Source: Candidatus Thorarchaeota archaeon (GTDB lineage: Archaea > Asgardarchaeota > Thorarchaeia > Thorarchaeales > Thorarchaeaceae). From it: 49,224 bases of DNA. Under the pieces are notes generated by a model. It worked only from the letters and a program-made list of their open reading frames with translations, was not told the origin of the DNA and did no database searches. Location of the stretch: assembly GCA_016839605.1 (NCBI GenBank), contig JAEOTX010000100.1, positions 1 through 49,224 of the forward strand. The letters run 5' to 3'. A program made the translations under genes and the position numbers. Shown piece after piece: positions 1 through 49,224 of the stretch. Within the stretch, counting starts at the first letter, position 1. Every line of letters begins with the position of its first letter.

Positions 1-150
1 CGAGTCAATAAGGACGGAAGTGTCTTGGATTCCAAGCAAAAGAAGGCTGGCGATTATTACTACATTGGGACATAGTTCTTTCCGTTTTCTTCAAGCAATC
101 TAGGAAGATTCAAGATATCGTTTCAGTCGAGCTATGCTTGAGGCAGAAAC

Positions 151-792
151 ATGGTCAAATGCACTAGCTGTGGAAAGTGGAGCTGTAGAACAGGAGACCT
201 GGACAAGCTCCCAACCCAAGGGTTCTGTCCAATGGTAGAGCATGAAGACGCCTTGGTACGTGCGCGGAATCTCTACGATGATCCAACTACAAGAAGAATA
301 TCACAAGAAGCAGCGAGGGTCGAGGCCATTGGTTATTGCGAGTGGTCACGCGTGGAAGAAACAATGGAGTTCGCAAAGCGTATAGGTGCTAAGAAACTCG
401 GGATTGCATACTGCATCGGTTTGAAGCGTGAAGCAGCAATTTTAGCCAGAATCTACGAAAAGAACGGATTTGAGGCGGCATCGGTCTGTTGCAAGACTGG
501 CAGTATTCCTAAGGAGGAGGTTGGTCTTAAGGACGAGGATAAAATCCGGCCCGGCACCTATGAAACGGTCTGTAATCCAATAGGACAAGCAGAGGTGTTG
601 AACGCTGAAGAGACAGACTTGAATGTTATCGTGGGTCTCTGTGTAGGTCATGATTCCCTTTTCATTAAGCACTCCAACGCACTTGTTACATGTCTTGTCA
701 CTAAAGATCGTGTCTTGGCTCACAATCCAGTTGGAGCACTGTATACCTCGGAGTCATATTACAGAAAGAAGGTTTTCGAGAGGGACACGTGA
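151..792 (+). CDS. DUF1847 family Cys-rich putative metal-binding protein
   Basis: N-terminal CxxC..C..CP; SRVEETMEFAK, GIAYCIGL, CCKTG, CNPIGQA, GLCVGHD, KDRVLAHNP motifs typical of DUF1847. Confidence 0.85.
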   Translation: MVKCTSCGKWSCRTGDLDKLPTQGFCPMVEHEDALVRARNLYDDPTTRRISQEAARVEAIGYCEWSRVEETMEFAKRIGAKKLGIAYCIGLKREAAILARIYEKNGFEAASVCCKTGSIPKEEVGLKDEDKIRPGTYETVCNPIGQAEVLNAEETDLNVIVGLCVGHDSLFIKHSNALVTCLVTKDRVLAHNPVGALYTSESYYRKKVFERDT

Positions 793-796
793 CATT

Positions 797-1630
797 CTAC
801 CGCTTGTGGCCACGCATCCAGTAGTCCTTACCTGCGATTGCCTTTTCCTCGTCCATCTCTGCTAGTATCTTCACAGCTTCATTCCCACAGGCAATTACAT
901 CTTCTTCTCCTGCGACTGCAAACTTATCCCTGATCCTATTGGCATACACCGCACAAACAACACCTGATCTGAAACCAAAGATGTTTGTTAGAGTGAAGAT
1001 GGTAGCAGCCTCCATCTCAAAATTCGCCACGTTCGCCTTTTGGAGGTCTTCAATCAGAGTTTCGCTGAAGCTCTGTGTATAGCCATTGAAGCCTGGCCGA
1101 GACTGGCCAAGATAGAACGAGTCTGTTGAGGCTGATATTCCTAGGTGATACTTCATACCTAGAGTGTCCGCAGCTTCTACCAGCGCCATGACCACCTCAT
1201 ATGATGCGCTTGCAGGGAACTCAGGTCTAACATATTGCCTACTCGTGCCATCAAGTCTGACAGCACCTGTAGAAATAATCAAGTCCCCTATCTCTATCTC
1301 CTCTTTGAGAGTGGCACACGATCCCACACGGATGAAGTTCTTGACACCTACGTTTGCCAGTTCTTCAACAGCAATCGCTGTGCCTGGACCCCCAATGCCC
1401 GTTGAACAGGCTGAGATTGGTGTCCCCTTAAACACCCCTGTGTGAGTCACGTACTGCCTATGAGCTGCAACTTCCTGAAATGAGTCCCAATTAGAGCTTA
1501 TCTTTGCCACTCGTTGAGGGTCTCCAGGGAGCAGCACGGTCTCTGCAACCTCTCCTGGTTTCACCTCGATATGGTATTGCTCGCGCTCAGCAGTTTCAGG
1601 TCTTCGTGCAGAAACTGTGTCTTTCGGCAT
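797..1630 (-). CDS. udp: Uridine phosphorylase (PNP/UDP family)
   Basis: QYHI..LLPGDPQRV, STGIGGP, IRVGSC, SDSFYLGQ-like, NFEMEAAT motifs. Confidence 0.9.
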   Translation of the reverse strand: MPKDTVSARRPETAEREQYHIEVKPGEVAETVLLPGDPQRVAKISSNWDSFQEVAAHRQYVTHTGVFKGTPISACSTGIGGPGTAIAVEELANVGVKNFIRVGSCATLKEEIEIGDLIISTGAVRLDGTSRQYVRPEFPASASYEVVMALVEAADTLGMKYHLGISASTDSFYLGQSRPGFNGYTQSFSETLIEDLQKANVANFEMEAATIFTLTNIFGFRSGVVCAVYANRIRDKFAVAGEEDVIACGNEAVKILAEMDEEKAIAGKDYWMRGHKR

Positions 1631-1847
1631 GATTATCCCTTCTGTCTCATCATTACTAGGCTATTTGAGTTTCGGGCCTTCCAACACATCATTTACACTA
1701 CCAACAAACTATTATACGTCCATAGAATATTTGCTCTTCGTTCGGGATAGGGTTTCCGAAACATCTATTACAAACTCCAAAGGGGCCCAATCCTGTCAGA
1801 GGGTAACTGATGCCCTCTAAACAATCTGGAAACGGAGCGAGAATAGA

Positions 1848-2996
1848 TTGGTTGAAACCACCATTAGCGTGATCAAAGCCGACATTGGTTCGTTGGCTGG
1901 TCATGTTGTAGTACCCGATTTCCTGCTTGAGTTCGCTAGAAAGGAGCTAAAGGCAGGTGTGGAAAAGAAGATCATCAACGACTTTCATGTAACACATGCT
2001 GGAGATGATTTAGAGCTAATTATGACCCACTTCAAGGGTGAGAATAACGAAGAGGTCCACCGCTTAGCTTTTGACACATTCATGAAGGGAACCGAGCTGG
2101 CTCGTGAGAAGAAGATCTATGCTGCGGGACAAGACATCCTTTCAGACACCTTCAGTGGTAATGTCAAAGGGATGGGCCCTGGTTCAGCAGAGATGACTAT
2201 CGAGGAACGAAAGTCTGAGCCTTTTGCAATCTTCATGGCCGATAAGACCGAGCCTGGGGCATTCAATCTACCCCTGTTCAAGATATTCGCTGACCCGTTC
2301 AATACTGCAGGACTCATTATTGATCCAAACCTTCACGATGGCTTCACATTCGTGGTCCAAGACATCATGAAGGATGTACCATGCTTCGTTGACATGAAAT
2401 GTCCTGAGGAGATGTACGACTTGCTTGCTCTTCTCGGGAGTACTGGAACCTTTACAATAAAGAAGATCTATCGTGCAGACGGTATGGTCTGTGCGTCTGT
2501 CAGTACAGACAAACTTCACGCCGTAGCAGGCAAGTATGTTGGAAAAGACGACCCTGTTGCAATTATCCGGGCACACTCAGGTCTTCCAGCGATGGGAGAA
2601 GTGCTTGAAGCCTTCACAATTCCTCATCTAGTCGCTGGTTGGATGCGCGGCTCACATGCTGGGCCCTTGCTTCCTGTTGCACTAAAGGACTCAAGGTGTA
2701 CCAGATTTGATGGCCCGCCTCGTGTTATCGGTCTGGGCTTCCAGGTTTCTAATGGAATGCTTGTTGGTCCCATTGATCTATTTGACGACATTGCGTTTGA
2801 CATCACTCGCCAGCGTGGAATGGAGATTGCAGACTATCTTCGGCAACATGGACCATTCGAGTTCCATCGGCTATCATCGGATCGGATGGAGTATAGTACA
2901 CTGCCAAAGGTGCTCGACAAGTGTAGTACTCGTTTCACCGAAGAAGAGATAGTCCCAACAGGCAAAGCCAAGGATACTTCTGACTCTGCAGAGTAG
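1848..2996 (+). CDS. fbp: Fructose-1,6-bisphosphate aldolase/phosphatase (FBPase class V)
   Basis: IKADIG, GDDLELIMTH, YAAGQD, GNVKGMGPG, DKTEPGAFN, YVGKDDP, GWMRGSH, RFDGPPRV motifs; TTG start. Confidence 0.95.
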   Translation: MVETTISVIKADIGSLAGHVVVPDFLLEFARKELKAGVEKKIINDFHVTHAGDDLELIMTHFKGENNEEVHRLAFDTFMKGTELAREKKIYAAGQDILSDTFSGNVKGMGPGSAEMTIEERKSEPFAIFMADKTEPGAFNLPLFKIFADPFNTAGLIIDPNLHDGFTFVVQDIMKDVPCFVDMKCPEEMYDLLALLGSTGTFTIKKIYRADGMVCASVSTDKLHAVAGKYVGKDDPVAIIRAHSGLPAMGEVLEAFTIPHLVAGWMRGSHAGPLLPVALKDSRCTRFDGPPRVIGLGFQVSNGMLVGPIDLFDDIAFDITRQRGMEIADYLRQHGPFEFHRLSSDRMEYSTLPKVLDKCSTRFTEEEIVPTGKAKDTSDSAE

Positions 2997-2998
2997 AT

Positions 2999-3025
2999 GC
3001 GGGACAGAAGTCCCGCTTTCTCTTT
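2999..3025 (+). terminator. GC hairpin plus T-rich tract after fbp
   Basis: GCGGGAC-AGAA-GTCCCGC followed by TTTCTCTTT directly after the fbp stop, between convergent genes. Confidence 0.6.
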
Positions 3026-3037
3026 GATTCCCGAGAA

Positions 3038-3355
3038 TCAACCTGTTCTCTTGATTATATGATAACCAAATTCAGTTTTGACTGGATCTGTGGTCATAGC
3101 TCCAATATTGAGAGCATAGACCGCCTTTTCAAACTCTTTCACCATCTCTCCTCTACCAAAGCAACCAAGGTTCCCACCACGCTTCTTCGAAGAACAATCA
3201 CTGTATTGCTTACAGAGAGCTGCGAAGTCTTCTCCCTCCCTAATTCTGCTGATTATCTCAAGCGCCTGACTATGCTTCTTAACCAGAATATGGCTGGCAC
3301 ATACCTTGCCTCCTCCACCGCCCTTCTTCTTCTTGGCTTTGCTCTTCTTGCCCAT
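3038..3355 (-). CDS. Parvulin-type peptidyl-prolyl cis-trans isomerase with Lys/Gly-rich N-tail
   Basis: ASHILVK, F..L.KQYS, GGNLG.FGRGEMVKEFE, PVKTEFGYHII motifs. Confidence 0.92.
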   Translation of the reverse strand: MGKKSKAKKKKGGGGGKVCASHILVKKHSQALEIISRIREGEDFAALCKQYSDCSSKKRGGNLGCFGRGEMVKEFEKAVYALNIGAMTTDPVKTEFGYHIIKRTG

Positions 3356-3569
3356 GTGTCACACCACAAAAGCCCTTGGAAAACATCGCAATAAGCACTA
3401 CGATACTGGATGTCAGTTGTAGACAGGGTTCTGCCTCTCTCCTCGACAAAAGAGGCACATGAGATTCTGGAATGTGGAGAGCAATTTGGGAAGATTGTTC
3501 TAGTTCAATAGAACGCGGCTTTCATTCTGGATAGAGAGCGAGTAATACCGTGGTGTCAATCTGGAAATG

Positions 3570-3589
3570 ACACGCTTTCATTAGCGTGT
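3570..3589. promoter_or_regulatory. Inverted repeat upstream of RHH regulator (possible operator)
   Basis: ACACGCT-N6-AGCGTGT about 25 bp upstream of the ATG at 3615. Confidence 0.35.
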
Positions 3590-3614
3590 TTGCCACCTAC
3601 ATGGTTGGTCAAGA

Positions 3615-3845
3615 ATGAAAGTAGTTACGATTTGCCTGCCTGAATCTTATGTCGATGGCTTGGACAAGCTCATTGGCCAAAGCAAATACCCTAACCGCTC
3701 TGAGGTAATCAGAATTGCTATTCGCGACCTCCTTGTGGATGAGTTGTGGGGAGACCGAACCCAATCGAAATCTATTCCACTAATTGCCCAACTGCAAGAA
3801 CTAGCCTCTGCCCAAAAGATGACTCCTGCTGATCCATCGACCTAG
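3615..3845 (+). CDS. Ribbon-helix-helix (CopG/NikR-like) transcriptional regulator
   Basis: MKVVTICLPE..LD.L...KYPNRSEVIR.AIRDLL RHH signature. Confidence 0.88.
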   Translation: MKVVTICLPESYVDGLDKLIGQSKYPNRSEVIRIAIRDLLVDELWGDRTQSKSIPLIAQLQELASAQKMTPADPST

Positions 3846-3960
3846 TTGTACAATCAAATTACCTTTTTCTGTAAGTACTGTCTTTCGAACTCTGTCGACT
3901 TATTTCAGCGACAAAGGGAACTAATCGTGAATTTAGAAAGTCGACCTTTCAAAGGAGACC

Positions 3961-4554
3961 GTGCGCAAGATGGAAAGAATCAAGAAACTATTTGGTCGTG
4001 ACGAAGAGGAAGAAGAAGTAAAAGAAGCTCCTGCTGCTGAGGAAGCTGCTCCAGAGGAAGCAGCAGCACCTGCTGAGGTTATTGAGGAAGTAGCTGAGCC
4101 TGAGCCAGAAGTAGCTGCAGAGCCAGATGAACCATTCCCAGTTGATGGAGCTGCTACAATTCCATACCATTCAGAGATCACAGACCGATTGCAGTATATG
4201 TTCAATGATTCTAACATCGCCGCGAATATAGAGGGGACTGATAAGTTCACAATCGAATTCATGGCTATGGGTGAACGATTCAATTTCATCAAAGAAGCTC
4301 TGAGCGAAGTCAAGTATGGAATAGGGTCAGCGTCTGATGAGGATGTCTTCATACGTATCTCAAATGATGCTGTAGCGGAGTTGCTGAGTGCGCCTAACTT
4401 TGAGGAGTTCAGAAAAATATACATGAAATATTATAGGAGTCCTGATGCTGGGAAATTCGTCAAGATTGAGCTTCGCAAGGACCTTGTTTGGATGAACCGC
4501 CATGGATATGCTCGGGTTCCTCTTCTGAAGCTCTTAGTTGGTCAGGTCCGATAA
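3961..4554 (+). CDS. Hypothetical protein: Glu/Ala/Pro-rich disordered N-terminus plus possible SCP2-like domain
   Basis: AAGGAG upstream of GTG; low-complexity acidic N-term; C-terminal alpha/beta pattern (G...DEDVFIRIS.D...EL) reminiscent of SCP2 folds. Confidence 0.6.
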   Translation: MRKMERIKKLFGRDEEEEEVKEAPAAEEAAPEEAAAPAEVIEEVAEPEPEVAAEPDEPFPVDGAATIPYHSEITDRLQYMFNDSNIAANIEGTDKFTIEFMAMGERFNFIKEALSEVKYGIGSASDEDVFIRISNDAVAELLSAPNFEEFRKIYMKYYRSPDAGKFVKIELRKDLVWMNRHGYARVPLLKLLVGQVR

Positions 4555-4623
4555 ATCTCCGATCAATAAGCAACACAACTTATTAGCGGTTGCTACTCGA
4601 ATCCTCTGCCCAAGGCGCCATAG

Positions 4624-5334
<711 letters not shown>

Positions 5335-5390
5335 TCCATTCCGGTTCATTTTTCACGGGATCCCTTGCCATCCAGACTTGGCGATTGTAG

Positions 5391-6272
5391 GTGAAAGTGA
5401 CACTAGAATGCGCTCATTGTTTGCTTGAGAGAGCAATAAATCAGGTGAAGTTAGCAACAGATGATCCAGAAATGCAGATGAATGTGACTACGGCCATGCT
5501 TGATTTCCTTAGTAAGAGCTTCAATATGGACGCTGTTCCTAGTCATATTGGCACTGACCGTGACCTCTTGGTCCAAGAAATGACTGGAAAAGACCCCTAT
5601 GCAGAGCTCAAACGCGTTTCGAATGCTATGGCACTGGAAATCTTTCCAGATCTAAGGCAGCTTGTGGACGAATTTTCTGGTACTGCAGGTAGGTTCAGGA
5701 GAGCCACGCTCATTGCAGCAGCAGCTAATGCAATCGAATTCGATGTGTCTGGACGGGACTTTGATTTGGATGAACTCAGAGGAATCATTGAGCGTGTTGA
5801 ATCTGATCTTGCGGTCGATGAAGTGGATGATTTCATGCACCTTTGTCAGGACACAAAAGAAGTCCTATACCTGTTGGACAATGCAGGAGAAGTTGTCCTA
5901 GATATGATTCTGATTTCTGAGATCAAGAAACTCGGACCGAAAGTGGTTGCAGTAGCAAAGGGGGGACCTATTCTAAATGATGCCACTATGATTGATGCCG
6001 AGGAGGTTGGTCTCGATGGATGCGCGGACAAGGTGATTCATACTGGTGCCGCGGCAATCGGAGTCAATCTTGAAAGAAACTCCGAAGAGTTCCTTTCAGT
6101 TTTCCGTAATGCCGAACTGATAGTGGCTAAGGGGATGGGCAACTTTGAGTCGTTAACAGAAATGAAGCCTCATTGCCCAATTGTACATATCCTCAGAACA
6201 AAATGTCCTCCAGTAGCCCAACATGTAGGAACAGGTCTCAATCGGAATGTTGTTCTTGTGAGAAGACCTTGA
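5391..6272 (+). CDS. ARMT1/DUF89 damage-control metal-dependent phosphatase
   Basis: N-terminal ECxxC, DPYAELK..SN, DNAGE..D, PILNDAT, KGMGNFE, KC.PVA motifs. Confidence 0.88.
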   Translation: MKVTLECAHCLLERAINQVKLATDDPEMQMNVTTAMLDFLSKSFNMDAVPSHIGTDRDLLVQEMTGKDPYAELKRVSNAMALEIFPDLRQLVDEFSGTAGRFRRATLIAAAANAIEFDVSGRDFDLDELRGIIERVESDLAVDEVDDFMHLCQDTKEVLYLLDNAGEVVLDMILISEIKKLGPKVVAVAKGGPILNDATMIDAEEVGLDGCADKVIHTGAAAIGVNLERNSEEFLSVFRNAELIVAKGMGNFESLTEMKPHCPIVHILRTKCPPVAQHVGTGLNRNVVLVRRP

Positions 6273-6290
6273 TGGACGCACTTTCTAGGA

Positions 6291-7115
6291 TTAGCCCTTT
6301 GAGAGAGTCTTAGTTACAGAATCTGATTTTGTATACTCGATTTTAAGATCGGGAAATTGCAGGCTGAGTTGATGTTTCAAGCGGTTCATACCCGGCTCTT
6401 CAGTGACAAATGCTCCTGCTTCATAGATTTGCAATCCTTCTTCAGCAGCCAATAGTCTTACCTCAGGAGATAGCTCACCGGTGACTACTGTAGTGATGTT
6501 TTGCTTTTTAGCAGCCAAAATCTCTGGAACATCCAAAAGACTTCCTGGAAAAACCAGAGTCCGACCCACCTCTTCATCAAGGTCTCCTGAGAACTTGACG
6601 AATTCAATACCAAGTTTTTCAGTCAGTTGATTCGCAAACAGTGAATGATTCATGCTGCTTTTGGGTTGGAATATTCGACCTGCAGGAACAAGATCTCCTG
6701 TGTCTCCCATTACTAAGAACTCGTCAGTCTTGCTATATCCTAAGGCTTCGACAAGCGCGTCCGCAATTCCGTCTCGGGCGCAGATCCATGAACTTCCAAG
6801 TATGTAGCTCGAGATGTAGTTCTTAGTCAGAAGACGTACTCGGATCAGATCAAGACCTGAAAGCCTGTCAATCGCGAATGGGAATAGTGGGCAATGAGTC
6901 ACAAGCAGATTCGCCTTGTCTTGAGTGGCCTTAGCTACCACTCTTCCAGAGGGATATGTGGCTATGATGACTCTGTTGACCGTCGTTTTCTCCTGTTCAT
7001 TTTCTGTCTGGGGGCCAATCTCAACTCTCGAAGGAAGACCACCGAATACTAGATGCGGTGGGGCAATCATCTCGAGATGCTTCACGATTGTCAGTAGAGT
7101 AGTCACTTGCAACAC
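6291..7115 (-). CDS. Nif3-like (DUF34) protein, metal ligands partly degenerate
   Basis: L..IAP, LLVTHCPLF (normally THHP), VTGEL, AGAFVTEEPG (normally AGHY.TE..G). Confidence 0.7.
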   Translation of the reverse strand: MLQVTTLLTIVKHLEMIAPPHLVFGGLPSRVEIGPQTENEQEKTTVNRVIIATYPSGRVVAKATQDKANLLVTHCPLFPFAIDRLSGLDLIRVRLLTKNYISSYILGSSWICARDGIADALVEALGYSKTDEFLVMGDTGDLVPAGRIFQPKSSMNHSLFANQLTEKLGIEFVKFSGDLDEEVGRTLVFPGSLLDVPEILAAKKQNITTVVTGELSPEVRLLAAEEGLQIYEAGAFVTEEPGMNRLKHQLSLQFPDLKIEYTKSDSVTKTLSKG

Positions 7116-7202
7116 CTGATTAGATTGTTAGATGCACAACATGCTAGTTCAGGGATACCCCTGTCTTATTCTTTGTCATGAATAGGAGTAACAGACTAGA
7201 AT

Positions 7203-7646
7203 CTATTCCTCTATATCCTCGTCGTCTATTATCTCATCATCATAGGAATAGAGGTCTTCGAGTTCTTTGTCAATAGCTTCGGGTTCCGGCTCATCCTCAA
7301 TGACCTCAAGTTCCGGCTCTTTTTCAGGCGCTTCCTCAACGACTTCCAGTTCTGGCTCCTCGTCAATGACCTCAAGTTCAGGTTCTTCTTCCATGACCTC
7401 AATTTCGGGTTCCTGATCGATGACTTCCAGCTCTGGTTCTTTCTTCTTCTTTGGAGCCTTCTTCTTAGGCTTGGCCTTCTCCTTCTTCTCGGTCACAACC
7501 TGTGCGGAGGGCTTCTTCTTGAATGACCAGTATTCTGTTCGTGCTTTGCGATGCTTACGCAATTTTCTGAAGTCTACCTGCTGTGGATTCTGAGTCTTTC
7601 TAATACGTATCAGGTTTCGCTTTGCAGTCTTCTCTTTGTTGACCAT
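7203..7646 (-). CDS. Basic N-terminal / acidic repeat C-terminal protein (possible divergent eL39-like head)
   Basis: GGTGAG upstream; Lys/Arg-rich first ~70 aa followed by EPELEV(I/V)xE repeats. Confidence 0.6.
   Translation of the reverse strand: MVNKEKTAKRNLIRIRKTQNPQQVDFRKLRKHRKARTEYWSFKKKPSAQVVTEKKEKAKPKKKAPKKKKEPELEVIDQEPEIEVMEEEPELEVIDEEPELEVVEEAPEKEPELEVIEDEPEPEAIDKELEDLYSYDDEIIDDEDIEE
7293..7439 (-). repeat. Intragenic 27-bp (9-aa EPELEVIDE-type) tandem repeat, 5 copies
   Basis: EPELEVIDQ, EPEIEVMEE, EPELEVIDE, EPELEVVEE, (APEK), EPELEVIED. Confidence 0.8.
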
Positions 7647-7770
7647 CAGAAACTCACCGTCGCTTCTTCAGCGTGCTCCGCTGCGGCTGTTGTTATAACT
7701 GTGTCGGAGAATTATATCGGCTAGAGGAAGGCTTTTTGTTCCGGTATTGAGTGAAGTCTACTCGGAATAG

Positions 7771-8304
7771 GTGAATATCGAGATGAACCCCGCACGCAAG
7801 GATCAGACAGTCAGTATTCGAGTAAGGCTTGATAGAGCGACCCTTGATAGAATTGATGGAATCGTTGGTGAGCGGGGCCGCCAGAGATTCATCAAGGATG
7901 CCATATTCTGGAAACTTGATCAGGAGATTCCTCCTATAGTATTCGAGTTGAAAGAAAGTGTGGAGCAACTACAGGAAAGAGTTGATCATCTTGAGGGTAC
8001 TCGCTCTACCAGTGTCTATATTGGAGGTATGTCTGACACATTCAAGATGCAGGTCTGTAGAGATGATTTGGACAGGAAGATTATCGCCTACTTTCTCCAG
8101 CATGAGGGTGCATCAACACCTGAATTAGCCAAGAAGCTCCTGAATGACCCCTCAAAGCGCAAGACAATTCATGTGCGAATTCGAAAACTGAATGAGCGTT
8201 CAGAGGACATGCTCGGAAAGCGGATTCTACGGTACGAGAAGGGTGAGGTCAAGGAGAAGCGTGGTGCTTGGTGGCTTGTTGAGCCTGATCTTGTTCGGGA
8301 GTAA
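7771..8304 (+). CDS. Putative DNA-binding protein: RHH-like N-terminus, short coiled coil, C-terminal winged HTH
   Basis: VSIRVRLD..TLDRID.....RQRFIKDAI (RHH); DDLDRKIIAYF...GASTPELAK...W wHTH pattern. Confidence 0.65.
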   Translation: MNIEMNPARKDQTVSIRVRLDRATLDRIDGIVGERGRQRFIKDAIFWKLDQEIPPIVFELKESVEQLQERVDHLEGTRSTSVYIGGMSDTFKMQVCRDDLDRKIIAYFLQHEGASTPELAKKLLNDPSKRKTIHVRIRKLNERSEDMLGKRILRYEKGEVKEKRGAWWLVEPDLVRE

Positions 8305-8324
8305 TCAATATCGCCTGCAGCAAA

Positions 8325-8332
8325 TCTATAAA
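8325..8332 (+). promoter_or_regulatory. TATA box of tRNA-Arg(CCG)
   Basis: TCTATAAA starting 29 nt upstream of the tRNA; same spacing as at the second tRNA. Confidence 0.55.
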
Positions 8333-8353
8333 GAGCCGCCCTCGAGGAGTCTT

Positions 8354-8431
8354 GGGGCCGTAGTCTAGCCTGGATAAGGCACCAGCCTCCGGAGTTGGTA
8401 ATCCCCGGTTCGAATCCGGGCGGTCCCGCCA
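8354..8431 (+). tRNA. tRNA-Arg (anticodon CCG)
   Basis: Acceptor GGGGCCG/CGGTCCC, anticodon arm CCAGC-CTCCGGA-GTTGG, T-loop GGTTCGAATCC, encoded CCA, no intron. Confidence 0.95.
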
Positions 8432-8509
8432 CTATTTGTGTTCAAATCAAATCGATTGGAGTTTAAAAGCCCGGCTAAGACACACTTGTCTGACGCGAGG
8501 TCGAAATCG

Positions 8510-8716
8510 ATGAGCATATTGAAGGGCTTACGTTCACATCCTGAAAGAGTGGTTGAACGTTTCACCAGATACCTTAATGGTCCAATGGGACGTACGGTCC
8601 TGGAAACTTTGGATGAAGGTGAAAGCTTCATTTTACAAACATCAGAGCATACTTTCAGGGTCACAAGGAAGAGGGGCAAAGCAGTAGTAGAACTGATTTC
8701 GGTGTCATTGCTTTGA
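8510..8716 (+). CDS. Small hypothetical protein (68 aa) between the two tRNA-Arg genes
   Basis: ATG at 8510 preceded by GAGGT and a TTTAAAA box at about 8462; longer ORF from 8438 less likely. Confidence 0.55.
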   Translation: MSILKGLRSHPERVVERFTRYLNGPMGRTVLETLDEGESFILQTSEHTFRVTRKRGKAVVELISVSLL

Positions 8717-8759
8717 ACCAGCATCTTGTCTGACTCTATTACAGATTTGCAACGAAGAG

Positions 8760-8767
8760 TCTATAAG
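8760..8767 (+). promoter_or_regulatory. TATA box of tRNA-Arg(GCG)
   Basis: TCTATAAG starting 29 nt upstream of the tRNA. Confidence 0.55.
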
Positions 8768-8788
8768 CCGACTGAGGCCTCATCCGTT

Positions 8789-8866
8789 GGGGCCGTAGTC
8801 TAGCCTGGATAAGGCACCAGCCTGCGGAGTTGGTAATCCCCGGTTCGAATCCGGGCGGTCCCGCCA
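8789..8866 (+). tRNA. tRNA-Arg (anticodon GCG)
   Basis: Same body as 8354-8431 with anticodon loop CTGCGGA; encoded CCA. Confidence 0.95.
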
Positions 8867-8951
8867 CTGTTTTTCATTACTTTTATCATCGGCGTGAAGC
8901 TTAAATGAGCGGGAAATTCGACAAATATGCTAGTCTTGTTCTGGAAAGACA

Positions 8952-10103
8952 GTGATGCTAGTTGAGATGCGTGTAATGCAGTTCACTCCCCAGAGAATTG
9001 AACGAGTTCATCGGGCCATGAAGAGCGAGAACGTGGAGGCTCTTCTAGTGACAAGAAGGCAGGACGTTCGATATCTGACAGGCTATGAGAGTCCTACCAA
9101 TACACTTCCTACGGGGTGCGTTGTGATTATCGATGAACAGCCTCAGCTAGTGATGTCCAGCCTACAGCATGAAGCACTTGGGCAGAATTCCATAATGGCT
9201 CGAGTTCATCCACTGGACGACAAGCCCTTCGATGAGTGGGGTCTCTATCGCAGCGCGATGTTCTGGGACTCAATAGTCAAGATCCTTGAGGATGCCAGCG
9301 TAGAGAATGGCATGATAGGTCTCCAGCAGGAACGCCTCTCTGTAAAGGAGTTCGAGTATCTCAAGACGAAGGTTCCCGGCGCTGGTTTCAAAGACCTCTC
9401 TTCCTTGCTCTGGAGGCTAAGACAGGTCAAAGATGATGCAGAAATTGAGGCAATCCGCAAAGCAGTCAAAGTGGCTGAGATCGGGATTCGAACGGCTCTT
9501 GAGATCATCGCCCCAGGAAAGACAGAGGCTGATGCATCCATCGAAATAGAAGCAGCAATGAGGGCGGCTGGTGGCCAACTGAGAGGTATCAGGGCTGCAG
9601 TCTTATCAGGGAAACGAGGAAGATTTCCTTTCGCTCAACCAACAGCCAACAGGATTGGTGGAAACGAGCCAGTCGTTATTGATGTTACCGTCAGCGAATC
9701 AGGATACTTTGCTGAAGTTGCTAGAACATTACATACCGGTGTGCCAAAAGAGACTCAACAAAAGGCATACGATGCAGTCTTGCGAGCCTGCAAAGCTGCT
9801 GAGGATAAAATGTCAGCGGGCACAGGAGTTTCGGACGTCTATGGAAGAGTAGCAAAGAAACTAGGCAAGAAGACCCCTATCGGAAGTTTCCTACAGCCAT
9901 TGGGGAACTCGATCGGCCTTGATCTTCAGGAACCTCCTCTAATGGTATCATTCAGCAAAGCCTCACTCAGAGAGGGAATGGTCCTTTCACTTCACCCTAC
10001 ATATTATCACGAGGGAGTAGGTGCTGCGAAGATCGGTGATATGTTTCTTATTACCTCTGATGGTTATGAGAATCTGTCAACTATATCTAGAGAAACAATG
10101 TGA
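8952..10103 (+). CDS. M24 / Xaa-Pro peptidase-fold protein (creatinase-N plus pita-bread domain), probably catalytically inactive
   Basis: DVRYLTG, LRQVKD..EI..IRKA, GY.AEVART, LGNSIGL..QEPP, GMVLSLHP, KIGD; metal ligands substituted. Confidence 0.85.
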   Translation: MMLVEMRVMQFTPQRIERVHRAMKSENVEALLVTRRQDVRYLTGYESPTNTLPTGCVVIIDEQPQLVMSSLQHEALGQNSIMARVHPLDDKPFDEWGLYRSAMFWDSIVKILEDASVENGMIGLQQERLSVKEFEYLKTKVPGAGFKDLSSLLWRLRQVKDDAEIEAIRKAVKVAEIGIRTALEIIAPGKTEADASIEIEAAMRAAGGQLRGIRAAVLSGKRGRFPFAQPTANRIGGNEPVVIDVTVSESGYFAEVARTLHTGVPKETQQKAYDAVLRACKAAEDKMSAGTGVSDVYGRVAKKLGKKTPIGSFLQPLGNSIGLDLQEPPLMVSFSKASLREGMVLSLHPTYYHEGVGAAKIGDMFLITSDGYENLSTISRETM

Positions 10104-10104
10104 T

Positions 10105-10716
10105 TTAGGGTGAGATTTGCCATCGCTTTAGTTTCCGGAAGACCTGCGAGATAGTTTCTGCTCTTTCAGATTGCTTTTCCACTTCTTCCCGCGAGAGTTC
10201 TCGAATCTGAGATGCTGGTACTCCTGAATTGAGGCTCCTAGGAGGGATAACCACATTGGCGGGAACAATGCTACCTGGTGCTAGCCTAATTCCCTCGCCG
10301 AGTGTAGCTCCATCAAAGATTACACATCCTTCGCCCACGTTTGTACTGTCTCCAATGTATACTCCATGAATGACTGAAGCGCTCCCAATTGTGCTCAGAC
10401 TCCCGATGATTGTAGGATTCTCTTCTGAGTGGGCATGAATCACAACACTGTCCTGAACACATGTATTCGCTCCAATGCGGACTGCAGCTTGATCGCCTCG
10501 TATCACAGCTCCTGGCCAAATGCTTGCACCAGAATCGATTTCAACATCGCCAACTATTGTGGCCTGCTCACTAACATAGGCATTAGGATCAATTTTTGGG
10601 TTCTTATCAGCAAATGGAAGAATAGGCAGGATATCCACCTCATCGGACTGTATTCTAGCATTGTTGTTGATTAGACGAATATAAAACATCACATGACATT
10701 GGCCAGTGGAATTCAC
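10105..10716 (-). CDS. Gamma carbonic anhydrase / CaiE-PaaY-like left-handed beta-helix protein
   Basis: P.ID..AYV..ATIVGDV.I, IWPGAVIRGD, CVQDSVVIH hexapeptide repeats; true start probably near 10638. Confidence 0.85.
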   Translation of the reverse strand: MNSTGQCHVMFYIRLINNNARIQSDEVDILPILPFADKNPKIDPNAYVSEQATIVGDVEIDSGASIWPGAVIRGDQAAVRIGANTCVQDSVVIHAHSEENPTIIGSLSTIGSASVIHGVYIGDSTNVGEGCVIFDGATLGEGIRLAPGSIVPANVVIPPRSLNSGVPASQIRELSREEVEKQSERAETISQVFRKLKRWQISP

Positions 10717-11102
10717 TGCGGGAAGAATTGCTGGATTACTGCTTCAAAGTGCTCTGCTGGTCTCTTGCCAAATAATCGATTAGTCTTCTTCTTGAGGCGG
10801 CCACTTGGATCATCAAATTCTGCGGGCTCTCCATCAAGGAATACCAATATACAAGGCAATCCAGAGATGTCGTGCTTTCGACTGTAATTCGGAAACTTTT
10901 GCACGTTTATCTGGATGAATGAAACCTCAGGATTGTCACTGTATTTTTCGTCAAGCTCAACCAGTGTGGTCGTAAGAGCCTTGCAGGGTTCACACCATGG
11001 TGCCCAGCAGTCCACGAAAGTTAGACGTGCTTCATTTATGGTGTAATCAATGTCATCGATGGTGACCTCGCGAAGCAACAATATCTCTCCGATCATTGCC
11101 AT
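10713..11102 (-). CDS. Thioredoxin-family protein (WCEPC)
   Basis: VDCWAPWCEPC active site; GLP cis-Pro region. Confidence 0.85.
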   Translation of the reverse strand: MAMIGEILLLREVTIDDIDYTINEARLTFVDCWAPWCEPCKALTTTLVELDEKYSDNPEVSFIQINVQKFPNYSRKHDISGLPCILVFLDGEPAEFDDPSGRLKKKTNRLFGKRPAEHFEAVIQQFFPQ

Positions 11103-11204
11103 CAGTCAATGAAATCCCTATGAATCTTGCTGCAACTGATGTGATTAGAAATAGAAGAAGTAGCCCGGTAGACCCCATAAGGTCAGACTGGGTATATGGT
11201 TTTT

Positions 11205-11561
11205 CTAAGCTTCAGCAAGTAGCTCTTCTACAATCTGCGTGTACACTTCTGGCGGCATGACTCCCACAAGTCTGTCGATCTTCTTTCCTGCGCCATCATC
11301 AAATACGACACGCTTACCCTCACTGTAGACGAACACGCTTGGAACCCCTGTGACACGATTGCTCATGCTGAACTCCCTGTTTTGATCCACATCCAGCTTG
11401 ACAACCTTGAGCCCCTTGCCCGCGTACTTCTCATCTAGCTCTTCGAGAATCGGGGATAGGGTCCTGCAAGGACCACACCATACTGCGTGACAATCCAGAA
11501 AAACAACCTTGTGGTCGCTTACAACCTTATCTAATTCGTCAGATTTTATCTCTTTAACCAT
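11205..11561 (-). CDS. trxA: Thioredoxin (WCGPC)
   Basis: LDCHAVWCGPC, KLDVD, GVPS; ATG at 11561 with GGGAGA upstream. Confidence 0.9.
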   Translation of the reverse strand: MVKEIKSDELDKVVSDHKVVFLDCHAVWCGPCRTLSPILEELDEKYAGKGLKVVKLDVDQNREFSMSNRVTGVPSVFVYSEGKRVVFDDGAGKKIDRLVGVMPPEVYTQIVEELLAEA

Positions 11562-11695
11562 GTAACTGTCATCTCCCTGCGAACGGAGCGATTGTGCGTT
11601 CTCTCTGAACAACCGTTAAAAGTCTTGCTGTATTTGCAGAAGACCGTCCTCCTGCCAAACTTTGATAAGTTCAACAAAGTGAGGTCGCAGGAACG

Positions 11696-14347
11696 GTGGT
11701 CATCGTGCCTGTACTTCACTGCCCAAAGTGTGGCTCAAAGCTGTACATCAAGAAGGGCGGCCACATATGGACAGTAAGATGCTCAACCTGCCAAGTAGAG
11801 ATTCTAGAGGATGGTCAGAGGAAGGACCTCTTTGATGCTTATGATGCATATTCAAGGGCTCTGAAGGAAGGGACAATCACACCATCTTCTGGGACCAAAT
11901 CCAGAGCAAGAGTCTCGGCGAGCACTGAATCCCCACCCAGTTCAGTCCGAGCCAGACGTACTAGAGGCATGCGGGTTCAGTCTGAAGAGGAGATTACACG
12001 ACTTGTAGAAGATGGTGGAGCTCTGCTAGACACGATTACTGATTCAGTGAAATCGATTGTTGGGAGCGGGCAAGACTATCTTGTGAAGTACAGGTTCATA
12101 CCATCCTCTGACGCGGAATACGGCCGAGACCTCGAAGCAGTAAAGATACCCACAAGACTGAGAGAGTTGCTGGCTAGAAAGGGAATAACACAGCTTTACA
12201 GATTTCAGGATGAATCATTCGAAGCCATACTTGCTGGGGAGGATGTTGTCATTGCAGCTCCAACGGCACAGGGCAAGACTGAGGCGTTCATACTCCCAAT
12301 TATCCGAAAGCTGCTCATAACAATTAAAGACTCATTCATGGACTCAGGAATCAGAGCACTTCTAATCTATCCCACAAAGGCATTAGCTCGGGATCAGTAC
12401 GACAAGATCATTGAGATGTGCAAAGCATCCGGTGTGAGCGTGGGTATCTTTGATGGTGATGTGTCTCAGAGTCAGAGACAAAAAATCTATTCAGCCCCCC
12501 CAGATATACTTCTCACTAATCCGGATGTTCTCCACTATCATCTTGGGTGGACAAGCTCACGTCTAGTTCCACTCCTGCACACCGTGAGATATGTGGTCCT
12601 AGATGAAATCCATCTATACACAGGATCAATGGGTGCTAATGTCTACTACATCCTGAAACGTCTTGAGCTTGAAGCTGGTGCGTTTCAGAAGATTGGAGCG
12701 TCAGCCACAATATCAAATCCAAAGGAGTTCGCTGACCAATTATTCGACAACGAAGTGCGCTTAATCGAGTCTGAGAGCGCAAAACGAGGTCCAATTCACT
12801 TCACAATGTTCTACCCTGGTAATCGAAGCAAATATACCATGATTGTTGACATAGTGAGGAGGCTACAAGAGGGCGGGTTCAAGACGCTGGTGTTTGGGAA
12901 CACCCACTCTGAGGCTGAAGTCCTAAACATGCTCATCAGAGATACCGGTGTTAGATCTATGGTACATAGAGCAGGACTCACCAAGAAGTATCGTAGTGAA
13001 GTCGAATCTCAGTTCAAATCAGGCGACCTTCATTGTCTGGTGTCAACTCCCACTCTTGAGCTTGGAATAGACATTGGCGACCTCGACAGTGTCGTGAGTA
13101 TGATTGTGTCGATAACACGACTGACTCAAAGGATTGGTCGGGCAGGGAGAAAGGGTCAGGAAAGTGTCGCAGTGTTGGCTCTCCGCGAAAACGACCCTAT
13201 TTCCTCATTCTACAGGCATGAACCAGAGAAATACTTCACAGACATTGATGCAGCCTACATGGAGCCTGAAAATGAGGTGGTCGGGTTTTATCAGCTCATT
13301 GCTGCGGCCATGAGTGGCAAGTTGAACGTTTCGATGCTCCCTCGGCAGGAGAAGATCATTGATACTCTAGTAGAGGAGGGTCTCGTTCGTGTAGAGGATG
13401 ATGGTAGGGTACGTATTGCAGACTTTGAGTCAGCTCAAAGGAAATGGAGAGGCTACAGTATACGCGGAATCGGCGACACAATCCAGATCAAGCTGGATAA
13501 GAAGACCCTCGGTCAAAGATCAATGCCAATGGCTGCACAAGAATTGCATCCGGGTGCGATCTATCTCCATGGCGGCCGGAATTACATGTCGGTAGACTTC
13601 CGGTACACCCCAGGCTTTGGAAGAGCCAAAGTGGTCCCATTTACAGACCGAAGTGTGCACACAAAGCCGCTTTACTCTACCATGCCTAAGATAATGGACA
13701 TTTTAGAAGAGCAGAAGACTCTCGGCATGAACGTCATCTATTGCACCCTTGAGATGACTCAGACAGTATACGGTTTTGTAAAGAAAGAAACCAGGTCCGG
13801 AAAGGTGGTTGGGCGGTCCGATTTAGCCACCCCTCTCACTTACAAGTATACAACTCGAGGGCTTGCATTTGGTGCGCCAGAGCCTGTGAGAACAGTCAAT
13901 GATTACATTGATGGTAAACTCCTGGGTGCCAAAGGAACACGTATGGGCCCCGCGGAGCTGTATGGTGGGTCTTTCCATGCACTTGAACACGTTGTGATTG
14001 AGTCAAGTGACATGCTAACCGGAGGAAGCACAAGAGAGATTGGCGGAGTATCCATGGGTGACTCTGGTATCATTTTTGTCTATGATGGTAGTCCTGGAGG
14101 AAATGGTGCCTCAAAGCTATTATTCACTCGGCTAGATGAGGCATTCAAACGAACAAAAACGATACTGGAGAAATGTGACTGCAAGACTATTGACGGATGT
14201 CCTCTCTGCACCTACTCATATCAATGTGGGAATAACAACCGACCTCTCTTTAAGCTCGGTGCACTAGAAAGTGTGAATCTCATTCTTGGAAACGCCAAGA
14301 CAGAGGTCGACACAAAGGGGTATGCGGGATATGAACCACTTGTCTAG
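11696..14347 (+). CDS. Hrq1/YprA/SftH-type DEAH-box helicase with C-terminal DUF1998 Zn domain and N-terminal zinc ribbon
   Basis: APTAQGKT, YPTKALARDQ, DEIH, SAT, STPTLELGIDIG, QRIGRAGR, HALEH, YDGSPGGNG, CDC..GCPLC. Confidence 0.9.
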   Translation: MVIVPVLHCPKCGSKLYIKKGGHIWTVRCSTCQVEILEDGQRKDLFDAYDAYSRALKEGTITPSSGTKSRARVSASTESPPSSVRARRTRGMRVQSEEEITRLVEDGGALLDTITDSVKSIVGSGQDYLVKYRFIPSSDAEYGRDLEAVKIPTRLRELLARKGITQLYRFQDESFEAILAGEDVVIAAPTAQGKTEAFILPIIRKLLITIKDSFMDSGIRALLIYPTKALARDQYDKIIEMCKASGVSVGIFDGDVSQSQRQKIYSAPPDILLTNPDVLHYHLGWTSSRLVPLLHTVRYVVLDEIHLYTGSMGANVYYILKRLELEAGAFQKIGASATISNPKEFADQLFDNEVRLIESESAKRGPIHFTMFYPGNRSKYTMIVDIVRRLQEGGFKTLVFGNTHSEAEVLNMLIRDTGVRSMVHRAGLTKKYRSEVESQFKSGDLHCLVSTPTLELGIDIGDLDSVVSMIVSITRLTQRIGRAGRKGQESVAVLALRENDPISSFYRHEPEKYFTDIDAAYMEPENEVVGFYQLIAAAMSGKLNVSMLPRQEKIIDTLVEEGLVRVEDDGRVRIADFESAQRKWRGYSIRGIGDTIQIKLDKKTLGQRSMPMAAQELHPGAIYLHGGRNYMSVDFRYTPGFGRAKVVPFTDRSVHTKPLYSTMPKIMDILEEQKTLGMNVIYCTLEMTQTVYGFVKKETRSGKVVGRSDLATPLTYKYTTRGLAFGAPEPVRTVNDYIDGKLLGAKGTRMGPAELYGGSFHALEHVVIESSDMLTGGSTREIGGVSMGDSGIIFVYDGSPGGNGASKLLFTRLDEAFKRTKTILEKCDCKTIDGCPLCTYSYQCGNNNRPLFKLGALESVNLILGNAKTEVDTKGYAGYEPLV

Positions 14348-14355
14348 AAAATGAG

Positions 14356-16305
14356 ATGATTGAAATGACGAAGTTCTTGATTGCCAGAGGTCATGACGGA
14401 CCGGCTCGCGTAGGTTCCTATTCGATGGGTGAGATGGCAATCAGCACACCAGTCCTAATAGGACCCTCTCAAGCAGAATCTCTTGCTCTGCGCTACAACA
14501 CCTATGAGAGGTCCGAACTTCTCAAAGACACCCCTATGGTTGTAGCAATACCAGGCATCAAAGACATTCTGCTCACTAACCTACGTGAGTATGATTCAAT
14601 ATTGCTTCCTTCTTTGATAGGTGATGAGATTCTTGGCGTAGAGGCTGGGAAGCTCCTACTGCAGCAGCAAATGTCTTTCATTAAGGAACAGGAGATTACA
14701 CCATCAAGTGCTATAGTACGAGTGCCAGCATCTCTTGATTCAGAGTCGCTTCGTCAGGGATTGCAGCAATTCAGTCAAGCTGGAGTGAGAGCCGCTGCCT
14801 TTCGATTCACTGGAGCCCTCGGCCCTACTGATTTCCAAATGCTCATTCTTCGGAGTCAAATCCCCCGTAATTGGTTCGCACTAGCGATTGGTCGTATTGA
14901 TCCTCACTCACTACCGTTGATGCATTACCTCGGGTTCGACGCCATTGATTCGAGCCGTGCATTTGAAGCAGCTACACAAGGAATCAGATTATGGCGCATG
15001 GGTTCAGAGCAGCTGACTGATGGGGAGAGTGCTAGACATTGTTCCTGTTCAGCTTGCACATCACATTCGGACATCAATAGCTTGGACAATGACCGCCTAA
15101 TCGAAACTCTGATGAAACACAATCTATCGACATATCAGATGCTGCTCTCTGAGAGTATTCAGGCAATGCGGTCGGGGCGGTTGCGATGGCTAGTTGAATC
15201 GTTTACGCATGCTACGCCTTCTATGGCATCTATTCTTAGAAAGATCGATAGAGATCTGTATTCATTCTTGGAGGAATTTACGCCTACCGTGGGAAAATCC
15301 CTGATGCCTCTCATCGGTCCGGAATCGTACAATTCCCCTGCAATCAGACGTTTTCGTGATAAAGTGGCTTCGCGCTTCAAGCCGCCAGTTCATAAGAAGC
15401 TCGTCTTGCTTCTGCCATGTTCAGCAAGGAAGCCCTACTCTGACTCAAAATCGCACAAGCGATTTGCCAGAACAATGGATTATGCAATTGGAACTGCAAG
15501 GTATGGTATTGCTGAAACAATTCTGACATCGCCACTAGGAGTCATTCCGAGGGAGTTGGAACGGATTCATCCAGTAGCGCAGTATGATATTCCCGTGACC
15601 GGAGATTGGGACAGTGAAGAGACCGCTATTGCAGTCCGAGCACTCACAACGCATATGGGAAAATTCGAAGAGTCTGTCGTTGTTGTAGCACATGTATCTG
15701 GTGGTTATCTCGATATTGTGAAGAACGCAGAAGACAATCTCAAACAGACACTGATCTATACCTCTTCAAATGACCGAGCTACAAGTGGAGCCTCACTTGA
15801 CCTACTTGATGAGACGCTTAGAGATATGCGCGAATTAGTCCTTGATGGTGAACATCGGCGTAGCGACCTCGAAGACACACTTCGTGCCACGGCTGATTAT
15901 CAGTTTGGTTCAGGTGCAGGTGGGTTACTTATTCCAGAGGGTGCTGGCCTAAGAGGTAAGCTGTATAGAACGGTCATCTGCCAGATTGATAGAGAGCAGA
16001 TATGTGCTTACAACGCCGCTTCTGGAATGCTGTCACTAACCCTTGCAGGCGCGCGAAGAATCGCAGACTTGGGTCAAAGCTGGATTCGCTTTGAAGGGCA
16101 GGAGGTCAAGGGTGGGTCGATTTTTGCGGTTGGAGTGAAAGAGGCAGACTCTGGCATTCGCCCCGGAGATGAGGTCATTATCATTGACCGGGGTGAAAAT
16201 GTAGTTGCAGTCGGTCGAAGTGAAATGTCTGGCAGTGAGATGTGCGAGTTTGAGAAAGGCAGGGCAGTGACAGTTCGCCACAAGTTGGGGGTGACACCAA
16301 AATGA
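14356..16305 (+). CDS. arcS: Archaeosine synthase alpha subunit (TGT-like, DUF5591, PUA)
   Basis: HDGPARVG N-term, CSC..C, LLPCSARKPYS.SKSH, TSPLGVIPRELE, YDIPVTGDW, ADYQFG, C-terminal PUA domain. Confidence 0.9.
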   Translation: MIEMTKFLIARGHDGPARVGSYSMGEMAISTPVLIGPSQAESLALRYNTYERSELLKDTPMVVAIPGIKDILLTNLREYDSILLPSLIGDEILGVEAGKLLLQQQMSFIKEQEITPSSAIVRVPASLDSESLRQGLQQFSQAGVRAAAFRFTGALGPTDFQMLILRSQIPRNWFALAIGRIDPHSLPLMHYLGFDAIDSSRAFEAATQGIRLWRMGSEQLTDGESARHCSCSACTSHSDINSLDNDRLIETLMKHNLSTYQMLLSESIQAMRSGRLRWLVESFTHATPSMASILRKIDRDLYSFLEEFTPTVGKSLMPLIGPESYNSPAIRRFRDKVASRFKPPVHKKLVLLLPCSARKPYSDSKSHKRFARTMDYAIGTARYGIAETILTSPLGVIPRELERIHPVAQYDIPVTGDWDSEETAIAVRALTTHMGKFEESVVVVAHVSGGYLDIVKNAEDNLKQTLIYTSSNDRATSGASLDLLDETLRDMRELVLDGEHRRSDLEDTLRATADYQFGSGAGGLLIPEGAGLRGKLYRTVICQIDREQICAYNAASGMLSLTLAGARRIADLGQSWIRFEGQEVKGGSIFAVGVKEADSGIRPGDEVIIIDRGENVVAVGRSEMSGSEMCEFEKGRAVTVRHKLGVTPK

Positions 16306-17402
16306 GCAGGATGCCTGAAGGGCTCAAGGAAATAATCACAAAGGCTAGCCTGAGCGCACGAGGTAGTTCTCTTTCACGAATTCGCAAGAAAGCTCTGTCA
16401 GAACCCGCAGCCAAATGGGTGGCTCAAAGTCGCATAGGCGATGAGGTGGGTCAAGCACTATCTGTAGTACTGGCCACCCCGGGGTGTACTCATGCTCGAG
16501 GTGAGAAAGGTGGCTGTACCATGTGCAGCTATATTTTGGATGGTGCAAGTCAAAAGGTGTCATCAGAAAACCTCATTCTGCAATTCCAGCATGCTATGGC
16601 TTCACTAGAGGGACTCTCCGGGCCAATCTCGGTTAAGGTGTATACGAGTGGTAGCTTTCTAGATCCCGATGAAGTTTCTTTGGAAGCAAGAGTTGAGATT
16701 CTGAAAGATATAGCTATAGACGACCGTGTTCGTCAAGTGGTAATTGAGTCACGTCCTGAGTTCGTGACTGATGAAGCAGCGGAGCTTGTTCGTGAGAGTC
16801 TAGGCGATAGAGAGATCGAGATGGCAATTGGCCTTGAGAGTATTGATGATGAAGTACGGTCTTTCTGTATCAACAAGGGCTTCTCACTTAGCGAGTTCGA
16901 AAAGGCAGTGAGAACTGCATCAGCTCATGACATTGGAACTAGGGCATATGTGCTAATCAAGCCTCCCTTTCTCACAGAACGTGATGCTCTTCTTGATTCG
17001 ATTCGGACAATCATTGATGCAGCAAAATTAGGTGTCACATCAATCTCTGCTAATCCTGTAAATATCCAGAAGCATACCCTCGTAGAGCGCATGTGGTCTA
17101 GAGGCACCTACAGACCTCCTTGGCTATGGACTGTGACGGAGATTCTCAAACAATCAAGAGATCAGGTGTCATCCAAAGTGAATATTGTCTGTGATCCTGT
17201 GGCAGCTGGCAAACCAAGAGGCACTCACAACTGCGGAAAATGTGACAGTGCATTCATCAAAGCCATTCGTCAGTTTTCGCTCGACCAGAATAGCAGGCAT
17301 TTAGAAGAACTCGAATGCGGCTGCAAGGCACAATGGAGTCATGTTCTAGATCATGAGGACTTTTCACAACTGGTGCATTCCTCTAGGTTCCGTATGCATT
17401 AG
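16302..17402 (+). CDS. raSEA: Archaeosine biosynthesis radical SAM enzyme RaSEA
   Basis: GC......GGCTMC, YTSGSFLD, ESRPE, IGLES, KPPFL.E, YRPPWLW, G.HNCGKC; ATGA overlap with arcS. Confidence 0.9.
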   Translation: MSRMPEGLKEIITKASLSARGSSLSRIRKKALSEPAAKWVAQSRIGDEVGQALSVVLATPGCTHARGEKGGCTMCSYILDGASQKVSSENLILQFQHAMASLEGLSGPISVKVYTSGSFLDPDEVSLEARVEILKDIAIDDRVRQVVIESRPEFVTDEAAELVRESLGDREIEMAIGLESIDDEVRSFCINKGFSLSEFEKAVRTASAHDIGTRAYVLIKPPFLTERDALLDSIRTIIDAAKLGVTSISANPVNIQKHTLVERMWSRGTYRPPWLWTVTEILKQSRDQVSSKVNIVCDPVAAGKPRGTHNCGKCDSAFIKAIRQFSLDQNSRHLEELECGCKAQWSHVLDHEDFSQLVHSSRFRMH

Positions 17403-17462
17403 AAAACCCTTAAGAGAAACATATAGCGGTCCGTTCTATTCGGAAGTGACGAGGTCGTATCA

Positions 17463-17804
17463 ATGGCTGAGTATATTACTAGAGTTTCTGTCTGGTTCAA
17501 TAGTGAGGGTGCCTCTCCAAGTATTGTGATTAGCAAAATGCTTGAGTTGGGATTCATTCCTGTACGTGGAGCATATGATTTTGTTTACGAACATAAACAG
17601 GAAGACATGAGCGAATCTGATCTCAGCGAGTCGATTCTTGAGATTGCTGATGCTTTGCATAAAGCCCTGACGGGTTTCCGAGTCTTCTACACTCTTGACA
17701 CGCATTCCAGAGAAGATACCGAATACGTTCCTCTGGCTGATATTGATGCCGAACTAGATGCAACACGCAAAGAGTTAGCAGAGATGGAAAAAGAAGTAGA
17801 GTGA
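17463..17804 (+). CDS. Hypothetical protein
   Basis: GAGGT upstream; globular N-term (F.SEGASPS...LGF.P..G.YDF) with acidic helical tail. Confidence 0.7.
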   Translation: MAEYITRVSVWFNSEGASPSIVISKMLELGFIPVRGAYDFVYEHKQEDMSESDLSESILEIADALHKALTGFRVFYTLDTHSREDTEYVPLADIDAELDATRKELAEMEKEVE

Positions 17805-17808
17805 CCTA

Positions 17809-17836
17809 CTAGGCAAGGGGATTGCCCCCTGCCTAG
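17809..17836. terminator. Hairpin between convergent genes
   Basis: CTAGGCA-AGGGG-ATTG-CCCCC-TGCCTAG stem-loop. Confidence 0.45.
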
Positions 17837-17854
17837 CGGGAGGGTGGGTGAGTT

Positions 17855-19645
17855 CTAATCTGAGGTCACTTGTGGTTCACGACGCTCGTATTCACCAGCA
17901 TCTTCGCCAGCCTGAACGCCAACATTGATTCTCTTCTTGTCACCAGGATTCATTCTAGCCCATGACCAGACAAGATTAGTACCATCGTCAACAGGCTTCT
18001 CCATAGGGGCTTCCTCGACGGGATCCGTGGATACATATTCGAAGCCGGCTGGTATCCAGTCAGTCACTTCGACGTTCTCCACAGTCACTTCGCCTTTGTT
18101 CTCAATTACGAGTACAACCATAAATTGACCCGGATCAGATCCCTTGTTGATGCCTTTCTTGGTCGAGATGCTTCTCTTCTTATAGAGAATGCCAATTTTA
18201 TGACCATCCTCTGCACTCGCAGACTCTGCTGCAAGTCCTTCAGGATAGGTGTGTGCTTCACAGCAAATGGGAGATGGATATTCCTTCTCAGGTCTGTTCC
18301 TCCATGCCATTATTGCATAGTTGATTTTAACTGTCTCACCAGGCTCAACCTCGCCCACTGAGTCCTTGAGATTCAGGATCTTGAAGGTCATCTTATGTGG
18401 TACTTCGGGATTCTGGTCCTCTGGGTCTATGGCTACTTCGAGCTCGCCGCTGTATTCCCTTCCTTTAACCCAGGCAGTAACATGCTCAGGTTTTGGGGGC
18501 ATCACATCGTCTGGCAAGCTGTCCTCAACCGTGAACGAGTTGAGGCGGGCTGATCCCACATTCTTGACCTCGATTGTTACCTCCACCGGAGTCTTGTCGA
18601 AACTACCGACCTCTGGAGGATCGAACTCCTTAGTGTAGTCTATGCGTGCAACAGGTAGTTTCTGAGGCGTTTTCTCAATGGTGCCCAAGACGCGCTTTGC
18701 AATGACTCTCATTGGAGTGTAGACCACTTCTTGGTTGCATTTAGGAGGCGACTTGCTACCTATTTCGAATTTCGAGCTCCACTCTTGGTTTGGAAACATC
18801 TCCATTCTAGGCGCATCATCAATCATTTTCTGTTTCTCTCCATCATCCTCAGGTGTAAGATAGACTTCTGCTTTGTCTAGCCGAACCATTAGGTCGCTCT
18901 CATTTGAACACTCCAAGATGCATTCCCATTGATTAGGTTCTGTTTCAGCTGTTTCTATGCCAGTTAGGAACTCGGTCAGTGCGGTCATATCAGGAGTAAG
19001 GCCAGACCTTTGCTGGTCCTCACCTCGGTAAGTGACCACTATTTCGCCAGCGCTCCTGCTGTCAGTGTCTTCAACATTTCCAGTTGCTGATATAACAAGT
19101 GTCGATTCCTCTCTTGGATATACGACAAAGTCCTTCCAGATGATAGTCCTTGTCCCCTCATCGAACTCTGTAGCCCCTGAGCTCGTGGATTCAACGTTCA
19201 TCATTGTGAGCTCTGGTGGAATGGTCTTGTTGAGTACGATGTTGTCAAGCTGACCATCTGTTTCATTCTTCACTTTGATTGTGATTTTTACAGGGTTCTC
19301 CTTTCCGTATACATATGCCCAGTGTGGTTTGTCAGTTGGAACTGTGCCACAAGTATCAAATCTCTCTGTGAGAGTAAGAATCGGCTTTCTGATGTCGACC
19401 TTATAATCAGTTTCCCACTTCGCACCAGCATCAATCTCGCCGGCAGATAGGGTGTCTTCAGAGAAGCTTGTACCCCCAGCGCTTTCTTCAAGCAACACGC
19501 GGACATTCCAGATGCGTGATCTATCTGAAACATTATTTACGGATAGGATCCCTCTAGCCTCGGCGCTCTTTAGACCACTTAGCTCGCCGATGGCTGCTTT
19601 TTCGGTTTCCTCTAAGTCGATTACGACAGTTTTTCGTTCACTCAA
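17855..19645 (-). CDS. Acidic multi-Ig/DUF11-like beta-sandwich protein without signal peptide; N-terminus resembles a mu-homology domain
   Basis: Three (V/I)xIxVxN.G...L.N..(L/V).D.(L/I)P..W repeats; no hydrophobic N-terminus or TM segment; TTG start. Confidence 0.65.
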   Translation of the reverse strand: MSERKTVVIDLEETEKAAIGELSGLKSAEARGILSVNNVSDRSRIWNVRVLLEESAGGTSFSEDTLSAGEIDAGAKWETDYKVDIRKPILTLTERFDTCGTVPTDKPHWAYVYGKENPVKITIKVKNETDGQLDNIVLNKTIPPELTMMNVESTSSGATEFDEGTRTIIWKDFVVYPREESTLVISATGNVEDTDSRSAGEIVVTYRGEDQQRSGLTPDMTALTEFLTGIETAETEPNQWECILECSNESDLMVRLDKAEVYLTPEDDGEKQKMIDDAPRMEMFPNQEWSSKFEIGSKSPPKCNQEVVYTPMRVIAKRVLGTIEKTPQKLPVARIDYTKEFDPPEVGSFDKTPVEVTIEVKNVGSARLNSFTVEDSLPDDVMPPKPEHVTAWVKGREYSGELEVAIDPEDQNPEVPHKMTFKILNLKDSVGEVEPGETVKINYAIMAWRNRPEKEYPSPICCEAHTYPEGLAAESASAEDGHKIGILYKKRSISTKKGINKGSDPGQFMVVLVIENKGEVTVENVEVTDWIPAGFEYVSTDPVEEAPMEKPVDDGTNLVWSWARMNPGDKKRINVGVQAGEDAGEYERREPQVTSD

Positions 19646-19687
19646 TTAGAACTCACCCATTGTGTATCTGATCACCCTCCCGGGTGA

Positions 19688-20404
19688 CTATTCTGGCTCT
19701 GGTGACTCAGAACTTACTGAATGCCTGAATTCATGTCCAGCAGCCCACTGTACTTCCAGTGTCTGTCCAGGTTCCATCAGGAGAGGTGTTGTCTTCTGCC
19801 CAAACTGTTCGATGTATTTGGCGAATTTCTTGGGCTGATCCTCTGAGGTCCATCTAACAGGAATGCCTACTTGGGGTAATGCATCAATGCAAAGACTGAC
19901 TGCATCCTTTACAGGAAATGCATGTTCGCCTCCCACTGGTACAATCATCACATTGGTTTCCAGATGTCCGAAAGGACCACGTACTAGGCTATCACCGAGA
20001 TATGACACCTTCATAGTCGACATCTCGATATGAAGACCCAGATTCTCGATGTTCTCGCCTGTTTCCACACTCCGTTTCTGGAGGGAGAATGGTGTAACTT
20101 TCAGTCCTGGAATCTCGTAAGGCACTTCCGGTTTGAGAGTGTGTAAAAGCCAGGCTTTTGCGCCCCGCTCTCGAGCTCTCTCAATCGTGGATTCATTACC
20201 GAGAATCCATGCCTTGGAGTTCACAGCGATTTCTGCAGCATTACCTAGTGCATCATCTTCATGGTTTGTCACAATGATGACTCGGCAGTCAAAATCATCC
20301 GGGACAGCTGACTCTCCGTCCCATGTCCCTGGATTAAGTAGAACTGTGGTTTCCTTCGTTTCCAATGCGAATGATGTCTTTCCAAAGTACGCTATCTTGA
20401 GCAC
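19688..20404 (-). CDS. Metallo-beta-lactamase fold protein (UPF0173-like), degenerate HxHxDH
   Basis: IAYFG.TSF.L, LLNP, IIVTNHEDDALG, YLGDS, MIVPVGG, GIPVRW pattern. Confidence 0.75.
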   Translation of the reverse strand: MLKIAYFGKTSFALETKETTVLLNPGTWDGESAVPDDFDCRVIIVTNHEDDALGNAAEIAVNSKAWILGNESTIERARERGAKAWLLHTLKPEVPYEIPGLKVTPFSLQKRSVETGENIENLGLHIEMSTMKVSYLGDSLVRGPFGHLETNVMIVPVGGEHAFPVKDAVSLCIDALPQVGIPVRWTSEDQPKKFAKYIEQFGQKTTPLLMEPGQTLEVQWAAGHEFRHSVSSESPEPE

Positions 20405-20673
20405 TGGACCACTTCCCGTAGTTCCGCTTGGTCACCAACTTGCCAGAATCCTTGCGGTCAAAAAATCGTAGGTTCAGTTCCTTTTAAGAAAATCTCAGAG
20501 GAACGGCTGAAATTCCGAATTACAAAGCAATTCAGGCTCTCTGAGGTAAATTAAGACACCCATCAGGCTTTCCGTTCAACCTGTAGCGCCAACTCCGAAT
20601 ATCCGAGTGCTATGTTTTTATGACTCAGCCAAGAGAATCTATTGAGGTTGACCTAGGTTTACCAATCGGCTGA

Positions 20674-21981
20674 TTGAGAGAGGGTTCCATGCTAGAGAAG
20701 ATACTCACAGACAAGTTCAGAGAAATCCTGAAACTGGTCTTTACAGACATAACCAATCAACAAGACCGGCGCGATGCAGAGGAGTTCTCAAAGGATGAGG
20801 TCCGGATAAAAGAGCATCTTCTCGATGTTGTTGAACCCTATCCCCCGGACACAATCCTTGACGATGACTTTCTCATAGCTGCTGTTGACGGTTCAGGCAC
20901 AGATAATCTGATGCTCTTAGATGATATACGGGTACATCTACTGAGTACTGCCACAACTGTGCTGGATACCAATACTAGATCTGAGAAGTTGTTTGACCCA
21001 ATCAGTACAAAGGCCTTGGAAGAACGTCTTGGAGGCCAACCGCATCTCGATGTTCACTGGCACTCAGGGGTACGAAATGACGCTCAGAAGAAGATGGCTG
21101 AGACCCTCGAATCAATCTATCCCCTCAAAGATGTGGTCGACATCATTCTACCCTTCTTTAAAGACGATTCTAGTGGAGTCATCTCCTCTGTTTCTGGCTT
21201 CACAGGGACTGATTATGAGAAGCATCTTCCTGAACTGAGAGAGATGGAAACCCTCATCTCAAGAGCACAGATACTTACGAACCCAGTAGTTCATGATGAA
21301 TTGCGCAAGGTGTCAGAATACGCAGCCGCCAGAAATGTATTGACAAGTGACATTCGTCCCAAGTATCTGCTTCTTGATGGAGCATTGTCAATCTTCATGC
21401 ACTTTGTAAAGAAGTACCCCTCCATGCCCAGCGGGTTCATGCTTCGAGAGCTCGCCTCATTGGCAAGAAAGGAGGGGGTTGTTCTCTGCGCAGTGAGCAA
21501 GAACCACACAATCCCTTTCGCACATCGGATTGCAAAGATGGCGCAGGATGCCTTTGGTGAAGGCACGAAGTGGTTTTGTCAGCTGCCATGTAGAGACGAT
21601 CCAGGAGGAGGTCTTCATATCACAGAGGACCGGACCTATATTCCTCCACGATTAGCGGTTCCATATCTGTTCAGTTTTTCCCAAGACAACCGCCCATCTA
21701 GAATAGACTTTGACAGAGTCTGGTGGCTTGAGAATGTATTTGTACGAAGTGACCCTGTAGCTACTAGGCAGAATGAGAAGGCACTCTTTCGTGATCTCGA
21801 ATTCATGTCACGCGACGCACGGTGGTACGGTTACCCTGTGCCTCTGGCACTGGCACATGAGGCCTGCAAGCTTAGTTACGAAGACTTACGACTTGCCCGA
21901 GAGATATGCAAAGATGTCCGACATGAGATTGGACTGGATACAAGAAAGACCGAGCCGCTTAGAGCGGACTACAACCTATAA
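20674..21981 (+). CDS. nurA: NurA 5'-3' nuclease
   Basis: AVDGS, LLLDGAL, VSK, GYPVPL.LAH..C motifs; directly upstream of herA-mre11-rad50; start may be ATG 20689. Confidence 0.8.
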   Translation: MREGSMLEKILTDKFREILKLVFTDITNQQDRRDAEEFSKDEVRIKEHLLDVVEPYPPDTILDDDFLIAAVDGSGTDNLMLLDDIRVHLLSTATTVLDTNTRSEKLFDPISTKALEERLGGQPHLDVHWHSGVRNDAQKKMAETLESIYPLKDVVDIILPFFKDDSSGVISSVSGFTGTDYEKHLPELREMETLISRAQILTNPVVHDELRKVSEYAAARNVLTSDIRPKYLLLDGALSIFMHFVKKYPSMPSGFMLRELASLARKEGVVLCAVSKNHTIPFAHRIAKMAQDAFGEGTKWFCQLPCRDDPGGGLHITEDRTYIPPRLAVPYLFSFSQDNRPSRIDFDRVWWLENVFVRSDPVATRQNEKALFRDLEFMSRDARWYGYPVPLALAHEACKLSYEDLRLAREICKDVRHEIGLDTRKTEPLRADYNL

Positions 21982-21998
21982 AATTGAGGTAGTGAAAA

Positions 21999-23759
21999 AT
22001 GTTAGACAGAGACAGTCTTGGTGAACTCTTCGGAAAGGTAGGCGTGGGCAATCAGACCATGCTGGGTATTATGGGAAACAACCGCGATGTGAGTGTTGGA
22101 GAGATATTCATGATATATTCTCAGAGAGACGGTCATGAAAGGGTCTTCTTCTTCAGAGTACTTGGATTGGAGAACTACCTAAGACAGGTCGATGATATGG
22201 CCCGAGTCGCTGGTACATTGATGGTCGAGGGCGATTCATATCTCTCAGGCATTGAAAGAAACATGCTGCTCTCTGTAGATGGAAGGATGCTAGGATATGC
22301 GGAGGAGACTGGAGAAGGATGGCGTTTCAGGTCTCCACGACGACTACCAGACCACTTAGCGAGCGTCTATCGCCCAATCCCAGGCACATCCGACAAGCCT
22401 GTTAGGGAGATGTTGAGTTCGCAGACAGATGGGAGTGTGCGTGTTGGCGATCTTCAGATTGGAGAGGCAACTCTTGATGTTCCAGTTATGATTCCTACGG
22501 ATAAATTGCCCATGCATGTGGGCATCTTTGGCTCCACAGGTTCAGGCAAGAGCAACCTGATGATGGTTCTTATCAAATCAATTATCGACTCCAACTTAGA
22601 TTATCTTCGTGAACATGACAGTGAACATCCACGAGTTTCAGCATTCTGCATAGATCCCCATGATGAGTTCGCCAGGGGTGTTGACAAGTATGGAATTCAG
22701 AGTGTGATTGAGGCAATGGATGCTACTACTAGGGCCGACGTAATCAAGGATTTCTATTATCTCACTACGCACAAGAGAGCCACGAAACGGGAGATCAAAC
22801 GATACACAAAGGAGATTCGTGTGCTATGGGAGGAGATTCGTCCTCGGGATCTCTATTCTATTATGGAGTTCACTCCACAGATGTATTCATTCATCGACTC
22901 ACAATTCAGCCGGCATCAAGAGGAATGGGTTGAGAAAATCCTGAATATGACGGAAGACGATACTCCCGAAGGAACGCCAAAAGGCACGCTGAAGGCGGTA
23001 CAACGTCGTCTTCGTTTCTTGGAGCGGTCTCCTATCTTCGTAGAGTCCGGCAGCTCAATCCTTGGCGAGATCTTCGAGGCAATGGAAACTGGACGCATCT
23101 TAGTCGTAAATACGAGTCTCATGAGTGATATGGAGCAATTCCTTCTCACGACAATAGTGACAAGAACTCTATCTGATATGAGACGTGCCCTCAAGAGTAG
23201 TGGAAACCTTGGTGACTTCGTTCGCCAAGGCGAAATGCGCCTTCCAAAGCCCTTCTTTGGAAAAGTGAAAGCACAAGCAAAGGCGTTCTATGGTAAGGGC
23301 GGAGTTGATGATGAGTCACCTGTACGTGATCCACGCGAACTTCCTGTGATTCTTGTTACAGTTGAAGAGGCTCCATCCATCCTCAATCCTGAGCTAATGC
23401 GCGGACAGTCAGTATTCAAGGACATATCCCGACAAGGGCGTAAGTTCAATATAGGTCTCCTCGTGGTAAGCCAGCAGGTCAGTGTACTAGACAACGTCAT
23501 CCTGAGTCAGATGAATACGGAGGTCAATCTCCGCTTGGGCAATGAACGTGAGATCCGCGCATGCATAGAGAATGCGAGTATCAACATATCTGGATTTGAG
23601 AACGAGTTCAGGGTGATGGCTCAAGGCGAAGGGATAGTCACAGCCTCATATCGAGAAATGCCATTGCCAGTTAAGATACCACTATTTGACACGGTGTTTG
23701 AACGAGATAAAGCAAGGTACAAAGCAAAGGGGCCTCCAAGAAAGGAACGCACACTCTGA
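21999..23759 (+). CDS. herA: HerA bipolar helicase/ATPase
   Basis: HAS-barrel-like N-term, HVGIFGSTGSGKS, IDPHDEF, VEEA, RQGRKF.IGL..VSQ, SQMNT. Confidence 0.9.
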   Translation: MLDRDSLGELFGKVGVGNQTMLGIMGNNRDVSVGEIFMIYSQRDGHERVFFFRVLGLENYLRQVDDMARVAGTLMVEGDSYLSGIERNMLLSVDGRMLGYAEETGEGWRFRSPRRLPDHLASVYRPIPGTSDKPVREMLSSQTDGSVRVGDLQIGEATLDVPVMIPTDKLPMHVGIFGSTGSGKSNLMMVLIKSIIDSNLDYLREHDSEHPRVSAFCIDPHDEFARGVDKYGIQSVIEAMDATTRADVIKDFYYLTTHKRATKREIKRYTKEIRVLWEEIRPRDLYSIMEFTPQMYSFIDSQFSRHQEEWVEKILNMTEDDTPEGTPKGTLKAVQRRLRFLERSPIFVESGSSILGEIFEAMETGRILVVNTSLMSDMEQFLLTTIVTRTLSDMRRALKSSGNLGDFVRQGEMRLPKPFFGKVKAQAKAFYGKGGVDDESPVRDPRELPVILVTVEEAPSILNPELMRGQSVFKDISRQGRKFNIGLLVVSQQVSVLDNVILSQMNTEVNLRLGNEREIRACIENASINISGFENEFRVMAQGEGIVTASYREMPLPVKIPLFDTVFERDKARYKAKGPPRKERTL

Positions 23760-23769
23760 GGAACGAAGT

Positions 23770-25077
23770 ATGACTGTACGCATTGCTCACATCTCCGATA
23801 CGCATCTCGGTTCTCGTCCACGACAGGGAGTCAAGCATAATGTCTGGGGTGAGGAGATGCGCAGCCGTCTTCTGGAGAATGACTTCTACGAACGGTTTGC
23901 TGAGCTGTTTGATAGAATTTCCGAAATGGACCCGCCAGTAGACCTAGTGATTCATTCAGGAGACCTCTACAATTCCCCATGGGAGAACAATCCCTCCCAG
24001 CCTCCTGTTGTCGCCCAGGAGACCGCAATGAGAGTCCTCAAAGATTTCATCGACAAGACAGGTATACCTGTTTTGATACTAGAGGGAAATCATGGTCTCT
24101 ATCGTTCACTTGATGTTTCTCTGCTTGACACACTCAAAATGGCTGTTGCAGGACTGGATGTCGCAACTCAAGTTGATCTGAAGCGCGCTTTCAGTGATAA
24201 CACACCTCTGATGTTCTCATATGACAAGCTGGATGTATTTTGCTTTCCATTCATGGACCACGCAGTCCTCACATCAACAGGCCTTGTCGGCGACTTCAAC
24301 GAATGGATTTCTACATCACAGTCTCCGAGTTCGTCGAAGGTGTCTGTAGGTGTTGCTCATGGCATGGATATAGACAGGTCGCTCCACACAGCTATCTTTG
24401 AGATGGGCTATGACTACATTGCATTGGGTCATGACCATCACTTACACAAGCACTCGAAAAACGCATGGTATGCGGGGTCTCCCGAAAGGTGGAGATTCGA
24501 TGAGATTCGTCATGAGAAGGGCTTCTTAATTGTGGATATGATATCGGGTGCGGCTCCGAAAGTCACACCGGTTCATCTGGAATTCGAAAGATCAATGTTC
24601 AATGAGAAGATCGCCATCGATCCTGATGACACTGAGTCAACGGTCATAGAGAAGGTTGAAGCCTGGTTAGAAGCTAATCGATTGAAAGGCCCATGGGAGC
24701 CTGCCTCTGCAAGTCGCATCAGGCTCAAATTGGAGGGCAAGGCACCTCGTGTCAGCGGCTTCGAGCTCACAATGGCCTTGGAAACTCTGCGAGCCAAGCT
24801 ACTAGCTGCTGAATCAGAATACAACATCGCACAGTTTGTCTGGGAGATTCGGCAAGCTGAAACAGATCATAGTCCCTCTGCATACCCCGAGATTGACTCT
24901 GAATTTCTAATTGAAGATCCTGAGGAGGATTTTCGAGCCTATTTGGAAACACTCGAAGTTGATGAGAAGTACAAAGAGGAAACTCTCACCAAGATTGCTG
25001 TTAAAGCGCTAAGAATCTCAGTGAGTCACAACGAAGAGACTCTTACATTGGAGAATCTATCGGAGGGTGAGGATTGA
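23770..25077 (+). CDS. mre11: Mre11/SbcD metallophosphoesterase nuclease
   Basis: HISDTHLG, HSGDLY, GNH, AHG, ALGHDH, YAGSPE motifs. Confidence 0.9.
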   Translation: MTVRIAHISDTHLGSRPRQGVKHNVWGEEMRSRLLENDFYERFAELFDRISEMDPPVDLVIHSGDLYNSPWENNPSQPPVVAQETAMRVLKDFIDKTGIPVLILEGNHGLYRSLDVSLLDTLKMAVAGLDVATQVDLKRAFSDNTPLMFSYDKLDVFCFPFMDHAVLTSTGLVGDFNEWISTSQSPSSSKVSVGVAHGMDIDRSLHTAIFEMGYDYIALGHDHHLHKHSKNAWYAGSPERWRFDEIRHEKGFLIVDMISGAAPKVTPVHLEFERSMFNEKIAIDPDDTESTVIEKVEAWLEANRLKGPWEPASASRIRLKLEGKAPRVSGFELTMALETLRAKLLAAESEYNIAQFVWEIRQAETDHSPSAYPEIDSEFLIEDPEEDFRAYLETLEVDEKYKEETLTKIAVKALRISVSHNEETLTLENLSEGED

Positions 25078-27152
25078 AGATCATACGCATGGAGATACAG
25101 AACTTCAAGCCTTTTCGGAAGCTTACTCTCCCTGAAACAGATGAGGAGTTGCCTAATGGGCTTATCATTGTTCGAGGCCCCAATTCAACAGGGAAATCCT
25201 CTATTTTCGAAGCCATTCTTTGGGCTCTATGGGGCCCCGTAGCTGTTGAGCCAACTAATGACGAGCTCATTAATTTCGCATCATCATTCTGTGAAGTAAG
25301 GCTCGAGTTTGATATTGCAGGCACTCGATATGAGATCAACCGCTCTTATGATTCTGCAAAGGGAATGATCGTAGTCCTTTCAGAAGAGAAGAAGGGCAAA
25401 TGGAAGAGAATTGCTGATAAGAGCCAGACCGTTAGTAGAAAGATGGAGGAGATTCTCCATCTAGAGCCTCAGCAAGCATTGCAGACTCTTCTTGTTCGGC
25501 AAGGAGAAGTCGCATTGATCGCAAATGCAACGCCGTCTGTCCTAAGAGACTTACTTGTCAAAGTCTACAACATAGAGCTACTTGGTGAGATGACTAAGCA
25601 GCTCGATAACTTGGAAAAGAATCTTAGTACCCAGATAGGCGTTAAACGAGAAGAATATCGACCTCCAGAATATATCCGTGAACAGATAACAACTACAAAA
25701 GAGCGAATCAGACAAGATGAAAAAGAGCTCAAGAAGGTGAAAGATGAGAGTGGAAAGGCTGAGAAGGACCTTGAAAACTTGCCCAATCCTAAGGACCTCA
25801 AGACAGCGAGTGAACTTCTTGAAAAGCTCAAAATGAAAGAGCAGGAACATAACAAGAGTGTCCGGAGTCGGGACAAAGAACAGCGGATGGCAGGAATAGT
25901 CGGCGCTGACTCAAGGATTATTGGCGCACGCTTAGATTCTCTCAAGAAAGAAAACGCTCGCTTGGAATCAGAAAAGGAAATTATCATACAGAAGTCCTTT
26001 GGGATTGAGAGGGATATTGGTACACATGAGGGCCTTGTGAGGGATATTGAAGACAAAACTGCGAAGCTGAACGATGACGATGCTCTATGCCCTACATGTC
26101 AAAAGCCGCTTTCAAATCATGACTGTGAACGATTGGTCACAGAATACAAGGAGCTTGCTGATAGTCATAAAACCAAGATAAGCGAATTAGAGCATGACCG
26201 AGATGCTGTTCCAGCGGAGGTCAAGGAGCTTGATGATCGCCTTAGAGCTATTCCTCGTGCGCTTGATGCAGCAACGCGTTTGGCTGAGCAACAGGAAGAA
26301 GTTGAGAAACTCGCCGCTGAGGTTGAGGCAATAGCGAAGAAATTGGGTTCAGTTCTTGAGAAGATGAATGTAGACAGCGTTGAAAAGCTGTTGAAGAAAC
26401 ACAAGGTCAAGGACATTGTTGATCTTCAGACCTACATTCGAACACTCAGTAAAACACTGATCTCGAATAAGACACACATTGAGTCTGCTGTTAAGAGGAT
26501 AGAGAAGGACAAGAGCCAGGTAAAGGACCTCGAAGAAACAGAAGTGAAGATGAAGGACCTGGGCGCCGAAATTGAATCCCTTGAGGAGCTTAAAGAGCAT
26601 ACGAGATATGTTCGACGAAAACTTGTAAGCGGCTTCATAGCAGATTATGTCTTTCAGAAGAGACTGATTGGTATAATCAGAAAAGCCACCAACCGCTATG
26701 TAGACGCGTTCACCAACGGTCAGTACACATCGATTGACCTCGAGCCGACTCCAGCAAAGGGACGTGCTGGTCCCGGCCTGCTTCTTAGAATCTGGGATGA
26801 GCGCGATAAGGCGAAGAAACGGACAGCCCAGCTGAGCTTCGGCGATCGAACAGCTATAAGCTTGGGTCTTCGCCTCGGAATTAGCCGAACCATGAGCAGC
26901 ATTCGACCTTTCAAGGACAGTCCGGCTATAGCACCGCGTGTCAGAAGCGTCCTTCTCGACGAGCCTCTTGGAGGATTAGACAGCGAACGAAGAACCTCAG
27001 TGGTCAAGAACCTAGTGGGCGATGAGAGCTTCGAGCAGATCTTTCTCATAACACACACTGATGTGAGGGGTTGGGAGGGTGTTCCAGTCATAGAAGTGAG
27101 CAAGAGCGGAAGTGCTAGTGATGCAGTTCTGGCCCTATCGCCTGACACCTGA
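25074..27152 (+). CDS. rad50: Rad50/SbcC SMC-like ATPase
   Basis: NFKPF, GPNSTGKSS, RQGE Q-loop, coiled coil with CPTC zinc hook, LSFGD signature, LLDEP, ITH; TTGA overlap with mre11. Confidence 0.9.
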   Translation: MKIIRMEIQNFKPFRKLTLPETDEELPNGLIIVRGPNSTGKSSIFEAILWALWGPVAVEPTNDELINFASSFCEVRLEFDIAGTRYEINRSYDSAKGMIVVLSEEKKGKWKRIADKSQTVSRKMEEILHLEPQQALQTLLVRQGEVALIANATPSVLRDLLVKVYNIELLGEMTKQLDNLEKNLSTQIGVKREEYRPPEYIREQITTTKERIRQDEKELKKVKDESGKAEKDLENLPNPKDLKTASELLEKLKMKEQEHNKSVRSRDKEQRMAGIVGADSRIIGARLDSLKKENARLESEKEIIIQKSFGIERDIGTHEGLVRDIEDKTAKLNDDDALCPTCQKPLSNHDCERLVTEYKELADSHKTKISELEHDRDAVPAEVKELDDRLRAIPRALDAATRLAEQQEEVEKLAAEVEAIAKKLGSVLEKMNVDSVEKLLKKHKVKDIVDLQTYIRTLSKTLISNKTHIESAVKRIEKDKSQVKDLEETEVKMKDLGAEIESLEELKEHTRYVRRKLVSGFIADYVFQKRLIGIIRKATNRYVDAFTNGQYTSIDLEPTPAKGRAGPGLLLRIWDERDKAKKRTAQLSFGDRTAISLGLRLGISRTMSSIRPFKDSPAIAPRVRSVLLDEPLGGLDSERRTSVVKNLVGDESFEQIFLITHTDVRGWEGVPVIEVSKSGSASDAVLALSPDT

Positions 27153-27210
27153 TCAGTCAAATATGTTGATGAGGACAAATATAAGGGGTCGACTCTGAAG
27201 GCCAATCACA

Positions 27211-28863
27211 ATGGCTTTGAAAGACATCAGACGACGCATCCTGAGGTTCCTACTCGAGTATGGCATACTCATAGCTATCCTCACGGTTGGTCTCTATGTC
27301 TGGGTTTCAGTATTTCAGGCCGCGGTGGTGGATTACCTAGATTCAGATACCTGGATTTCTAGACATGTATGGCTCGGACCAGGTGTGAATCCAGGAGATT
27401 TCGATTTCTTTGGGATTACCCTCCACTATCAGTTCGAGGGGTACAGTGACTATTCCTTCTACTATGTCCATTGGGGACATAACATGCTCAATGGTGTCAT
27501 GCCCTACGATGGGGATTTTGGTTTCTTAGAGATTGACGGAATTACGAACCGGAATGGAGCATACATGTTTCCTCCCCTCACGGCATACCTATACGCCATT
27601 GGAATTCTGATCCCTGTTACTGAATGGGGAATTGGACTGCTATTGGCTGCATTCGGGTATCTGACTATTCTTCCAGTCTATGGTCTAGGGAAGGAGCTCT
27701 CAGGAAATAGGCATGTGGGTGAGGTAGCTGCATTCACCTACATCTTCGCCCCGAATGTCCTCTATCATACCACATTCCTTTGGATGAATCCCGCACCTTT
27801 CATTTTCTTCTTTTTCTCTGGGTTCTACATGCTTGTGGTAGGAAAACGGCACACAGGCACGCTCCTCATTGTGACTTCTGCTCTTTTCAAACAGACTGCA
27901 TGGTTTCTTGGAATCCCTCTTGTTATCTTTCTCCTACTGAAAGCGCGACCCCCGAAGACTGAAGAGAAAGAATCCTCTACTAATTCAACAGCGACGTCTG
28001 AAGGAAGTAAAGAGGCATCTGACGAAGATAAATCGAGACGTTTGGATAATGTGATCTCATTCATCAATGAATATGTAGACTATCGAGGATTTGCCTTTAG
28101 TGTGTTGCTGGTTCTGGGATTTGCTGGAGCCATAATGTTCCCATTTCTAGTAGCGCAACCAAACCTCTGGAACTTCCTTCGATTAGCTATGGGCGCATTT
28201 CCACTAGAGTCATTCACCGAGCTTCCTGGCTATGGTGGTCCTATTCGTCTACAGGTGCTCCTTGTTGTTGCAGGACTTCCGACTCTTGCAGAAATCGTGG
28301 ATGTCTTCGTCTATTCCGGCGGACTTCTGATTTTGGGAGTCCTGGTCTTTTGGGGTGTCATGATGATTGAGCCTAAGTATAAGGGCCAAAGACGAGTTTT
28401 TCTACGTCGTCTTCTATTTTTCACACTGCTCATGATGCTATGGGTGAATATAGCTGGACCCAGAGGAGTCTTCAAGTACTATTTCACGTTGTTTGCTCCT
28501 TTCTTCTCAATCTTTTCTTCAACAACAATGTGCACGAGTATGGAAGAGAACGTGAAGTTCTCCACATCTATGATTTGGCTGCCGTTCTTGTTCAGCCTTA
28601 TGATTCTCATTCCTTCTCGAAACATATATCTCGCCTATGTCATAGTCATTTTCGTTGGATATCTGCTGTCAAAGAAGGTGGGTTGGACGTGGTATGCTGC
28701 CACCTATCCAATTCGTTTTGTCAAGAGGAGGCTTTCTCCTCGACTCGGTTCCCATAAGGCACGACTAGGTCTTCGTAAACAGAGGATTCTTGACTACGCC
28801 TATGCAGTTCCGGAGGCATCAGCTCCTAATAATCAGGGCAATGTGGCGAAGGCAGAGGTATAG
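27211..28863 (+). CDS. GT-C superfamily membrane glycosyltransferase (GT87/PIG-M-like)
   Basis: Polytopic TM protein; extracellular SD...Y....G.MPY and Y.FPPL motifs; LFKQ. Confidence 0.72.
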   Translation: MALKDIRRRILRFLLEYGILIAILTVGLYVWVSVFQAAVVDYLDSDTWISRHVWLGPGVNPGDFDFFGITLHYQFEGYSDYSFYYVHWGHNMLNGVMPYDGDFGFLEIDGITNRNGAYMFPPLTAYLYAIGILIPVTEWGIGLLLAAFGYLTILPVYGLGKELSGNRHVGEVAAFTYIFAPNVLYHTTFLWMNPAPFIFFFFSGFYMLVVGKRHTGTLLIVTSALFKQTAWFLGIPLVIFLLLKARPPKTEEKESSTNSTATSEGSKEASDEDKSRRLDNVISFINEYVDYRGFAFSVLLVLGFAGAIMFPFLVAQPNLWNFLRLAMGAFPLESFTELPGYGGPIRLQVLLVVAGLPTLAEIVDVFVYSGGLLILGVLVFWGVMMIEPKYKGQRRVFLRRLLFFTLLMMLWVNIAGPRGVFKYYFTLFAPFFSIFSSTTMCTSMEENVKFSTSMIWLPFLFSLMILIPSRNIYLAYVIVIFVGYLLSKKVGWTWYAATYPIRFVKRRLSPRLGSHKARLGLRKQRILDYAYAVPEASAPNNQGNVAKAEV

Positions 28864-28866
28864 ACA

Positions 28867-30363
28867 ATGGATGTTCCGAATGTAACACGGAGTGCTCTTG
28901 TAGCAAATCTCAAGAAACATCGCTTGTTCATCATTGTACTTCTATTAGCTGCAATAGTCTGGACATGGGTGTTTATTCAGTCGGCAATAGATTTCGTAAC
29001 TAGCACAAGTTGGCCTAGAGCTGTCTGGAACGGTTATGGGTCCATCAATCTTTTCGGCTTCCCCATTAGATTCGCATACGAGGGCTGGGCTGATCATGAC
29101 TATTTCTATCACAGCTGGGCCAATCAGTTTCTTAGTGGTCTTCTGCCGTATACGCCAGAATTTGACCTCTTATTTCAGAATGAAGCTTACTATAATGTAC
29201 CATACTTCTTCCCGCCTCTCTATCTCTATGCTTGCGTCATTGGCAAGTTGCTTCATTCAGACCTAGGCATAGGTCTAGTTCTCACTGTATTTGGTTTCAT
29301 TACAGCGTTCCCAATCTACGGCATTTCCACCTATCTCTCTGGGAATAGAAATGTGGGAGCCGTTGCAGCTGCAACCTATTTATTCAGCCCCATAATACTC
29401 TATCATACCGTCTTCGAGTGGTTGAACCCTGCTCCGTTTGTCTTTTTCTCAATGCTCTCCTTCTACCTTCTAATGCACAACCGAAGACTCTCCGGAGTTC
29501 TCGCTATGACAACAGCCGCTCTTTTCAAGCAGACCGCCTTCTTCTTTGCTCTACCCCTAATTGCATTCGTATTGAAACGCGCCCCGCAGCCTATTTCCGA
29601 CGAAGAAACACCCCCAGAAGAAGAGGAACAAAATAAGCGGCCGGCGAGTGATGAACTAGATTTGAAAGGATTCGCGAAAATAGCACTTGTTGTATGTGGA
29701 TATGCCGCTGTCCTCTCTTTGCCTTACATTCTGGACCCTTTCAACTATGGAAATGCGATTTTCTCAAGAGCAGGCGGGACCTATCTGACCGATCTGACAT
29801 CGCCGCCACCCATCAGCTTTCCTATAACCCTCGCTGTTCTCTTCATCATGATTGGTGCTCCTGAATGGGTTTCTGAACTTGTCAATCTGACGACTTTTTA
29901 CTCAATAGGAATTATCATTGCTATTGTTCCGCTATTAGCTTTGATGCTGCTGGAGGTGAAGAAAGACCAGGATCTTCAGGCATACTGGCGGAGAATCATT
30001 TTCTTGACTTTGCTCTTGATGCTCTGCGTCCACATATTATCGCCACGTGGAATTTACAAATACTACACTGTTGCACTAGTACCATTCTTCTCAATTCTAT
30101 CAACATCTAGTCTCTGCCAGAGGACCTCTGAAAACGTTCGTGTATCTTTTCCCATGCTACTTGTTCCGATGGTTTGCAGTTTCGCAATAATGATTCCTGC
30201 AAGAACTACCTACCTGCTTTACCTAATCTTGATACTTGCTGGATATATTCTGCATAAAGCATTCTCATATACATATGAATTGGGAGCAGGACCAGCCAGA
30301 AAATTAGGCCAGCGGCTGATGGCCTCGGTACGTGGAGATTCGTCGCTGAAGGTTACTGAATGA
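28867..30363 (+). CDS. GT-C superfamily membrane glycosyltransferase, tandem paralog
   Basis: ADHDYFY..W....G.LPY, YFFPPL, LSGNR.VG, LNPAPF, LFKQTA, PRGIYKYY shared with upstream gene. Confidence 0.72.
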   Translation: MDVPNVTRSALVANLKKHRLFIIVLLLAAIVWTWVFIQSAIDFVTSTSWPRAVWNGYGSINLFGFPIRFAYEGWADHDYFYHSWANQFLSGLLPYTPEFDLLFQNEAYYNVPYFFPPLYLYACVIGKLLHSDLGIGLVLTVFGFITAFPIYGISTYLSGNRNVGAVAAATYLFSPIILYHTVFEWLNPAPFVFFSMLSFYLLMHNRRLSGVLAMTTAALFKQTAFFFALPLIAFVLKRAPQPISDEETPPEEEEQNKRPASDELDLKGFAKIALVVCGYAAVLSLPYILDPFNYGNAIFSRAGGTYLTDLTSPPPISFPITLAVLFIMIGAPEWVSELVNLTTFYSIGIIIAIVPLLALMLLEVKKDQDLQAYWRRIIFLTLLLMLCVHILSPRGIYKYYTVALVPFFSILSTSSLCQRTSENVRVSFPMLLVPMVCSFAIMIPARTTYLLYLILILAGYILHKAFSYTYELGAGPARKLGQRLMASVRGDSSLKVTE

Positions 30364-31525
30364 GCTTCTCCAGCTCTTTCTTCTTCTTCTCCAGATTCTT
30401 ATTCAGCGTCTTCAGACGTGTATCTAGCTTCTCAACTTGCTCAGTGTAGGTGTCTTTAGGCATCGCACCGGACGAGTGTCTTTCTTCAATGTGGTCCCGC
30501 AGCTGTTGGACCGACTTGATCTCTTTCTCCAATGCCTTTGCGTCTGCTTCAATTTCTGCTGCCTGATTTTCTTCATCAGTCTGGAATTGCCTTGATGGAA
30601 TCATGACGCCAAGCTGTGACTGTGTTTTTTCTGCAAAGTCCTGAAATTGATCACGAAGCATCTCAATGTTTTTGTCCACGTTGGCTAACTTCTTGTCCAA
30701 TTTGCCGATGTCTTTCTGTAGGTCGAAAACAGCATTGACTAGTCTACGCATTGTCTTCTCCATCTCGGCGCTAGCTTCTACAGAAGCCTTTAGCTGTTTC
30801 TTTTCTTCCTTCTTCTCTTGGTCCTTTACAACCTCACTTGGCTTAGCAGTCCTTATCTCTCCGCTCAGCCATTTGATGGCATTTACTGCGAACGCTTGGT
30901 TGCCCTTATGCTTCATTCCCCCGCCTTTGCGAAATACCTCGTAGCTACCAACACAGAGTACACGTCCCTTGCCTGCCTCTGCAATCGCAATAACTGGCTT
31001 ATTCGGTGGGTCTGCCGTGTCTGATGTACTCGCTATTGTTGTTGCCTTAGTGGTCACATTGAGAGTACACCCAGAAGGAACAAGTATGTCTTGTACATCC
31101 TCCGTGACGGGATGAACTACCACGTTGGTGATGATAGGCATTGTCGGAAGGCCTGCATTGTTTCTCTCGTCTCGTACAGCTGTGTTCTCGAAGCTAATTC
31201 CAAAACCTTTCGACACTTGGCTCAAGTTATTCATCAGACCACGGTCTCCCCCCGACAGTGAGAGCAGCATCAGACCGCCTCCTTTCTTTACGTATCGCTT
31301 CAGAATATCAATCTCAGCTGGTCGCAGTTTTGAGCTGTTAGGACAACCGAAAACTATGGCATCTGCCCTTTCCAGATTCTTTGCGAGTATCATGTACTCA
31401 GTGTAGGGCTCGACATCGAAGTCATTGTCCTGCAAAATCTTAGCGAGTTGCGAATATGTCGTGTCGAGTCGGCCACGTTCATTTTGGGTCTGGTCAAAGA
31501 GAATGAGCTTCCTTCTTCCGCTCAA
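30353..31525 (-). CDS. GIFT (GldG/IFT52) domain protein with C-terminal coiled coil
   Basis: ILFDQTQNE, IVFGCP...AEIDILKRYV..GG.LMLL..GG, P.GCTL.V, PVIA...GRV...GS..VF, N....N.IKWL; TTG start at 31525 after GGGGGA. Confidence 0.75.
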   Translation of the reverse strand: MSGRRKLILFDQTQNERGRLDTTYSQLAKILQDNDFDVEPYTEYMILAKNLERADAIVFGCPNSSKLRPAEIDILKRYVKKGGGLMLLSLSGGDRGLMNNLSQVSKGFGISFENTAVRDERNNAGLPTMPIITNVVVHPVTEDVQDILVPSGCTLNVTTKATTIASTSDTADPPNKPVIAIAEAGKGRVLCVGSYEVFRKGGGMKHKGNQAFAVNAIKWLSGEIRTAKPSEVVKDQEKKEEKKQLKASVEASAEMEKTMRRLVNAVFDLQKDIGKLDKKLANVDKNIEMLRDQFQDFAEKTQSQLGVMIPSRQFQTDEENQAAEIEADAKALEKEIKSVQQLRDHIEERHSSGAMPKDTYTEQVEKLDTRLKTLNKNLEKKKKELEKLIQ

Positions 31526-31676
31526 TGGTATATCCCCCTGTCTAGAGGTAGTAGGATGAGATGGTGAAAGAGAACTAATGAGAGTTGTGTAGGTGTTATC
31601 CATATGCCTTCTATCTTACGGAAGACTGAAAACTCACTCACGAATACAGCTGGAAAAAAGAGTTGGAGGTTTCAAT

Positions 31677-32123
31677 ATGTCAGATGAATGTTTGTTCTGT
31701 AAAATTGCCAATGGTGAGGTCCCTTCTTCATTAGTCTTTGAGGATGACATTTCGATGGCCTTCATGGATATATTCCCGATCAACAGAGGTCATTGTCTCC
31801 TAATCCCTAAGAAGCACTATGTCAACCTCCTTGACATAGACCTTGACTTGCTCGGCGTAATGAGCAAACGGCTAGCAGTCCTTACACGGAAGGTGTTCAA
31901 CAGCCTAGAACCTGCAGGCATTCTGAATGCTATTACTAATGGCGAGGGTGCTGGTCAGGAAGTCTTCCACTTGCACTTTCATATAATACCTCGTGAGCCG
32001 GATGATGCGTTCGTAACAAGGATGATGCCGGGTACCCGCGGTGAAATGGCCCCGCGAGAAGAGCTCGATAAGTTGGCGCAGCTAATCAGCGAGGCTGACC
32101 CGCAAATTACCGATATTACTTGA
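31677..32123 (+). CDS. HIT family (Hint-like) nucleotide hydrolase
   Basis: CLFCKI, AFMDIFP...GH.L.IPK.H, GQEVFHLHFHIIPR; GGAGGT before ATG 31677. Confidence 0.92.
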   Translation: MSDECLFCKIANGEVPSSLVFEDDISMAFMDIFPINRGHCLLIPKKHYVNLLDIDLDLLGVMSKRLAVLTRKVFNSLEPAGILNAITNGEGAGQEVFHLHFHIIPREPDDAFVTRMMPGTRGEMAPREELDKLAQLISEADPQITDIT

Positions 32124-32553
32124 TATCCAGTAGGTTAAGTCCAGTAATTTCATCCTTCGCACGACGCAGGTCCACATCCGTTTCAATGATCACTAGCTCA
32201 ATGGTGACCGAAACCTCACAGCCCTCCATGAGATGACCACCCCAACATCTTCCTTCCTCATCTGAAACAACTAGGTGCGCATGGACCACAACACTCTCAT
32301 CATCAAGACGCGATATATTGCCCATACCGGATACAACCTCAAGATCACGCTCGATCAAGAAGTCCTTGTACTCTCCTGACTCTCTGTCAAAGTACCCTAG
32401 CTTCGCGCCTGAAACAGCACCAATCAGTGTGATCTGTCCTGATTTCACATTATGCTCCAGAGCGACTCGCTGAATGGTCTTCAGAATATCGTCGCCAGGC
32501 TCCATCCTAGAGATGATGACTCCTTTCTGCCTAGTTTCTATTGAACGAACCAT
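32116..32553 (-). CDS. PPC/DUF296 domain putative DNA-binding protein
   Basis: R..PG.D, IGAV, EVVSGMGNIS, HAHLVV.D..G...GGHL, TIE motifs. Confidence 0.88.
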   Translation of the reverse strand: MVRSIETRQKGVIISRMEPGDDILKTIQRVALEHNVKSGQITLIGAVSGAKLGYFDRESGEYKDFLIERDLEVVSGMGNISRLDDESVVVHAHLVVSDEEGRCWGGHLMEGCEVSVTIELVIIETDVDLRRAKDEITGLNLLDIK

Positions 32554-32644
32554 GCAGGAGTTCGACGTGTTCTGGCTAATGAAGGGTTCGCTCTGCATGT
32601 TCTTTGGAAGTGCTTATCAGGAGTAATCAGCCCTGATAGTGTGA

Positions 32645-35446
32645 GTGGAACTGGTGAAAGACAAGAGGCCTACTGATGACCAACAGGCATCGCTCGAGGA
32701 CTTCTTTGGATCTGATGAAGAAGAAGAGCCAGAGATAGTAGAACCTCCGCAAGAAGTACCACCCGAATCTTCTTCCAATGAACAATCGATTGATGAGAAC
32801 GAATCAACTGAAAATGACTCAGATGTAGATGATGAAGAGATACCGCCTGATGACACTGAGGAAATGGTCACTGAAATCCAGGTAGGTGAGAGAGAGACTC
32901 CTTCAAACTTGCCGCCCTCCTATCTTCTTTCTGTAGACTATGCTGGCGCTCAGAGAAAGGCATTTGCTCGTTTGTATAATCCAAACGACAAGAAGATCTA
33001 CTTCTGGTTTGATAACACTGGTCACAAGCCTTACTGCTATACCGACTATCCTCCTGATGTAGCAGAAACGAAGATTGGCCGTCATCGAGGATTCGTCCGT
33101 TCCGAACGTGTGGAACTCACTGATCTTTTACGTGATGAGCCTGTGAAGATGACGAAGATCATTGCCAGCGACCCTCTCTCCATTGGCGGTTCTGCTGGAG
33201 CAATTAGGGAACGGCTTGTAGATCGCTCTGGCGCAACAAATGTGAGCCATGCATGGGAAGCGAATATTCGCTATCGCAACTGCTACACATATGATACGAA
33301 TATTGTTTCGGGCTTGCCATACAAGATTGAGGATGGCAATCTTATCCCAAGTGCTCCCAAACTGGACAAGAAGATGCTTGATGAATTCAAGAGCACGTTC
33401 GAAGCCGATGAAGACCTCGAAAAGATAATCACAGAGTATGCCCCGATGTTCTTCACCGAAGTGCCCGACATTCGACGGATAGCTCTGGACATTGAAGTAT
33501 ATACGCCAGTAAAGAATAGAATACCTGATGCACGGACGGCTCCTTATCAGGTAACGGCGATTGGACTTTCAGATAACGAAGGATACAACAAGTGCTTCGT
33601 ATTGAAGAGACCAGAGATTAAGGAAGGCAAGAAAGGGGCAGATTATCCGAAAGAAATGGAACTCGTATATTTTGAAGACGAGAAGGCTATGCTGATTGAA
33701 GCTTTCAGAATAATTGATGCCTATCCCATCGTTCTCACCTTCGTGGGTGATGCTTTTGACTTGCAGTATCTACATAACCGTGCTGAAAAACTGGGAGTCA
33801 ACATGAATCGCCATTGCCCAATCTATCTAGCCAGAGACCTGGCACTCCTGCAGAGAGGAATTCATGTCGATCTCTATCGTTTTCTGAAGAATCCATCAAT
33901 CCGCCTCTATGCACTCTCCGGAGCCTACGAGCAGTTCAACCTGGAGTCTATTGCCAAGGGGCTCTTGGGTGTTGGCAAGCTCGACTTGAGTGACGATATT
34001 TCAGCTCTCAACTACTTCGAATTGGCTCATTATTGCTGGCGAGATGCAAATCTGACGCTTCGACTTACTACCTTTGATGACAATCTCCTTCTTCGCCTTA
34101 TCGTTCTCTTGATGCGTGTATCTAGATTATCAATGGAGGATGTCACTAGGCTATACATCTCTTCGTGGATTCAGTCATTGTTTAGGCAAGAGCATCGTTC
34201 TCAGAAATATATCATACCACGCAGAATTGATATTGATAGCAGCAAGTCTGTTGAAGCTCAGACTGAAGCAATGATCAAGGACAAGAGCTTCAAAGGAGCC
34301 ATTGTGATTGACCCTGTCGCAGGAGTCCACTTCAAAGCCACCGTGCTTGACTTTGCAAGCCTGTACCCGACCATAATGAAACAACACAATATCAGCTACG
34401 AAACCATTGACTGCCCTCACGAGTCATGTCAAATGGATCCTGACAATCGTGTACCCGAAACAGATCATTGGGTCTGTACTGAACGGAAAGGAATGATTAG
34501 CCAGACAATAGGCTTCTTCAGAGATACACGAGTAAAATGGTTCAAACCTAAAAGCAAGGACAAGGCTCTTGATGAACAGACACAGGAATGGTATGGAGTA
34601 GTCGAGAAAGCACTCAAGGTCTTTGTCAATGCAGCATACGGGGTCACTGGCGCTCAGCATTTCGAGCTCTTCTGTATGCCAGCGGCAGAGAGCGTTACTG
34701 CGTACGGTCGCAACGCGATTATCAAGACCAAGGAAAAGGCTGAGGAGATGGGTGTTCGTGTTCTTTATGGGGATACTGATTCAGTCTTCCTAGATAATCC
34801 AAGCGAAGAGCAACAGAAGGAGCTAGTTCGTTGGTCAACCGAGGAATTAGGTATTGACCTTGAAGTTGAGAAGACATACAAATATGTCGCACTATCGGAT
34901 AGAAAGAAGAACTACATTGGAGTCTATGAGTCTGGATACGTTGAAGTAAAAGGCCTGAGTGGAAAGAAGAGAAACACTCCTGACTTTGTCCAAGATGCAT
35001 TCCGAGAGATGCTTGATGTATTGAGCAAGGTGGACACTGTAGAGGGCTTTGAGGCTGCGAAAGAGGAGATTCGAGAGATCGTCAACTCTGTCATAGATCG
35101 TCTTGAAGGCAAAGCCGAGGCCTACACTCCTGAAGAGCTGGCTTTCAGAGTCCAGATTACGAAACGGATTGGAGATTATGGGCTGTCCAAACCACAACAT
35201 GTTCGTGCTGCAGAGATGCTGCAGAAAGCTGGCTATGATGTCCCACCAGGAACAATCGTGGAATACATCAAGATCAAAGGTGGAGATGGCCTCCTTCCAG
35301 TTCAGATGGCCGGAGAGAAGAGCTATTGGCTCGACAAGGACAAATACCTCGACACACTGCGCTCAGTTTTTGGACAGGTTCTGGACTCGGTCGGAATCAA
35401 TTTTGAGGAATTATTAGGTTTTACAACCCTTGACCAGTTCTTCTGA
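32645..35446 (+). CDS. polB: Family B DNA polymerase (PolB1-type) with acidic N-terminal extension
   Basis: GHKPY, WEANI, DIEV (ExoI), FDL.YL, DFASLYP, K...NAAYG, YGDTDS, KKNY; no intein apparent. Confidence 0.95.
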   Translation: MELVKDKRPTDDQQASLEDFFGSDEEEEPEIVEPPQEVPPESSSNEQSIDENESTENDSDVDDEEIPPDDTEEMVTEIQVGERETPSNLPPSYLLSVDYAGAQRKAFARLYNPNDKKIYFWFDNTGHKPYCYTDYPPDVAETKIGRHRGFVRSERVELTDLLRDEPVKMTKIIASDPLSIGGSAGAIRERLVDRSGATNVSHAWEANIRYRNCYTYDTNIVSGLPYKIEDGNLIPSAPKLDKKMLDEFKSTFEADEDLEKIITEYAPMFFTEVPDIRRIALDIEVYTPVKNRIPDARTAPYQVTAIGLSDNEGYNKCFVLKRPEIKEGKKGADYPKEMELVYFEDEKAMLIEAFRIIDAYPIVLTFVGDAFDLQYLHNRAEKLGVNMNRHCPIYLARDLALLQRGIHVDLYRFLKNPSIRLYALSGAYEQFNLESIAKGLLGVGKLDLSDDISALNYFELAHYCWRDANLTLRLTTFDDNLLLRLIVLLMRVSRLSMEDVTRLYISSWIQSLFRQEHRSQKYIIPRRIDIDSSKSVEAQTEAMIKDKSFKGAIVIDPVAGVHFKATVLDFASLYPTIMKQHNISYETIDCPHESCQMDPDNRVPETDHWVCTERKGMISQTIGFFRDTRVKWFKPKSKDKALDEQTQEWYGVVEKALKVFVNAAYGVTGAQHFELFCMPAAESVTAYGRNAIIKTKEKAEEMGVRVLYGDTDSVFLDNPSEEQQKELVRWSTEELGIDLEVEKTYKYVALSDRKKNYIGVYESGYVEVKGLSGKKRNTPDFVQDAFREMLDVLSKVDTVEGFEAAKEEIREIVNSVIDRLEGKAEAYTPEELAFRVQITKRIGDYGLSKPQHVRAAEMLQKAGYDVPPGTIVEYIKIKGGDGLLPVQMAGEKSYWLDKDKYLDTLRSVFGQVLDSVGINFEELLGFTTLDQFF

Positions 35447-35551
35447 AAACTTAAAGGGCGGGGGGAAAGTCGAAGAAACTCTTAAAGCGTACACACGCTA
35501 CAAACGCTAAAGGGAATCTGCAGACTGACCAATGCTTGCGGAGTTGAAAAA

Positions 35552-36583
35552 ATGTCAAACTTCAGGGAATTCTTCATGCAGAAACTCCTCATCCTATTGA
35601 GGCCAACTGACCTTGACATGCCTGCGAAGGACTTTATTTCTACTTACGCCTCTTACATGGAATCTATCGGCATAGTTGGCAAAGGCCCAACTGGTCATGT
35701 TATCTACCCAAGTAGAACAGCTCCGGTCGATGCAGAATATACCCAGCTCTTCGAGGACCTCGTAGGCTTGACGAGTGCCCTGGATATTCATACTGTAGCT
35801 AGCATGGACTTCTATACAGACGCATGGTTCGCCAAGGATCCAAAGTATCACACTGTATCTCCAAGAGGAGAACCGATGCCTCACCAGATCTGTCCCAACA
35901 GAGAAGAGTTCTGGCAGTATGGTGCAGAAATAGTTGGTGAGCTCGCTGCCTATCCAATTGATGAAATCTTGCTCTTTGGTGCTGGTTTTATTCGTGATCA
36001 CTTCTGCTTTTGTGAACGTTGCAGGAATGATTTTGCACCATTGGTAGACCAAGAACCCAATCGGCTCACGTACGAGTACATAATCGAAAATCCTGACCAT
36101 CATGCTAAGTGGCATGAATGGCGTTCAGGCAAAGTGAGCGAGGGTCTGAAGTATTTACAGGCATCTGCACGGGATGCAGATGAAAAAGTCGGTCGAGAGA
36201 ACCCACTCAGCATCTCTGTTGAGGTGCTATTAGATCCCGAAACAGGCTTTTCTGAAGGGGGCAAGGGCCAGTATGGATATGACTATTCCAGTATCCTCGA
36301 AATCACTGGCAATGTCATGATTAACATGTATCCCTGGAGTCCAATCCTCCCATCAAAGGGTTCGAGTGAATACGACGAATTAATTGAGTCACTATATTAT
36401 ACGAGCGAGTTCCAGCGTCGAGGTGGCACAGCGTCACTCTTCCGCTGGGGTGTGACTACAATAGACCAACTACGTGAGCTAAAAGCTATCGGTAAGGACG
36501 CCAACATTGACCGAATCGTGACAACTTTCAGTTATCCAAGTGATTATTCAACTCGTCGTGAGAGTGCAATTGGTAACTACTAG
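35552..36583 (+). CDS. Glycoside-hydrolase-like TIM barrel (GHL10/GH42-N-like) with CxCxxC motif
   Basis: IYPS, ICPN..E, Y.ID.I.L, CFCERCRNDF, W.EWR patterns; no signal peptide. Confidence 0.55.
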   Translation: MSNFREFFMQKLLILLRPTDLDMPAKDFISTYASYMESIGIVGKGPTGHVIYPSRTAPVDAEYTQLFEDLVGLTSALDIHTVASMDFYTDAWFAKDPKYHTVSPRGEPMPHQICPNREEFWQYGAEIVGELAAYPIDEILLFGAGFIRDHFCFCERCRNDFAPLVDQEPNRLTYEYIIENPDHHAKWHEWRSGKVSEGLKYLQASARDADEKVGRENPLSISVEVLLDPETGFSEGGKGQYGYDYSSILEITGNVMINMYPWSPILPSKGSSEYDELIESLYYTSEFQRRGGTASLFRWGVTTIDQLRELKAIGKDANIDRIVTTFSYPSDYSTRRESAIGNY

Positions 36584-36591
36584 ACCTGCTT

Positions 36592-37446
36592 TTATTGAGG
36601 TACGCCACACCATGGACACACCTTGGTGCCAGCTCTAAATGTTCTGCCGCAAGAGAAACAAAACGTTCTATCTTCTCGGCTATCTGAACTCTCACTGAAT
36701 GGACTGAGTTCTCCCTGAGCAAACAAGGAACCAACACCTTCTGCATCGCCTGAACGAATACTACATGTTGAGCCAGTTGCCCCTTCCCCTTCTCCGAATA
36801 GATTGCTCAGGTCTGCATAGGAGTCGGATCTTTCGGGCTCTCCAAAGGATGAGGCTGTTTCTATAGGTGTGGATGCTTCATGACGTCCCCACGGACTTGG
36901 GTCACGCTCAGGATAACTTCTCGGTTGCAAGCTTCGATCTAGTGAATCGAAATCTTTGCGGTAATCATCTCCACCATACCCTCTATCAACAGCGGGTTGG
37001 TTTGCTAGGGACGAACCATAGCTATCATACTCACCTCGAGAGCCTCTGTCTGCGTAGCCCCTCGCGGATTCGATGAACCTGATGTGCGCATCACCCTTCA
37101 AACGCTCATATTCGTCTGGTGTTAGACCCAGCATTTCCAGCGCACGATCTCTCTCAGCGCATCTTTTTGACATTGGACAACAGAAAGAAAGGCTTGCGTG
37201 GCAAAGTGATGCCATCGCTCTGTCTTGTCGAGACTTAAAGATAGGAGTTATTCGGCGTCTACCAAGGACAAGTGAATCGCCACTTGAACGAAGTTCTGCG
37301 TAACCACTCTGAGCAAGTGCCTCCACTATCTCCCTCGCTGGATATGCCCTCCCTTCAATCACTATATGTCCTTCAGTCTTATCTAATCGTACAGGACGTT
37401 CCACGTCTCTGTCATCTTCACGGCTTGGGTATCTCGTGATAGCCAC
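36592..37446 (-). CDS. Hypothetical protein with Cys cluster (methanogenesis-marker-9-like repeat), disordered linker and C-terminal zinc ribbon
   Basis: CHASLSFCCPMSKRC..RD.AL..LGLT.DEY..LK; C-term CFSCG......CPWCG. Confidence 0.6.
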   Translation of the reverse strand: MAITRYPSREDDRDVERPVRLDKTEGHIVIEGRAYPAREIVEALAQSGYAELRSSGDSLVLGRRRITPIFKSRQDRAMASLCHASLSFCCPMSKRCAERDRALEMLGLTPDEYERLKGDAHIRFIESARGYADRGSRGEYDSYGSSLANQPAVDRGYGGDDYRKDFDSLDRSLQPRSYPERDPSPWGRHEASTPIETASSFGEPERSDSYADLSNLFGEGEGATGSTCSIRSGDAEGVGSLFAQGELSPFSESSDSREDRTFCFSCGRTFRAGTKVCPWCGVPQ

Positions 37447-37588
37447 CTCTAGGAATTATGACTAAGTGTCATATCCTAATGCCCTCTGTGCAATACAGGT
37501 GTATGTATTATCTGGGTCTGATACGGGATGGTTATATACTAGCATGAAGTCAATAGGGTTCAGCGGTTCTTATGGAGGAAAAGCAGTT

Positions 37589-37951
37589 ATGGGTTACAAA
37601 GCTGAAGGTGCTGCACAGGGGTTCACTGTGTTAGGTGGCATTGTACTTGTAGTGATTGCAGTCCAGATGATAAACAGCGGTATCAATTCTCTTGGCGGAG
37701 ATGGCTTGATTGATGTCATTGTAGGCATTGTGCTAATCCTAATGGTTGCTCTTTCCTACGATGCATGCGGTCTTATTCTTTGGAAGATGCGTCGAAACGG
37801 GGCATATCTGACAATATTCGGATTGTTCTCGATTTTCATTGTTCTTCGTAACTTCAGTTTCGACCCCCTTGGATGGTTGATGAATTCCGGAACATTGGCT
37901 GGATTCATGATTTTGATAGCTGGAATTCTTCTTCTCACAAGATCACAATAA
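37589..37951 (+). CDS. Small four-TM membrane protein
   Basis: GGAGG upstream of ATG 37589; four hydrophobic segments. Confidence 0.65.
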   Translation: MGYKAEGAAQGFTVLGGIVLVVIAVQMINSGINSLGGDGLIDVIVGIVLILMVALSYDACGLILWKMRRNGAYLTIFGLFSIFIVLRNFSFDPLGWLMNSGTLAGFMILIAGILLLTRSQ

Positions 37952-38085
37952 CAAGAACGAACGAGCCTGTCTTTGGCTCGCTTATCTCTACTTTTCAATA
38001 GACGCCTTTCACTCAGACCGGCATCGCAAATTACATAATGGAGAAGATATCGCTCGCTAGATATAGTCCAAGGACAGTGTAAGCT

Positions 38086-39435
38086 ATGGATGAAAAGCAT
38101 ATACGAATTCTTCGAGACCTCGGTTTCGATGACATTAGCGAGAAGAACATGACAAACAAGTACTGGAAGAGTAGGGGGGCAGATGCCCTTGCTCTGACCA
38201 CCCAAGACCGCGATGTCTACGGTTGTGTAGACCACACAAGAGGAGAAGGAGTCCGAATATTCGATGTAGAAGGCACCGAATATCTTGATGTGACAGGTGG
38301 CGTTGCTGTACGTGCTTTTGGACTAAGGTACAAACCATACCTGGACTTCCAGGAAAGTATCATTGATGTTGTACATGAGTTACCCGGAATGGACTTTGAT
38401 GCGATTCCCCAGACACTTCTGGCTGAAAAAGTGGCTTCAATAACTCCAGGAAACCACAAGAAGCGAGTTGTATTTACCACGTCCGGAGGTCGTGCAGTAG
38501 AGGGATGCATGAAGTCGGCGATGGACCTTTCTGGTCGCAGAAGATTCGTAGCATTTCGTCCTGCATTCCATGGACGTACAGGTTATGCCCTTGCACTAAC
38601 ATCTTCCAACTCGAAACACAAGTCTGGTTTTCCACAGGGTGTAGATGTCATCCGCATAGCCTATCCTTATTGTTATCGCTGTCCATACGGTCAGGATGTT
38701 GAAGACTGCAACTTGGAGTGCGTGGAGCATCTTCGATATGCACTACAGGTTGAAGGAGATGACATTGCTGCCTTTGTGATGGAAGCACTTTCCGGAGAAG
38801 GAGGGCTCATTGTTCCTCCTGCTAAAGCAGTGCAGGGATTCTACGAGTTGGCAAAGGAAGTCGGTGCATACTTCATGTCAGATGAAGTTCAGGCAGGAAT
38901 GGGACGAACTGGCAAATGGTGCGCTATAGAGAATCATGGAGTTGTACCTGATTACGTTTCAATGGGCAAAGCAATAGGCGGGGGATACCCAATGGGCGCC
39001 TCTATTGGCCCAGCTCCAATGTTTACTGGCGGTTCTCGCCACTCCGAAACGTTCTCAGCAGAGCCTAAGATGGGCCTCCTCTCCCTCTGGATACTCAAAC
39101 ACATTGAGGATGGTGGATATCTCAAAAAGAATGCAGAGCATGGTGCCTATTTCCTCAAGTTGCTCAATGAATTGAAAGACAAGCATCAGGTCGTTGGCGA
39201 TGTACGAGGAATGGGTCTCATGATGGGTATTGAGTTTGTTAAGGACAAGAAATCCAAGGAGAAGGCTCCCAAGCTGAGAAATGCCATTGTGAAGAACGCT
39301 GTTCAGAAACAACAGCTCTGGGTATTGGGTGCAGGACAGAACGTAATGCGTCTGACACCAAGCTATGTGATTACAAAAGAGAACATAGACGAAGCTGTTG
39401 ACCGTATTGACAAGGCTATCAAAGAATCGGTTTGA
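38086..39435 (+). CDS. Class III PLP aminotransferase (GabT/ornithine-type)
   Basis: G..IFDV.G.EYLD, AFHGRT, CYRCP, SDEVQAG.GRTG, PD...MGK.IGGG, VRG.GLM.G.E. Confidence 0.92.
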   Translation: MDEKHIRILRDLGFDDISEKNMTNKYWKSRGADALALTTQDRDVYGCVDHTRGEGVRIFDVEGTEYLDVTGGVAVRAFGLRYKPYLDFQESIIDVVHELPGMDFDAIPQTLLAEKVASITPGNHKKRVVFTTSGGRAVEGCMKSAMDLSGRRRFVAFRPAFHGRTGYALALTSSNSKHKSGFPQGVDVIRIAYPYCYRCPYGQDVEDCNLECVEHLRYALQVEGDDIAAFVMEALSGEGGLIVPPAKAVQGFYELAKEVGAYFMSDEVQAGMGRTGKWCAIENHGVVPDYVSMGKAIGGGYPMGASIGPAPMFTGGSRHSETFSAEPKMGLLSLWILKHIEDGGYLKKNAEHGAYFLKLLNELKDKHQVVGDVRGMGLMMGIEFVKDKKSKEKAPKLRNAIVKNAVQKQQLWVLGAGQNVMRLTPSYVITKENIDEAVDRIDKAIKESV

Positions 39436-39444
39436 TAGTTTCAG

Positions 39445-39492
39445 CAAAAAAGAAAGAAAACTCATCTCCAGACTTCATGAGCTGGAGATGAG
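39445..39492 (-). terminator. 11-bp hairpin plus T-tract terminating the 39503-39835 gene (possibly bidirectional)
   Basis: CTCATCTCCAG-N10-CTGGAGATGAG with an A-rich run at 39446-39460 (T-tract on minus strand). Confidence 0.65.
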
Positions 39493-39502
39493 AATCATTT
39501 GC

Positions 39503-39835
39503 TTATAGAAACCAGAGAATTGCACCCAGAATGACTAGAATGCCACCTAGGTCACTGGCGAACAAGACCATCAAGATGCCCATGAGCAGGACAATAATGA
39601 ACTTGTTAGTCTTTCCAAAGTCAAGTGCACTGATTTTCAGGAAGCCGCTGTTCACCAATGCGATAAGTGAAAACAATATTGCTAGAATTCCCAAAATCAA
39701 ACCGTCTGCGAAAAAGCCGCCAAGTGGATTAACGAATCCAAAAGGTATATTCAGAATCAATAGGATTCCTTGGATTAACCCAATTAGTGCACCCAGGAGG
39801 ACCAGAAGGTCTCCGATTTTATCCATGTCTGCCAT
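39503..39835 (-). CDS. Small four-TM membrane protein, probable paralog of 37589-37951
   Basis: AAGGAG upstream; hydrophobic; shared G.L.ILG.IL C-terminal pattern. Confidence 0.7.
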   Translation of the reverse strand: MADMDKIGDLLVLLGALIGLIQGILLILNIPFGFVNPLGGFFADGLILGILAILFSLIALVNSGFLKISALDFGKTNKFIIVLLMGILMVLFASDLGGILVILGAILWFL

Positions 39836-40099
39836 TGCATATTACTCCTTCAATGTACCTCCCAGCAACTCACATAGAAACTCAGTTCTGCTGTGCGAAT
39901 AACAACCAACCATCATTGATTCTTCATCATGATGGCGTCTTTAGGGTGCATGCCCTAAATTCACCCAGCATTACCTCACTCCATATGGTTAGGGATAGTC
40001 AAGTCCGCTTTCATGCGTCTATTTAACCTAACCGGATTAGTTGTTCTGACTACCTTAATATGGTATGAACTGGCATGAGTTTCTGCTCTTGGTGCAAGA

Positions 40100-41464
40100 G
40101 TGTGTTGCTCTATGGTTGAAGCGCCTGAAGAAAAAGGTGAAATATCCACCGAAACCGCATCAGGAATTTTGAAGTACTCTGGCGATATTGAAGCAAGCAT
40201 CGAGATTCCAAACGGCGCCGATATTCTCATCTATAGCAAAGATCAGTCCTACCTAACTCATGGCATTCACAAGTTTCCTGCAAAGTTCTTTCCTGAATTG
40301 CCACGCTATCTAATTGACCACTACTCAAAGAAGGGTGAAACAGTACTAGACCCAATGTGTGGTAGTGGAACTGTTGTTCTTGAGGCGTATCTAAGGAGTC
40401 GTGCAGCCATAGGTATTGACATTGATCCAATGGCCAGACTAATCACCAAAGTAAAGACAACTCCAATTGACGTTTCAGTCCTAGACGATGTTCGAGATTG
40501 GCTTCTGGGTCGGCTGATACAAAGTCAATCCGATTCAAGATATTGTCCCGAGATTCCCGAGTTCAATTATAGAGATAACTGGTTCCGCGATTTTGTGCTC
40601 CATGAACTCGGTATCATCAGAGATGGAATTTACCAATTCAGGGAGTCATCATTGTCGGAAGCACTCCCCTCGCATTCAGCATCTGCTGTTTATGATTTCC
40701 TCAGGATAGTATTCTCTTCGATAATCAGAGATGTATCAAATGCAGATCCTCATTGCACACGAACTGTGATACGGCAAAAGCTGCAAAAGAAAATCGAGCC
40801 TGGAGAAACAGTAGAGAAATTTCGTGAAACACTAGAGCAGCAATTGAAGGGGATGCGGGATCTTTTCATAATAACAAAGGCTCTGAATCTTATGAAGCCG
40901 GTCCTACCAGAGTCCAACGCTGCATCCACAGGATTGGAGTCCGAATCTGTGGACTTGGCAGTCACCTCACCTCCCTACATCAATGCGGTTGACTATCCTA
41001 GAACTCATCAACTGGAGATGTATTGGCTTGGGCTTGTTGAGGATGGGCCACTCTCGAAAATGAAGCGGAGATACATCGGAACTGAGACCGTCTACAAGAA
41101 AGAATATGCTCAATTAAGGACAACTGGAATCACTTCATTAGATTCACTCTTGGCCAAAATCTTCGACATAGATCCACGCCGGTCCTACATTGTATTCAAG
41201 TTTTTTGAAGACATGAAGCAGCAATTTATCGAAACATATCGAATACTACGCCCTGGGGGTTATTACTGTGTAGCAATAGGGAATAACCTGATTCGGGGTT
41301 ATCCTGTTCACTCACACAGTATTCTGACTGAGATTGCCACGTCGGAGGAAGTGGGTTTCACTCTTACGAAGTCATTCTTCTCTGGTGTCATCCGACACTT
41401 CATCAAGATTCCGCGAAAGGAACGCATGGCGGGAGAATGGGTCCTAGTTCTAAGGAAACCCTAA
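40100..41464 (+). CDS. Site-specific DNA methyltransferase (N4-C/N6-A; SPPY)
   Basis: THGIHKFPAKF, VLDPMCGSGT (motif I), VTSPPY (motif IV), LRPGG; start may be ATG 40112. Confidence 0.85.
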   Translation: MCCSMVEAPEEKGEISTETASGILKYSGDIEASIEIPNGADILIYSKDQSYLTHGIHKFPAKFFPELPRYLIDHYSKKGETVLDPMCGSGTVVLEAYLRSRAAIGIDIDPMARLITKVKTTPIDVSVLDDVRDWLLGRLIQSQSDSRYCPEIPEFNYRDNWFRDFVLHELGIIRDGIYQFRESSLSEALPSHSASAVYDFLRIVFSSIIRDVSNADPHCTRTVIRQKLQKKIEPGETVEKFRETLEQQLKGMRDLFIITKALNLMKPVLPESNAASTGLESESVDLAVTSPPYINAVDYPRTHQLEMYWLGLVEDGPLSKMKRRYIGTETVYKKEYAQLRTTGITSLDSLLAKIFDIDPRRSYIVFKFFEDMKQQFIETYRILRPGGYYCVAIGNNLIRGYPVHSHSILTEIATSEEVGFTLTKSFFSGVIRHFIKIPRKERMAGEWVLVLRKP

Positions 41465-41477
41465 TCATTGAGTGCAT

Positions 41478-42146
41478 CTACTTGTCAACTGGCCACAGGA
41501 ATTGCCGAATGCCCTTCATGATGTCTGTCATCACTTTGAGGGAATCCTCAACACCGCCAGGGACTTCCATACTATGGTTTGCATCATCAACGACTATCAA
41601 TTTTCCACTAGATGCAGCCTTGACCTGGTCTAGGAGATCCTTGTCATAGTGCGGGTCGGATGTACCTATGACAAATAGAGAATGGGGTTGATGTTTAGCA
41701 ATCTGTTTGACAAGATGAGGCATTTTGATGAGGGGTGTATGCCAGATTACTGTGCTTCTTCTTGTGTTGGAGAATGTGTCAAGTAGTTGGCCAATGGCAA
41801 GAGTGCCAAGGGACTTTCCAACAAGAATTCTGAGTTCCGCGTCTATGAACTCCGTAGCTACTTTGAAAGCTTCTTCAACATCCGCATAGAGCCATTTTTG
41901 TTTATCCCCCCACTCAAGACTGCCAAACTCTGAAATGTTCATGTAGTTGTAATCCACACTTAGCACGTTGATACGATTCTCGAGCAAGAGATTGATTGTG
42001 TAATGAAGCAGTGGTCCTTGGGAGGTATAGCCCCTCCCAGGAAAAACAATAGCCAGCTTTTCACTGGGTGCTTTGAGTCTCAGATAGGTATTCGGAACGG
42101 ACTTACCATCATAACCCATTATGTCAATGCTCTCAAACGAATACAT
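41478..42146 (-). CDS. Alpha/beta hydrolase
   Basis: PGRGY....PLL.Y, GKSLG nucleophile elbow, GTSD, ANHS triad motifs; ATG 42146 more plausible than 42281. Confidence 0.85.
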   Translation of the reverse strand: MYSFESIDIMGYDGKSVPNTYLRLKAPSEKLAIVFPGRGYTSQGPLLHYTINLLLENRINVLSVDYNYMNISEFGSLEWGDKQKWLYADVEEAFKVATEFIDAELRILVGKSLGTLAIGQLLDTFSNTRRSTVIWHTPLIKMPHLVKQIAKHQPHSLFVIGTSDPHYDKDLLDQVKAASSGKLIVVDDANHSMEVPGGVEDSLKVMTDIMKGIRQFLWPVDK

Positions 42147-42293
42147 GGGATGCTGCTTCTCTCTATAGTTGATAAGAACTACGTATGAACGCGCCAAAGA
42201 TGAAATACGAATCCTTATTTGGGGATACCCTGGGTGAATTCCAGAACAATCAGGAGGTATGATAAAACATGGTATCAACATTCAGGTGGGATC

Positions 42294-42527
42294 GTGTTTG
42301 CACAGCGCTCATTCTTAGCTCTACCTCCGTCTGCGAAGTTCTTGTACGTGCTGCTTAAGAACAGGCGCCGGATGTCCCGGCAGGACCTGATCAGCAACAC
42401 CTTCTTGCCTCCCAGGACTGTGAACTACGGCCTCAGTCGACTGAAGGACCTTGGTTTAATCCGGGAGCATAAACATGGCATGGATAAGCGGATGGCGGTC
42501 TACGAGCTAATTTCGGCGCCGATGTAG
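42294..42527 (+). CDS. Small winged-HTH (MarR-like) regulator
   Basis: LPPSAK..Y..L, MS.QDL...T.LP.RTV.Y.L.RL...GLI, D.R...Y; GTG after AGGTGGG. Confidence 0.8.
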   Translation: MFAQRSFLALPPSAKFLYVLLKNRRRMSRQDLISNTFLPPRTVNYGLSRLKDLGLIREHKHGMDKRMAVYELISAPM

Positions 42528-42673
42528 TCTAGTATGTACAAGAAACGATATCTCTGGGCTTATCTCAGGGATGTCGTTTCAATGTTTATTGAACTGCCTT
42601 TCAGCGGCTTGTGCCAAAAGCCTCATAATGAAATCAGGGGGGATTCTGTTCTGGAATACTGAGGCGAAATCAG

Positions 42674-44032
42674 ATGGACTTCTATAGCGATGCAGGTGTC
42701 GAGCCAATCGGCGAAGGAATCCGAACTCACTTCAGCAGTGAGATTACTGCGGAGATTGCAGGCACTGATGTCATCATAATGGGCTGGGTCCACATTCTGC
42801 GTGACAAGGGGAAGATAAAGTTCCTCGTTCTCCGAGATGAACAAGGTCAGTGCCAAGTTACTATTCCTCAAGCCAAGGTCTCTGAGGAAGTCTTCGAGGT
42901 TTCTGGACAACTAAAGCCAGAGTATGCTGTGGCTGTTAAGGGCAAAGTTGTAGCTGCTAAGCAAGTCGCCTCTGGTGCTGAGATAATTCCTACTCAGATT
43001 CGAATAATCAATACTGCTCAGCGTCTTCCCATCGATGTTGTCGAGGGTAAGGTGGACATTGATTTGGATACTCGTCTAAATCACAGAGTTCTTGATCTTC
43101 GTAAGCCGTCCATCAATGCCATCTTTCGAATCCAACACTCTCTAGTAAGATTCGCACGCGAGTATCTAGAGTCAAATGGATTTGTGGAGATTCACACTCC
43201 CAAGATCGTAGCTGAGGCCACAGAGGGTGGGGCAAATCTGTTTGAAATCAAGTACTTCGATAAGAAGGCCTACCTGGCTCAGAGTCCACAATTCTACAAG
43301 CAGTTGATGATTCTTGCAGGGTTTGGTAGGGTCTTTGAGATTGCTCCAGTCTTCAGAGCTGAGAAACACAACACCAGACGGCATGTCAACGAATATACGT
43401 CGTTTGACTACGAGATGGCATGGATATCGAGTGTGGATGATGTAATGAAGATGGAAGAACAAATGCTCGTCCATGCATTTCAGAAGACCTCGGAAGTAGC
43501 AGCAAATGAACTAGAGGTGCTTGGTGTTGAGCTAATAGTTCCCAAATTACCCTTCAAGAGAATCAAGTACGACAAGGCCATTGACCTGCTTAACAGTGAA
43601 GGGAAGGAGCTAGCCATCACTGACGACATTGACCCTGAGGCTGAGCGTCTTCTCGGGACGATATTCCCTGAGAAATTCGGAACAGACATGGTCTTTCTCA
43701 CACACTATCCATTAGAGCTGAGACCAGCTTACACTATGCCCAGCATGACTGACGAAGGAATGACTGAGAGCTTCGATTTGACATACAAGGGCATGGAGAT
43801 CACAACTGGTAGTCAGAGAATACATCTCTATGACCTTCTGGTTGAGAGGTTCAAAGCAAAGGGATTCAACCCAAACCACTTTGCGTTCTATCTTGATCCT
43901 TTCAAGTATGGCGCACCGCCTCATGGCGGTCTAGGCTTAGGAGTGGAACGATTAACAATGCAACTACTAGGTATTGAGAATGTCCGAGAGGCTACACTCC
44001 TTCCTCGGGACAGAGACCGAATAACACCATAA
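42674..44032 (+). CDS. aspS: Aspartyl-tRNA synthetase, archaeal type
   Basis: RTH, GWVH..RDKG...F..LRD, RL.HR.LDLR, EGGA.LF, LAQSPQ.YKQ, FRAE.H.T.RH..E, PPHGG.GLG.ER. Confidence 0.95.
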   Translation: MDFYSDAGVEPIGEGIRTHFSSEITAEIAGTDVIIMGWVHILRDKGKIKFLVLRDEQGQCQVTIPQAKVSEEVFEVSGQLKPEYAVAVKGKVVAAKQVASGAEIIPTQIRIINTAQRLPIDVVEGKVDIDLDTRLNHRVLDLRKPSINAIFRIQHSLVRFAREYLESNGFVEIHTPKIVAEATEGGANLFEIKYFDKKAYLAQSPQFYKQLMILAGFGRVFEIAPVFRAEKHNTRRHVNEYTSFDYEMAWISSVDDVMKMEEQMLVHAFQKTSEVAANELEVLGVELIVPKLPFKRIKYDKAIDLLNSEGKELAITDDIDPEAERLLGTIFPEKFGTDMVFLTHYPLELRPAYTMPSMTDEGMTESFDLTYKGMEITTGSQRIHLYDLLVERFKAKGFNPNHFAFYLDPFKYGAPPHGGLGLGVERLTMQLLGIENVREATLLPRDRDRITP

Positions 44033-44114
44033 TAATGGTGAGCCAATAATACTCTCTCTTATAGTAGCAATCGACTATTCTCAAGTCGCAGTCCAGTCTG
44101 GGCTATACACTTGT

Positions 44115-44888
44115 ATGAAGGTCTCTGTGATGCAAGAACGTCTTCAATCTGAACTCTTTGCCTCAATAGCCACACTTGACCAACTGAAGAAGATGTTCGA
44201 TATGGGAATTGTCGACATTGGGTCATATCAGAGGGAGTCTGAAGCATTGGCGAGTGAAGTCAAGGCTAACATCGCGGACTTGAAGCGAATCGGTCTCGAT
44301 TTTGGTACTTTCATTCAGACTGAACGTGTAGCAGAGCGGTTTCCTGATGCTGTTATGCTTCTTGATCTCTCCCGACGTGAAAATCGCTTCCGCGGCGACA
44401 ATATGACTATGGACGAATACTATGACCACATTGGCCTTGCGATTCTTGATGTGGCAACAGCACATGCCTCAAAGGGTCTCATGGGCTTAGCCGAGCTCAT
44501 TGTAGAAGTTGTGAAGCGCATGCCTGAGCTAAAGGCTATCAGTTATAGCGACGTGATTGAGGCGGTCAATCGTGTAGCTGAACATGGGCTTATTCCTGGA
44601 ATTCGAACGCTTCGCGGGGGTGTGAAAGTTGTCGAGCTCCGCCCACTCGAGCTTAGAAGGGACCAAGCGGATGTGGTCAATCTTGCAGCATCAAAGGGAT
44701 ATGTTTCCGTAGAGGAAGTAATGATGCTCATGAAGTGGTCCGAGGATCATGCACGACAAGTGCTCTCTAGTCTAGTAGATGCTGGAATGGCTGTGGCGGA
44801 TATTCGATTCTCCACAGGCGGAAGGTATTACTTCCCAGGTCTACGCGCCAGAGAAAGCAGCGATGGTAGGGCTACGCCCTCTCGTTAG
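44115..44888 (+). CDS. ESCRT Vps28 N-terminal core fused to Vps22/Vps36 (EAP30) tandem winged-helix domain
   Basis: N-term SELFASIATLDQLKKMF..G.V....Y (Vps28 core-like); C-term DEYY..IG..I.DV, GLM.L.EL, D...A, EL..DQ..V...A...GYVS...W....A...L..LV..G....D, YYFP (EAP30). Confidence 0.75.
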   Translation: MKVSVMQERLQSELFASIATLDQLKKMFDMGIVDIGSYQRESEALASEVKANIADLKRIGLDFGTFIQTERVAERFPDAVMLLDLSRRENRFRGDNMTMDEYYDHIGLAILDVATAHASKGLMGLAELIVEVVKRMPELKAISYSDVIEAVNRVAEHGLIPGIRTLRGGVKVVELRPLELRRDQADVVNLAASKGYVSVEEVMMLMKWSEDHARQVLSSLVDAGMAVADIRFSTGGRYYFPGLRARESSDGRATPSR

Positions 44889-45619
44889 ACGATAATCTTA
44901 ATCGCACCTTTCTTCTTATCCACCCAACTAGCAAGACCCTTTTCTACCATGATAAGAAGAACCCGGTGAAGGTCTTTTTCTGGAAGTTTCGCGAAGCTGT
45001 AGTCCTCTTCCTGAATCACGATTGACTTCACGTCTAGTCTCTGCTTTCCTGACTTCAATGCCCAATCATAGATGATGTCGACCCAATCCTCTAGGAATCT
45101 CCAGTAGACTCGTAATTGCCTTCGGTTCCTGTCCAACCACTCTGCAATCTCTTTCTGTACAAGCACCCCACAAATCAACTTGAATGAGTCGACCTTGTTT
45201 GTGATATCATTGAATGGGGGCTCTTTGATGAAGGCGGTTACTGATAAGACGTGAACATCCCGAGCTTCCATCCAACGAAGGACAAAATCTGACCACTCCT
45301 CGGCCCACATATCCCTATCTTCTTCGCGAGGAGGTATGCCGTACATCCACTCTGTCTGTCTGAGGTCTCCCCAAGGGGGCATCAGAATGACTTCTTCTGG
45401 CTCAACTAAAGCTTCCTCAATCTTGACCGCTACATCCTCAGTTTCCTCAACGGTTGTCGTTTCCTTATGCTTTACTACTACCTCTGGCTTATGGGTTGAT
45501 TCAACTTCCGCTTCGTTTTCCTTAACTGGAGTAGGTTCTTCCACCTTGGATTCTGTTTCTGTGGTTTCAGGGGCAGATTTGGTCTTCTCTTTCTCTCTGC
45601 GCCGTTCTCTGACCCCCAC
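44885..45619 (-). CDS. vps25: ESCRT-II subunit Vps25 with acidic N-terminal extension
   Basis: PPW, R..W...W.DFVL.W, PPF, AEW....R...VYW...E.W...IYDW, two WH domains; next to vps4. Confidence 0.82.
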   Translation of the reverse strand: MGVRERRREKEKTKSAPETTETESKVEEPTPVKENEAEVESTHKPEVVVKHKETTTVEETEDVAVKIEEALVEPEEVILMPPWGDLRQTEWMYGIPPREEDRDMWAEEWSDFVLRWMEARDVHVLSVTAFIKEPPFNDITNKVDSFKLICGVLVQKEIAEWLDRNRRQLRVYWRFLEDWVDIIYDWALKSGKQRLDVKSIVIQEEDYSFAKLPEKDLHRVLLIMVEKGLASWVDKKKGAIKIIV

Positions 45620-45622
45620 TCC

Positions 45623-46840
45623 CTAGGACCCCTCCGCCCAATCGATATACCTCTTCACATCCTCTGGAGCTGTTGCAGGCCTGATATTCTCAATGGCTTG
45701 CAGCAAGTCTTCTCTTGATACTGGTCGAACATCTAGAATCTCTTCCTCTTCATCCATTCTTCCAGTCCGTTGTAAGTCCCTGATAGGCTCCATAGCTGCC
45801 TCTCTGCAGACGACACTTATGTCGCGTCCACTGTAGCCCTCACTGAGGTCTGCAAGCTCCTCATAGTCTACATCGGGGGCAACCTCGATGTCTTCCATGT
45901 GTATCTCAAAGATTTTCTTCCTTGCAGGTCTGTCTGGTAGTGGCACGTGGATCTTCTTCTCAAATCTGGACCGAAGTGCAAAGTCCAACTCCCATGGGAG
46001 ATTGGTCGCACCAATCACCGTGACTCTGTCTTCCAAATCACTCGCGAGTCCCTGTAGTTCGGTGAGGAGCTGAGTCTTTAGTCTTCTTTCTCCTCCCACA
46101 TCATCGCCAGACCTAGAAACTCCTACAGAATCAAGTTCATCCATGAAGACTATAGCAGGTTGATTTCGTCTGGCCAAGGTGAAGAGATTCATGACCAGCT
46201 TCTCAGACTCTCCAAGCCACTTGCTTACAATGTTGCCAGCAGACACATTGAAGAACGTGGCATTCACTTCTGCCGCGACTGCCTTTGCAATCAAGGTCTT
46301 TCCGCAGCCTGCAGGTCCGTAGAACAGTATCCCCCTCCAAGGTTGACGGGACTTTCCTTTGAAGAGCTCTGGGTGCTTCATCGGTGCCACAATTGCGTCA
46401 TGAATTGCCTGCTTTGCATCTTCCAAGCCTGCAACATCACTCATCTTGACACTGGGTTTCTCAGTAATGATTGTATCAGCTATCATCTCCTGAAGTCTTC
46501 GTGTGTCTTCATCCACCTCTGCTTCGGCTTCTGCTGTCTTCTCCATTGCGGGTTCTGACTCCGCACTTGGGCTGAAGACAGGTGGTGTTGTCAGTCCCTC
46601 TGGAGGTCCTCTAGCCTTCTTCTTAATTCCAGAGATGTAGCGAACTCTGTCAACGCATTCCTGTGCCCTGTCAAGATAGTGTTTCTGGACTGAGGGCAGA
46701 GATGCGGCATTTGACAGTTTGATCAGAATCTTGCTTGCTTTCAGATAATACTGAGCAGCTTCTTTCTTCATTCCTCTCTGATCCAATTCTATGGCCTTAT
46801 CTAGGAGATTTCTCAGGCCTTGGTCTACTCTATCAGACAT
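45623..46840 (-). CDS. vps4: Vps4 AAA ATPase with N-terminal MIT domain
   Basis: MIT (KAIELD..G..KEA...Y...A..C..R), DVAGLE.AK, PWRGIL.YGP.GCGKT, SKWLGESEK, DELD, RRLKT.LL, ATNLPW.LD. Confidence 0.93.
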   Translation of the reverse strand: MSDRVDQGLRNLLDKAIELDQRGMKKEAAQYYLKASKILIKLSNAASLPSVQKHYLDRAQECVDRVRYISGIKKKARGPPEGLTTPPVFSPSAESEPAMEKTAEAEAEVDEDTRRLQEMIADTIITEKPSVKMSDVAGLEDAKQAIHDAIVAPMKHPELFKGKSRQPWRGILFYGPAGCGKTLIAKAVAAEVNATFFNVSAGNIVSKWLGESEKLVMNLFTLARRNQPAIVFMDELDSVGVSRSGDDVGGERRLKTQLLTELQGLASDLEDRVTVIGATNLPWELDFALRSRFEKKIHVPLPDRPARKKIFEIHMEDIEVAPDVDYEELADLSEGYSGRDISVVCREAAMEPIRDLQRTGRMDEEEEILDVRPVSREDLLQAIENIRPATAPEDVKRYIDWAEGS

Positions 46841-46981
46841 CCCGATTCAGGTCTAACTGGAACCTGTGATGATAATAAGTTCTGTGTGACCTATCACTAT
46901 ACGCTCTTAACACCGAGATTCCTAGATTATGAATAAGGAAGGCCGCACCTTGTTCTACGAAGGTTTAAACGTTGAGCAATC

Positions 46982-47635
46982 ATGCTAGTCTTGCAGGGCG
47001 AAGTCCCTGACGAAGTGGTGAGGCCGTTGGATTCACTTAGAAAGGCATTCAAATGGGGTCGGAAGAAACCCGACATTGGAGAGGTTTCCAGCCAACTCAG
47101 AATTCTAACCAAACAGCTTGCTCGTGAGAGAAACAAGCTAGAGAAGGAAGAGCGGGACACAAGAGCTCGCGCCATAAAGGCTCGCAAGGCTGGACAGACG
47201 GATGCCTTCAAGACTTACGCCACTGAAATGGTGCGCTTCCGAAGATACGCTCTTTCAACAGACAAAGCACGTCTTCAAATCCTCAAGATATTGGCTCATC
47301 TCAATCGCGCGCAGACTTCGGCAAGAACCGGCCGCGCACTTGAGCAAGTTGCAAAGATACTAGGAATGCTGGGTGACACAAGCGATACCCGGAAACTGGT
47401 GGAAAATGTTGATGAAATCACTCGCCGCCTAGATGAGTTTGAGATTGAAAGTGAAATATCTGCAGATGCACTTGATGCAAGTATGGAAGTAAGCTCAGAT
47501 GACCTGACCGCTGCTATGCAGGAAATTGACGTGGAGGTCGGACTGGCTGATGCAACTGTGGCTGCTAAGCCTGCTTCTGAATCAGACACCCTTGAGAAAG
47601 ACATCAAGGATCTGGAGCGCGAACTGGGTATCTAG
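46982..47635 (+). CDS. ESCRT-III protein, Vps2/24/46 (CHMP1-3) class
   Basis: Basic N-half (L.....KQL.RE..KL.KEE......AIKA.K.G......YA.E.VR.R), acidic C-half, C-terminal MIM1-like LEKDIKDL; start may be TTG near 47027. Confidence 0.85.
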   Translation: MLVLQGEVPDEVVRPLDSLRKAFKWGRKKPDIGEVSSQLRILTKQLARERNKLEKEERDTRARAIKARKAGQTDAFKTYATEMVRFRRYALSTDKARLQILKILAHLNRAQTSARTGRALEQVAKILGMLGDTSDTRKLVENVDEITRRLDEFEIESEISADALDASMEVSSDDLTAAMQEIDVEVGLADATVAAKPASESDTLEKDIKDLERELGI

Positions 47636-49195
47636 CTACCATCTATATCCTTGACCGTAACGAGATGAACGTTCGATTTCGCGTTTAGTGTGATACGAAT
47701 CACGCATCAGACCTCTATATCTTCTGATGAAGTCTTCGGGGACCAGATGGCCATTTCTCATCAGATGGACTGTTTCATTGATTGCATTCTGAATCTCCAT
47801 AGCGTTTCTTCTGAGATACTCCATATCAAATCCAGTGCCTCCATATGGCACCCCCTGCCTGTAGTCCACTCGTCCAATAGTGTTCTCAAGATGCTCTTTG
47901 AAAGCCCTTGGATGGTCATATGGGTTCTCATTTCTGCCATATCCTGATGGCATCGTTCTTGAATGGAAAAATTCTGATCTCCCTGGGTAACGCTGCGGTG
48001 CTTCTACGGCTGTGTTGCTTGTTGAAAGGAGTGAATACACTAAACCCTCTATCTTCAATCTGACGTCGCTAATGTTGAGGTTCTTCTGTTCGATTTTCCT
48101 AACCCTTTGTAAGTCGCTCTGCATATACTTCTCAAACTTTCTCGCAATCTCAAAATAATCTGGCATGACCTTCTTTGTATCCTCACTGCAGGAGATTTTA
48201 AGGTCGCCCTGTTTGAGTCGCAATACAAGCTTCTTTCGAAGCCGACCATATTCCTCAATCCCTTTCAAATACATTAATGGGAATTGGAATACAATCTCTG
48301 TCTTCTTGCGTAATCTTCCTGTTTCAGCTACTAGGAATAACCTCTTGTTTGTGATGAAGAGAGTGCCATAGGCCTTGTCATTCTTCAAGAAGTTACTACC
48401 TACCACCCTAATGTCTGGCAATGCAGCCACGGGCAATTCATTGACAGAGAGTTCGCCATGTTCATAGAAGTCAGCGAATTCTTTCCTGTGATAGCTCAAG
48501 CCGTCAAGTTGTGCCATCACCTCTTTGAGCCTCGGTCTAACCTCATTTAGGCTGTCATCCACATGCTGCTTGTAGTAGTTGCCTAGCTCCATCACCCTAT
48601 TCCTGACACCTTCGATGAACGGGAACTGAGCCGGAGTCCATTTGCTATAGTCGAGTAATCCCTTTGTTTCAGCGGCAATCTGCTTCGCAACTATTTCTGC
48701 TTGATTTCCTATTCGACTCTTAATTGCAGGCATCTCATCCTGTACGGACTCCACTTTCTCCTCAATCCAATGATAATGCAGGAAGTTTGCCATTCTGAGA
48801 GATACAAGCGTCCTCTTGGCATTGTCAAGTTTGGTCGTGAATTCTCTCAGTTTGGTATGGCCATATTGGATACTCATGATGGAATGTCTAAGCTCTTGAG
48901 CCAGAGTTCGCCTTCTCTCTTCCAGCAGGACAATCCGACTAGAGTGACACCGAGGGCATATGTCTGCCGTTCGTTTACCAGCATCAATATTCTCAGATTC
49001 ACACTCAGGACATGTGTCCAACGCCTCGTCCTGTGACAGAGTCAATGTTGCATGACAGTCGCGGCACATATGATACTCTTTGGTCCGAGAATCGAGGCAA
49101 TCGGAACACAGCACTGTACCACAATCTTCACACATGTGACTAGCTCTGTTTCTTTGACAGACAGGGCACCGATGAGATGAGGAATCTAGAGTCAA
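47636..49195 (-). CDS. Multidomain protein: B-box/zinc fingers, coiled coil, PH/GRAM-like domain, Tyr/Pro/Gly linker, Vps23-like steadiness box
   Basis: CxxC..CxxC...C..C plus further CxxC pairs; heptad region; GTLFITNKRLFL; C-term EIQNAINETVHLMRNGHLVPEDFIRRYRGL; GGAGGT upstream of TTG. Confidence 0.7.
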   Translation of the reverse strand: MTLDSSSHRCPVCQRNRASHMCEDCGTVLCSDCLDSRTKEYHMCRDCHATLTLSQDEALDTCPECESENIDAGKRTADICPRCHSSRIVLLEERRRTLAQELRHSIMSIQYGHTKLREFTTKLDNAKRTLVSLRMANFLHYHWIEEKVESVQDEMPAIKSRIGNQAEIVAKQIAAETKGLLDYSKWTPAQFPFIEGVRNRVMELGNYYKQHVDDSLNEVRPRLKEVMAQLDGLSYHRKEFADFYEHGELSVNELPVAALPDIRVVGSNFLKNDKAYGTLFITNKRLFLVAETGRLRKKTEIVFQFPLMYLKGIEEYGRLRKKLVLRLKQGDLKISCSEDTKKVMPDYFEIARKFEKYMQSDLQRVRKIEQKNLNISDVRLKIEGLVYSLLSTSNTAVEAPQRYPGRSEFFHSRTMPSGYGRNENPYDHPRAFKEHLENTIGRVDYRQGVPYGGTGFDMEYLRRNAMEIQNAINETVHLMRNGHLVPEDFIRRYRGLMRDSYHTKREIERSSRYGQGYRW

Positions 49196-49224
49196 GTGTA
49201 TACCTCCTGCAGCCTATGGAGTAA

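Follow-up and report, generated by a model that had tools for sequence, protein, structure and literature searches.

The window, a 49,224-nt contig of a Candidatus Thorarchaeota archaeon (JAEOTX010000100.1 of assembly GCA_016839605.1), encodes on its minus strand a protein with an N-terminal GIFT domain and a coiled-coil C-terminal half (positions 30353–31525, 390 aa, stop codon at 30353–30355). The open frame extends upstream to an ATG at 31603 (minus-strand ORF 30353–31603, 416 aa), and this extension is not conserved in the alignment of homologues. The true start of the gene is very probably the TTG at 31525, because a Shine-Dalgarno-like GGGGGA, read directly from the sequence, lies 7 nt upstream (31533–31538, minus strand) and because 10 of the 13 aligned homologues start with MSGRRK at this position. 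A divergent intergenic region (31526–31676) separates the gene from a HIT gene with a probable ATG at 31677, and a family-B DNA polymerase (PolB) is encoded further on (32645–35446, plus strand). On the other side, two tandem paralogous membrane proteins (27211–30363, plus strand) are convergent with the GIFT gene, with an 11-bp 3' overlap, and a HerA-Mre11-Rad50 repair cluster (21999–27152, plus strand) completes the context. The membrane proteins had no sequence match in Pfam, NCBIfam or the PDB; their GT-C fold was assigned by fold search.

The GIFT domain spans residues 1–222 (30860–31525), as delimited with Pfam, the PDB, the AF2 model, Foldseek and VIA-align. This is exactly the stretch singled out by the original prediction, i.e., residues 27–248 of the 416-aa frame. 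The rest of the protein, on the same strand, consists of a charged linker that is predicted to be disordered (residues 223–250, 30776–30859, pLDDT below 50 at 227–234 and 241–253), a long helix (residues 251–305, 30611–30775), the conserved loop QLGVMIPxRQF (residues 306–316, 30578–30610), both identified from the alignment and the AF2 model, and a C-terminal helical hairpin resembling SHOCT and GvpG (residues 317–390, 30356–30577, AF2 pLDDT 89–96). The C-terminal 140 residues are helical in the AF2 model. The long helix is strongly conserved among Thorarchaeota (RRLVNAVFDLQKDI...LRDQFQDFAEKTQ); other Asgard classes have low-complexity linkers in its place. Neither a signal peptide nor a TM segment was found, as had been predicted: the maximal Kyte-Doolittle mean over 19 residues is 0.99 and there is no N-terminal hydrophobic stretch. 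Judged from its sequence, the protein is soluble and cytoplasmic, and carries no export signal.

The Pfam profile PF23355 (IFT52_GIFT) matched the Thorarchaeota protein with an E-value of 4e-19 and 69.1 bits (cut-off 27.2), and it matched all of the 14 aligned Thorarchaeota members. The profiles of DUF4350 (PF14258, 25.7 bits, cut-off 30.4), ABC_transp_aux (PF09822, 23.1 bits, cut-off 34.7) and ThuA stayed below their cut-offs, GATase1_like reached just 13.9 bits, and OST48_N gave no match in the same search. Only coiled-coil noise, e.g., SMC and Rad50, was returned by NCBIfam. The top phmmer match in the PDB was IFT52 of Chlamydomonas (5fmr_A, E 1.8e-11), and 8bd7_B and the mouse structure 5fms were also matched. 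The AF2 model of the head (pLDDT >94 over residues 1–222) has a class-I glutamine-amidotransferase-like three-layer alpha/beta fold, in agreement with Foldseek and VIA-align. Foldseek matched it to mouse IFT52-N with E 3e-20, TM 0.87–0.91 and rmsd 2.0–2.3 Å, and VIA-align superposed it on the IFT52 N-domain with Z 30.4 and rmsd 2.0 Å over 218 residues, at 22–26% sequence identity. Other fold matches were OST48 (Z 20.9 and 17.9 for PDB 6S7O chain G and 6EZN chain G), ThuA-like proteins, a GH42 domain and GATases. The claim that the N-terminal ~220 residues track the IFT52 N-domain was borne out, and the motifs listed in its favour recur in the phmmer alignment. The GIFT head is a genuine homologue of the IFT52 N-domain, and no solved structure comes closer to it, OST48 following far behind. 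The PF23355 score and the fold place the protein in the GIFT domain superfamily (the PF23355/PF14258/PF09822/PF03345 group), which reportedly goes back to Beatson and Ponting in 2004.

PF23355 scored over its cut-off in 276 of 301 Asgard genomes, covering 68 of 70 genera. Among the matches listed, which are all from Thorarchaeota, we counted at least 120 homologues with 64–98% identity, mostly of 383–396 aa. The family occurs in 73 Thorarchaeota species genomes, and a locus search by the Thorarchaeota alignment gave Thorarchaeota only. Below an E-value of 1e-30 there were 62 representative clusters, of which the named ones belong to Thor-, Hel-, Loki- and Promethearchaeota, and the best 150 representative matches to the protein were all prokaryote-like. 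In the tree, the protein falls within a clade of 69 clusters, all of them cytoplasmic (SH-aLRT 90). We found no description of the family in the literature on IFT52, DUF4350 or the GIFT domain in connection with Asgard, archaea or eukaryogenesis, and it is not mentioned in Makarova 2024. The cytoplasmic GIFT-coiled-coil family is near-universal in Asgard archaea.

Prokaryotic GIFT proteins (DUF4350, PF14258; GldG/ABC_transp_aux, PF09822; DUF7408) are usually secreted or membrane-anchored. The Thorarchaeota protein shares with them the superfamily and the motifs HP(I/V)T...GC(S/T)L and GGxLLLL...GG, and its relatives at E-values of 1e-13 to 1e-25 include secreted or anchored GIFT proteins from Bathyarchaeota and Zixibacteria. 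It differs from DUF4350 and GldG in that it scores under their curated cut-offs, lacks both a signal peptide and a TM segment, belongs to the all-cytoplasmic clade and has its own tail. The same Thorarchaeota genome also encodes an anchored GIFT paralogue. OST48 (DDOST, Wbp1) is the GIFT-domain subunit of the eukaryotic oligosaccharyltransferase, and is a lumenal protein with a C-terminal TM anchor. The GIFT fold is common to both, but the Thorarchaeota protein has no TM anchor, and the PDB search with the profile of the cytoplasmic Asgard family matched no OST48 chain at the sequence level, whereas the profile of the secreted prokaryotic GIFT proteins does detect OST48.

IFT52 (OSM-6/BLD1), a core subunit of IFT-B1 (PDB 5FMR, 5FMS and 8BD7 chain B), resembles the Thorarchaeota protein in its GIFT fold and in the Gly/Pro/Asn/Phe motifs of the core. 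The two are cytosolic proteins of some 400–450 residues that start with the GIFT domain. It is conceivable, although we regard it as doubtful, that IFT52 has its direct archaeal precursor or sister in the cytoplasmic Asgard family, and that eukaryotes inherited the protein vertically and later added the parts that bind IFT88, IFT70 and IFT46. The common location and domain position are consistent with such a descent, and the presence of the family in nearly all Asgard lineages would plausibly put it in the archaeal ancestor of eukaryotes. Furthermore, IFT52 is the best solved match (Z 30.4 versus 20.9 for OST48), and the family profile matches IFT52 (1.7e-30) but no OST48, unlike that of the secreted group. 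However, the match to IFT52 is just as good for the secreted and anchored GIFT groups: their profile gave 105/103/94 bits on IFT52, and that of the cytoplasmic Asgard family 110/108/89 bits. No special closeness to IFT52 appears, because the profiles of three prokaryotic GIFT groups scored 110, 80 and 105 bits on CrIFT52. A single secreted GIFT protein (P0197) gave 52.9 bits against IFT52 and the Thorarchaeota protein 47 bits, and at least 150 representative clusters (50% identity) outscore IFT52 against the GIFT domain (at least 66 versus 47 bits). A best match to the Pfam IFT52_GIFT model is not evidence of a relationship with IFT52, since secreted GIFT proteins of bacteria and archaea score as high or higher with this model; it gives 102 bits on a surface-anchored protein, and also tags clusters of Bacteroidota and Thermoplasmatota.

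Similarity to IFT52 ends with the GIFT domain, which also speaks against direct descent. The family profile covers residues 8–261 of full-length CrIFT52 (8bd7_B, 454 aa) and nothing beyond. The C-terminal extension had been expected to be helical as in IFT52: the AF2 model confirms the helices, but the likeness does not hold. IFT52 has an extended segment that binds IFT88 and a Pro-rich segment threaded through IFT70 (Cr 271–370, PMC9753473). Neither has a counterpart in the family profile or the AF2 model, where a charged linker and long helices follow the GIFT domain, and the comparison of the profile with 8bd7_B showed no similarity to the C-terminal domain that heterodimerises with IFT46. 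Instead, the Thorarchaeota protein has the coiled coil and the SHOCT-like hairpin. A conserved surface patch of IFT52, K130/R204, binds IFT57/38 (PMC4818760). R204 aligns to Lys here, in a column that is not conserved across the family (N, K, S, R, V, A), and K130 lies within a stretch that does not align to it. The profiles IFT46_B_C and IFT81_CH had no match in this genome, which is 80% complete, and neither matched any control genome, whereas the 16.6-bit coiled-coil match of IFT57 was also seen in six control genomes. The host archaeon has no cilium. The family is best read as a domain-level relative of IFT52 and not its orthologue, and there is no sign of an archaeal IFT machine. What stands of the proposed kinship with the IFT-B scaffold is the domain homology, the cytoplasmic location and the Asgard host; special closeness, a similar tail and IFT-B partners found no support.

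The C-terminal half, a coiled coil that closes with a conserved helical hairpin of the SHOCT-like type, is unrelated to the IFT52 tail. A gap-free alignment of 24 tails gave the family-wide hairpin motif S..L...(I/V)..(K/R)(H/Y/F)..G.(I/M/L)....Y..Q..KL. The best of nine tails reached 17.6 bits with SHOCT (PF09851, E 0.0033, under the cut-off of 27 bits) and 24.5 bits with GvpG (PF05120, under the cut-off of 30.6), and the likeness to SHOCT is one of motif only. The best solved match of the tail profile in the PDB was 8whn_A (E 4.9e-5), from MK-D1. This is the cytosolic C-terminal four-helix bundle of the Lokiarchaeal OST1/ribophorin I, for which ribosome binding has been demonstrated (PMC11417166). 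The motif aromatic-x-x-G-x-hydrophobic-x4-Y...L of the GIFT protein fits both hairpins of 8WHN, but the GIFT protein has one hairpin whereas OST1 has two, and it is the bundle of OST1 that binds the ribosome. The scores of the tail with OST1, SHOCT and GvpG are weak, for a helical and charge-rich sequence. The hairpin motif recurs in the tail of an antiporter and in a small coiled-coil protein of the same genome.

The layout of head, stalk and hairpin resembles Vps23/Vps37, and the hairpin might be taken for a steadiness box through which the GIFT head, as an alternative ESCRT-I-type adaptor, joins the ESCRT-I headpiece that the window encodes at a distance of 13 kb. We consider this highly improbable. 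Chains of the yeast Vps28 N-domain do appear in the tail-profile search (E 0.15–0.25), CdvA was matched below threshold in three of nine tails in Pfam, and the hairpin motif resembles, by eye, that of the Vps28N-Vps22 fusion of the window. Yet, the tails had no Vps23_core or Mod_r match at E ≤ 10 in Pfam, and hhalign comparisons of the tail with the two steadiness-box proteins of the window were not significant (probabilities 0.03% and 0.4%). The best solved match of the tail is the cytosolic tail of OST1 and not ESCRT-I, the antiporter tail carries the same motif, and ESCRT genes never adjoin the GIFT gene in the 35 loci examined.

These 35 Asgard GIFT loci were compared for synteny, with families labelled by f-numbers (Thorarchaeia being f1). 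All seven Thorarchaeia loci share the order PolB-PCC-HIT>GIFT<2xGT-C-Rad50-Mre11-HerA, and the tandem GT-C-fold pair beside the GIFT gene is conserved in Thorarchaeia and f2. The link with PolB extends to f7 and f19, in which PolB lies upstream of the GIFT gene (3/3 and 2/2 loci, respectively). A replicative DNA ligase directly adjoins the gene in six other families (f4, f5, f10, f14, f18 and f27). In the Loki-type families f9 (4/4 loci) and f24 (2/2), a GPN-loop GTPase and a sugar-nucleotidyltransferase are encoded upstream and in the same direction, the NTP_transferase/LbH gene lying directly upstream of the GIFT gene. Neither PolB nor Rad50 is co-transcribed with the GIFT gene; their genes are oriented divergently or convergently to it. 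Since the context differs by family, we rejected the idea of one operon partner conserved throughout the phylum. We tentatively suggest an accessory role in DNA replication or repair, given the neighbourhood of PolB and HerA-Mre11-Rad50 in Thorarchaeia and the adjoining ligase in the six other families; this is a possible role and not a probable one. A link with glycosylation or sugar-nucleotide metabolism is about equally defensible, given the sugar-nucleotidyltransferase in f9 and f24 and the GT-C neighbours in Thorarchaeia.

The family-invariant polar residues of the GIFT head are D11, D94, N100, D119, H138, C153 and Y195. In contrast to this invariance, D11, D119, C153 and Y195 are replaced in the alignment with IFT52 and D94 is changed conservatively to Glu, whereas N100 is kept and H138 falls within an unaligned stretch. 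With Asp, His and Cys among the invariant residues, the protein could be an enzyme rather than a scaffold. We find it unlikely that the family is an enzyme, or a binder of sugars or nucleotide sugars, with a pocket that was lost in IFT52 and with the sugar-nucleotidyltransferase (Loki-type) or the GT-C proteins (Thorarchaeia) as partners. Such a function would be consistent with the invariant residues, with the motif HP(I/V)T...GC(S/T)L found in other prokaryotic GIFT groups, and with a fold common to ThuA, the GH42 domain, GATases and OST48. Yet, the order of H138 and C153 differs from that of the GATase triad and the canonical Cys-His-Glu arrangement is not evident, and IFT52-N neither binds sugars nor is an enzyme (PMC4818760). 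The neighbours also cut both ways: NTP_transferase/LbH is directly upstream in f9 and f24 and the GT-C fold is found beside the gene in this window, but the GT-C genes run convergently to the GIFT gene, and GT-C active sites are turned outwards, away from the cytosol in which the GIFT protein resides.

We favour, with a probability of about 60%, a soluble scaffold or adaptor that is not part of an IFT machine and belongs to a pan-Asgard GIFT family related to IFT52 at the domain level. The GIFT head of this scaffold would be a binding platform, by analogy with the GIFT domain of IFT52, which docks IFT88 and IFT57/38 and is non-enzymatic (PMC4818760, PMC9753473), and it may use a pocket lined by the seven invariant residues. 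The stalk and the hairpin would oligomerise or dock via helical bundles, like the paired hairpins of the Lokiarchaeal OST1 tail. The oligomerisation of the tail is drawn from a weak sequence match and a model of the monomer.

Intraflagellar transport is usually held to derive from coatomer-like proteins, an account that leaves IFT52, the core scaffold of IFT-B, with no prokaryotic source known to us. The soluble Asgard family, which starts with a GIFT domain and is present in nearly all of these archaea, is an obvious candidate for this source and can now be named. If it were the vertical ancestor of IFT52, it would be the first precursor of a core IFT-B subunit to be identified in archaea. 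The backbone of IFT-B would then be a pre-existing Asgard scaffold to which TPR- and IFT46-binding extensions were added, and the ancestral scaffold perhaps worked with replication or repair enzymes. The family itself is an abundant and strongly conserved Asgard protein, whose gene has the replicative ligase or PolB as a neighbour in many lineages.

The head of the minus-strand GIFT protein is homologous to the N-domain of IFT52 (IFT52-N), and the protein is soluble. The Pfam family PF23355 (IFT52_GIFT) matched it with 69.1 bits (E 4e-19, cut-off 27.2), and the Pfam families ThuA, DUF4350 and ABC_transp_aux all stayed under their cut-offs. Among PDB sequences, only IFT52 gave meaningful matches, from both Chlamydomonas and mouse (1.8e-11 to 4e-7), and the N-domain motifs listed in the original prediction are visible in these alignments. 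A profile of 62 family members matched IFT52 at 1.7e-30, spanning its residues 8-261. The AF2 model of the protein had a pLDDT >94 across residues 1-222 (pTM 0.60). In Foldseek, the top matches were IFT52-N of mouse and of Chlamydomonas (E 3e-20, TM 0.87-0.91, rmsd 2.0-2.3 Å), followed by OST48/Wbp1 (~1e-10) and then by GH42 and ThuA-like domains. VIA-align 2 gave Z scores of 30.4 for mouse IFT52-N, 22.8 for CrIFT52, 20.9 for OST48, and at most 19 for the others. The protein was also said to lack a signal peptide and TM segment, and indeed we found no hydrophobic segment in it (highest 19-residue Kyte-Doolittle mean 0.99).

The gene is an open frame of 416 aa (30353-31603, minus strand), and the span initially flagged (30860-31525, minus strand) corresponds to its residues 27-248. 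Homologues are mostly 383-396 aa long, and their MSGRRK start coincides with a TTG codon at 31525, which a GGGGGA motif precedes at a distance of 7 nt; the 26-residue extension ahead of this TTG is not conserved among homologues. For these reasons, the protein is very probably of 390 aa and starts at this TTG. The best 120 homologues listed were all from Thorarchaeota (64-98% identity), which identifies the window as Asgard DNA, and an orthologue was present in 73 species-level Thorarchaeota genomes. The 3' end of the gene overlaps a convergent GT-C-like gene by 11 bp (30353-30363).

The proposal of an archaeal relative of IFT52 stands as far as GIFT-domain homology is concerned, but not for a special closeness, of which our sequence controls appear to give no sign. 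When group profiles were searched against one same PDB set, that of the secreted or TM-anchored proteins (15 sequences) reached 105.2 bits on Chlamydomonas IFT52 5fmr, against 109.5 for the cytoplasmic Asgard family (62 sequences). On Chlamydomonas 8bd7 and mouse IFT52 the respective scores were 103.1 and 93.5 bits, against 108.3 and 88.6, and a second cytoplasmic group (19 sequences) scored 80.4, 78.7 and 66.3 bits on the three structures. The sole asymmetry was that OST48 and site-1 protease were weakly detected by the secreted profile and not by the Asgard cytoplasmic one. Among single sequences, a secreted 820-aa protein (P0197) matched CrIFT52 better (52.9 bits) than the GIFT protein did (47 bits). 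PF23355 gave 75 bits on P0197, 102 bits on a surface-anchored 1130-aa protein (P0224), and 55-68 bits on proteins of the Bathyarchaeota and Zixibacteria types; in the Atlas, the IFT52_GIFT model was found on 95-97% of the members of Thermoplasmatota and Bacteroidota clusters.

An exhaustive search of 1.84 billion representatives returned 974 relatives at E<1e-3, 62 of them below 1e-30. The top ~70, including named Hel-, Loki- and Promethearchaeota, have 330-570 aa, with an N-terminal GIFT domain, a charged helical tail and no hydrophobic segment. Of 301 genomes sampled evenly across the phylum, 276 (in 68 of 70 genera) had PF23355 matches above the cut-off, often several each; the 14 control genomes had none. 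A tree of 118 GIFT domains placed the protein in a clade of 69 clusters that are all cytoplasmic (SH-aLRT 90), and most secreted or anchored domains lay outside this clade. The window's genome also encodes an anchored extracellular paralogue (L003:1309-2418, contig C101, plus strand), whose signal peptide, GIFT domain and C-terminal TM segment give it a topology resembling that of OST48. GIFT domains have been recognised since 2004, in prokaryotes too, and the cytoplasmic Asgard proteins already carry a Pfam tag; we found no description of this cytoplasmic family, or of its kinship with IFT52, in the literature searched.

The C-terminal helical extension noted in the original prediction is present, but it is unlike IFT52, of which the family profile reaches only residues 8-261. 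Beyond its GIFT domain, IFT52 binds IFT88 through an extended segment, threads a Pro-rich segment through IFT70, and pairs with IFT46 through a small domain (PMC9753473), whereas in the GIFT protein the domain leads into a charged linker that is disordered, then into a 55-residue helix strongly conserved within Thorarchaeota only, a conserved loop, and a helical hairpin. The hairpin is confidently predicted (AF2, pLDDT 89-96) and aligns without gaps across the tails of 24 members from distant clades, which have in common the motif S..L...(I/V)..(K/R)(H/Y/F)..G.(I/M/L)....Y..Q..KL. Every Pfam match of nine tails was sub-threshold, i.e., GvpG (5/9, best E 3e-5), SHOCT (3/9, 3e-3) and CdvA (3/9, 6e-3), and none of the nine matched Vps23_core or Mod_r. 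The best solved match of the tail profile was 8WHN (E 4.9e-5, covering both of its hairpins), the four-helix bundle that Lokiarchaeal OST1 has in the cytosol; this bundle pulls down ribosomes (PMC11417166). Yeast Vps28-N reached an E of 0.15 only, and hhalign gave no significant match between the tail and the window's two steadiness-box proteins. Elsewhere in the genome, a cation/proton-antiporter-like membrane protein (L041:1477-3099, contig C248, minus strand) carries two copies of the motif on its cytosolic tail, as tandem aromatic-x-x-G-x-(M/L)-x4-Y hairpins at its end, laid out much like the two-hairpin bundle of OST1. The motif occurs once more at the C-terminus of a 185-aa protein with a coiled coil and a Pro/Ala/Glu-rich linker (L040:1048-1605, contig C179, plus strand), encoded after a small GTPase with a ~140-residue N-terminal extension (L040:1-912, plus strand). 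We read the tail hairpin as a putative generic SHOCT-like bundling or docking module.

IFT46_B_C and IFT81_CH had no match in the window's genome (80% complete), and neither rang in any control genome; IFT57 gave a coiled-coil match under cut-off, one that six control genomes gave as well. The IFT-B2-binding residues of IFT52 are R204 and K130 (PMC4818760). R204 aligns to a variable family column (Lys in the GIFT protein), and K130 falls outside the aligned parts.

The GIFT domain of IFT52 is a docking surface without enzymatic role (PMC4818760). In our preferred reading, the head of the GIFT protein would likewise be a docking platform, and its tail would bundle with itself or with a partner. 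The family-invariant residues of the domain are D11, D94, N100, D119, H138, C153 and Y195. In the alignment with IFT52, N100 is kept, D11, D94, D119, C153 and Y195 are replaced by Ser, Glu, Arg, Ala and Cys, respectively, and H138 is in a stretch without alignment. Given this set of invariant residues, the head may hold a ligand or catalytic pocket.

We surveyed the context of 35 loci in 17 GTDB families and found no phylum-wide conserved partner among them; the commonest theme is replication and repair genes. The seven Thorarchaeia loci all have the order PolB - PCC - HIT > GIFT < two membrane proteins - Rad50 - Mre11 - HerA, the right half of which is kept in the sister family f2. In f7 (3/3 loci), PolB and the GIFT gene are immediate neighbours in divergent orientation, and f19 has PolB - PCC > GIFT (2/2). 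An ATP-dependent DNA ligase adjoins the gene, mostly co-directionally, in f4, f5, f10, f14, f18 and f27 (with a gap of 18 nt in L015); by the coordinates of two phylum-wide searches, the adjacency holds in f4 (2/2), f5 (6/8), f18 (1/1) and f10 (1/1). The window has a complete HerA - Mre11 - Rad50 double-strand-break repair cluster (21999-27152, plus strand), in which the HerA and Mre11 frames as listed overlap by ~70 bp. An accessory role in replication or repair is our best guess at the process, though one of low confidence.

A sugar or glycosylation link seems somewhat less probable. In the Loki-type families f9 (4/4) and f24 (2/2), a GPN-loop GTPase (ATP_bind_1) and a GMPPB/eIF2B-epsilon-like sugar-nucleotidyltransferase (NTP_transferase with a left-handed beta-helix, LbH) are upstream of the GIFT gene and co-directional with it (e.g., L025:5882-9395 and L034:6829-9529). 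The two tandem paralogous polytopic membrane proteins of the window (27211-28863 and 28867-30363, plus strand, 550 and 498 aa) have no sequence matches in Pfam, NCBIfam or PDB. Their AF2 model (pLDDT 80, pTM 0.83) has a GT-C glycosyltransferase fold, with PIG-U of the GPI transamidase as best Foldseek match (E 2e-5, TM 0.54/0.63) and also ALG6, PIG-M, AglB and ALG3. The pair is kept next to Rad50 in Thorarchaeia and f2.

Two genes unassigned to families accompany PolB: 35552-36583 (plus strand) in Thorarchaeia, f7 and f19, and 36592-37446 (minus strand) in Thorarchaeia and f7. The product of the latter has a C-terminal zinc ribbon and a segment weakly resembling methanogenesis marker 9 (E 9e-6, far under cut-off). 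Directly downstream of the GIFT gene, and convergent with it, f7 and f19 have a gene for a protein of ~190 aa matching ARPC4, the Arp2/3 complex subunit 4 (30.5 bits, cut-off 22.2, L028:6790-7362, plus strand), with equivalents in L012, L013, L023 and L036.

Follow-up and report, generated by a model that had tools for sequence, protein, structure and literature searches.

The window, a stretch of 49,224 nucleotides, is a whole contig of a Thorarchaeota MAG that is 80% complete, and five adjacent ESCRT-related genes lie at one end of it (Table 1). All five open reading frames are present at exactly the coordinates first assigned to them (44115-49195), and the identification of the five genes as ESCRT-related is upheld by the reading frames, by Pfam, and by structure and profile methods. 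The contig ends 29 bases past the cluster, at which point contig C136 overlaps it by 127 identical bases and continues into two TldD/PmbA genes, ArgRS and TFB, in the same arrangement as in relatives; because of this continuation we regard the cluster as complete at five genes. The synteny of the five genes, with housekeeping genes on its borders, is kept across the Thor class, so that the conserved neighbourhood named beforehand as a test is indeed found. We also note that Pfam alone missed some domains of the module, which structure and profile methods confirmed.

Table 1. Genes and domains of the ESCRT cluster, with window coordinates.
Feature	Coordinates	Strand	Basis
Vps28N-Vps22 fusion protein, 257 aa	44115..44888	+	Pfam EAP30 residues 83-229, E 1.2e-14
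Vps28 N-terminal (headpiece) domain, aa 1-85	44115..44369	+	hhalign, VIA, PDB profile
Vps22 helix and tandem winged-helix domains, aa 99-257	44409..44888	+	Pfam, Foldseek, VIA
Vps25, 244 aa	44885..45619	-	Pfam ESCRT-II PF05871, residues 93-193, E 7e-14
Vps4 ATPase, 405 aa: MIT, AAA, lid, Vps4_C	45623..46840	-	Pfam; NCBIfam CdvC 3.7e-80
ESCRT-IIIA (Vps2/24/46 type), 217 aa	46982..47635	+	Pfam Snf7 7e-12
Znr_CC_PH_SB protein, 519 aa, candidate ESCRT-I-like subunit	47636..49195	-	AF2, homologs, ortholog ThorAB25_08990 'SB'
Three zinc ribbons / B-box-like module, aa 1-90	48926..49195	-	Pfam DZR 4e-4, B-box 0.19
Helical / coiled-coil region, aa 91-246	48458..48925	-	AF2 model
PH/GRAM/GLUE-like domain, aa 250-360	48116..48448	-	VIA
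Steadiness-box-like helical hairpin, aa 454-514	47654..47836	-	AF2 pLDDT >90; profile

The vps25 gene follows vps4 on the shared strand after 3 bases, and its product is extended at the N terminus by some 90 aa of acidic, low-complexity sequence. The ESCRT-III protein of the cluster is of the A type, its top PDB matches being CHMP2A (2e-7) and CHMP1B (1e-5), followed by CHMP1A, and its ortholog carries the label ESCRT3A in Hatano 2022 (PMC9192718). The preliminary description had an ESCRT-I/II supercomplex recruiting ESCRT-III; this goes too far in that the B type, which is the expected target of Vps25, is encoded outside the cluster, on contig C179.

The Vps28-Vps22 fusion protein

In Foldseek the whole fusion protein is closest to Vps22 of human and yeast (E 2e-7 to 2e-5), and EAP30 model positions 1-65 are absent from its Vps22 part. 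Residues 1-85, modelled at pLDDT about 90, align with Vps28 of other Asgard archaea (hhalign 98.9%, E 1.4e-17, 76 columns); VIA places them closest to 6vme_U (Z 12.0, rmsd 1.9 A over 83 residues), with 2f6m_D (Z 10.7) and 2caz_B (Z 9.5) also matched, and yeast Vps28 comes on top in the PDB profile comparison (E 0.11-0.24). In five non-Thor Asgard genomes the Thor Vps22 profile divides between two genes, positions 4-85 matching a Vps28 gene of 202-234 aa (E 3e-15 to 2e-10) and positions 81-245 the Vps22 gene. Separate vps23, vps28 and vps22 genes adjoin in other Asgard lineages, vps28 lying immediately upstream of vps22, and the gene orders confirmed by Pfam are Vps23core-Vps28-Vps22 and UEV-Vps23-Vps28-Vps22. 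A profile of the Vps28 N-terminal hairpin gives one match per genome across the phylum, always within an ORF of 250-320 aa in Thor genomes and within ORFs of 465-490 aa in one other family (f5); no second Vps28N-like element was found by profile in the host genome beyond the Vps22 hairpin. In a sister-family genome (G001), Pfam VPS28 (26.9 bits, above the cut-off) and EAP30 share one 265-aa ORF. Among the genomes sampled, the hairpin-on-Vps22 arrangement is limited to the Thor class.

Comparison of sequences and folds shows that in the Thorarchaeia the Vps28 N-domain has become joined to the Vps22 winged-helix tandem in a direct fusion, and that neither the Vps28 C-domain nor the N-terminal helices of Vps22 have been kept. 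The bridge between ESCRT-I and ESCRT-II is therefore a peptide bond. The profile split, the hhalign match and the VIA alignment thus bear out both the view of the first gene as a Vps28N fusion, with Vps22 as the partner, and the covalent ESCRT-I/II link proposed on that basis.

The Znr_CC_PH_SB protein and its predicted partner

The 519-aa protein has just weak double zinc ribbon and bacterial-PH matches in Pfam; its AF2 model has a pLDDT of 78.6, and nearly all of its 167 homologs are from Thorarchaeota. Six CxxC pairs (C10, C13, C22, C25, C30, C33, C44, C47, C62, C65, C80 and C83) are 91-100% conserved, and many database entries, including ThorAB25_08990, omit the first of these (C10 and C13, 91% conserved) because they begin at the Met equivalent to M21. 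Pfam does not place the zinc ribbons in the RanBP2/NZF type. Helices follow at aa 91-135, 142-176, 188-217 and 220-246 (pLDDT mostly >85), and then, at aa 250-360 (242-358 by fold comparison), the PH/GRAM/GLUE-like domain, for which VIA returns the MTMR2 PH-GRAM (Z 12.2, rmsd 2.8 over 107), Lam6 (Z 11.6) and the EAP45 GLUE domain 2hth_B (Z 11.2, 21% identity), and which contains 13 conserved Lys/Arg. A disordered linker (aa 394-453) precedes the C-terminal hairpin, whose assignment as a Vps23-type steadiness box (SB) is weak at the level of sequence: its profile matches the yeast Vps23 SB (2p22_A, 2f66_A, 2caz_A) at E 0.025-0.11, and the Asgard Vps23 SB at E 0.0015 with an hhalign probability of 17%. 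A profile search of the host genome detected no further SB-like element. The AF2 model, the SB profile and the VIA folds agree with the placement of a PH/GRAM/GLUE-like domain and zinc ribbons on the SB-bearing protein.

The Znr_CC_PH_SB family occurs in most ubiquitin-bearing Asgard families, and a single contig of genome G075 carries Znr_CC_PH_SB (Pfam bPH_3 5e-6, GRAM 0.0045) together with E1, E2, ubiquitin, a RING E3, UEV-Vps23, Vps28 and Vps22. We therefore rejected the idea that the protein arose as a UEV replacement with the loss of ubiquitin; it is no Thor invention.

Eukaryotic ESCRT-I headpieces contain three hairpins, and our model of the complex, in which Vps28-N was paired with the SB, may lack a third subunit. 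This pair gave an ipSAE of 0.86 in three runs, the best of 3 controls reaching 0.02; the ipSAE mark was attained by 58 of 80 solved complexes and by 2 of 110 mismatched pairs. The runs share at least 95% of their contacts, with a partner pLDDT of at least 79. Conservation is higher in the interface columns than in the remaining hairpin columns (0.81 against 0.62, and 0.74 against 0.56), conserved residues including F489 and R498 in Znr_CC_PH_SB and A16, T20 and L45 in the Vps22 fusion. The SB-Vps28N interaction expected from the preliminary description is thus predicted, and on this modelling the Vps28-N hairpin of Vps22 probably docks on the Znr_CC_PH_SB steadiness box; the score may also reflect likeness to the solved yeast and human ESCRT-I headpiece rather than the behaviour of this pair.

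Ubiquitin and the proposed assembly

Searches of the window and of the remainder of the 80%-complete genome detected neither ubiquitin nor an E2 or a UEV. Of 60 Thor-class genomes at least 85% complete, none had a match to ubiquitin (PF00240), as against 138 among the 145 other Asgard genomes; the Pfam UEV model had no match in 42 Thor-class genomes, a soft negative since it detected UEV in just two of five control Asgard genomes, and one sub-threshold E2 match was seen in 27 Thor-class genomes. Hatano 2022 (PMC9192718) likewise reports Thorarchaeota to be without ubiquitin. A UEV-Vps23 elsewhere as the real partner was not found in the host genome or the Thor-class genomes searched. The earlier term 'ubiquitin-independent' follows solely from the absence of these components and was an overstatement; the host genome has two ThiF-type E1-like genes (the ThiF control was positive in 14 of 14 genomes), given which an alternative ubiquitin-like modifier could be present.

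We think it reasonably probable, taking the whole together, that the fused Vps28-N/Vps22 and Znr_CC_PH_SB form a ubiquitin-free ESCRT module, that the cluster is this genome's core ESCRT locus, a streamlined descendant of the Asgard ubiquitin-ESCRT system, and that Znr_CC_PH_SB is ancestral in Asgard archaea and no Thor-specific substitute. In such a module the fused Vps28-N domain would dock the C-terminal SB hairpin of Znr_CC_PH_SB, whose basic PH/GRAM/GLUE-like domain would carry the assembly to the membrane and whose zinc ribbons and helical region might bind cargo, a regulator or the protein itself. The Vps22 portion is probably homodimeric (self-association of the ortholog appears in the yeast two-hybrid data of Hatano 2022, PMC9192718) and would bind Vps25, which would recruit the B-type ESCRT-III; this in turn would recruit the A-type protein, and Vps4 would then disassemble the polymer. 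Recruitment would be ubiquitin-independent, because ubiquitin, E2 and UEV were not found in the class.

It is unlikely, in our view, that the SB docks another partner, either a Vps28-BAR fusion or the GIFT-coiled-coil-hairpin protein of the window, leaving Vps28-N to Vps22 self-association or another ligand. A Vps28-BAR fusion is reported for Thorarchaeia by Eme et al., and contig C117 encodes a 411-aa helical protein with a weak Pfam VPS28 match (E 0.003), but the family of the latter is unrelated to Asgard Vps28 (hhalign 0.3-0.4%) and finds generic coiled coils only in the PDB. The GIFT protein does have a C-terminal hairpin resembling the Asgard Vps23 SB (hhalign 72%, E 3.5e-5), and the headpieces of eukaryotes contain three hairpins; against this, the Vps28N profile has exactly one match per Thor genome, on Vps22, both hairpins are encoded in one conserved five-gene module, and their complex is confidently predicted with a conserved interface. 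Distinctly unlikely is recognition, through the zinc ribbons or PH domain, of a ubiquitin-like tag, whether of the SAMP/Urm1 type or with a divergent ubiquitin fold, that is invisible to PF00240. The nearest GLUE structures are ubiquitin complexes (2hth, 2dx5) and the Znr_CC_PH_SB family adjoins E1-E2-ubiquitin-RING operons in other Asgard archaea, but the same search that failed in the 60 Thor genomes succeeded in 138 of the 145 others, E2 and UEV were not found, and the zinc ribbons are not of the NZF type; the two ThiF-family genes would favour a hidden modifier, yet such genes (MoeB/ThiF) are near-universal. Very unlikely, we judge, is that the five genes serve ESCRT-III/Vps4 cell division or membrane repair rather than ESCRT-I/II sorting, with Znr_CC_PH_SB a CdvA-like membrane anchor. 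SB hairpins and CdvA are similar (Makarova 2024, PMC10936438; 2023 preprint), CdvA combines a membrane-binding domain with a hairpin, and the top NCBIfam model for Vps4 is CdvC; however, the occurrence of Vps22, Vps25 and a fused Vps28-N suggests an assembly of the ESCRT-I/II kind, and this reading disputes the cellular role alone, being compatible with the Vps28-N-SB pairing.

Comparison with known systems

The five-gene cluster is real and its earlier interpretation is partly supported, but the claim to novelty does not stand, as the two architectures, like the orthologous genes, have been published before. Makarova 2024 (mBio, PMC10936438) described the SB-fused Vps22, the Znr_CC_PH_SB family and the analogy to Vps36 GLUE, from which membrane association of the PH domain was proposed, together with a proposed ESCRT-I role; Hatano 2022 (PMC9192718) records the cloning of the five orthologous genes ThorAB25_08990-09030 and states, of the Thor yeast two-hybrid assays, that SB interacts with 'Vps28'. 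The 519-aa protein does not differ essentially from the Znr_CC_PH_SB (Znr_PH_CC_SB) family, asCOG cog.011556, having the same order of three zinc ribbons, helical region, PH domain and C-terminal SB, and its ortholog is ThorAB25_08990 'SB', the Thor AB_25 protein of those assays. The SB-fused Asgard Vps22 (cog.002769; ThorAB25_09030 'Vps22') has the same N-terminal helical hairpin and tandem winged-helix EAP30; beyond that description, we specify the hairpin as the Vps28 N-domain ortholog, single-copy per genome, and find that the Vps28 C-domain and EAP30 model positions 1-65 were lost with the fusion.

The eukaryotic ESCRT-I headpiece (Vps23 SB, Vps28 N and Vps37 SB; 2F66, 2F6M, 2P22, 2CAZ, 6VME) shares the Vps28-N fold (rmsd 1.9-2.4 A over 83-84 residues) and, by prediction, the packing of an SB-like hairpin on it. 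Unlike eukaryotic ESCRT-I, the Thor module has two identified hairpins and is without UEV, Vps37, Mvb12 and the Vps28 C-domain, and its link to ESCRT-II is covalent where eukaryotes use a Vps28-CTD/Vps36 bridge. Vps36/EAP45 GLUE and the modelled Thor PH/GRAM/GLUE-like domain appear to have in common a PH-type fold (Z 11.2, 21-22% identity) and a place at the membrane-proximal input end of the pathway; the Thor domain, however, is on the SB-bearing subunit and not on an ESCRT-II subunit, and is unsplit by zinc fingers, the zinc ribbons being N-terminal and not NZF-type. In the Heimdallarchaeial UEV-Vps23-Vps28 protein HeimAB125_14070 of Hatano 2022, the Vps28 N-hairpin is likewise fused to a neighbouring ESCRT gene; that fusion stays within ESCRT-I and keeps UEV and ubiquitin, whereas the Thor fusion, with the ubiquitin branch absent, spans ESCRT-I and ESCRT-II.

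The ESCRT gene cluster and its surroundings

All five ORFs named in the preliminary description are present exactly where it placed them, and Pfam recognizes the first four as EAP30 (Vps22/36), ESCRT-II (Vps25), MIT-AAA-Vps4_C and Snf7 proteins; an NCBIfam scan of the five adds nothing beyond CdvC/Vps4. The vps4 and vps25 genes are co-directional with a 3-base gap between them, and vps22 is convergent on this pair; the ESCRT-III gene is divergent from vps4 and abuts the gene for a 519-aa protein stop to stop. The nearest loci are those of Thorarchaeota MAGs, in which the 519-aa protein is 84–93% identical.

Coordinates of the ESCRT genes and related features in the genome studied (contigs C22, C136, C179 and C117), in its 519-aa protein, and in the non-Thorarchaeia Asgard genome G075
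Feature	Sequence	Position	Strand	Source
Vps28N-Vps22 fusion	C22	44115-44888	+	
Vps25	C22	44885-45619	-	
Low-complexity start of Vps25	C22	45350-45619	-	
Vps4	C22	45623-46840	-	
ESCRT-IIIA	C22	46982-47635	+	
519-aa Znr_CC_PH_SB protein	C22	47636-49195	-	
First 20 codons of 519-aa gene	C22	49136-49195	-	
Overlap with C136 1-127	C22	49098-49224		
GIFT-domain protein	C22	30353-31603	-	
ESCRT-IIIB	C179	55295-55963	-	
767-aa EAP30 protein	C179	10807-13110	-	
411-aa all-helical protein	C117	21699-22934	-	
Zinc knuckles	519-aa protein	aa 1-90		AlphaFold2 model
Long helices	519-aa protein	aa 91-246		AlphaFold2 model
Beta-sandwich and C-terminal helix	519-aa protein	aa 255-357		AlphaFold2 model
Disordered linker	519-aa protein	aa 394-453		AlphaFold2 model
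Hairpin (pLDDT >90)	519-aa protein	aa 454-514		AlphaFold2 model
22-kb ESCRT segment	G075 C17	151000-173373		

In the assembly (3.08 Mb in 259 contigs, 80% complete) the window is the whole of contig C22, and the cluster reaches the contig end. There, 127 bases are identical to the start of C136, a contig of 6373 bases carrying two TldD/PmbA genes, ArgRS and TFB, which are the genes next to the module in relatives; C22 and C136 are almost certainly neighbours in the genome. The locus of a relative (L009) has the same flank as C136, and a class II aminoacyl-tRNA synthetase gene on the opposite side. The module is therefore one of five genes with a conserved neighbourhood, and the synteny check proposed in the preliminary description favours it.

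The Vps25 protein contains the ESCRT-II winged-helix pair (PF05871, 52.6 bits, cut-off 27). Ahead of this domain, roughly the first 90 codons of the gene encode a low-complexity stretch rich in Glu, Lys and Thr; the L009 Vps25 is of comparable length (240 aa). Vps4 has a single AAA cassette (5e-39) and a Vps4_C domain (1.3e-5) by Pfam, and matches NCBIfam CdvC at 3.7e-80; we count the MIT/AAA/Vps4_C architecture as present, the MIT match (4.6e-5) being under the Pfam cut-off. The ESCRT-III protein has the Snf7 fold and is of the A type (Vps2/24/46), defined by nearest similarity to CHMP1/2/3 and not to CHMP4/6 (CHMP2A, 2e-7; CHMP1B, 1e-5). A second ESCRT-III of 222 aa, of the B type, lies outside the module, where a HAD hydrolase gene and an inositol-monophosphatase-family gene flank it; it is nearest to Heimdall ESCRT-IIIB (best PDB match, 3.6e-9) and to Snf7, and corresponds to ThorAB25_07240, 'ESCRT3B' in Hatano et al. 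2022. The same contig encodes a second, multidomain ESCRT-II-like protein of 767 aa. Its N-terminal part is a coiled coil; a CarboxypepD_reg-like Ig domain is also present, and at the C terminus an EAP30 tandem winged helix shares 30% identity with the Vps22 portion of the fusion.

The Vps28N-Vps22 fusion and its predicted partner

The tandem winged-helix domains of the fusion protein are identified as EAP30 (55.1 bits, cut-off 26.8), and Foldseek returns human and yeast Vps22 first (2zme_A, 3cuq_A, 1u5t_A; E 2e-7 to 2e-5), followed by Vps36. The match begins at position 66 of the EAP30 model, so that the N-terminal helical region of Vps22 (positions 1–65) is missing; Vps22 proteins of Asgard archaea outside the Thorarchaeia cover positions 2–218. 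An AlphaFold2 model built on 29 homologs places a confident helical hairpin and short helices at residues 1–89, followed by a linker and a helix with the two winged-helix domains. With residues 1–85, the best VIA-align match overall is 6vme_U, an ESCRT-I headpiece chain (Z 12.0, rmsd 1.9 Å, 83 residues aligned), followed by 2f6m_D (Z 10.7; entry title 'Vps23-C:Vps28-N subcomplex') and 2caz_B (Z 9.5; chain named Vps28), and a PDB profile search has yeast Vps28 as its best matches (E 0.11–0.24). Vps28-N in this protein escapes Pfam and NCBIfam scans with the single sequence, and profiles and folds are required.

The decisive test is how the Thorarchaeia Vps22 profile behaves in other Asgard genomes. 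In five of these it splits in two, with positions 4–85 matching one ORF of 215–234 aa (E 3e-15 to 2e-10) and positions 81–245 an adjacent ORF of ~250 aa; by Pfam the two are Vps28 (PF03997, 1.5e-13 to 7.6e-16) and full-length Vps22, and the gene orders are Vps23core-Vps28-Vps22 or UEV-Vps23-Vps28-Vps22. Direct alignment of the Thorarchaeia hairpin with Asgard Vps28 gives an hhalign probability of 98.9% (E 1.4e-17, 33% identity, 76 columns). The hairpin profile has one match per genome across 201 Asgard genomes, in ORFs of 250–320 aa in the Thorarchaeia family and of 205–240 or 465–490 aa elsewhere, and in a sister-family genome of the class a 265-aa ORF scores above the Pfam thresholds for VPS28 as well as EAP30, with Vps25 and Vps4 coming next. 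The fusion originally proposed is thus borne out by the profile split, the hhalign E value and the VIA-align Z score. The C-terminal four-helix bundle of Vps28, which docks on ESCRT-II, is absent, as past residue 85 the chain enters the winged-helix tandem, and profile and Pfam searches find no further Vps28 in this 80% complete genome. The simplest reading of these sequence comparisons is that neighbouring vps28 and vps22 genes fused at the base of the class, and that the Vps28 C-terminal domain and the first ~65 EAP30 positions were lost.

We considered whether a separate Vps28 is supplied by a 411-aa all-helical protein on another contig, which has a sub-threshold Pfam VPS28 match (E 0.003). 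Its hhalign probability to Asgard Vps28 is just 0.3–0.4%, and phmmer and PDB profile searches returned coiled coils only, so that it is rejected as a demonstrable Vps28. Eme et al. 2023 mention a protein of 'Vps28-BAR' type in Thorarchaeia, to which the 411-aa protein may correspond. It is encoded 10 kb from a ThiF-family gene.

The 519-aa protein was modelled by AlphaFold2 on 35 homologs (pLDDT 78.6). Its order of three zinc ribbons, coiled coil, PH domain and steadiness-box-like (SB) hairpin is the published Znr_CC_PH_SB architecture (asCOG cog.011556), and it is the ortholog of ThorAB25_08990, labelled 'SB' in Hatano et al. 2022. Pfam gives just weak zinc-ribbon and bacterial-PH hints, with no match to RanBP2/NZF, UEV or UQ_con. 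Six CxxC pairs (twelve cysteines) are 91–100% conserved. Several database entries, including ThorAB25_08990, begin at a methionine equivalent to M21; the CxxC upstream of it (C10, C13) is conserved at 91% among the sequences covering it, which suggests that the shorter annotations truncate the first zinc site and that the longer form, with its TTG start, is genuine. The beta-sandwich is PH/GRAM/GLUE-like, matching MTMR2 (Z 12.2), Lam6 (Z 11.6) and the EAP45 GLUE domain (2hth_B, Z 11.2, rmsd 3.7 over 107 residues, 21% identity; 2dx5_A, Z 10.2). Thirteen Lys/Arg residues at 80% conservation or more give it a conserved basic surface, as read from the sequence, and GLUE-type binding of phosphoinositide and ubiquitin is putative. 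Foldseek matches of the whole model to DH-PH proteins were discarded, having rmsd values above 15 Å and reflecting mere helices followed by a PH domain. The C-terminal hairpin profile matches the yeast Vps23 SB in three PDB entries (E 0.025–0.11) and aligns with the Asgard Vps23 SB in register but weakly (E 0.0015, 17% probability); single-sequence Pfam and NCBIfam scans, including Pfam Vps23_core, do not detect an SB in the protein.

Profiles detect one Vps28N-type and one SB-type hairpin in the genome; a three-sequence Asgard Vps23 SB profile finds nothing there (best E 0.3), and Pfam Vps23_core gives noise only. The possibility that the two hairpins are duplicates of each other is rejected, because their profiles align with an hhalign probability of 4% and show no mutual homology; judged by sequence profiles, they are different members of a headpiece. 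When both fragments were entered as alignments, complex prediction scored their pairing at 0.86 in three runs, with 0.02 for the best control, contact agreement of at least 95% and partner pLDDT of at least 79, and passed a mark that 58 of 80 solved complexes attain, as do 2 of 110 mismatched pairs. The predicted model supports the SB-Vps28N binding anticipated in the preliminary description, and as a similar complex is already solved, the passing score may stem from this resemblance. In each hairpin, conservation is higher in the columns of the predicted interface than in the others (0.81 versus 0.62 and 0.74 versus 0.56).

Ubiquitin, UEV and the GIFT-domain protein

The lack of ubiquitin noted for the window extends to this 80% complete genome, in which searches found neither PF00240 nor the ubiquitin/E1/E2/UEV set, and no UEV or UQ_con match that could represent a UEV-Vps23. 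PF00240 likewise gives no match in 60 genomes of the class with a completeness of at least 85%, and a phylum sample has it in 138 of 145 genomes outside the class versus none of 56 within it. For E2 there is one sub-threshold match in 27 Thorarchaeia genomes; UEV matches are missing from all 42 searched, a result that is weak by itself since the Pfam model was positive in just two of five control Asgard genomes. Absence of ubiquitin in Thorarchaeota was noted by Hatano et al. 2022 (PMC9192718), and a 2023 preprint has Thorarchaeia without UEV-Vps23.

The suggestion that the SB protein replaced a UEV does not hold. The Znr_CC_PH_SB profile is found in 55 of 56 Thorarchaeia genomes and also in ubiquitin-bearing families (47/51, 7/7, 6/6, 5/5, 3/3 and 2/2 genomes), so that the protein coexists with ubiquitin and UEV-Vps23 in other Asgard and was already present beforehand. 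A 22-kb stretch of the non-Thorarchaeia genome G075, for example, has Vps25, Vps4, two ESCRT-III genes, Znr_CC_PH_SB and an adjoining DUF4350/GIFT-like gene and, past ~8 kb of housekeeping genes, a Yip1-domain gene, E1, E2, ubiquitin, a RING E3, UEV-Vps23, a free Vps23 core, Vps28 and Vps22. In this split ubiquitin-ESCRT supercluster the Yip1-domain protein has a zinc ribbon, the prokaryotic RING E3 is 86 aa and the free Vps23 core 98 aa. With Znr_CC_PH_SB beside ubiquitin and UEV genes elsewhere, the Thorarchaeia look like a reduced version of the system.

A further candidate for the headpiece is a protein of 416 aa that combines an IFT52-type GIFT domain (Pfam 4e-19) with a coiled coil and, at its C terminus, a hairpin; in the papers searched we found no GIFT-SB protein described as a subunit of ESCRT-I. 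The hairpin aligns with the Asgard Vps23 SB (hhalign 72%, E 3.5e-5), and in other Thorarchaeia genomes, going by locus tags, 14–24 genes separate homologs of the protein from the ESCRT module; it could be a third ESCRT-I headpiece subunit. It has no similarity to the Vps28-N or SB hairpin of the module, and its match to yeast Vps28-N (E 0.15) is among coiled-coil noise. We consider it rather improbable that the Thorarchaeia have a hard-wired, ubiquitin-free ESCRT-I/II with a three-hairpin headpiece (Vps28-N, the SB of Znr_CC_PH_SB, and the GIFT hairpin encoded 13 kb away), in which GIFT, in place of UEV, would form the head that senses cargo or glycans.

Relation to earlier work and to Vps36

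The module is real and its preliminary reading largely correct, and it is already described: a literature check shows that components, architecture and ubiquitin absence are all published, so that the present work confirms and refines and is not a discovery. Makarova et al. 2024 (PMC10936438) reported the fusion of Asgard Vps22 (cog.002769) to an SB, defined Znr_CC_PH_SB (cog.011556), in their view probably an ancestral component of ESCRT-I, and drew the analogy with the PH domain and zinc fingers of Vps36. Hatano et al. 2022 (PMC9192718) list ThorAB25_08990 (SB), 09000 (ESCRT3A), 09010 (Vps4), 09020 (Vps25) and 09030 (Vps22) as synthesised for Y2H, and report self-interaction of Vps22. The new elements here are the orthology of the fused hairpin to Vps28-N and its occurrence as a single copy, the route by fusion of adjacent genes, the complex prediction with its controls, and the genome counts.

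The Thorarchaeia are the only large Asgard class to combine ESCRT-I/II-like parts with a lack of ubiquitin, and thus show the form that ESCRT sorting or scission takes with the ubiquitin input absent or lost; they also provide a minimal two-protein ESCRT-I/II junction for biochemistry. The collapse of vps28 and vps22 into one gene sharpens the published domain cartoons and yields a concrete and cheap test, in the form of two short fragments that are predicted to bind. The 519-aa protein can be compared with Vps36, whose GLUE domain has the same PH fold; the GLUE domain is carried by an EAP30-family ESCRT-II subunit and has NZF insertions in yeast, whereas here the domain is unsplit and resides on the SB protein.

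Follow-up and report, generated by a model that had tools for sequence, protein, structure and literature searches.

How ESCRT proteins are targeted to membranes in the Thorarchaeota, which are reported to lack both ubiquitin and UEV-Vps23 (PMC9192718; preprint 10.1101/2023.07.25.550441), and how Asgard precursors gave rise to the eukaryotic ESCRT-I and ESCRT-II complexes, an active question at present, are problems raised by a gene that lies among ESCRT genes in the window examined here (the whole stretch of 49,224 nucleotides from a Thorarchaeota contig). A first-pass annotation of this DNA described the gene product as a TSG101/Vps23-like steadiness box on a TRIM-like scaffold of zinc fingers, coiled coil and PH domain, placed it as an ESCRT-I-like subunit, and knew of no described ESCRT-I subunit with this architecture. 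This interpretation is partly supported: the structural claims are borne out by our analyses, and the claim of novelty is wrong. The Asgard family Znr_CC_PH_SB (asCOG cog.011556; also written Znr_PH_CC_SB) was described by Makarova et al. (2024, mBio; PMC10936438), who considered it likely to form part of ESCRT-I and to bind membranes through its PH domain, and in a preprint (10.1101/2023.07.25.550441) cog.011556 is already entered among the asCOGs as 'Steadiness/Vps23 box'. On sequence grounds, the gene studied here is most likely the Thorarchaeota orthologue of this family. The architecture and the functional reading were hence already published in 2024, from sequence analysis; it is the only paper that we found to contain the terms searched, and we found no experimental work on the family. 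The family, which is reported to be widespread among Asgard archaea and probably to date back to their ancestor, may explain how ESCRT reaches membranes in the Thorarchaeota. What is added here is quantitative support for each domain, viz. a Vps23-type steadiness box and a GLUE/GRAM-like PH domain, together with a Vps28-type hairpin on the neighbouring Vps22, which provides a concrete candidate partner.

The gene and its family

The gene annotated at 47636-49195 is a genuine ORF of 519 aa, not a chance one, and it belongs to a strongly conserved family. Its TTG start is supported because homologues start at the identical position (MTxD...) and because a protein started at the later ATG would lack C10/C13, a pair that is invariant in the family. 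Searches with the protein retrieved 167 homologues at E<=1e-3, of which those with names are nearly all from Thorarchaeota, and a profile search recovered 120 clusters (50% identity) with an identical domain order; the named matches of the family searches are nearly all Asgard archaea. A contig scan found the family in 75 species genomes of the Thorarchaeota lineage, its lineage-specific search patterns detecting loci of that lineage only. Proteins of the family range from ~460 to >900 aa, the domain order being constant and the length of the linker varying widely among lineages. With the 519-aa protein alone, no Pfam family scored above threshold, and since single-sequence searches (Pfam, NCBIfam, PDB) yielded just sub-threshold zinc-finger and bPH_3 matches, family profiles were required. 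An Atlas search returned the family's own unnamed clusters and a lead, with a score of 0.85, to a Chloroflexota GRAM/Vps36-like cluster.

Like the published Znr_CC_PH_SB proteins, the product has three zinc modules, a coiled-coil/helical region, a PH domain and a C-terminal steadiness box, and it shares with them a restriction to Asgard archaea and an association with ESCRT genes. A 649-aa Lokiarchaeial member retrieved by the profile (E 4.8e-33) has L35Ae upstream and ESCRT-III downstream, a context which corresponds to the Table S2 locus of GC14_75 (PMC10936438). The Lokiarchaeum GC14_75 member (As_004-p_01543) has 650 aa, compared with 519 aa for the Thorarchaeota protein, the difference being due to a shorter linker in the latter. 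The three zinc modules are given as ribbons in PMC10936438, whereas the first two sites are RING/B-box-like in our analyses; similarity statistics for the family, of which Table S3 of that paper holds none, are provided here.

Table 1. Features of the gene, of its product and of the adjoining ESCRT genes (positions in the window)
Feature	Residues	Positions	Strand	Basis or remarks
Whole Znr_CC_PH_SB gene	1-519	47636..49195	-	519 aa, TTG start; ORF list and translation
First two Cys4 sites (predicted)	10-47	49055..49168	-	Invariant CxxC C10/13, C22/25, C30/33, C44/47
Third zinc site (predicted)	62-83	48947..49012	-	Invariant CxxC knuckles C62/65, C80/83; zinc-ribbon-like
Helical ('coiled-coil') domain, family-specific	91-246	48458..48925	-	AF2 model, pLDDT mostly 83-95
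PH-fold domain	255-353	48137..48433	-	Model, Foldseek, VIA, Pfam
Two conserved helices C-terminal of PH	362-390	48026..48112	-	Models; block QxDxQRVRKxEQ...DVRLKIE
Tyr/Pro/Gly/Arg-rich disordered variable linker	394-453	47837..48016	-	AF2 model, length variation
C-terminal helical hairpin, putative Vps23-type steadiness box	454-514	47654..47836	-	AF2 model, family profile
ESCRT-III (Snf7-family)		46982..47635	+	217 aa; Pfam Snf7 E 6.6e-12; convergent with and abutting the Znr_CC_PH_SB gene
Vps4 (MIT, AAA, Vps4_C)		45623..46840	-	405 aa; Pfam, NCBIfam
Vps25-like ESCRT-II subunit		44885..45619	-	Pfam ESCRT-II E 7.2e-14
Vps22-like EAP30 protein		44115..44888	+	Pfam EAP30 E 1.2e-14
Vps28-N-type hairpin of the Vps22-like protein	6-82	44130-44360	+	N-terminal profile, Pfam, hhalign

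Domains of the 519-aa protein

The N-terminal region contains six CxxC pairs, the 12 Cys of which show no variation in an alignment of 35 diverse members and would suffice for three predicted zinc sites if each site takes four Cys; the B-box-like and CxxC zinc modules previously assigned to 48940-49170 (residues 9-86) agree with this Cys-rich module. The knuckles of the third site are separated by 14 residues, the AF2 model has beta strands at 70-79 and 88-90, and Pfam DZR matches residues 30-83 of the protein (E 3.8e-4). The first two sites resemble RING/B-box fingers in their spacing and in their profile matches, DZR fitting about equally well: an N-terminal profile matched the RING of RNF4 (4.3e-7), TRIM2 (2e-5), TRIM21 (3.7e-4) and also the B-box1 of MID1 in the PDB, and Pfam zf-B_box and DZR were matched, mostly below threshold, in 14/23 (best 7.9e-6) and 17/23 members, respectively, the RING/B-box scores being subject to inflation by Cys-rich profiles. 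These matches, and the helical region that follows the finger as it does in TRIM proteins, could be taken to indicate a cross-brace RING/B-box joined to a helical domain, the two acting together as a regulator of ESCRT components, either an E3-type ligase or a scaffold for higher-order assembly. This explanation appears extremely improbable, however, in view of the equal fit of DZR, the score inflation, and the results for this genome (80% complete), in which no ubiquitin was matched and no UEV exceeded the Pfam cut-off (best E 0.21), in agreement with the absences reported for the Thorarchaeota. The TRIM-like label of the first-pass annotation stands for the likeness of an N-terminal Cys-rich finger followed by long helices and does not extend beyond analogy; the C-terminal modules of TRIM proteins are different.

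The long helical region that had been noted after the fingers consists in the AF2 model of four long helices (91-135, 142-176, 188-217 and 220-246). Searches with residues 88-250 against the PDB and Pfam returned generic coiled coils alone (adhesins, haemagglutinin HA2, designed bundles) and no recurrent Pfam family. No kinship with DH domains is proposed, the DH-PH matches that Foldseek gave for the full-length model having an rmsd of ~19-28 A and being driven by the PH part. The Tyr/Pro/Gly-rich linker, also noted earlier, is likewise present in the AF2 model, with pLDDT <50 over residues 394-425 and 442-453; it contains a short helix (429-442) that is conserved in the Thorarchaeota-lineage alignment with the motif [FY][RK]xxL[ED][RG]T[ILV]xR. 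The spacing of this motif, compared by eye, misfits the MIM1 and MIM2 consensus, and the helix is not proposed to bind MIT domains.

The middle domain, earlier described as PH/GRAM-like at 48130-48455 (residues 248-356, in agreement with the fold delimited here), is predicted by the structural model (pLDDT 85, pTM 0.70) to have seven strands and a C-terminal helix. Foldseek searches with this model placed the GLUE domain of EAP45 first (2hth_B, E 7.6e-5, and 2dx5_A), followed by MTMR2, with yeast Vps36 (2cay_A) at rank 15. In VIA, PH-like folds occupied all 50 of the matches listed, including the PH-GRAM domain of MTMR2 (Z 12.4, rmsd 3.0, 106 aligned) and GLUE 2dx5_A (Z 10.6, 23% identity). 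Among family members, this region matched the Pfam families bPH_3 (27/42), GRAM (16/42) and Vps36_ESCRT-II (13/42). By these models and matches, the middle domain is a PH fold of the GLUE/PH-GRAM/bacterial-PH kind. Three basic residues within it, K274, R285 and R296, are invariant in an alignment of 23 Thorarchaeota-lineage homologues.

The C-terminal segment earlier identified as a steadiness box (47672-47824, residues 458-508) lies within a predicted hairpin, the two helices of which (454-480 and 486-514) have a pLDDT of 88-95 in the AF2 model. A family profile of the hairpin searched against the PDB was led by yeast Vps23/Stp22 (2p22_A 2.8e-7, 2f66_A 1.1e-6, 2caz_A 4.6e-6), with TSG101 (0.037) and VPS37B (0.28) also matched, and the Vps23 core matches cover the full 57-residue hairpin. 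Neither Vps23_core nor Mod_r of Pfam was matched by the 519-aa protein alone, so that the assignment rests on family profiles. Among 23 full-length Thorarchaeota-lineage homologues, Vps23_core was matched in 3 (best 0.0019), and a profile restricted to Thorarchaeota found Stp22 at E 0.024-0.11 (ranks 2-4), below a phycobilisome-linker repeat; the Thorarchaeota hairpins align with those of other lineages in hhalign at 96.5% (E 9e-10). Across 35 diverse members, Pfam Vps23_core was matched in 27 (best 3.2e-7), compared with 2 each for SHOCT (best 0.0084) and CdvA (best E 2.5e-4).

A generic SHOCT hairpin, the alternative named in the first-pass annotation, did not hold against these counts. If the hairpin were nonetheless of this kind, it would serve self-association without an ESCRT-specific partner in a zinc-finger/PH membrane scaffold, and the proximity of ESCRT genes would be functionally meaningless. 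In favor of this reading are the G-x-[IV]-[ST]-xx-[DE]-[FY] turn, which is common in short helical hairpins, SHOCT-like ones included, the missing single-sequence match to Vps23_core, and a six-frame genome scan in which the PH, helical-domain and Vps22-hairpin profiles matched one ORF each and the steadiness-box profile also matched other, unrelated ORFs weakly. Two of these (C179:38993-39604, E 1.5e-5; C255:43948-44259, E 5e-3) lie in non-ESCRT contexts and match only generic coiled-coil Pfam families, and both were rejected, as was a Vps23_core match on contig C106, which falls inside an SMC-like coiled-coil protein. We regard the SHOCT-like explanation as very improbable, given that Vps23 cores match best in the PDB, along the whole hairpin, and that the linkage with ESCRT genes is kept in two lineages (see below). 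The profile evidence supports the identification of the C-terminal hairpin as a Vps23-type steadiness box rather than SHOCT.

The ESCRT neighbourhood and a candidate partner

The locus order is Vps22-like, Vps25, Vps4, ESCRT-III and the Znr_CC_PH_SB gene, a neighbourhood which fits the earlier placement of the protein as an ESCRT-I-like subunit. The same order, including the abutting ESCRT-III gene, is found in other Thorarchaeota genomes, and a gene for the Vps28N-Vps22 fusion lies ~2.7 kb downstream of the Znr_CC_PH_SB gene in 56/57 species loci with enough DNA, these gene-order counts being drawn from close kin and hence not representing independent events. The 649-aa Lokiarchaeial members adjoin L35Ae, and a Snf7 gene is located within 1.5-4.3 kb in Lokiarchaeial relatives. 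ESCRT linkage thus occurs in both the Thorarchaeota and the Lokiarchaeial lineages. The translated Vps25-like protein has a low-complexity acidic/basic N-terminal extension of ~80 aa, and this genome encodes two Snf7-family proteins. Four 151-nt contigs of metatranscriptome run X20 (~95-97% identity, depth 2-4) map here, with two falling on each of the Znr_CC_PH_SB and Snf7 genes; they were rejected as a sign of expression, the coverage being too thin and DNA carry-over possible.

The abutting ESCRT-III gene in Thorarchaeota and its nearness in Lokiarchaeial relatives are also what would be expected of a CdvA-like protein, i.e., a membrane-bound recruiter that contacts the Snf7 product directly, for cell division, without an ESCRT-I/II-type hairpin assembly. 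Crenarchaeal CdvA is similarly a proposed membrane binder encoded beside ESCRT-III and Vps4, a relationship between its hairpin and the steadiness box has been reported (PMC10936438; preprint 10.1101/2023.07.25.550441), and the two CdvA matches given above point the same way. We consider this explanation unlikely. The Vps23_core matches far outnumber those to CdvA (27 vs 2); CdvA has a PRC barrel instead of zinc fingers and a PH domain and recruits CdvB via a C-terminal peptide, and the 519-aa protein has neither a PRC barrel nor a recognisable C-terminal ESCRT-III-binding peptide; and a full ESCRT-II pair is present at the locus, the Vps28-type hairpin of its Vps22 being an obvious docking site.

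This hairpin is located at the N-terminus of the Vps22-like protein, the gene for which probably starts at M6. The three best PDB matches of the N-terminal profile are to yeast Vps28 (E ~0.2), Pfam VPS28 was matched in 16/20 members, and Thorarchaeota Vps22 is listed with a 99% HHpred match to PF03997 in Table S3 of Makarova et al. 2024 (PMC10936438). It is the sole Vps28-type hairpin found in the 80%-complete genome, and its comparison with the steadiness-box profile in hhalign gave 78%. Complex prediction for the steadiness-box and Vps22 hairpins gave a score of 0.48 (best of 3 controls, 0.01), a value attained by 58/80 solved complexes and 2/110 mismatched pairs, with 7/80 solved complexes and both mismatches falling between 0.48 and 0.60, and the score may echo likeness to known structures instead of true binding because Vps23-Vps28 cores have been solved (2f66, 2p22, 2caz). 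The runs agree in >=97% of contacts, with a partner pLDDT of >=73. These predictions lend weak support to a pairing of the two hairpins.

Proposed role and relation to Vps23 and Vps36

We consider it likely that this Znr_CC_PH_SB orthologue acts as an ESCRT-I-like upstream adaptor. The PH domain would bind an anionic membrane surface via its conserved basic loops, and the C-terminal hairpin would pack on the Vps28-type hairpin fused N-terminally to the neighbouring Vps22, in the way that Vps23 and Vps28 associate in the headpiece of eukaryotic ESCRT-I. Through such packing, ESCRT-II (Vps22/Vps25) would be brought to the membrane, followed by ESCRT-III and Vps4, with the zinc module left for cargo, partner or self-association. 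With an assembly hairpin of the Vps23 type and a membrane module like that of Vps36 in one chain, Znr_CC_PH_SB may supply both the Vps23-type and the Vps36-GLUE-like functions in the Thorarchaeota. A more far-reaching proposal, which we advance tentatively and hold to be rather doubtful, is that the protein and the Vps28N-Vps22 fusion form a minimal, ubiquitin-independent ESCRT-I/II supercomplex with a two-hairpin headpiece, and that the archaeal equivalent of the GLUE domain in eukaryotic Vps36, and perhaps its origin, lies in the GLUE-like PH domain of Znr_CC_PH_SB and not in any Vps22 relative.

The 519-aa protein shares with Vps23/TSG101 a C-terminal helical hairpin, which is a steadiness box by the family profile, and a disordered Pro/Tyr-rich linker before the assembly region. 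It differs from Vps23/TSG101 in having zinc fingers and a PH domain, in the lack of a UEV (no Pfam match in the protein), and in the lack of a long stalk helix leading straight into the hairpin. With the GLUE domain of Vps36/EAP45 and the PH-GRAM proteins (MTMR2, Lam6), it has the PH fold in common, GLUE and PH-GRAM domains being the nearest solved structures. Unlike Vps36, it contains no EAP30 winged helices, and its PH domain has no NZF inserted into it (a feature of the yeast protein), the zinc modules being located at the N-terminus instead.

Very probable membership in a published Asgard family

The gene marked in the first-pass annotation has been confirmed, and our analyses support its structural and functional reading. 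Its TTG start is accepted because homologues begin at the same position and because a later ATG would remove the invariant first CxxC pair. In four deposited Thorarchaeota orthologues (P0004, P0005, P0008, and P0009), annotated at 470-478 aa, the first CxxC pairs are missing; overlooked non-ATG starts are the probable cause. Nearly all named homologues are Thorarchaeota "hypothetical proteins". A family profile compared with 1.84 billion representative proteins matched 120 clusters, many of 600-900 aa with an unchanged zinc/helical/PH/steadiness box order and a longer linker.

This architecture corresponds to that of Znr_CC_PH_SB (alternative name Znr_PH_CC_SB; asCOG cog.011556), a family specific to Asgard archaea whose members combine three Zn ribbons with a coiled coil, a PH domain, and a steadiness box. 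The family is described as absent in eukaryotes and likely ancestral in Asgard archaea, and has been rated a likely ESCRT-I component whose PH domain is expected to be membrane-associated by analogy with Vps36 (Makarova et al., 2024, mBio, PMC10936438). The initial claim that no described ESCRT-I subunit is known to have such an architecture is therefore incorrect and, since both the architecture and the ESCRT-I reading were already published, the finding is not novel. Similarity statistics for the family are absent from Table S3 of that paper, and our full-text literature search returned Makarova et al. (2024) alone; no experimental work on the family was found. The gene for a Lokiarchaeial member of 649 aa (profile E 4.8e-33) closely follows L35Ae and precedes a Snf7 gene, mirroring the Lokiarchaeum GC14_75 locus, where a 650-aa protein is flanked by L35AE and MetE and Vps20 lies farther along (PMC10936438, Table S2). 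The identical domain order and this matching locus indicate that the target protein is very probably a member of cog.011556.

Other Thorarchaeota genomes keep the order PmbA/TldD (two genes), target gene, Snf7, Vps4, Vps25, EAP30, and AspRS, and hence the ESCRT module ends at the target gene. Some Asgard Vps25 proteins have been described with a steadiness box; the Vps25-like protein of the window differs in that no hairpin-like signal was seen in its N-terminal extension.

Coordinates of the target gene, its modelled segments, and other features (window positions unless a contig is named)
Feature	Position	Strand	Remarks
Target ORF	47636-49195	-	519 aa, TTG start (ORF list, translation)
Cys-rich beta module	residues 1-90		AF2 model
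Four long helices	residues 91-246		AF2 model
Beta sandwich, then helix	residues 255-335, 338-353		AF2 model
Two helices	residues 362-390		AF2 model
Linker	residues 394-453		AF2 model, low confidence
Short helix in linker	residues 429-442; 47870-47911	-	AF2 model
Hairpin	residues 454-480, 486-514		AF2 model, confident, pLDDT 88-95
Snf7-family ESCRT-III gene	46982-47635	+	convergent with and abutting target gene
Vps4 gene	45623-46840	-	MIT, AAA, Vps4_C domains
Vps25-like ESCRT-II gene	44885-45619	-
Vps25-like N-terminal extension	residues 1-80; 45380-45619	-	low-complexity, Glu/Lys/Thr/Val-rich, ahead of ESCRT-II domain
EAP30/Vps22-like gene	44115-44888	+
Vps22-like N-terminal hairpin	residues 6-82; 44130-44360	+	conserved
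420-aa ORF	30356-31615	-
200-aa helical protein	C179:38993-39604 (L006:7006-7608 +)
Second Snf7 gene of genome	C179:55421-55903
411-aa all-helical protein	C117:21698-22933 (L002:835-2070 -)	-

Domains of the target protein

The whole-protein AF2 model, for which 23 homologues of the Thorarchaeota lineage were used, has a mean pLDDT of 74. The long helical region recognized earlier is modelled as four helices, for which searches matched nothing specific. The linker is otherwise variable, and its short helix carries a motif conserved in Thorarchaeota members ([FY][RK]xxL[ED][RG]T[ILV]xR); by eye, the spacing does not fit MIM1 or MIM2.

The steadiness box proposal is borne out at the family level. 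When all PDB sequences were compared with a profile made from 35 diverse C-termini, the yeast Vps23/Stp22 core ranked first (2p22_A 2.8e-7, 2f66_A 1.1e-6, 2caz_A 4.6e-6; 57 residues aligned in each), with TSG101 at 0.037 and VPS37B at 0.28. In Pfam scans of the 35 single members, Vps23_core was matched by 27 (best 3.2e-7), Mod_r by 4, and CdvA and SHOCT by 2 each. The target's own hairpin, scanned alone, gave no Vps23_core match, and a Thorarchaeota-only profile placed Stp22 at ranks 2-4 (E 0.024-0.11). Because the family profile matches the Vps23 core and the Thorarchaeota hairpins align to those of other lineages (hhalign probability 96.5%, E 9e-10), a generic SHOCT or unrelated helix is disfavored for the family. 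Elsewhere in the window, the C-terminus of a 420-aa ORF weakly matches the non-Thorarchaeota steadiness box profile (E 0.16), which is insufficient evidence for an ESCRT-I-like hairpin there. On contig C179 of the same genome, a 200-aa helical protein with two hairpin repeats and a G-x-I-[ST]-xx-[ED]-[YH] turn matches the steadiness box profile at E 1.5e-5; it lies ~16 kb from the second Snf7 gene, among immediately neighbouring metabolic genes.

The PH/GRAM-like assignment also holds. Residues 247-392, folded with 42 sequences, gave seven strands and a C-terminal helix (pLDDT 85, pTM 0.70). In a Foldseek search of the PDB, the two leading hits were the EAP45 GLUE domains of human (2hth_B, E 7.6e-5) and mouse (2dx5_A; 20% identity, target-normalized TM-score 0.63), followed by MTMR2 PH-GRAM and BBS5, with yeast Vps36 GLUE at rank 15. 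An independent VIA search listed PH-like folds in 50 of 50 matches, including MTMR2 (Z 12.4; 106 residues aligned at rmsd 3.0) and 2dx5_A (23% identity, Z 10.6). Member-wise Pfam matches recurred for bPH_3 (27/42, best 4.3e-8), GRAM (16/42), and Vps36_ESCRT-II (13/42). K274, R285, and R296, in loops around strands 1-4, are invariant in all 23 Thorarchaeota-lineage homologues, a sequence pattern that fits putative anionic-lipid binding. A Chloroflexota cluster of ~572 aa (Pfam GRAM in 68% of members, Vps36_ESCRT-II in 51%; language-model feature score 0.85, Atlas) is a lead to a possible bacterial GLUE/GRAM-like PH family.

The zinc module contains six CxxC pairs, whose 12 Cys are invariant in 35/35 diverse members; the first four pairs are separated in a pattern (x8, x4, x10) that resembles B-box1 or RING fingers. 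Its profile matched RNF4 RING (4.3e-7), TRIM2 (2e-5), TRIM21, and MID1 B-box1, with scores inflated by Cys-rich bias, and Pfam zf-B_box and DZR recurred in 14/23 and 17/23 members. The invariant Cys support the zinc modules proposed earlier as predicted sites. Given the Cys-rich bias, and a liganding topology that may be cross-brace or sequential, "TRIM-like" is an analogy.

A candidate partner in the Vps22-like neighbour

Homologues of the Vps22-like protein begin at M6, which places the true start probably five codons downstream of the annotated one. Against the PDB, the top three matches of its N-terminal hairpin profile were yeast Vps28 N-terminal domains (E about 0.2), and Pfam VPS28 was matched in 16/20 members. 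This Vps28N-Vps22 fusion is already published as Vps22# (cog.002769), and a 99% HHpred probability to PF03997 is reported for one Thorarchaeota Vps22 (PMC10936438). The fusion gene lies ~2.7 kb downstream of the target gene in 56 of the 57 species loci of the Thorarchaeota lineage whose flanking DNA was long enough; these counts come from related genomes and are not independent events.

The source genome (3.08 Mb, 80% complete), of which the window is the entire contig C22, was scanned in six frames, its completeness being a caveat. The PH and helical-domain profiles each matched the target gene only, the Vps22 hairpin profile matched the Vps22-like gene only, and the steadiness box profile gave a strong match to the target gene and weak matches to a few other ORFs. 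Neither a UEV above Pfam's cut-off nor ubiquitin was found in this 80%-complete genome; Thorarchaeota seemingly lack ubiquitin (Hatano et al., 2022, PMC9192718).

Complex prediction for the steadiness box and Vps22 hairpins scored 0.48 (best of 3 controls, 0.01), with contact agreement of at least 97% between runs and a partner pLDDT of at least 73. The mark it passed was reached by 58/80 solved complexes and 2/110 mismatched pairs; scores of 0.60 or below at the mark came from 7 of the 80 solved complexes and both of those mismatches. The model weakly suggests that the steadiness box hairpin pairs with the Vps28-type hairpin of Vps22; as Vps23-Vps28 cores have already been solved, the pass may reflect likeness and not real binding.

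The 411-aa protein on contig C117 has a weak, near-full-length match to Pfam VPS28 (E 0.0034, covering positions 11-184 of the 188-position profile) and may be the Thorarchaeota Vps28-like "BAR-SB" protein listed by Makarova et al. (2024, PMC10936438).
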